Shown piece after piece: positions 1 to 24,356 of a stretch of 24,356 bases of DNA (positions within the stretch are counted from its first letter, which is position 1; each line of letters begins with the position of its first letter). The position numbers and the translations under genes were made by a program. Origin of the DNA: a virus. Lineage: Duplodnaviria > Caudoviricetes. The notes beneath the pieces were generated by a model. It had not been told where the DNA came from and ran no database searches. It saw nothing but the letters and a program-made list of their open reading frames with translations. The stretch is taken from the IMG/VR virus record IMGVR_UViG_3300020045_020342, positions 1 through 24,356 of that record, one strand, 5' to 3'.

Positions 1-1
1 A

Positions 2-72
2 ATGGCGAGGCCCAAAAAAGAAAATGCGGATTATCATACCCATGATAAGGATATGCGGAATGATCCGAAAAT
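2..72 (+). pseudogene. N-terminal fragment of a DUF4373 (Lin1244/Lin1753-like) phage replication protein, joined in inverted orientation to the methylase
   Basis: Reads MARPKKENADYHTHDKDMRNDPKI, which matches my recollection of that family's N-terminus. Resemblance ends at about 72 and the frame stops at 133. Confidence 0.55.
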
Positions 73-1540
73 TAGTTGGCATTATAAATGGTTCACATTC
101 TACAAGCCGATGTTTATCTGTGGGCATTATTGATCCTGCAGGCTGATCTATAGACTGATTTTGTGCATTTTTACCGAAATGTTTATCTAAAAAAAACTGT
201 GGTTGAACCAAAGCCAGCTTATCTCTCGTTAAAAGTGTTGGTGCCGCTTCGTTTACATCGTTCACTTTGCTGCTGTGATTATAATTTACCAGGTATTCAG
301 GCTTTACAATTGCAATACTGTCTTTAGTTGGTATTGTTGGTGCAGGATTATCGACGGATGAAACATTTGCACCATTACCATGATAGGTTGAAAGAAACTC
401 TGGCTGCACTAAACCTAATCTATCCTGACAAACTAAAGCCGGTGCAGGATTTTCCAATGATGGTGGATAATGAACCCCGTTTTTATCGGTTGAATTATAT
501 TTCAAAAGCCATTTTGTTGTTACCAAATCCTGATTACCACCAGTAGCGGTTAAAGTGCGTGCAGGGCCATCAATATCTACCAATTTACTTTTAGGATCTC
601 CGGTATTTCTTTGTACCAAAAAAGATGGCTGCACTAAAGTTTGCCCACTTGCAGTTGTAATCGTTCCAGCAGGGCCATCTACAGGTATTACTTTACCAGC
701 TGGGCGGCCACTGTAATATTTGCTTATAAAAGCCTTATCCCCTTTTGCAACATATTTTAATAGTCCGGCGTATATCCTTTCCAGTGTTTTATCACTCAAA
801 GGTTTTTTACGGGTAAATATGCTTTCGCCTTCATCAGTAAAGTTTAATACATCTTTTACCGGCATCCACTTTTTAAGATGGTTAAACATGCCCTGCGATG
901 CCTTTTTGCTATGCGTTGGTTCCGGCCATACAATTGGTAACCCTTCCTTTGCAAAGCAACCAAACAGGCGGTTACGGCTTGTATACGCTCCAAAATCTGC
1001 ACTGTTCAATTCCTTCCAATCATCACGGTAACCAAAGCTGCAAACTTCATTGCGCCACCGCATAAAATCCTGCCCGTTTTTACGGCTAACAGGTTTACCA
1101 TTTTCATCCAACGGGCCCCAACTCATAAACTCCACCACATTTTCAATTTGCACATAATCCGGATCTATGGCATGTATGTATCGATAAAGATGTTCGGCAA
1201 GTGTACGGCTGTCAGCATCCCGTGCCTGGCCACCTTTAGCTTTACTAAAATTGGTACACTCTAAAGATGCCCACAGTATCAATTTTGCATCTGGAAACTT
1301 TTTACGGTACTTATTAACCAGTTTAATTAAGCCGGTTAATTTAAGCTTTCGTATATCTTCCTCATAATGTTTTACATCAGGATGATTAAGCCAATGGCTT
1401 TTTATCGCCTTTGGATCATGGTTTACGCAGGCAATTATTTTGGCAATTTTATTACCATCAATTTCTGCATCTACAAAGCCGGTGGTAGTACCGCCAAAGC
1501 CGCAAAAAAGATCAACAATTATAAACAGCGGATCGCTCAT
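67..1540 (-). CDS. Phage C5 DNA cytosine methyltransferase, 3' end truncated
   Basis: Absent from the ORF track because it has no stop in the window. Manual translation from ATG 1540: motif I IVDLFCGFGG, catalytic WASLECTNFSKAKGG, motif VI QIENVVEF, motif VIII DFGAYTSRNRLF. Confidence 0.93.
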
Positions 1541-1662
1541 TTTCTTTTAGCCTTTACTTTATGCTTAATAATTTCCTTTACGGTTGTTGCTGGCCGGCGC
1601 TTTGCCATTTTTTCAGTTACAAAACGGCCTGTTTTTGCACTGCGGTAAACTGTTTGTTTCAT
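1537..1662 (-). CDS. Small basic protein, 41 aa
   Basis: MKQTVYRSAKTGRFVTEKMAKRRPATTVKEIIKHKVKAKRK. Fills the gap between genes, and its TGA overlaps the methylase ATG (ATGA coupling). Confidence 0.75.
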   Translation of the reverse strand: MKQTVYRSAKTGRFVTEKMAKRRPATTVKEIIKHKVKAKRK

Positions 1663-1672
1663 ACTTAAAATT

Positions 1673-2494
1673 TTATTGTTTTGGAAAATCGTTATATAGC
1701 TGGCCATCCAATATTCTACCAGCTTTTTTCTTACCTATTTTAACCATGGTTTGTCCATCTGTATAATCAATCATTTTGCCATGATACAATCGACCTTTTT
1801 CACCTGGCCACCACTCACCCCACTGCTTAAAGAAAAAAGCCACACCAGCTTCAATACATTGTTGCCTTATCAACCGTACCGAATCCGGATGCATTGGCCT
1901 GGCACCAGGGCCACTTTCACCACCAACAATTACCCAATCAATTCCTTTATCTAAAACACTAATAGCATATTTCTTTTCATCGCCAACCATAATAGTATTC
2001 AAATCAATAATCCCTAATAATGGCTCACAACTTAAAAACCTTACCTCAGCAGGCACCTGCAAAAGCAATGGTATCCGTTCATCTGCCGTTGCCTGATCTT
2101 CTACACTTACACCTACCCATACATGCGGCATCAATGGCTCTGTAACCTCACGTTTAAAGTATTCAATCATCCTATCAGGCCGCTTTGTTAATATCTGATA
2201 TATATGCCCGTTAATACCAGTACGCCTGGTAACTCCCAATACACGATCTACAAAATCAAACGGTACATCTTCGTGAAACAGATCGCTCATACTATTTACA
2301 AATACCATGGTTGGCTTTTTCCAACGGAAAGGATGGTTTAAACGATCTTCATGGCAAATAATATTCTTAAAGCTTCCCTTACCATTAAACCGCTCATACA
2401 TCCTTTCGGCATAGCAATTTTTACAGCCCTGGCTAACTTTTGTACAGCCGGTTACCGGGTTCCATGTCTTATCAGTCCACTCTATTTTGCTCAT
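1673..2494 (-). CDS. Phage Gp37/Gp68 (DUF5131) family radical-SAM-like protein
   Basis: IEWTDKTWNPVTGCTKVSQGCKNCYA, FVNSMSDLFH, LTKRP, SCEPLLG, WVIVGGESG, FFFKQWG. Confidence 0.95.
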   Translation of the reverse strand: MSKIEWTDKTWNPVTGCTKVSQGCKNCYAERMYERFNGKGSFKNIICHEDRLNHPFRWKKPTMVFVNSMSDLFHEDVPFDFVDRVLGVTRRTGINGHIYQILTKRPDRMIEYFKREVTEPLMPHVWVGVSVEDQATADERIPLLLQVPAEVRFLSCEPLLGIIDLNTIMVGDEKKYAISVLDKGIDWVIVGGESGPGARPMHPDSVRLIRQQCIEAGVAFFFKQWGEWWPGEKGRLYHGKMIDYTDGQTMVKIGKKKAGRILDGQLYNDFPKQ

Positions 2495-2503
2495 ATAGCT
2501 GAT

Positions 2504-2800
2504 TTAATTAAATTCATAATGCTTATTCACCTTTACAATAGTTGCTATAAAAGGAATACCCTGTAATTCGCTGGCTTTTTCTATCTGGTTCATCAATACA
2601 CCAGAACCTGTAAAAACAACATGCTGTTTTTCATCAACCTTTATTTGCAGCTGTAGGTATTTTGTACCAGGCTTTTTGGTTGAATCTTCAATGCGGTAAT
2701 CTTGCACCGCTATTTCGGTATTCAAAATATCATCTACACTTAGTTTGGTGCCAACAAAACTTCGTTCCTTATCTATACCTAATTCGCTAAACCGCTTCAT
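2504..2800 (-). CDS. 98-aa protein overlapping the RT stop; candidate non-Avd DGR accessory factor
   Basis: Likely start MKRFSELG at 2800, overlapping the RT stop by 14 bp. Alternating beta-type patterns (YLQLQIKV, HVVFTGS, PFIATIVKV). Confidence 0.7.
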   Translation of the reverse strand: MKRFSELGIDKERSFVGTKLSVDDILNTEIAVQDYRIEDSTKKPGTKYLQLQIKVDEKQHVVFTGSGVLMNQIEKASELQGIPFIATIVKVNKHYEFN

Positions 2801-3746
2801 GTAATAATGTTTTAAAAAGATTTTTACTATTGCACCATTTGCCCCAGCCATTGTACGATGCTACCGATGCCGGGTTAATACCCTTTGCCACTTTACGGGC
2901 AAAATTCTGCTTAATGCTTTTGCGCAACCGGGTATGGGTGTGGTAAAACACGTAACCAACAAAATCAACACCACGGGCGGCCACAGGAAATACTTGCCAG
3001 TTCGATTTAACCGAAAGCCTTAATTTATTTTGTAAGTATTGTTCAATGTCAGCAAACAGGTTGTGCAAGTGCTGTTTACTGTCCGATAAAAAAACCAGAT
3101 CATCAGCATATCGGAAATAATATTTTACCCCTTTGGTTTCCTTCAACCAGTGATCAAAATAACTTAGATAGAAGTTTGCGAAATACTGGCTTAAATAATT
3201 GCCGATGGGTAACCCAGGAGCACTGTTTATTATGCCATCAAGTAAAGAAAGTAAATCGGCATCTTTAAACTTTCTGCGCAGCAATTGTTTTAAAACTATG
3301 TGATCAATATTTGGATAAAACTTTTTAATATCCAGCTTTAAACAATAGGTAGTACCGGCTACATCCTTTAATGCATGTTTAACGGCATTTGCGGCAGCAT
3401 GTATGCCTTTTCCTTTTATGCAGCTGTAAGTATCGCTTGTAAAAGTTTGCACAAATACAGGCTCTAAAACATTCATTATAGCATGATGGGTTATGCGGTC
3501 GGGGTAGTATGGTAAACGAAATATTTCACGCTCTTTTGGTTCATAAATTTTAAAAGTACTGTAGGCAGATGTTTGGTAACTTTTATTTACCAACGCCTGG
3601 TGCAGTTTTAAAATATTATCCTCTTTATTTTTATCATGTACAATTACACCAAACTGCTTTGCCTTACCTTTTCGGGCAATGGCATCGGCCAGCTGCAGGT
3701 TTTCTACACTGCATATTTGTTGATATAAATTGTTCATTCTTTTCAT
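2787..3746 (-). CDS. DGR reverse transcriptase (about 319 aa)
   Basis: EPKEREIF, PDRITHHA, YSCIKGKG, LKLDIKKFYPNI, GLPIGNYLSQ, YFRYADD, GVDFVGY. No maturase or endonuclease domain. Start MKRMNNLY at 3746 preferred over 3851. Confidence 0.96.
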   Translation of the reverse strand: MKRMNNLYQQICSVENLQLADAIARKGKAKQFGVIVHDKNKEDNILKLHQALVNKSYQTSAYSTFKIYEPKEREIFRLPYYPDRITHHAIMNVLEPVFVQTFTSDTYSCIKGKGIHAAANAVKHALKDVAGTTYCLKLDIKKFYPNIDHIVLKQLLRRKFKDADLLSLLDGIINSAPGLPIGNYLSQYFANFYLSYFDHWLKETKGVKYYFRYADDLVFLSDSKQHLHNLFADIEQYLQNKLRLSVKSNWQVFPVAARGVDFVGYVFYHTHTRLRKSIKQNFARKVAKGINPASVASYNGWGKWCNSKNLFKTLLHEAV

Positions 3747-3854
3747 TGCCTTTGCTTTTAAAAGTCGCCTTCGTACATTCAGCACTACCAACGCCTTTCG
3801 TAATAATGTCATTTTTTGCCAAGGGGCAAGGTTTGCACCGGTAAAAAACATCTT
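3747..3854 (-). ncRNA. TR-RT spacer of the DGR RNA with hairpin TTGCC-CCTT-GGCAA (3816-3829)
   Basis: Lies between TR and RT, and the inverted repeat is visible. A role in cDNA priming is inferred by analogy to the Bordetella BPP-1 spacer. Confidence 0.55.
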
Positions 3855-3932
3855 GCATAGGTGAGCCCTGCCATTCGTATTCGTATTCGTCCAGTTGTAA
3901 TTCGATTCGTTGAACTGAAAGCCTGAACCTGA
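3855..3932 (-). repeat. DGR template repeat (TR), 78 bp, 24 adenines
   Basis: tca ggt tca ggc ttt cag ttc aac gaa tcg aat tac aac tgg acg aat acg aat acg aat ggc agg gct cac cta tgc. Intergenic and AAY-rich. Confidence 0.96.
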
Positions 3933-3973
3933 TCACGAAAGAACCGGGCTAAACCGGCACACAACCCTAATTT

Positions 3974-4390
3974 TTATTTGCTATTGTATTTCAAAAACAG
4001 GTTAACAGACTTGTATAAGTCAGTGAATTGTTGCCCTGCATAATCGCTCCTTTCCTCATCTTTGAAGCAAAGGCGAGCCCCGCCATACGTAAACGAATTC
4101 GTCCAGCGGCAAGTCGACACGTAGAACCGAAAGCCCGAACCCGAACCATCTGCGGCACCACCTTCAAACCATGGCCTCCACTTACGTTGGCTGGTATTGT
4201 TAAAATCCGGCTTAAACTCTTCTACACCTGGTTCATCATTATTTATGGCTTCGGTTATGATGAAAAGTTTATAGATACTGGTTACAGCATCTTTATGACG
4301 ATCAGGTATATTTTCTACACCTGGCAGGTCGTTGGGGTTTACACCTGTTTGTTTACAGGCATCTTCAAATGTTTTTATATCAGTGTACAT
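3974..4390 (-). CDS. DGR target protein 1 (138 aa)
   Basis: Contains VR1 (SGSGFRFYVSTCRWTNSFTYGGARLC). Paralogue of the next two genes. Confidence 0.93.
   Translation of the reverse strand: MYTDIKTFEDACKQTGVNPNDLPGVENIPDRHKDAVTSIYKLFIITEAINNDEPGVEEFKPDFNNTSQRKWRPWFEGGAADGSGSGFRFYVSTCRWTNSFTYGGARLCFKDEERSDYAGQQFTDLYKSVNLFLKYNSK
4067..4144 (-). repeat. Variable repeat VR1
   Basis: Ungapped match to TR over 78 bp with 17 mismatches, all at TR adenines. Confidence 0.96.
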
Positions 4391-4417
4391 GGTAATTTTT
4401 TTTGTTGGTTTAAAATA

Positions 4418-4819
4418 TCAATCCAAAATCAGGTACAATTCTTTGTACAGATCACTAAAATATTCGTTCATGTGATCGGCCCGTGCTTCGTCTTTTAAAG
4501 CAAGGCGAGCCCCGCCAATCGAACTCGTAAACGTCCAGTGGTAAGTCGATCCGTTGAACCGAAAGCCCGAACCCGAACTATCACCACCTATATACCACGG
4601 AAACCATTTTTCCTGATCTTCGTTATTGTAATCTGCTTTCCATTCTGGCTGATCTGGTTCATCATTGTTAATAGCATGTATGATAACCTGCAGCTTTAGC
4701 AATGCCAGCATACCACGGCTTACTTTTTCGGGCAATGCCGATAGGTCGGGAAGCTTAGAAAGATCTATTTCTTTCTGCGTGGCAAAAGCCGCCTCAACCG
4801 TTTTAATTTCTTTGTACAT
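4418..4819 (-). CDS. DGR target protein 2 (133 aa)
   Basis: Contains VR2 (SGSGFRFNGSTYHWTFTSSIGGARL). Shares AINNDEP and KWxPW with target 1. Confidence 0.93.
   Translation of the reverse strand: MYKEIKTVEAAFATQKEIDLSKLPDLSALPEKVSRGMLALLKLQVIIHAINNDEPDQPEWKADYNNEDQEKWFPWYIGGDSSGSGFRFNGSTYHWTFTSSIGGARLALKDEARADHMNEYFSDLYKELYLILD
4502..4576 (-). repeat. Variable repeat VR2
   Basis: Ungapped match to TR 3858-3932 over 75 bp with 14 mismatches, all at TR adenines. Confidence 0.96.
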
Positions 4820-4825
4820 AAAATA

Positions 4826-5320
4826 TTATTTGATTGGGTTTAAAAACTTGTTCCAAATAGGCAAAAACTGTTGCCCGAAATAATCACTCAACTCCTTAGT
4901 GGGTAAGCAAAGGCGAGCCCCGCCAGCCGTACTCGCATACGTCCAGCTGTAATGCGAGTCGAAGAACCGAAAGCCCGAACCCGATTGATAATTATCAAAC
5001 CATGGGTACCACTTTTTTTGGTTATCATTAGTCCAATCCAGTACAACCTTTTCGCTTAGTGCTTCGCTGATGATATCAAGCATTACTGCTGCATTTGCAA
5101 ATTCCTGTCGGCTGTTTACAGGTTTTGGGTAAGGCAAAGCAGTTTCCACCGGTATGCCTAATTCTACGCAGGCATCTTCAAAACTCTTTACCCTATCAGT
5201 TACTTTGGTATTAAAATCTACCTGGCCATTAACCAGATCTTTTAATAGTTGCTTGCCACATGCATCGGCATTATGGAAAGCCTTTAACACATTTGATGAT
5301 TCAATTTTTACTGTTGACAT
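4826..5320 (-). CDS. DGR target protein 3 (164 aa)
   Basis: Contains VR3 (SGSGFRFFDSHYSWTYASTAGGARLC). Shares VKSFEDAC and KWYPWF; has an N-terminal extension of about 40 aa. Confidence 0.93.
   Translation of the reverse strand: MSTVKIESSNVLKAFHNADACGKQLLKDLVNGQVDFNTKVTDRVKSFEDACVELGIPVETALPYPKPVNSRQEFANAAVMLDIISEALSEKVVLDWTNDNQKKWYPWFDNYQSGSGFRFFDSHYSWTYASTAGGARLCLPTKELSDYFGQQFLPIWNKFLNPIK
4907..4984 (-). repeat. Variable repeat VR3
   Basis: Ungapped match to TR over 78 bp with 16 mismatches, all at TR adenines. Confidence 0.96.
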
Positions 5321-5592
5321 TGTTGGTTGGTTTTAAATTGTTGATGTTTGCCTGGCATAATAATCCACGCTAAAAATTTCTTATTAAAAGTTGGTTCTAA
5401 AACTTTTGTTTTTACCGCACCACGTACAATGGTTATAAGCCCCAAAAACTCCATATTCCTTCTAAGCTTTACCACATGTACTTTAATGTTAAGGCTCATT
5501 TCTTTAGGTGTCATACGGTTGTAATTAGCCCGTACATACGCTTCCTGCTTTGGTGTAAGCGATGATTTTTTTAATGGTTGAAATGCGGCCAT
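5308..5592 (-). CDS. Hypothetical basic protein, possible HTH
   Basis: LTPKQEAYVRANYNRMTPKEMSLNIKV resembles an HTH; fits the operon. Confidence 0.6.
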   Translation of the reverse strand: MAAFQPLKKSSLTPKQEAYVRANYNRMTPKEMSLNIKVHVVKLRRNMEFLGLITIVRGAVKTKVLEPTFNKKFLAWIIMPGKHQQFKTNQQCQQ

Positions 5593-5615
5593 GGCTTATT
5601 TATTGTTAAAAAATA

Positions 5616-5963
5616 TTATGCTCTTTTTATCTCCCTGGTTTCAAAACAATCGCCATGCTGTGGGTTATTTTTCATAAACAGGCGGCTGTAGTAACAGGTG
5701 TAATTATTATTTATTTTAAATCCATCATCATCCATACTTTGTGTGGCAACCTCCCAGCGTATGCGTTCAATTATCATTTTACTACCCATGGTTTTATGCC
5801 CACTTTCCAGCAGCTGCAAAGCAAACTTTTCAAACAACCGGTACACCTGCGGGTACTTTAAATGAAACCGTAAAAAACGTTCGTGCTGGCTTTCGTTTGG
5901 GTTAAACAGATCCAGCTGCGGTGCCCCATCGTTATCAGTTTGTATGGCGGTTCTTAAATTCAT
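5616..5963 (-). CDS. Hypothetical phage protein
   Basis: Likely start MNLRTA at 5963 (ATGA overlap with upstream gene). Motifs IIERIRWE and FKINNNY..YYSRLF. Confidence 0.75.
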   Translation of the reverse strand: MNLRTAIQTDNDGAPQLDLFNPNESQHERFLRFHLKYPQVYRLFEKFALQLLESGHKTMGSKMIIERIRWEVATQSMDDDGFKINNNYTCYYSRLFMKNNPQHGDCFETREIKRA

Positions 5964-6502
5964 GGTGTTAATGCATAAGGCACTTTGCACAACCTTTTAA
6001 AATGATGTAAAAAATAATCACGGGCAGCATCGGCAACCAATGGCAGGCCGGTGTGCTTAAGCATTTTGTTTTCCCACTCATATTCTAATGCCTCTTTGTC
6101 AATTTCGGCTATCAATTTTTTTTCAGGCATGCTTACATAAATGTTATACCGTTGTTCTATGGCCATCTGTGTACGTTGTTGCATATCCCTGTAACCGGGT
6201 ATTAAATCCTTCATTGGTGTTGCCAAATCACGCCATATATATTCGTGTGCATCGTGCAGCAAACAGTAAAATGGCAGGCGGTGGTTATTGGGGTGTTTTT
6301 CTTCGGCCCGTAAAGCACACCATACACTATGCTCGGCAACGCTGTAAGGCATTTTAGTAGCATTTATAAACCTGCACTCACGGCTAAGCGATACCGCTAT
6401 ATCCATCACAAACACATCGGTACTTTGTGGCTTTTTAAGGTTAAAATACACACCACTAAAAGTGCGCACACAACCTGGTTTATATAAATCTTCGCTAATC
6501 AT
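5960..6502 (-). CDS. HD-domain phosphohydrolase (YfdR/YfbR-like nucleotidase)
   Basis: DIAVSLSRECRF, YSVAEHSV, LLHDAHEY..D..TPMK, IDKEALEYE. Confidence 0.88.
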   Translation of the reverse strand: MISEDLYKPGCVRTFSGVYFNLKKPQSTDVFVMDIAVSLSRECRFINATKMPYSVAEHSVWCALRAEEKHPNNHRLPFYCLLHDAHEYIWRDLATPMKDLIPGYRDMQQRTQMAIEQRYNIYVSMPEKKLIAEIDKEALEYEWENKMLKHTGLPLVADAARDYFLHHFKRLCKVPYALTP

Positions 6503-6519
6503 TTTATGGTTTGTTTTTT

Positions 6520-6551
6520 AAAAAAGCCAGGGGCGGGAACACCCCCAGGCG
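6520..6551 (-). terminator. Putative intrinsic terminator in the early operon
   Basis: Minus strand GCCTGGGGG-tgttcccg-CCCCTGGC followed by TTTTT. Confidence 0.5.
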
Positions 6552-6640
6552 GTAACGATTGCTTGCATGAAAAACATTTTAAAAACTACGGCTGCCTAAC
6601 CAGATAAATCGTTTTAATAAAACCGACAGCCGCAGTGCAT

Positions 6641-6826
6641 TTAATCCTGTCCGGTTTCCATTGCACCCTTTGGCGCATTGGCCGCAAATAATATAATGAG
6701 TATAAAAAACGGCAGTACAAAAACACATTTTATAAAAGCAACTAAGCCAATCAATCCTGTATCAACAGCATTTGCAATTGCAAACAAAATGCGCCAAAAC
6801 ATGTGGTTTTTATTTCTGATGCTCAT
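6641..6826 (-). CDS. Small membrane protein
   Basis: Long hydrophobic stretch. Start MSIRNK at 6826 avoids overlap with the upstream gene. Confidence 0.5.
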   Translation of the reverse strand: MSIRNKNHMFWRILFAIANAVDTGLIGLVAFIKCVFVLPFFILIILFAANAPKGAMETGQD

Positions 6827-6836
6827 ATATGTAGGT

Positions 6837-7097
6837 TTAATATTTACCATGTGGTTGCTGACGTTTAATTTTTCGCTTTTGTCGCTGGTTCAATCCTTTA
6901 TCTCTACGATTTCCACTGCGGTAAAAACTGGCATCTAATGGCATTGCAACATCTATAGCATCGCCGGTAATAGTTATACCCCGTGGTTTAACAACAGTTT
7001 TTGCTGCACGTTTAGTAAAAACACGGTTCCAGAAATTTTTAAGCCTTAATTTTTGCCGCTTTTGTTTGCTACGGGCATGGTTGTTTTGATGAGCCAT
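6837..7097 (-). CDS. Hypothetical highly basic protein
   Basis: ORF in operon orientation with an A/C-rich leader; K/R-rich. Confidence 0.65.
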   Translation of the reverse strand: MAHQNNHARSKQKRQKLRLKNFWNRVFTKRAAKTVVKPRGITITGDAIDVAMPLDASFYRSGNRRDKGLNQRQKRKIKRQQPHGKY

Positions 7098-7179
7098 ATA
7101 ATAAATTTTGTTTGGTTTTAAATTAAGCCCAGGTATAAGAATACACCCGGGGATTCTTCTGTAATCGTCTATGAAAAAA

Positions 7180-7413
7180 CTATCTTATTAAATCAACCTT
7201 ACCCACACTGGCCGCTGCATGCTCTTCAAAATCGGGCTGGTTCATTTTACTTTCACGCTTTACATACACCCCTGCATCTACACCTACCATTTGTAAAACA
7301 TCTACCTTAAAATGCTGCACCTTTTCATTAACCAAACTTTCTTCGTTAAAAGCCGTACAGTTAACCTCATCAACCACAACGCCGTTAATTATTGTTGTTA
7401 CGGTCAGTTGCAT
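7180..7413 (-). CDS. Hypothetical protein
   Basis: ORF in operon orientation. Confidence 0.6.
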   Translation of the reverse strand: MQLTVTTIINGVVVDEVNCTAFNEESLVNEKVQHFKVDVLQMVGVDAGVYVKRESKMNQPDFEEHAAASVGKVDLIR

Positions 7414-7498
7414 AATGCTGTGTTTTGGCGTAACAAATCATTGCATAAATGATCATGCAAAAAGCTGCTATATTCAATATTATCAGTGTTAGTTTCAT
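7385..7498 (-). CDS. 37-aa single-TM peptide
   Basis: MKLTLIILNIAAFCMIIYAMICYAKTQHYATDRNNNN; ATGA-coupled to the upstream gene. Confidence 0.5.
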   Translation of the reverse strand: MKLTLIILNIAAFCMIIYAMICYAKTQHYATDRNNNN

Positions 7499-7788
7499 TG
7501 TACTTGTATGTTGTTTAACCAGGCTTCCAAATCGGGTTTGTAGTATTCAATTTTTTTACCAGCACTTTTACGCCAGCGTATGGCGCCTACCTGCTTACCA
7601 TCTTTATCCAGGTGTTTGCGTATATCACGCATGCGGCGTGGCTTAATATTCAACATAGCACAGGCCATGTTTTGGGCCACCCAGTTACCCACAATATTTT
7701 TACCGCATATCAGCTTGCGCATTTCGGCAAACTCTTTTCGCATTTCTATACGCAGGTTTTTTACTTCTGTTTCTATTATCGTTGACAT
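7495..7788 (-). CDS. Excisionase-like / winged-helix DNA-binding protein
   Basis: WVAQNMACAMLNIKPRRMRDIR ... IRWRK ... IEYYKPDLEAWL, an Xis/HTH_17-like pattern. Confidence 0.6.
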   Translation of the reverse strand: MSTIIETEVKNLRIEMRKEFAEMRKLICGKNIVGNWVAQNMACAMLNIKPRRMRDIRKHLDKDGKQVGAIRWRKSAGKKIEYYKPDLEAWLNNIQVQ

Positions 7789-8141
7789 AGGGTATCGGTT
7801 GCGGGTAAGCTGGTTAATAAAGTGCTTATATGCTTTACATTACCTTCCTGCTGCTGGGCAAGCTTGCAGGCGCTTTCAATGGTTATGACACCCATGCAAT
7901 GCAGTAGCATAATTAAGTGCTGCATGTTGTGGCCATCAAAACCTACATAAGTATTTTTAAGTTTGTAATCGCCAAGGCTATTTTGTTCCTGCATTTCAAT
8001 GCGGTTTTGCCAAAACTGTAGGGCAATTTTTTCCCGGCGCCATATCATGCCATCGTGCATGCCTTTAATATCTAACTGATGAAAGCCGTTTAAATCCAGA
8101 TACTCTGAAACTTCGTGGCTAAAGAATGGTTTGTTCTGCAT
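7776..8141 (-). CDS. Hypothetical protein
   Basis: ORF directly downstream of the Cro-like gene. Confidence 0.7.
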   Translation of the reverse strand: MQNKPFFSHEVSEYLDLNGFHQLDIKGMHDGMIWRREKIALQFWQNRIEMQEQNSLGDYKLKNTYVGFDGHNMQHLIMLLHCMGVITIESACKLAQQQEGNVKHISTLLTSLPATDTLCQR

Positions 8142-8152
8142 TGGTTTTGGTT

Positions 8153-8365
8153 TTATTGGGTAATAGGTTCTTTTTCTATAATCTCATCTTCAGTAAGGCC
8201 GGTTATTTCTTTAATGCTTTTTAAAGCCTGGTACTTTGTTAACACATCACTATTCCTGTTTATCGCATTAATAACAGCCTGTTCACTTACACCGGTATCA
8301 TAAGCTATCTTAACCCTGTTTTGAACAGTGTTAATCATCTTTAATACCTTTTCATTAATTTTCAT
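8153..8365 (-). CDS. Cro-like HTH regulator
   Basis: 70 aa, RVKIAYDTGVSEQAVINAINRN, divergent from the CI-like gene. Confidence 0.75.
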   Translation of the reverse strand: MKINEKVLKMINTVQNRVKIAYDTGVSEQAVINAINRNSDVLTKYQALKSIKEITGLTEDEIIEKEPITQ

Positions 8366-8423
8366 TTTGTTGCTTTTTAAGTCATACCACTTTTAGGGTA
8401 TTGCGGTTTATTATTTTATGCCG

Positions 8424-8431
8424 TACATTTG
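8424..8431 (+). promoter_or_regulatory. Bacteroidota -7 promoter element TAnnTTTG (TACATTTG) upstream of the repressor
   Basis: Consensus match about 90 bp upstream of ATG 8524. Confidence 0.45.
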
Positions 8432-8450
8432 TAATAACAATTCAAAATAA

Positions 8451-8496
8451 TGTAAGATTTCTGACATTTCAAAATATTATTGTAAGATTTTTTACA
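8451..8496. promoter_or_regulatory. Two 16-bp imperfect palindromic operators
   Basis: TGTAAGATTTCTGACA (8451-8466) and TGTAAGATTTTTTACA (8481-8496), 30 bp apart, between divergent regulators. Confidence 0.75.
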
Positions 8497-8523
8497 TTTA
8501 ATTATACACATTATGTTAATAAC

Positions 8524-9087
8524 ATGACATTAGACATAAAAAAAATTAGAAAAAAACACCGTTTAACTCAAGAGCAGATTGCAGAGAAATTGGGTATTAC
8601 CAGGCAGTTAGTAATTGCAATTGAAAAGGGCCAACAAATGAGTAAAGTAGTTGAAAAGGCGTTGGAAAATTTTGATAAAGCCGAGATTATACCTAATATG
8701 GCTCAAGAACCACAAGCAGTATACGAAAGACACAACCACATTAGCACCGAAACCCTGGAGGAAAAAATACTTAATGATTACAAAGCTTTAAAAAGCATTG
8801 CAGAAAGCAACCGCATTTTAGCAGAGGCACAAAAAATTGCCGCAGAAAGTGGTAAAATACTTGCTGAATCGCAAAAGCAATTGGTTAATACCAATGCCGA
8901 ACTTGTATCTCTTTATAAACACAGTGCTACTGGCAATGCTGATGAAGGTAAATCTGCAGACGTTCAATCCAAACTTGATACTCTTCTGGAAGCGATAGCC
9001 GAAGTGGCTGCGGGCAAGAAGTTTCATTCAAAACAGGAAGCCCTTGCCACAATAGGCAAAAAGTTTTATGAGCGTTCTGGTTCTTAA
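8524..9087 (+). CDS. CI-like XRE-family repressor without a peptidase S24 domain
   Basis: MTLDIKKIRKKHRLTQEQIAEKLGITRQLVIAIEKG HTH; C-terminal heptad repeats. ATG 8524 preferred over 8401. Confidence 0.85.
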   Translation: MTLDIKKIRKKHRLTQEQIAEKLGITRQLVIAIEKGQQMSKVVEKALENFDKAEIIPNMAQEPQAVYERHNHISTETLEEKILNDYKALKSIAESNRILAEAQKIAAESGKILAESQKQLVNTNAELVSLYKHSATGNADEGKSADVQSKLDTLLEAIAEVAAGKKFHSKQEALATIGKKFYERSGS

Positions 9088-9226
9088 TATTTACGGGGCA
9101 CTCCCACTGGTGTACACAAGATGCACATGTAGTGGACATTTGTTTCTTCATAACAGTAAGGGTTAAGGGTAAAGAAATTAAGGGATAGCAAAATATATAA
9201 CATATTGTTAATAAAAAAATAAAATA

Positions 9227-9655
9227 ATGGCATCCAAAAAAAAAATTAAAATGGATGGCTGGGCATGGGCCAGTGTGGTATTGGCGATTGCATTAATTTC
9301 ATTTATATGCTACGATCAGTTTTATAGAAAACCTTCTACAAAATATAGCCATAACTCTTTAACAGAAATTAATATATCGGCCGATATCTATGCAATGGCT
9401 TACAGAAACAACAGCATAGCAGCCGATGCAGTTTATTTAGGCAAACCGCTTACAGTAACCGGCCAGGTGGCACGTATTGGTAAAGATGCCAACAATAAAA
9501 TTTACATAGCCCTGCACATTGATACCGGCGATGATGTGTATTGCTATACAAGCGATGAAAATTTTGCTATGCAATTGCAACCCGGCAGCCAAATAAGCTT
9601 TGCAGGCACTGGCGGCGGCAATTCAATTGTAGGCCCAATTATAAATAGTAAGTAA
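9227..9655 (+). CDS. Membrane-anchored OB-fold (tRNA_anti-like) protein
   Basis: N-terminal TM, then AYRNNSIAADAVYLGKPLTVTGQVARI. Confidence 0.7.
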   Translation: MASKKKIKMDGWAWASVVLAIALISFICYDQFYRKPSTKYSHNSLTEINISADIYAMAYRNNSIAADAVYLGKPLTVTGQVARIGKDANNKIYIALHIDTGDDVYCYTSDENFAMQLQPGSQISFAGTGGGNSIVGPIINSK

Positions 9656-9677
9656 CCAATTATAAAATAGCGTGTTT

Positions 9678-9907
9678 TGCAACACCACAAAAATGTAACT
9701 TATTGAGCGGTATTGTGTTGGCATTAGGCTGGTTAGTCCCAGCCAGTTCACTTAAAACAACACAATAAAACTCAATAGGAATGCGGTAACTCGTGTTCCT
9801 ATTGCATTTTAGGGAAGTGGGCGAATATAGTTTTAGCGGTATTATGCGGCAATAAACGGCACTTAACAACGTATAATGCAACACCTATGCGACACCCTTG
9901 CAACACC
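9678..9907. other. Putative attP region with arm-type repeats
   Basis: TGCRACACC at 9678, 9877, 9888 and 9899. Hairpins at 9727-9744 and 9773-9804. Adjacent to the integrase. Confidence 0.65.
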
Positions 9908-9927
9908 CCTACCTAAAATTTTATTGT

Positions 9928-11064
9928 ATGCAAAAGATTTCCATTATTGCCCAGCCAAAAAAGAAACAAGCAACCGATACAATGGCGGTTATTATTATCA
10001 GGGGTTTTTACAACCGTAAGCCAGTAGCCAGTGTAAGCACCGGGCATAAAATATTACTTGATCATTGGGATCAGGTGCAGCGATCTGTTATTAAATCGGC
10101 CCCCAACGCATCGTTAATAAACAGCTGTATAAAAATGAAAATACAGGATATGGAAGCCACACTGATGAAACAGGAAATTTGCGGCCACACCATTAACCGG
10201 CAGCTGCTGTACAAAGCCGTAAAAGGACTTAATGAAAGCACCGATTTTTTACAATTTTGCCGTGATCGTATAAAACAGGATTACGAAAACAAAGCCACCC
10301 GAAACTGCTACAACAGCGAAATTACCAAAATGGAAGGCTACCGGCCGGTAGTAAGTTTTTCGGATATCGATACCAATTTTTTACAAGGGTATAAAAATTA
10401 CATGAAAAAAGATCTGCTTAATGCAGATAACACCGTTTGGAAAACATTGAAGTTTATAAATGCCATGATCAACAAGGCCATCAACACCGGCGGCATTATT
10501 AACGAAAACCCGTTTAAGTATTTTAACAGGGGCAATTACGTGCAACCTGCAAAACAGGGTTTATCCATAGCCCACTGCGATGCCATTGAAGCTATGGCCC
10601 TGGCTGATGATTGTACGCCCGTTATCCGGATGGTGGCTTACCGGTTTTTATTAATGGCATACAGCGGCATGCGCTGGGCCGATGCTGAAACCTTTAACCC
10701 GGCCGATCATGTGCAGGGCGGCCACATAATTATGCAGTACCAAAAATGCAAAACAGATGTAAATAATAAAATGCACACACGCCTGCAGCGCATTGTTGAT
10801 ATTATACACCTGTACCCGCTAAACATAAGCAACCAAAAATTTAACCAGTACCTAAAGCTGGTGGCCATGCATTGCAAAATACCCTTTAATTTAAGCAGCC
10901 ATGTTGGCCGGCACACCATGGGCAGCCTGCTGGCACAGATGGAAATACCGCAAGATCAGGCGGCCATTATTATGGGCCACCGTGATCGCAAAAGCACAGC
11001 CATATACTACCACCATCACATAACCAATATAGATAAATCGCTGGAAAAATTAAACAGCCTGTAA
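9928..11064 (+). CDS. int: Tyrosine integrase
   Basis: N-terminal arm-binding region (STGHKI...W), SAM-like core, catalytic SGMRWAD, K, HVGRHT, MGH, TAIYY. Confidence 0.95.
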   Translation: MQKISIIAQPKKKQATDTMAVIIIRGFYNRKPVASVSTGHKILLDHWDQVQRSVIKSAPNASLINSCIKMKIQDMEATLMKQEICGHTINRQLLYKAVKGLNESTDFLQFCRDRIKQDYENKATRNCYNSEITKMEGYRPVVSFSDIDTNFLQGYKNYMKKDLLNADNTVWKTLKFINAMINKAINTGGIINENPFKYFNRGNYVQPAKQGLSIAHCDAIEAMALADDCTPVIRMVAYRFLLMAYSGMRWADAETFNPADHVQGGHIIMQYQKCKTDVNNKMHTRLQRIVDIIHLYPLNISNQKFNQYLKLVAMHCKIPFNLSSHVGRHTMGSLLAQMEIPQDQAAIIMGHRDRKSTAIYYHHHITNIDKSLEKLNSL

Positions 11065-11065
11065 T

Positions 11066-11097
11066 AAAAAAGCCCCGCATTTCTGCTAAGGGCTAAA
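11066..11097. terminator. Hairpin between convergent int and late operon
   Basis: AAAAA-AGCCC...GGGCT; the A-run gives a U tail on the minus strand. Confidence 0.5.
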
Positions 11098-11122
11098 CCA
11101 AACCAACAGGTTTTATAGGGTA

Positions 11123-11320
11123 TTAGTTCCAGGTATCTAAGGCTTCCAGGTGTGGTATATATTTTTCACGGTTGCGGCTGTTGTATAGGTTTTTACGTGT
11201 CATAAAATACCGGCAAATATCTTTAGCGCTACGCCGGTACCTGGCAATCATGCTAACATCTGCCTCGGTAACCGTTACATCCGCATCGGCCATAAATTCT
11301 ATAATTTCCAGCGTGCTCAT
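11123..11320 (-). CDS. Hypothetical protein (65 aa)
   Basis: Start overlaps the endolysin stop. Confidence 0.6.
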   Translation of the reverse strand: MSTLEIIEFMADADVTVTEADVSMIARYRRSAKDICRYFMTRKNLYNSRNREKYIPHLEALDTWN

Positions 11321-11952
11321 TATATGGTTATCAATTCATCATGCGCATATTGCCGCAGGCTGTTTCTAACCAGGGCAGCTTCCTTTTCACGCCGGGCTAC
11401 CAGCCCATTATCCCAAAGCCGTTTCATACTATCCAGCTGTTCGGCTATGCCTGTATAATCTTTATCTGCAACCAGTGGTATAATGGTTTTCATTTCGGTA
11501 CGCCTATCGCCCTGCAGGTTGGTGCCACGGTTATACACAAGGCTTACAATGGCACCTACAGCATCGGGCGTTAATTCATTTAGGCCCGGGTAAACCTGTA
11601 AAGCCATGCGGCCATATTTAGGTAGCGATATTTTTACAAAAACATTATATGCCGCCTGGTATGGTACACTTATTTGTGCAGCAAGCTTATTGCCCAGCAT
11701 TGCCAGTTGTGCTTTTTTACCACGCAGGCCGGCAAACATTTTAAGTATACTTACCTGGTGGGCACCAATCTCTAATATCCAGTCGTTTTCTATACTTTGG
11801 CTGCTTTGGTAGCCCAAATCGTAACCAATGCCAATGGTAACACCACTTTCGCCACCAGGCCACACTAACCCGGTATATTTTTTATTATACACGGTAACAC
11901 TGCTAACCTCTTCGCCTATTATAAGTTCAACAGCTTTTTTAGATATTATCAT
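11320..11952 (-). CDS. Endolysin, lysozyme-like fold
   Basis: EE...WPGGESGVTIGIGYDLG, SLVYNRG, GLVARREKEA. Confidence 0.85.
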   Translation of the reverse strand: MIISKKAVELIIGEEVSSVTVYNKKYTGLVWPGGESGVTIGIGYDLGYQSSQSIENDWILEIGAHQVSILKMFAGLRGKKAQLAMLGNKLAAQISVPYQAAYNVFVKISLPKYGRMALQVYPGLNELTPDAVGAIVSLVYNRGTNLQGDRRTEMKTIIPLVADKDYTGIAEQLDSMKRLWDNGLVARREKEAALVRNSLRQYAHDELITI

Positions 11953-12683
11953 GGTTTGGGTTTTTTATAAATTATCGGGTACTCATCACGGTTTCTTCGT
12001 TTTATAAATGCAAAAAGCCAACGCCACCAACCAAAGTACCAACCAATGCCGTACACACCGGCGCATACTATACCTATCCACAACCAACCCCAATAACTTG
12101 TAGTTTGCTTATGCTTATTTGTGGCCGTTATTTCGGTGGTAATAATTGTTTTACCTGCACTGGTATCAATTCCTTTTTTAGTATCGGTAATGGCCAGCCT
12201 GGTATCGGTAGCCTGTGTTGTACGGGTACTATCCTGCTTTTTTTTGCTGCCGGTTTCTTTGTAGTTTATATTTTTAATATTGCCTTTGGCTTCTATACTG
12301 CCATCGGGGTTAAATTTTAAACTGGCCGCATCGTTTGTTTTTACTTTTGTACCATTAACAGTGGTATCTAAAGGTTTGCCGGTATACTCTTCGGCGGTAC
12401 CATTGCCGCCCAGGTTAAATTCAATGTTAAATTCTTTTTTTGTTTCGGTTTCTTCAACAGATCCGGCGGCAGTTTCAGTTTTTATTTGCTGCTGCACATC
12501 GGTTTTTTTACTGGCCGTGGTATCAATACCTTTTTTTTGTTCGGTGGTAACGGTCGTTTTTTCTTTGTAGGTGCTTTTGGTTTTATTGCTGGTGCTGCAT
12601 CCTGTAAAAGCAATCAATAAAATTGCCAGGGCAATTACTATTAATACACCGTAGCCAATAAATATTTTTGTTGATAGTTTCAT
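11949..12683 (-). CDS. Lipoprotein with C-terminal TM; candidate unimolecular spanin
   Basis: Lipobox LIAFTG-C, Thr-rich periplasmic region, C-terminal TM with basic tail, next to the endolysin. Confidence 0.7.
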   Translation of the reverse strand: MKLSTKIFIGYGVLIVIALAILLIAFTGCSTSNKTKSTYKEKTTVTTEQKKGIDTTASKKTDVQQQIKTETAAGSVEETETKKEFNIEFNLGGNGTAEEYTGKPLDTTVNGTKVKTNDAASLKFNPDGSIEAKGNIKNINYKETGSKKKQDSTRTTQATDTRLAITDTKKGIDTSAGKTIITTEITATNKHKQTTSYWGWLWIGIVCAGVYGIGWYFGWWRWLFAFIKRRNRDEYPIIYKKPKP

Positions 12684-12689
12684 GATCAG

Positions 12690-12977
12690 TTATTTTTCAT
12701 CGGTAGCATCTACCACTGTTTCAGTTTTAGTAAGTGTTACACTTTCAGTTTTGGTATCTTCTGTAGCATACACTTCGCCATTACTTAAAATGGTATCCAG
12801 TAAATTCATAAGGTAACTTTCCCCTATTTTTATTAAAAGCATTACCATGCTTTCGCCGCTATAGCCCATTGCCAAAAGGCACAGCATAACGGTGTTCATT
12901 GTAAGTGCCGATATTTTTTTTGTTAATCTAAACCAGCGTGGGGCTGGTTTTTTATAACCGTCTTTTACTATTGCCAT
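12690..12977 (-). CDS. Putative holin
   Basis: 95 aa, hydrophobic segments, charged C-terminus, in the lysis cassette. Confidence 0.5.
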   Translation of the reverse strand: MAIVKDGYKKPAPRWFRLTKKISALTMNTVMLCLLAMGYSGESMVMLLIKIGESYLMNLLDTILSNGEVYATEDTKTESVTLTKTETVVDATDEK

Positions 12978-12982
12978 GCTAT

Positions 12983-13288
12983 TTATTTTTTTACTTTAAA
13001 TTGGTTTTTATCGGGCATTATTGCTTCCAAATAAATTATTTTACCGCCCAGCCGGGTTTGCTCATTTCTTATAAATTCATGGCTGGCTTTAAGTTCTTTT
13101 ATATCGGCAATAATATTAATGATAGCTGCCGTTTGCGTTTCATCAATTTTTGGCTGCAACAGCAGAGCGTTGTAAATTTTAACCTGGTAGCTGCCAAACC
13201 AAATAATGGCAGTAGTGCAAATGGTTGCCGCTGCTGTGCTTAGCTTATTCCAAAATGTTGATTTTTTTTCGTGCTGCTGTGCTGTCAT
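12983..13288 (-). CDS. Single-TM coiled-coil protein, holin/antiholin-like
   Basis: TM AAATICTTAIIWFG followed by a coiled coil; first gene of the lysis cassette. Confidence 0.5.
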   Translation of the reverse strand: MTAQQHEKKSTFWNKLSTAAATICTTAIIWFGSYQVKIYNALLLQPKIDETQTAAIINIIADIKELKASHEFIRNEQTRLGGKIIYLEAIMPDKNQFKVKK

Positions 13289-13327
13289 TTTTATAAGTTT
13301 CTTTTTAATTTATTAGGGCTTTTACCG

Positions 13328-14185
13328 TTATTGCACCCCCCTGCCGAGTGCGTCTTGAAACCTCTCAACTATTGTATTTAATGTTAGCATCTGTGCAGCC
13401 GATAAACCGAGCCCGATAGTCGCAAATGCACATTCCCTGTTTGAGAAAAACCCTGCCGTTCCTGATGTATTTCTTGCTCCGATATAAATTTCATAATCGT
13501 TAAGCAACCCTGCTGCCGTACCTGTTAACTGTGTTGTATTTCTTTGCCCAATCATGGCATTACTTGCAATTCTACTTGCTATAAAATATCCGCTGGCATC
13601 TGTATTCGATGCTGTAATAAATCCACCATTCACCGAATTTGGTTCAAAGTACATACCATCCGAAAATCTTAATATCAGCTGGTTCTCTCTGCTGGTAGTT
13701 CCAAAGCATCCCATTTCAATCATGCTTTCACCGCTGCTACCAACTGTTCTTGAATAGTAACTTATATGTGAACTATCATTCATCCCATTGGTAAATGGTA
13801 TATAAAATGTTTGAGCATAACCTGTTGAACCGTTAGGTAAAGCACCTGTACCCGAGTGTGTCCAGCCACCATTAAATACCAATCTGAAATTAGCATCTGC
13901 ATCTACAGGCGATTTTAAATTCCATTTATGAGTGGATGCCGTACCTCCTATCATTGGATATATCGCCTGCATTGATGCCCATAAGGAACTATCCTTTAAA
14001 TCTGTTACAAGCCCACAAATTGCAGATGAATCAGTACCGGTTAAACCGAGTAGAGTAATAAACGCAGCCGCATCTGTGTCGCACGAAGATGAGCCTCCCC
14101 CTTTCTTTGCAATAAGTTTAAACATCGGAGATTGAGCCGATGCAAAAACAGGGATAAGAAATAGTATCAATAAGAATTTACGCAT
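13328..14185 (-). CDS. Signal-peptide protein with LamG/ConA-like beta-sandwich
   Basis: MRKFLLILFLIPVFASA-Q; NGSTGYAQT, IYIGARN, GLSAAQMLTL. Confidence 0.65.
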   Translation of the reverse strand: MRKFLLILFLIPVFASAQSPMFKLIAKKGGGSSSCDTDAAAFITLLGLTGTDSSAICGLVTDLKDSSLWASMQAIYPMIGGTASTHKWNLKSPVDADANFRLVFNGGWTHSGTGALPNGSTGYAQTFYIPFTNGMNDSSHISYYSRTVGSSGESMIEMGCFGTTSRENQLILRFSDGMYFEPNSVNGGFITASNTDASGYFIASRIASNAMIGQRNTTQLTGTAAGLLNDYEIYIGARNTSGTAGFFSNRECAFATIGLGLSAAQMLTLNTIVERFQDALGRGVQ

Positions 14186-16458
14186 ACCCATTTGTTATTT
14201 CCGTAAGAAGATGTTGTGTAATACTGTAATACAACAGTTAGCGTAGATGTTGTTACTGTGGTTGTTGGTAATGAAACAGAACTGCTTACAAATGATGCTC
14301 CCCATGTGATCGCCCTTGTTGCAGTTCCGGTTATTTGAATTTCCAGTATATCGCCGTCTACTGGCGTACCTGATAAATTTGTGGTCATGCTGGTTATATC
14401 AGCAGCTAATGCAGTCAATTTGTAAATATCAACGTTATCAGTATTTATCGTTGGGGTTGCACTGCTTGTTGTACTACCTACTCTTGCTGTCCATCTACCT
14501 GTAGTTGCGCCGTTTGCTGCCACTGGCCCTGCTGTGGATGCTATCCATGCTGTTGATGTAATACCCGATAAAAGTAATTCCTGGTATTGTGTCTTTAATA
14601 ATACGCTGCCAACCCCATTAATTGTATTGCCACCTGCTGCTGCTAATGTCACTGTATTTGCAGTTGCATCTGTTCTTACAATAGATACCTGCTTACCTAC
14701 AGTTGCAACATCTGCTGCGTAAAGTGAAAGGGTAATATTACCGCTTGTTGCATCTACATAATATTTATTTGTGTTAATATCTGCTGATGCATTTGCTGTA
14801 ATTGTTCTGTTTAAAACATTGCTATTATTATCTAATAATAATGGATTTGGCGCACCAAATATTTCAGGGCAACGCAGCCTTACTAAGTTTGCAATAATCA
14901 TATTACCCCTATCGTTAGGATGAATATCAAAAGCATCTAAAGAACCAATTAATGTAGCACCTGGATCTATTAGTTTTACATTTTTTCTTGCACACACATT
15001 TATAAATGCCGTATCGTAACCAAACCCAGTTGGTGGTAGCTTTAAAACGATTGGCACAATTGCCGGCACATGATTTTGTAACGTATCTATAACCCTTGTT
15101 AAGTTTGCGCTGAATAATACAGAACCGGAAGAATTTCCAATATCATTCCAACCTATTTCAATCAATGCATATTTGGGGTTTGTCGCAAATACTTCCCCCA
15201 TCCTTAATAATAACTCATCCGTTCTATCACTGGCTCCTGCAAAAACAGCGTAGGTTTTTCCTGTACCATTAAAAAGTTTATTTGTAAAAGTATTCTGCGG
15301 TGTTGAGGTGTTATATCCAGAAAGAACACTGTTACCAATACATACCATATCTATATTCTTATAAGAATTTATTTCAACTTTCATTTTATGAATAGCATAT
15401 ACACCAGCCGGGCTACTGCCAATTGTGCCATAACAATAATATCCTGTGTTTGCTACTTGTGGGTTACTGCCAATAACCATAGTGTATGTATAAGGAATTG
15501 AAATGCGTTCAATAACGCTTTTATTATAAGATAACGTAGTATCTATGCGGCTAAAATCAACCTGTATAGTTGGTGAATTAAAACTGATTTCTATACGGTA
15601 GTTTGCACCGTTAGTCATAGCTATACTCGCAGGCGTATATATAGGAGTACTGGCAACTAAAGTTTCGGTTGAGAAACCACCAATAGCATATAAATTTATT
15701 GTCCAGTTGCTTGCATCTACATACACCGCCCTTGCCACAACAGAACTTCTACTAAAACTATTGGCACTTAATTTTCCTAAAAACAACCCCTCTGTTGTTG
15801 CCGTTGGTTTTGTTGTTAATGTAAACTCTGTTGTTAGTTTATAACTTGTAGCCGCAGAAACTAAACCATAATTTGTAAAATTATTAAAGTAACCAGTGCC
15901 ACCAGAAACGCTATGGTTTAAAGTTGTATCAACCATGTAGCCATAGGTCTGTAAAGTGTCCTTTTTATTATTTATCTGCGTTTGTAATAAACCGTTAACG
16001 CCACTTAAATAACCTATTTCTGTTGCCGTAGTTGCAGAATGTGTAGGCACTCCGTTAGCATCCGAAATTAAAGCCCTGCTGGCTGTTATAGCAGCAGCGG
16101 CACTTATTGATGTACCTAAAGATGCATAATAACCTAACCTGTATTGTGCACCACTATTAACCGTGCCGCTACCACCACCGCCACCCGTGCTATCTTTAAA
16201 AGCAAAAGTTTCAGTACCTGCTTTTACATAAAAAACACTATCGGCCCGGCGGTAAAAACTGGTTACACCAACTTTACTTAAGGCATTAATATTGCCTTGC
16301 AAAATGCGGTTAAGTTTTGTAGCGGTAATACCACCTACAGCATTGGGCACTATATCAGTGTTAATGGCTGTACGCAGGGCCGCAGTATCGTTTATGGTTT
16401 GCGCCCTGGCAGCTGTGGCAAACAATACAATAAATAAAAAGGCAAGTATTTTTTTCAT
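14167..16458 (-). CDS. Large tail-associated protein with signal peptide and SGNH/GDSL esterase domain
   Basis: MKKILAFLFIVLFATAARA-Q; SGNH blocks CIGNSV, G, EIGWND, DIHPNDRG; fibre-like T/G/S-rich flanks. Confidence 0.75.
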   Translation of the reverse strand: MKKILAFLFIVLFATAARAQTINDTAALRTAINTDIVPNAVGGITATKLNRILQGNINALSKVGVTSFYRRADSVFYVKAGTETFAFKDSTGGGGGSGTVNSGAQYRLGYYASLGTSISAAAAITASRALISDANGVPTHSATTATEIGYLSGVNGLLQTQINNKKDTLQTYGYMVDTTLNHSVSGGTGYFNNFTNYGLVSAATSYKLTTEFTLTTKPTATTEGLFLGKLSANSFSRSSVVARAVYVDASNWTINLYAIGGFSTETLVASTPIYTPASIAMTNGANYRIEISFNSPTIQVDFSRIDTTLSYNKSVIERISIPYTYTMVIGSNPQVANTGYYCYGTIGSSPAGVYAIHKMKVEINSYKNIDMVCIGNSVLSGYNTSTPQNTFTNKLFNGTGKTYAVFAGASDRTDELLLRMGEVFATNPKYALIEIGWNDIGNSSGSVLFSANLTRVIDTLQNHVPAIVPIVLKLPPTGFGYDTAFINVCARKNVKLIDPGATLIGSLDAFDIHPNDRGNMIIANLVRLRCPEIFGAPNPLLLDNNSNVLNRTITANASADINTNKYYVDATSGNITLSLYAADVATVGKQVSIVRTDATANTVTLAAAGGNTINGVGSVLLKTQYQELLLSGITSTAWIASTAGPVAANGATTGRWTARVGSTTSSATPTINTDNVDIYKLTALAADITSMTTNLSGTPVDGDILEIQITGTATRAITWGASFVSSSVSLPTTTVTTSTLTVVLQYYTTSSYGNNKWVCVNSY

Positions 16459-16460
16459 AA

Positions 16461-17435
16461 TTAAAAACGTATTAAGGGTATTTTACCAATATTTTTTGGG
16501 CGGGTTTCGGTACCGCCGGTTGCGGTTGTTGTGTATGTTTTTGTAGTGGGCACACCGGGCGGGCCATCGGTTACACCAAGTGTTGCAGCAGATGCGGTAT
16601 GCTGTACCTGGCCAGTGGTAACATCATGCGTATGCGCTTTTAAAGCATCTTCTTCTAACCCACCGGCATATTCGTGCAGGCGGCCGGCATCCAGCCCACG
16701 GGTAAGATCCAGCGATCTATCAAACAAACCACGCTCATCTGGCAAACGAAAAGTTGTGCTACCATTACCCAGGCTAAAGCAGCCACGGTACACATTGGTA
16801 TTACCACCACTACCGGCCAGCCAGTCGGCATCGGTTACTACTTCCTGCCCGGTGGTAAGGGTTTGTACAAATTCCCAAAGGCGTGGGTAATCGGCACGGT
16901 TTACAACAGATCCATCCAACACCAGGTTATTGCCTTTTAGTTTACGGGCATGGTAGCTTTCGCCAACTGCATCAAAATTGCCAAAGCTTGCGCCAACCAG
17001 CCAGTAAGTTCCGGCGCTTATAAGTTCCAGCCGTTCGCCGCTGTACATGTACATAAGTGTACGGGTATCGGCAATGGCGTATTTTATAGTATCGGCAGCA
17101 CTTATGGTGGCGCATTTACCGGCCGTCATTAAACTGCTTAAAGGAAACCTATCGCCAACAGTGGTGGTGGCCACGCTGGGCATTGTAATGGTTATATGCC
17201 CGGTGGCTGTAAGTTCCTGCAGTATATTGGCATCGGCTACCGTTAATGTTTTATTAGCGGTAACTGCGGCTACGCTTGCAAGCCTGTATAAATTATTTTT
17301 TAAATACAGGGTACGGTTTACCAGCGTTTGTGCCTGTGCATTAGCAATAGCACCAGCACCACCCAATACCAGATCAGTAGTTTCTATTTGTATTACGCCG
17401 CCGGAAAAGGCGGCTGTTTCAGTTAAGTTTGCCAT
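16461..17435 (-). CDS. Tail fibre protein with tail-collar domain
   Basis: MANLTE...GGAGAIANAQAQTLVNRTLYLK; RADYPRLW, GNGSTTFRLPDERGLF, ETRPKNI. Confidence 0.88.
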   Translation of the reverse strand: MANLTETAAFSGGVIQIETTDLVLGGAGAIANAQAQTLVNRTLYLKNNLYRLASVAAVTANKTLTVADANILQELTATGHITITMPSVATTTVGDRFPLSSLMTAGKCATISAADTIKYAIADTRTLMYMYSGERLELISAGTYWLVGASFGNFDAVGESYHARKLKGNNLVLDGSVVNRADYPRLWEFVQTLTTGQEVVTDADWLAGSGGNTNVYRGCFSLGNGSTTFRLPDERGLFDRSLDLTRGLDAGRLHEYAGGLEEDALKAHTHDVTTGQVQHTASAATLGVTDGPPGVPTTKTYTTTATGGTETRPKNIGKIPLIRF

Positions 17436-17437
17436 GG

Positions 17438-17881
17438 TTAGTTTATATAAATTTTCCAGCTGCCAACAATACTAAAGGCGCTTGTTTTTGCAATAGCCGC
17501 ACGGGTTTTACGGGCACAAAGAATATCGCTATCGTTAAGCAACCCAAACTCTGTTATATTTAACCCGTTACCTTCGGCGGTGGTTAACTCCCAGGCAAAT
17601 AATACACTGTTTGCATCGGGGTAAGTAACCGCAGTAAATGCTTTTTTAAACTGGTTGGTTAATGGGCCAACATCGGTAACATCGGGCACGGCGGTACCCT
17701 CGCCTATGGCTATCTGGCTAATTTTTTCGCCGGCCACATTGCCACCCATTAATTTGCACAGGTTGGTTTTACCAAGCGTTACCACCAGGTTGGGCGCTAT
17801 AAATGTTTCCAGCACTTTACCATCGGGCGCTATGCAGCGCATGGTAAAAGTGCCTTTAAGTATCAGGTTGTCGTTTATCAT
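17438..17881 (-). CDS. Baseplate / tail-fibre attachment protein
   Basis: NLVVTLGK, IAIGEG, EGNGLNITEFGL; between gpI-like and fibre genes. Confidence 0.7.
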   Translation of the reverse strand: MINDNLILKGTFTMRCIAPDGKVLETFIAPNLVVTLGKTNLCKLMGGNVAGEKISQIAIGEGTAVPDVTDVGPLTNQFKKAFTAVTYPDANSVLFAWELTTAEGNGLNITEFGLLNDSDILCARKTRAAIAKTSAFSIVGSWKIYIN

Positions 17882-17883
17882 TT

Positions 17884-18558
17884 TTATACTATTGTAATGG
17901 TTAGTATATCCGTATCCTGGCTGAAGTTTTTGCTGCCATCGTACGTGTATGTGCCATCGTATTTAAAATTGCCACCGGCAAAAATTATATCTTCATCCAG
18001 GGCCGCCTGGTTCTCTACACTTTCATCGGTTAAGGTTAAATCATCGGTGCCCAAACCAAGGGTAAAACCAATTTCGTGCAGCCAGCTACGGGTATTTTTA
18101 TACTCGCTTATCATGCGCACCAGTTCGGCAATGGTTGCTACGCTTATGGTATTGCCTGCCAGCTCTATTGTTATTTTAAACCTTGCCCAGTGGCCGCCCA
18201 CATGCTCGGTAAAAATTATTGCCGGCGTACCATCGGGATTTTCGGACGGATAACCGATACTGTTAAGTGCCTGCTTTATTGCCCAAATGGTACCTTTGTA
18301 CCGATGTAACTCAATAGCACGTTTTATAACCTCACGCTTTTCGGCCACGGTATGTGCCAGTCCGTAACCTTTGTAACCCAACACATCAAACTGATCGGCC
18401 AAATGCACCAGCGCATCTTCATCAACTGTATCTATCAAATAGATCAGCAGCTTATCCAATTGCAGATCGGTAAATCTTTTTTTTACCAGCAGATCAAACG
18501 CTGCCAAATGCGGCAGGTATGCAATGCTATCGGCTAATATTACATTGTTATCACTCAT
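17884..18558 (-). CDS. P2 gpI-like tail protein
   Basis: LVHLADQFDV, KREVIKRAIELHRYKGTIWAIKQAL, YKNTRSWL. Confidence 0.9.
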   Translation of the reverse strand: MSDNNVILADSIAYLPHLAAFDLLVKKRFTDLQLDKLLIYLIDTVDEDALVHLADQFDVLGYKGYGLAHTVAEKREVIKRAIELHRYKGTIWAIKQALNSIGYPSENPDGTPAIIFTEHVGGHWARFKITIELAGNTISVATIAELVRMISEYKNTRSWLHEIGFTLGLGTDDLTLTDESVENQAALDEDIIFAGGNFKYDGTYTYDGSKNFSQDTDILTITIV

Positions 18559-19663
18559 CGTGTGTACCTGTTACTGTTGCTGTTATGGCTGTGCAATTGG
18601 TAAACACTTCTTCGGTGGCCACTATATCTGCTGCCGGTTCTATTAAATTAACATCATAAACACCGGGCACCATACAAAGGGCTATCAGCTGTGTACGCAC
18701 TACATCAATACCCAGGCGATTTATTCTATCGGCTTTGTAGGCTTCCAGGTTGGCAGTTACTGCGGCTTCAATATCGGCAGTATCTGCATTGGGTAATTTT
18801 GTTAACTCTGCCTCTATAGTATAATCTTCGGCGGTGGGTGCAATTACATAAACCGTATCGGTTAATGGCCTTACTTTTTCATCGTTACAAATTGCTGCAA
18901 CGCTATCCAGTATATCGGTGCCGGGTATGCCACCATCTTCCAGCAACGGGTAAATATTTACATCGCCGGGTGCAGGGCTGGTAACCGCCACATCTACAAT
19001 AGACGGGCTGGCACTTTTTGCAAAAAATTTATACGCACCTGTTGGCCCTGCTACACTAAATGCAGATGGTGCCAGTTTTATACGCTCCCTAAATTCTTCA
19101 TCGCTTTCATCATCGGCACCGCCATCGGTTGTAGCAGTGTTGGCCACGCCAGTTACAAATGCCAACGGATCGAGTATTACGCCAATATCGCCGGCAGCAT
19201 AGCCGTTACCAATTTTACCGGCGGGGCTGGCGGTTGCTTTTACAGCTTTTACCAACTGATCGCCAGTGGCGGTTTTTTCTTCGGTGGTAGTAAATATCAC
19301 TTTACCATCTACACTTTGCACCCGGTTACCAACGGGTATGGTTACACCGGTATGGCCTGCTACCAAAGTATATTGCAGGGTACACAATGCACCAGATGCA
19401 GGCAGGCGGGTTACACCTACCAACTGGCCCAGGTAATCCAGCATGGCGCCACGGCCAAAGTTTACCAGGTTTTGCCGGGCAGTATCGTTAATGTTACCAC
19501 GCAGCAACATTTCCCGGTAGGCAAAACCCTGCACCAAAAGCATTTCAACATCGGCAGGTGCAAAAGATCGGTTGGTACGCAGTTCCAGATCGGCCTTCAT
19601 TTCGGCAATTATCTGCGCCGAATCTTCGTGTACAAATTGCGGTATGGTTAAAGTGGTACTCAT
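18551..19663 (-). CDS. Baseplate J-like protein
   Basis: FAYREMLLR, GGADDESDEEFRERI, FSVAGPTGAY, VRPLTDTV. Confidence 0.93.
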   Translation of the reverse strand: MSTTLTIPQFVHEDSAQIIAEMKADLELRTNRSFAPADVEMLLVQGFAYREMLLRGNINDTARQNLVNFGRGAMLDYLGQLVGVTRLPASGALCTLQYTLVAGHTGVTIPVGNRVQSVDGKVIFTTTEEKTATGDQLVKAVKATASPAGKIGNGYAAGDIGVILDPLAFVTGVANTATTDGGADDESDEEFRERIKLAPSAFSVAGPTGAYKFFAKSASPSIVDVAVTSPAPGDVNIYPLLEDGGIPGTDILDSVAAICNDEKVRPLTDTVYVIAPTAEDYTIEAELTKLPNADTADIEAAVTANLEAYKADRINRLGIDVVRTQLIALCMVPGVYDVNLIEPAADIVATEEVFTNCTAITATVTGTHDE

Positions 19664-20628
19664 AATTCTACTTCCAGTGTAGTGCTGCTGTTTACGGTGT
19701 TGCTGTATAATGCCAGTACATAGCCATCGCTAAGGCTAAAAAAATCAGTATTAAAATCATCGCTAAATTCGCCCAGGCTATTAACCACATACTCCAACTC
19801 CCAACGGCCATAGCTGGCCCAGTTTGTACGGGCATAGTTCAACACATCTTCTTTACTATACAGCGCAGCCGGTGTACTTTGTAACAGGCCGCCGGCATTG
19901 GGGTTAAATTTTATATTATACGGTGTATCAAATACACCAACCGGTGGTACAAGTGCGCCAAAGCGCAGCATAACACCACCACCGCCCTGTAAAACAAATA
20001 TGCCCAAGCTGGCTTGTGTGTAATGCCCGGGGTTTAGGTTTAATGTAATTCTATCGGTAAGTAAACGCCAGGTGCCATAGTTACCCCAATTGGTTACGCA
20101 CCAGTTGTAAGTATCTAACGGTGTGGCAAAGCCGCCTGCCGGTGGCGATGGCTGTACCCCACTGTTATTTAAACTAAAATTTATGTAGTTACGGGTAAGG
20201 TAAATATTTGGTGGAAAGATGGCCTGCAACAACAGATCAACCGGCAGGCCACCACCGGTAATACCGCCGGGGTTAAATATGATACTGTCTATCAGGTTTT
20301 CATCAACCAGCAAATAGGTTATTTCAAACTCTAAATGGCCTGCAGCGGCTATGCGGTGGGTTACTGATTGTACTTTTATGCGTTTTTCCCAAATGGCTAA
20401 AGCCTCTATAATAGAAGCTTTAATATTAGGTATGGCAATGTTAACGGGTGCATCCTGGTAACTGTAAACACGGCTACCAAAAAGCGGCCTTAAAGGATCG
20501 GTACCAAGCGATGTGTGCAGTATAATACTTATGCATTGGCGCAGGCTGCTAATACCTTCGGCAATGGCGCCGGTACCCAAAATGGATATGCCCCAAACCT
20601 TGCTTTTAATATTGCTTAATGTGGCCAA
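19660..20628 (-). CDS. gpW/gp25-like baseplate wedge protein with long C-terminal extension
   Basis: IILHTSLGTDPLRPLFGS, WEKRIKV in the first 120 aa or so; TTG start. Confidence 0.85.
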   Translation of the reverse strand: MATLSNIKSKVWGISILGTGAIAEGISSLRQCISIILHTSLGTDPLRPLFGSRVYSYQDAPVNIAIPNIKASIIEALAIWEKRIKVQSVTHRIAAAGHLEFEITYLLVDENLIDSIIFNPGGITGGGLPVDLLLQAIFPPNIYLTRNYINFSLNNSGVQPSPPAGGFATPLDTYNWCVTNWGNYGTWRLLTDRITLNLNPGHYTQASLGIFVLQGGGGVMLRFGALVPPVGVFDTPYNIKFNPNAGGLLQSTPAALYSKEDVLNYARTNWASYGRWELEYVVNSLGEFSDDFNTDFFSLSDGYVLALYSNTVNSSTTLEVEL

Positions 20629-20708
20629 ATGCGTTGTTGATTTAGTGTGCTAAAAGTCCACTAAAAGGCGGCTTTTAAACGCACCAACATCGCACAGTTA
20701 ACGCACCG

Positions 20709-20930
20709 TTACAATGCGGCAACATCTTTCTGTTCAACATAACTGTAGCAACGGTTGCAGGCAGGTAGCCAAAAGTTTTGGGCCAGTAAAAAAATACCTG
20801 CACCACGTGTAAGTATGATATGGGTAGATGCGCCGGTGCACACCGGGCTGTTAACTTCGCAGATGCAACGCTTTTTTAAAAACGTGGTGCTTAGTTCTGC
20901 AAATATTTTTTGCGTTTTTTTGCAGGGCAT
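20709..20930 (-). CDS. Degenerate HNH-like zinc-binding protein
   Basis: CEVNSPVCT ... WLPACNRCY layout of small phage HNH proteins, with the expected His residues absent. Confidence 0.5.
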   Translation of the reverse strand: MPCKKTQKIFAELSTTFLKKRCICEVNSPVCTGASTHIILTRGAGIFLLAQNFWLPACNRCYSYVEQKDVAAL

Positions 20931-20932
20931 AA

Positions 20933-21748
20933 TTAAGGTGTAGCTATACCAGATGTGCCGCCACCAACAGTAACGCCCAGGTGCTTATGTGTTTTAAGGC
21001 CAATGGTACCGGCACTAACATCGCCGGCGGTGGTGCTTATATTGCCTGTAGCAATAAGGTTACCGGCTGCGGTTATATTACCACCGCCCGATGTGCCTAT
21101 AGATGCTGCTGTAAGTGCGCCGGTTACCGTTGCCGTACCCGTGATGGTTACCGCACCGGTTAATGCAATAGCAGGTGCAACTACGGTGGCACTGGTTGCG
21201 GCAGTGGCTTCTATAACAGGTGCAGTAGCGCTTATTTTTGCGGTGCCTGTGGCCTCAATGTTAACTGCATCGGCAGTAATATCGCCGGTGGCAGTAGCTT
21301 TAATATCACCGCCTGCATCTGCTGTAATATCGCTATCGGCTGTGGCTTTTATTTTTGCGCCGCTGGTTACTTCAATATCATCGGTGGCAATGGCTTTTAT
21401 TTTGCCTTGTATGTTGGCAGTAAGTATGTGGGTATTTTTGTCGTACTCAATAAAACTATCATCGCTAAAAAGTTTGCGGAATTTTCCGGCACCTTCATTG
21501 GCATCGGGCTCATCAGCATCGCTGTACACGGCGCCTTGTATTACACCATATTCGCAATTCTCGTCCATCATCACGAACACATGTTCCTGTATTTCGTATG
21601 GCCAGCTATCTTTGTCATTAAGTGAACGGCGCACCAACACGGGCAGCCAGTTGCTTACTATATCATCCTCTTCAAACTTTACCCTGGCAAAGCCTTTTTT
21701 AACTTCGCTGATAATGCCAAATTTACCTATGGTGTACCGGTTACTCAT
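20933..21748 (-). CDS. Baseplate spike protein gpV
   Basis: ARVKF..VSNWLPV OB domain, beta-helix repeats, C-terminal HKH metal-binding motif. Confidence 0.92.
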   Translation of the reverse strand: MSNRYTIGKFGIISEVKKGFARVKFEEDDIVSNWLPVLVRRSLNDKDSWPYEIQEHVFVMMDENCEYGVIQGAVYSDADEPDANEGAGKFRKLFSDDSFIEYDKNTHILTANIQGKIKAIATDDIEVTSGAKIKATADSDITADAGGDIKATATGDITADAVNIEATGTAKISATAPVIEATAATSATVVAPAIALTGAVTITGTATVTGALTAASIGTSGGGNITAAGNLIATGNISTTAGDVSAGTIGLKTHKHLGVTVGGGTSGIATP

Positions 21749-22817
21749 TTGCTGTATTTTGTTCGGATGGATAAGTACTTACTGCTGTGGATGCAGCTTT
21801 ACTTTTATGTTTTTCGGCAGCTATTAATGCGGTGCGCTTTACTTCCAGATCGCAGGTGTAGCCACCCGATTTTGTTAATGAGTGTTCGCTTTGGGTTATA
21901 TGGTATTTACCACTTAACCTGCCCAGCCCGGTTATTGTTATACTGTTACCAGCCACATACAGCACACTACCTGGTAAACTTATACTGCCACCCTGCTGCA
22001 GACTGTTAGCCCGGTGTAAAGCTGCTTTTGCAATAGCTTCGGCCTGTTGTTTATTCTCTGCCTTTACTCTTATTTCCATAGTATCGGCAACGGGCACGTT
22101 AACCATATTACTATCGGTATGAGTATAGGTTACAACTTCTTTTTTTGCCGGGTGAAAAAACTTTATGCGGGCATCTTTATAAGTAAGAAAAGATTTATCG
22201 CTAATGCTGTAATCGGTAAGCTGGCTTTTATCTACCGTTTTTACGGCGGCTGCACTTTCAATATTAAAAATACTGGTGAAAATTAGTGCCGTATCCCGGA
22301 TGGAAAACAGGGCACCGTATTGCTGGCCAATGCGGTTTAAAAAAGCCAGGTCAGTTTCACGCCACTGGGTGGTGCGCTCAATGGGTATGTTCATTACATC
22401 GCCCTGCAGGGTAAGGCCATTTTCTTTTGCCACAGCTTCGGCCAGTTGCTTTAAAGTTTTACCCTCGCTGGCAAAACTTTTTTTAGTACGCAGGCGTTTG
22501 TTTATGCCGGCGCTTAACCCTTTTAAACTAACCGTATCGCCACCGCTTTTGCTGCCGGTTAAACTTATCTCGTCGAGAGAAAAAGTACCGCACTTTAAAA
22601 TGCTTTGGCCCTGTATAATTTCAACAGTAAGCTTTGCACCTTTTGCAGGATACCAATCTGTTTGCCAAAGCTGATCACTATCTTCCAGATCTATGGTTAT
22701 TTCATCGGCAGCCTTTTCGGTTTTATCGGTATAGGTTAATGCTGTACAAAACCGGCTTATATCTTCGGTAATATTAGTGCTGTTGTAAAGTATGCGGTAT
22801 GTAACGGGAACTGGCAA
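21741..22817 (-). CDS. gpD-like baseplate hub (late control D family)
   Basis: LTYTDKTEKAADEITIDLED, QWRETDLAFLNRI, GLGRLSGKYHI. Confidence 0.92.
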   Translation of the reverse strand: MPVPVTYRILYNSTNITEDISRFCTALTYTDKTEKAADEITIDLEDSDQLWQTDWYPAKGAKLTVEIIQGQSILKCGTFSLDEISLTGSKSGGDTVSLKGLSAGINKRLRTKKSFASEGKTLKQLAEAVAKENGLTLQGDVMNIPIERTTQWRETDLAFLNRIGQQYGALFSIRDTALIFTSIFNIESAAAVKTVDKSQLTDYSISDKSFLTYKDARIKFFHPAKKEVVTYTHTDSNMVNVPVADTMEIRVKAENKQQAEAIAKAALHRANSLQQGGSISLPGSVLYVAGNSITITGLGRLSGKYHITQSEHSLTKSGGYTCDLEVKRTALIAAEKHKSKAASTAVSTYPSEQNTANE

Positions 22818-22840
22818 ATTGGTTTAGGGGTTTAGAAAGT

Positions 22841-23068
22841 TTAGAGGTTCCGCTTCCATGGCGGCAGATTTTCTTCGGTTGGTGGCAGTGCTGTTGTTTC
22901 AATAACGGGTATTCGCAACTCAATACCACCAGGTAATTTTTCGGTAATATCTACATCAGGGTTAGCAGCAATAATGGTATTCATTAATGATGCATCGCCA
23001 TACGCAAGTTGAGCGATAGAATCCCATCTAATATTTTCCTTTGTTATGTATGTTAACTCTTCTGCCAT
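22841..23068 (-). CDS. gpX-like (LysM-like) tail protein
   Basis: RWDSIAQLAYGD...IIAANP...LRIPV...LPPWK. Confidence 0.92.
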   Translation of the reverse strand: MAEELTYITKENIRWDSIAQLAYGDASLMNTIIAANPDVDITEKLPGGIELRIPVIETTALPPTEENLPPWKRNL

Positions 23069-23907
23069 TACGCTGGTTTACGGGTTATTGTAGATACGTT
23101 TGCAGATGTTGCCTGCTTTGCTATAGCACCAATAAGATTTTGAAAAGTAAAATGCAGGCTTCGTTTTGTGTTAAGGTCGCCACCTTCCATAGCGGTTGCA
23201 TAGCTTGTGCAATTAGTTATTAATGCAGCCACATTGCTTTGCATACCATATTGCGATAAACAATGGCTGTAAGAATTTGCCATGTTTTGGCTTGCACTTT
23301 TAACAGCAGTAACACTTGCAATAACACGAGATTTAGCAGTAGGGAAACCCTGAATATGCGATACAAAATCGCTATACTCTTTAGCCCGGTAACTTTGTAA
23401 ACTACTACTGTAAGATGATACCTGTGTTTTGCATGGCGTGGGGCCTGCTGTTTTCTTTTTGCCTACAACGCCTTTTTTTGAGCCTGTTGCGAATGCTTTT
23501 TTATTGGCCTTGGTTTGCTCGGTTTGCAGCCTATCGGCAATAAATTCTTTTAAAGTAAGGGTAACGGTAACAGCGATAAGATTGCCCAATTCATCTCGCT
23601 GTGCGGTTTCTTTACCAATGCTGGTTATTACAAAATCGCCAACCAGTTTACCGTTACCTAAAAGCAAAGGAAGTACATCGTAATTTACTGCATAGTCTGT
23701 AAGTGCCTTCACTCTTTGTTCTACTCCGCAAAAACTTTGATGCATGTAAATTTGAAGCTCCTGCTCTACAGCACCACGGCCGGTGGGCTGTAGCTTTGGT
23801 GGTGTATTGATAGTTTCATGACTAACCCATGAAATTTCAAGGGTATCGCTTTCAGATGTAGGGCTAAATGCTTTATCAAAAATTATATTTCCAAGTTGTG
23901 CATACAT
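23068..23907 (-). CDS. gpU-like tail protein with C-terminal helical extension
   Basis: MYAQLGNIIF, PKLQPTG, PLLLGNGKLVGDFVI, LTLKEF. Confidence 0.85.
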   Translation of the reverse strand: MYAQLGNIIFDKAFSPTSESDTLEISWVSHETINTPPKLQPTGRGAVEQELQIYMHQSFCGVEQRVKALTDYAVNYDVLPLLLGNGKLVGDFVITSIGKETAQRDELGNLIAVTVTLTLKEFIADRLQTEQTKANKKAFATGSKKGVVGKKKTAGPTPCKTQVSSYSSSLQSYRAKEYSDFVSHIQGFPTAKSRVIASVTAVKSASQNMANSYSHCLSQYGMQSNVAALITNCTSYATAMEGGDLNTKRSLHFTFQNLIGAIAKQATSANVSTITRKPA

Positions 23908-24275
23908 TAGGCAACGTGTTTCCAGGTTTTTTTATGAATAATTTTTTCAATTGTTTTTCTATGAAGTGAATACTTATTCATTAATAATTTTTTAGTCTCA
24001 GTTACATCAGATGATGTAGACATTTGTATTCTTATATCAATTACATCCGCTTCCATTAATTTTGAAGCCTTTGAGTTTTCACCTCTCATATCTACTCTTT
24101 TTAAACCACTTCTTTTTATACCAGTTACGTGTGCCCAATTTTCTCCCGTTACGATCCCTTTAATACAGCTTTTTGTAACATTGTACTTTAAAGCTAATTC
24201 CGATTTTGATTCACCCAATGCTGATAGTTTTTGTATATCAATGACATTTTCTAAAGTTAATTTACTATTATTTGA
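23907..24275 (-). CDS. C-terminal DNA-binding repeats of an HNH homing-endonuclease-like protein, 5' truncated
   Basis: Two repeats: NSKLTLENVIDI...LALKYNVTKSCI..I..GENWAHV and GENSKASKLMEADVIDI...KYSLHRKTI..I..KKTWKHV. Confidence 0.7.
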   Translation of the reverse strand, partial: SNNSKLTLENVIDIQKLSALGESKSELALKYNVTKSCIKGIVTGENWAHVTGIKRSGLKRVDMRGENSKASKLMEADVIDIRIQMSTSSDVTETKKLLMNKYSLHRKTIEKIIHKKTWKHVA

Positions 24276-24356
24276 AAATTTTTTTTGCGAATTATTAGAT
24301 TACTCTGAAATTTCTTCAATACAGGAAGATCTTACAGAAATGCTACACAATTTTAT

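What the first reader, a model, noticed from the sequence alone, without database searches (positions are those of the whole stretch)
2504..5320. Three-target DGR diversifying small early-operon proteins, not a tail fibre
Seen: one TR (3855-3932) aligns without gaps to three VRs in three tandem paralogues of 138, 133 and 164 aa. The 17, 14 and 16 mismatches all fall on TR adenines, and a YADD RT follows. The cassette lies in the Cro-side early operon among HD hydrolase, DUF5131 and methylase genes, 9-14 kb from the fibre genes, where I found no VR. The targets have no signal peptide or TM, and the VR is internal, followed by about 25-30 aa. Established: the model phage DGR (BPP-1) diversifies the C-terminus of a tail adhesin. 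Inference: this is an intracellular hypervariable binder family, for example anti-defence, host-takeover or phage-competition proteins, possibly hetero-oligomeric. No A-to-N change in this TR can create a stop codon. My codon count gives roughly 7e11 possible peptides per target.
Basis: partly seen in the sequence, partly recalled or inferred. Interest (0 to 1): 0.95.

Follow-up and report, generated by a model that had tools for sequence, protein, structure and literature searches.

The report
Phage hypermutator aimed at early proteins
This temperate phage fragment carries an intact-looking mutagenic retroelement whose template matches a short loop in three small early-region proteins rather than the tail fibre, a widespread arrangement that surveys had already listed but never explained, and these proteins likely act inside the cell as variable binders of host proteins.

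Summary
In detail: one TR (3855-3932) matches three VRs with adenine-only differences, in three tandem paralogues (164, 133, 138 aa) before a YADD RT, and no other VR lies in the window. It is not rare: of the 60 nearest-RT viral loci with enough upstream DNA, all have this target family and 52 have two or more adenine-biased VRs. The family is Roux 2021's PC_00007 ('non-structural/unknown'); a two-target cassette is in Wu 2018's reference set, and this scan reported the arrangement twice on other DNA. Corrections: the RT likely starts at 3746 (319 aa); about 1.5e10 peptides, not 7e11. Additions: a predicted helical target scaffold with no solved-structure match, resembling tail targets only in the VR; a predicted OB-fold gene (2504-2800) coupled to the RT, no Avd; a covarying RNA stem bracketing the TR; a gut-phage lineage with all-unique VRs when the RT is present and repeated VRs when it is absent. 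Intracellular binding is inferred; no ligand is known. New member of a known, unexplained kind.

The parts
4826..5320 (-). Target 1, long form, 164 aa (PHROG 11581; Roux PC_00007 family)
4907..4984 (-). VR1, codons 113-138 of target 1; 16 of 16 mismatches at TR adenines
4418..4819 (-). Target 2, short form, 133 aa
4499..4576 (-). VR2; 14 adenine mismatches, 3 non-adenine ones at the extreme 3' end (4499-4501)
3974..4390 (-). Target 3, short form, 138 aa
4067..4144 (-). VR3; 17 of 17 mismatches at TR adenines
3855..3932 (-). Template repeat; likely mutable core 3873-3911 (18 A); 3' end 3855-3872 likely IMH*-like
3953..3966 (-). 5' arm of a long-range RNA stem that brackets the TR
3830..3842 (-). 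3' arm of the long-range stem
3751..3833 (-). TR-RT spacer RNA = Rfam RT-17 (RF03020), including the hairpin at 3816-3829
   Evidence: (43.2 bits, gathering 40.4)
2787..3746 (-). DGR reverse transcriptase, 319 aa from the conserved start, RYADD
2504..2800 (-). 98-aa gene overlapping the RT stop; predicted OB (SSB-like) fold; candidate accessory factor (PHROG 19665; resembles Wu 2018 PAG1 by eye)
5960..6502 (-). Context: HD-type nucleotide phosphatase in the same leftward gene run
1673..2494 (-). Context: DUF5131 gene downstream of the cassette
8401..9087 (+). Context: HTH repressor divergent from the gene run that holds the cassette
13328..17435 (-). Context: tail fibre / appendage genes, no VR

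Best explanation
This is an intact-looking, Avd-less DGR whose single template matches a short internal loop in three small early-region phage proteins, which likely work inside the infected cell as rapidly re-specified binders of variable host proteins, most plausibly defence components. Steps: (shown) TR, three adenine-biased VRs, YADD RT and a small gene overlapping the RT stop lie in one co-oriented run opposite the repressor. (Inferred from established DGR mechanism) the TR is transcribed within a structured RNA, copied with errors at adenines, and the cDNA replaces one VR at a time from the conserved 3' end; the RNA fold is supported by covariation, and the small predicted OB-fold protein likely serves as the RT's nucleic-acid-binding helper in place of Avd. 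(Predicted) the targets are acidic helical scaffolds displaying the same VR class that tail-fibre DGRs use, up to about 1.5e10 peptides each. (Inferred, untested) they are made early after infection or induction, stay in the cytoplasm, and paralogues give parallel or multivalent specificities.
For: Cassette and A-bias. Family-wide: 60 of 60 nearest-RT loci with 1.5 kb upstream hold the target family, 52 have two or more A-biased VRs, 1714 A versus 25 non-A mismatches. Activity in relatives: in one gut lineage 21 of 21 RT-bearing contigs have unique VRs in both targets, heterozygosity 0.44-0.74 at the 12 core A sites versus about 0.01 at non-A sites, TR nearly fixed. No tail target in 5 of 5 records 89-100% complete. 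Commonest shared neighbours of 46 selected loci are repressors, methylases, transposition, primase, helicase and helicase-loader genes; none of the 55 cluster representatives scanned hit a tail fibre family. Cultured phages Versailles and LoVEphage carry a homologue among recombination or methylase genes, and the TR of their tail DGR matches it (14/0 and 19/0). Protein-level selection: Tyr, Asp, Gly, Phe commonest at AAY codons, Pro 3 seen versus 9.9 expected. Targets are kept after loss of TR-RT (28 of 51 loci). Literature reads such targets the same way: PMC8008677, PMC12629997. RNA stem: 95.9% of cells paired, 12 of 16 pairs with two-sided changes. Helper: present at 78 of 80 RT loci, fused to the RT in hankyphage p00, OB-fold hits dominate.
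Against: No ligand, expression or localisation data exist for any member that I could find; no PADLOC, Pfam or NCBIfam family names the targets. Genome position is indirect: head, portal, terminase and neck genes lie within 10 kb in some relatives, and one homologue is annotated 'tail protein' in Versailles although it lies among recombination genes. Roux 2021 notes that PC_00007 could be uncharacterised structural proteins. The VR loop is the low-confidence part of the model (pLDDT 57-58). Nothing here separates anti-defence from host-takeover binding. Activity of this particular copy is not shown.
Confidence: 0.45

Rival explanations
1. Host-adaptation adaptors: the proteins bind housekeeping machinery (replisome, RNA polymerase, proteases) and the VR retunes them to each new Bacteroidota host.
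For: Neighbours are replication, recombination and transcription genes; in LoVEphage and Versailles the same TR serves the tail protein and this protein, which would couple entry into a new host with adaptation inside it.
Against: Conserved host machinery seldom calls for 1e10 variants or for all-unique alleles within one phage lineage; two to four paralogues per phage fit multiple changing ligands better.
Confidence: 0.2
2. Minor virion or ejected proteins that contact the cell envelope, encoded outside the structural module.
For: The VR is of the same class as tail-fibre VRs (CLec3); Roux leaves the possibility open; one GenBank annotation says tail protein.
Against: Early-region position on the repressor-divergent strand; no fibre, collar or trimerisation domain in any of 109 members; 1.6% structural prediction; found in myo-type (this window) and other phage types alike.
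Confidence: 0.12
3. Phage-versus-phage weapons: binders that recognise proteins of competing or superinfecting phages and co-resident prophages.
For: Temperate carriers in prophage-rich Bacteroidota; rapidly changing ligands would justify hypervariation.
Against: The cassette lies in the lytic-side gene run, likely repressed in the lysogen, when exclusion would be needed.
Confidence: 0.1
4. The proteins have a fixed function and the loop is varied only to escape host sensors, or the targets are near-neutral cargo of a mobile retroelement.
For: TR-RT-helper is absent in 28 of 51 related gut contigs that keep the targets, so continuous variation is dispensable.
Against: Aromatic-rich, proline-poor VR composition fits a binding surface; 4,895 clusters at 50% identity and multi-copy retention argue for selected function.
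Confidence: 0.1

Closest known systems
Roux et al. 2021 (PMC8144416) target cluster PC_00007, 'Phage_other', DGR clade 1, RT cluster REF_DGR_[t122]
   Same: Four of six record ids of my related loci were found in the (cut) supplementary table and all four list a PC_00007 target with VR at 0.71-0.78 of the protein; Dyadobacter Leaf189 is listed with three such targets, as I find in L075. Match is by record id, RT length and contig length, not by sequence.
   Different: The paper gives the cluster one supplementary sentence in what I saw (non-structural/unknown); no cassette anatomy, fold, helper or function.
Wu et al. 2018 (PMC5758913) Lineage 3, CLec3 class, entries t120 and t121
   Same: t120 has two tandem small targets (about 156 and 123 aa) and t121 one, with this family's motifs by eye; Lineage 3 lacks avd; PAG1 resembles the 98-aa gene by eye.
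   Different: Filed as CLec3 by VR, with the note that t121's target aligns poorly to other CLec3 genes; PAG1 was called tenuous (3 DGRs, upstream of the TR in t122). Here the scaffold models as helical and the small gene follows the RT in 78 of 80 loci.
Remote second targets of tail DGRs: Quimbyvirus (PMC8008677), four gut prophages (PMC12629997), LoVEphage, Versailles
   Same: Non-structural, early or counter-defence-region DGR target; LoVEphage and Versailles homologues score E 8e-35 and 1e-31 to my profile and match their TRs.
   Different: There one TR serves a tail protein and one remote small gene; here the DGR sits beside two to three small genes and has no tail target. That LoVEphage's gene equals the Quimbyvirus ORF is my inference from gene neighbourhood.
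Bordetella phage BPP-1 DGR (mtd, avd, TR, brt)
   Same: TR/VR pair, adenine-specific differences, RT, fixed TR/VR difference at the 3' end.
   Different: No Avd gene, targets are not tail adhesins, VR is internal, three targets, order targets-TR-RT-helper.
Rfam RT-17 RNA (RF03020)
   Same: The TR-RT spacer 3751-3833 passes the gathering score; two of five related loci also do.
   Different: The Rfam consensus holds the hairpins only; the long-range stem pairing the 5' leader with the sequence just after the TR is not in its structure line.

Membership tests
Diversity-generating retroelement | TR/VR repeats differing at TR adenines | tested here: met
   47 adenine mismatches, 3 non-adenine at one edge
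Diversity-generating retroelement | Intact RT with YxDD next to the TR | tested here: met
   PF00078, PHROG 1423, RYADD, open 319-aa frame
Diversity-generating retroelement | IMH/IMH* difference at the 3' end | tested here: inconclusive
   Family-wide fixed TR versus VR difference at the 3' end; function not testable
Diversity-generating retroelement | Ongoing adenine-restricted variation in the population | tested here: inconclusive
   No run listed for this DNA; met in a related gut lineage
BPP-1-type DGR | avd accessory gene | tested here: not met
   No room for a gene between target 3 and TR or TR and RT; no Avd hit among the flanking ORFs in Pfam or NCBIfam
BPP-1-type DGR | Target is a tail adhesin with C-terminal VR | tested here: not met
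   VR internal, 26-30 aa tails; no VR in the fibre genes
Roux PC_00007 / RT cluster t122 | Target clusters with PC_00007 sequences | tested here: met
   Indirect: homologous loci L002, L004, L065, L075 are listed as PC_00007 by record id; no PC profile was available
Wu Lineage 3 / CLec3 VR class | VR aligns with CLec3 VRs; no avd | tested here: met
   Profile match to six tail-target C-termini over the 31 VR columns, E 2.3e-6; t120/t121 by eye
C-type lectin fold target | CLec fold around the VR | tested here: inconclusive
   Model mainly helical, VR low confidence; no CLec among top rows, best Z 4.2; no homology to tail CLec3 domains outside the VR
OB-fold single-strand binding protein (98-aa gene) | OB beta-barrel | tested here: inconclusive
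   pLDDT 91.5; best Z 7.2, rmsd 2.8, 68 aligned, SSB/OB chains fill the list but Z is under 8; Atlas cluster with PF17427 in 44% of members; nucleic acid binding untested
Phage anti-defence protein | Neutralises a host defence system | not testable with these tools
   No family hit; needs bench assay

The most novel reading that the evidence does not exclude
Bacteroidota phages run an intracellular, antibody-like repertoire: the variable hairpin of a tail-fibre DGR was grafted onto a small helical early protein with an unsolved fold, duplicated, and given its own Avd-less DGR with an OB-fold helper, to neutralise changing host defence proteins; this would be the first DGR scaffold outside the C-type lectin fold and the first adaptive counter-defence system of phages.
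Probability: 0.3. Interest if true: 0.85.

Novelty: new member of a known kind. Interest (0 to 1): 0.5.

Why it matters
Phage DGRs are taught as tail-fibre mutators. This family is a large exception (4,895 clusters at 50% identity) that surveys filed as unknown. If the targets are cytoplasmic binders of host defence or core proteins, phages have a programmable counter-immunity repertoire. The question is now directly testable: cultured phages (LoVEphage, Versailles) carry homologues, a gut lineage offers natural DGR-positive and DGR-negative versions with many VR alleles, and the cassette is compact (319-aa RT, 98-aa helper, about 220-nt RNA), which also makes it a simple Avd-less model for how DGRs prime and home into internal VRs.

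Tried and rejected
Read mapping: no run was listed for this stretch, no RNA holder listed. Close relatives with DNA: exact 24-nt TR search in viral contigs gave 0; metagenome scan gave 3 distant loci. Complex prediction of target 1 with target 2 was not available, so oligomerisation is open. Fold search of target 1: no Foldseek match at E 0.001 in PDB, VIA best Z 4.2, PDB sequence search best E 3.1; BFVD and Atlas hits are only uncharacterised phage proteins; this does not prove a new fold. RT tree of 40 rows: quick tree only, two tail rows truncated or dropped, long branches, one-clade test unfinished; it does not show whether tail or small targets came first. Single-sequence RNA folding of the leader-TR-spacer is no better than shuffles (z 0.17); support comes from covariation only, and the structure was drawn from these same sequences. 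Promoter scan not above chance (33 versus 26.8). First VR count misplaced the TR window and was redone, where 3 of 60 loci still failed for that reason. Rejected: retron, group II intron or DRT identity of the RT (all below cut-offs; TR/VR present); the 354-aa RT start; the 7e11 figure; obligatory hetero-oligomer (single copies in L184, L197, LoVEphage; dispersed copies in Dyadobacter). Literature searches found no paper that tests these targets or names the OB-fold helper; subscription journals are mostly outside the library, and Roux supplements 9 and 12 were cut when stored.
Full report
Observation. The window is a 24,356-nt virus record held as one contig. It encodes P2-like baseplate and tail genes, a lysozyme, an integrase and an HTH repressor, so it is a fragment of a temperate myo-type phage; head genes are not in it. 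On the minus strand, diverging from the repressor, lie three paralogues of 164, 133 and 138 aa, a 78-nt TR, an RT and a small gene. The TR matches VR1 with 16 of 16 and VR3 with 17 of 17 mismatches at adenines, VR2 with 14 plus three non-adenine mismatches at the very end. No other site in the window has fewer than 26 non-adenine mismatches.

Corrections. Six TR adenines carry one and the same base in all three VRs. At the 3' end this is a family trait: most TRs and VRs differ in the same two positions under the R-L-C codons, and in 21 related RT-bearing contigs the equivalent sites are nearly invariant while core sites are highly variable. I read them as the IMH/IMH* difference described by Wu 2018 and the 5' ones as boundary differences (inference). 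The 18 core adenines give 1.46e10 peptides. The RT start conserved across relatives is 3746; the longer ORF runs through the RNA spacer.

Family. A profile of the targets finds 4,895 proteins at E 0.001 among 50%-identity representatives. A target-first search fetched 121 loci (best 80 of 283 viral, all 41 genomic); 34 of the 41 genomic records are labelled Bacteroidota. Counting the window, 67 have an RT behind the targets and 64 of these have two or more adenine-biased VRs (1978 adenine versus 60 other mismatches; many are near-copies of one gut lineage). An independent RT-first search (best 80 of 595) gave 60 loci with at least 1.5 kb upstream: all 60 hold the target family, 57 two or more copies, 52 two or more adenine-biased VRs and 6 three (1714 versus 25 mismatches). 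Three targets are thus an ordinary variant; two is the norm. Dyadobacter loci have copies dispersed up to about 9 kb from the RT. Eighteen of the top 150 profile hits are two-domain fusions (ranking by score favours them).

Activity. No reads were listed for this DNA. In one gut-phage lineage (51 loci), the 21 RT-bearing contigs have 21 different VRs in each target, with heterozygosity 0.44-0.74 at the 12 core adenine sites against about 0.01 at other sites, while the TR has 6 variants, 11 of 21 identical. Twenty-eight contigs lack TR, RT and helper (two junction types, 20 and 8) yet keep both targets, and there VR alleles repeat (12 of 20 unique; 7 and 4 of 8). Redundant assemblies may inflate repeats. 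Four of five such records have no RT anywhere, one has a hit elsewhere with internal TAG codons. In five RT-bearing records 89-100% complete the TR matches only itself and the two small targets.

Targets. AlphaFold2 on a 109-row alignment gives mean pLDDT 86.7, a helical body and a low-confidence VR loop. No solved structure matches; look-alikes are uncharacterised phage proteins. Against six tail-target C-termini only the 31 VR columns align. In LoVEphage and Versailles one TR matches both the tail protein and a remote homologue of this family lying among methylase or recombination genes (19/0 and 14/0 mismatches). So the VR is of the tail-type CLec3 class while the scaffold is not detectably related; a graft is the simplest reading but its direction is not shown (unresolved). 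The proteins are acidic (pI 4.8-5.7) without hydrophobic segments; at 627 AAY codons in 125 distinct VRs Tyr, Asp, Gly and Phe lead and Pro is depleted (3 versus 9.9; the expectation assumes the two adenines change independently). Shared neighbours across 46 selected loci are mainly repressor, methylase, transposition and replication genes; head, portal, terminase and neck genes occur within 10 kb in 4-7 loci per cluster, mostly on the other strand.

Machinery. There is no avd. A 98-aa gene overlapping the RT stop follows the RT in 65 of 67 target-first and 78 of 80 RT-first loci, is fused to the RT C-terminus in hankyphage p00 and L106, and also lies near tail-targeting RTs of LoVEphage, Versailles and an archaeal virus. 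Its model (pLDDT 91.5) draws OB/SSB chains throughout the list, best Z 7.2, below the level that alone proves kinship; the Atlas links it to a cluster with 44% phi29-type SSB. By eye it resembles PAG1 of Wu 2018. The TR-RT spacer is Rfam RT-17. In 32 aligned leaders-plus-spacers a stem pairs the 5' leader with the bases after the TR: 98.3% paired in that helix, 9 of 11 pairs with two-sided changes, slid controls 38-48%; RNAalifold finds the same stem. It is absent from the RT-17 structure line.

Mechanism. Shown: cassette, adenine bias, family-wide activity, RNA covariation, gene coupling. Inferred from the established DGR scheme: error-prone copying of the TR and replacement of each VR. Predicted: folds. 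Untested: cytoplasmic location, early expression, ligand. I put variable host defence proteins first (0.45), core-machinery adaptors second (0.2), then virion or ejected protein (0.12), phage competition (0.1) and evasion-only or cargo (0.1).

Known work. Roux 2021 (PMC8144416; read: abstract, part 1 of Results, sections 8 and 9, supplement passages and rows) classes PC_00007 as non-structural/unknown; four of six record ids I queried were found and all map to PC_00007, including three targets for Dyadobacter Leaf189. Wu 2018 (PMC5758913; read: parts 2-5 of 8, passages, supplement hits) includes t120 with two tandem small targets and t121, notes about 15% of DGRs have several targets and that Lineage 3 lacks avd. 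PMC8008677 and PMC12629997 (passages) describe remote second targets near counter-defence genes and suggest a conflict role. bioRxiv 2024.11.15.621889, PMC12694917, PMC10743442 and PMC8525569 (passages only) showed no treatment of this family in the passages seen; their supplements were not seen and may list it. This scan reported the arrangement twice and the OB-fold partner at least three times on other DNA; those notes are not independent support, and I had reached both readings before seeing them.

Verdict. A real, intact-looking member of a widespread, catalogued but unexplained class of phage DGRs. Not categorically new; the open question it poses is good and testable. Interest 0.5.

Noticed in passing
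L006, L008-L012, L036, L042 and others (51-locus gut lineage): TR-RT-helper is absent at two distinct junctions in 28 loci that keep both targets; many different VR alleles share one junction, suggesting recombination between phages or repeated loss.
   Followed up: partly
L026 and L032, both targets; L025: In RT-less contigs the two paralogues carry identical (0 differences) or near-identical (2) VR cores, against about 8 on average: possible gene conversion between targets.
   Followed up: no
window 4912-4924, 4504-4516, 4072-4084 (-): A 5-pair GC hairpin sits at the 3' end of all three VRs and is broken by two adenines in the TR; candidate homing signal inside coding sequence; conservation across the family not tested.
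   Followed up: no
L075 2355-15644; L084 5986-18422: Dyadobacter prophages spread three to four targets over about 12 kb of the early region, all matching one TR.
   Followed up: partly
P0014, P0024-P0032 and others: Natural fusions of two target domains (long plus short), each with a VR-like segment; DNA not available to confirm both are diversified.
   Followed up: partly
L068 5876-6356: About 370 extra nt with a possible small ORF lie between the RNA spacer and the RT start.
   Followed up: no
L096 7083-8120: A second RT-like ORF about 2 kb upstream of the target cluster.
   Followed up: no
L002 5737-5810: TR-VR pairs with six non-adenine mismatches and only 11 adenines: likely a decayed TR.
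   Followed up: no
window 14167-16458 (-): 763-aa tail-region protein with an SGNH/GDSL esterase domain, a candidate capsule-deacetylating appendage.
   Followed up: no
window 9227-9655 (+): Membrane-anchored OB-fold (tRNA_anti-like) gene with a weak superinfection-exclusion PHROG hit between repressor and integrase.
   Followed up: no
window 1537-1707 (-): 56-aa very basic ORF between DUF5131 and the methylase, no family hit.
   Followed up: no
L215 (vir525) 3992-4279: An archaeal virus with a tail-targeting DGR has the same small OB-fold-type gene behind its RT (E 8e-22).
   Followed up: partly
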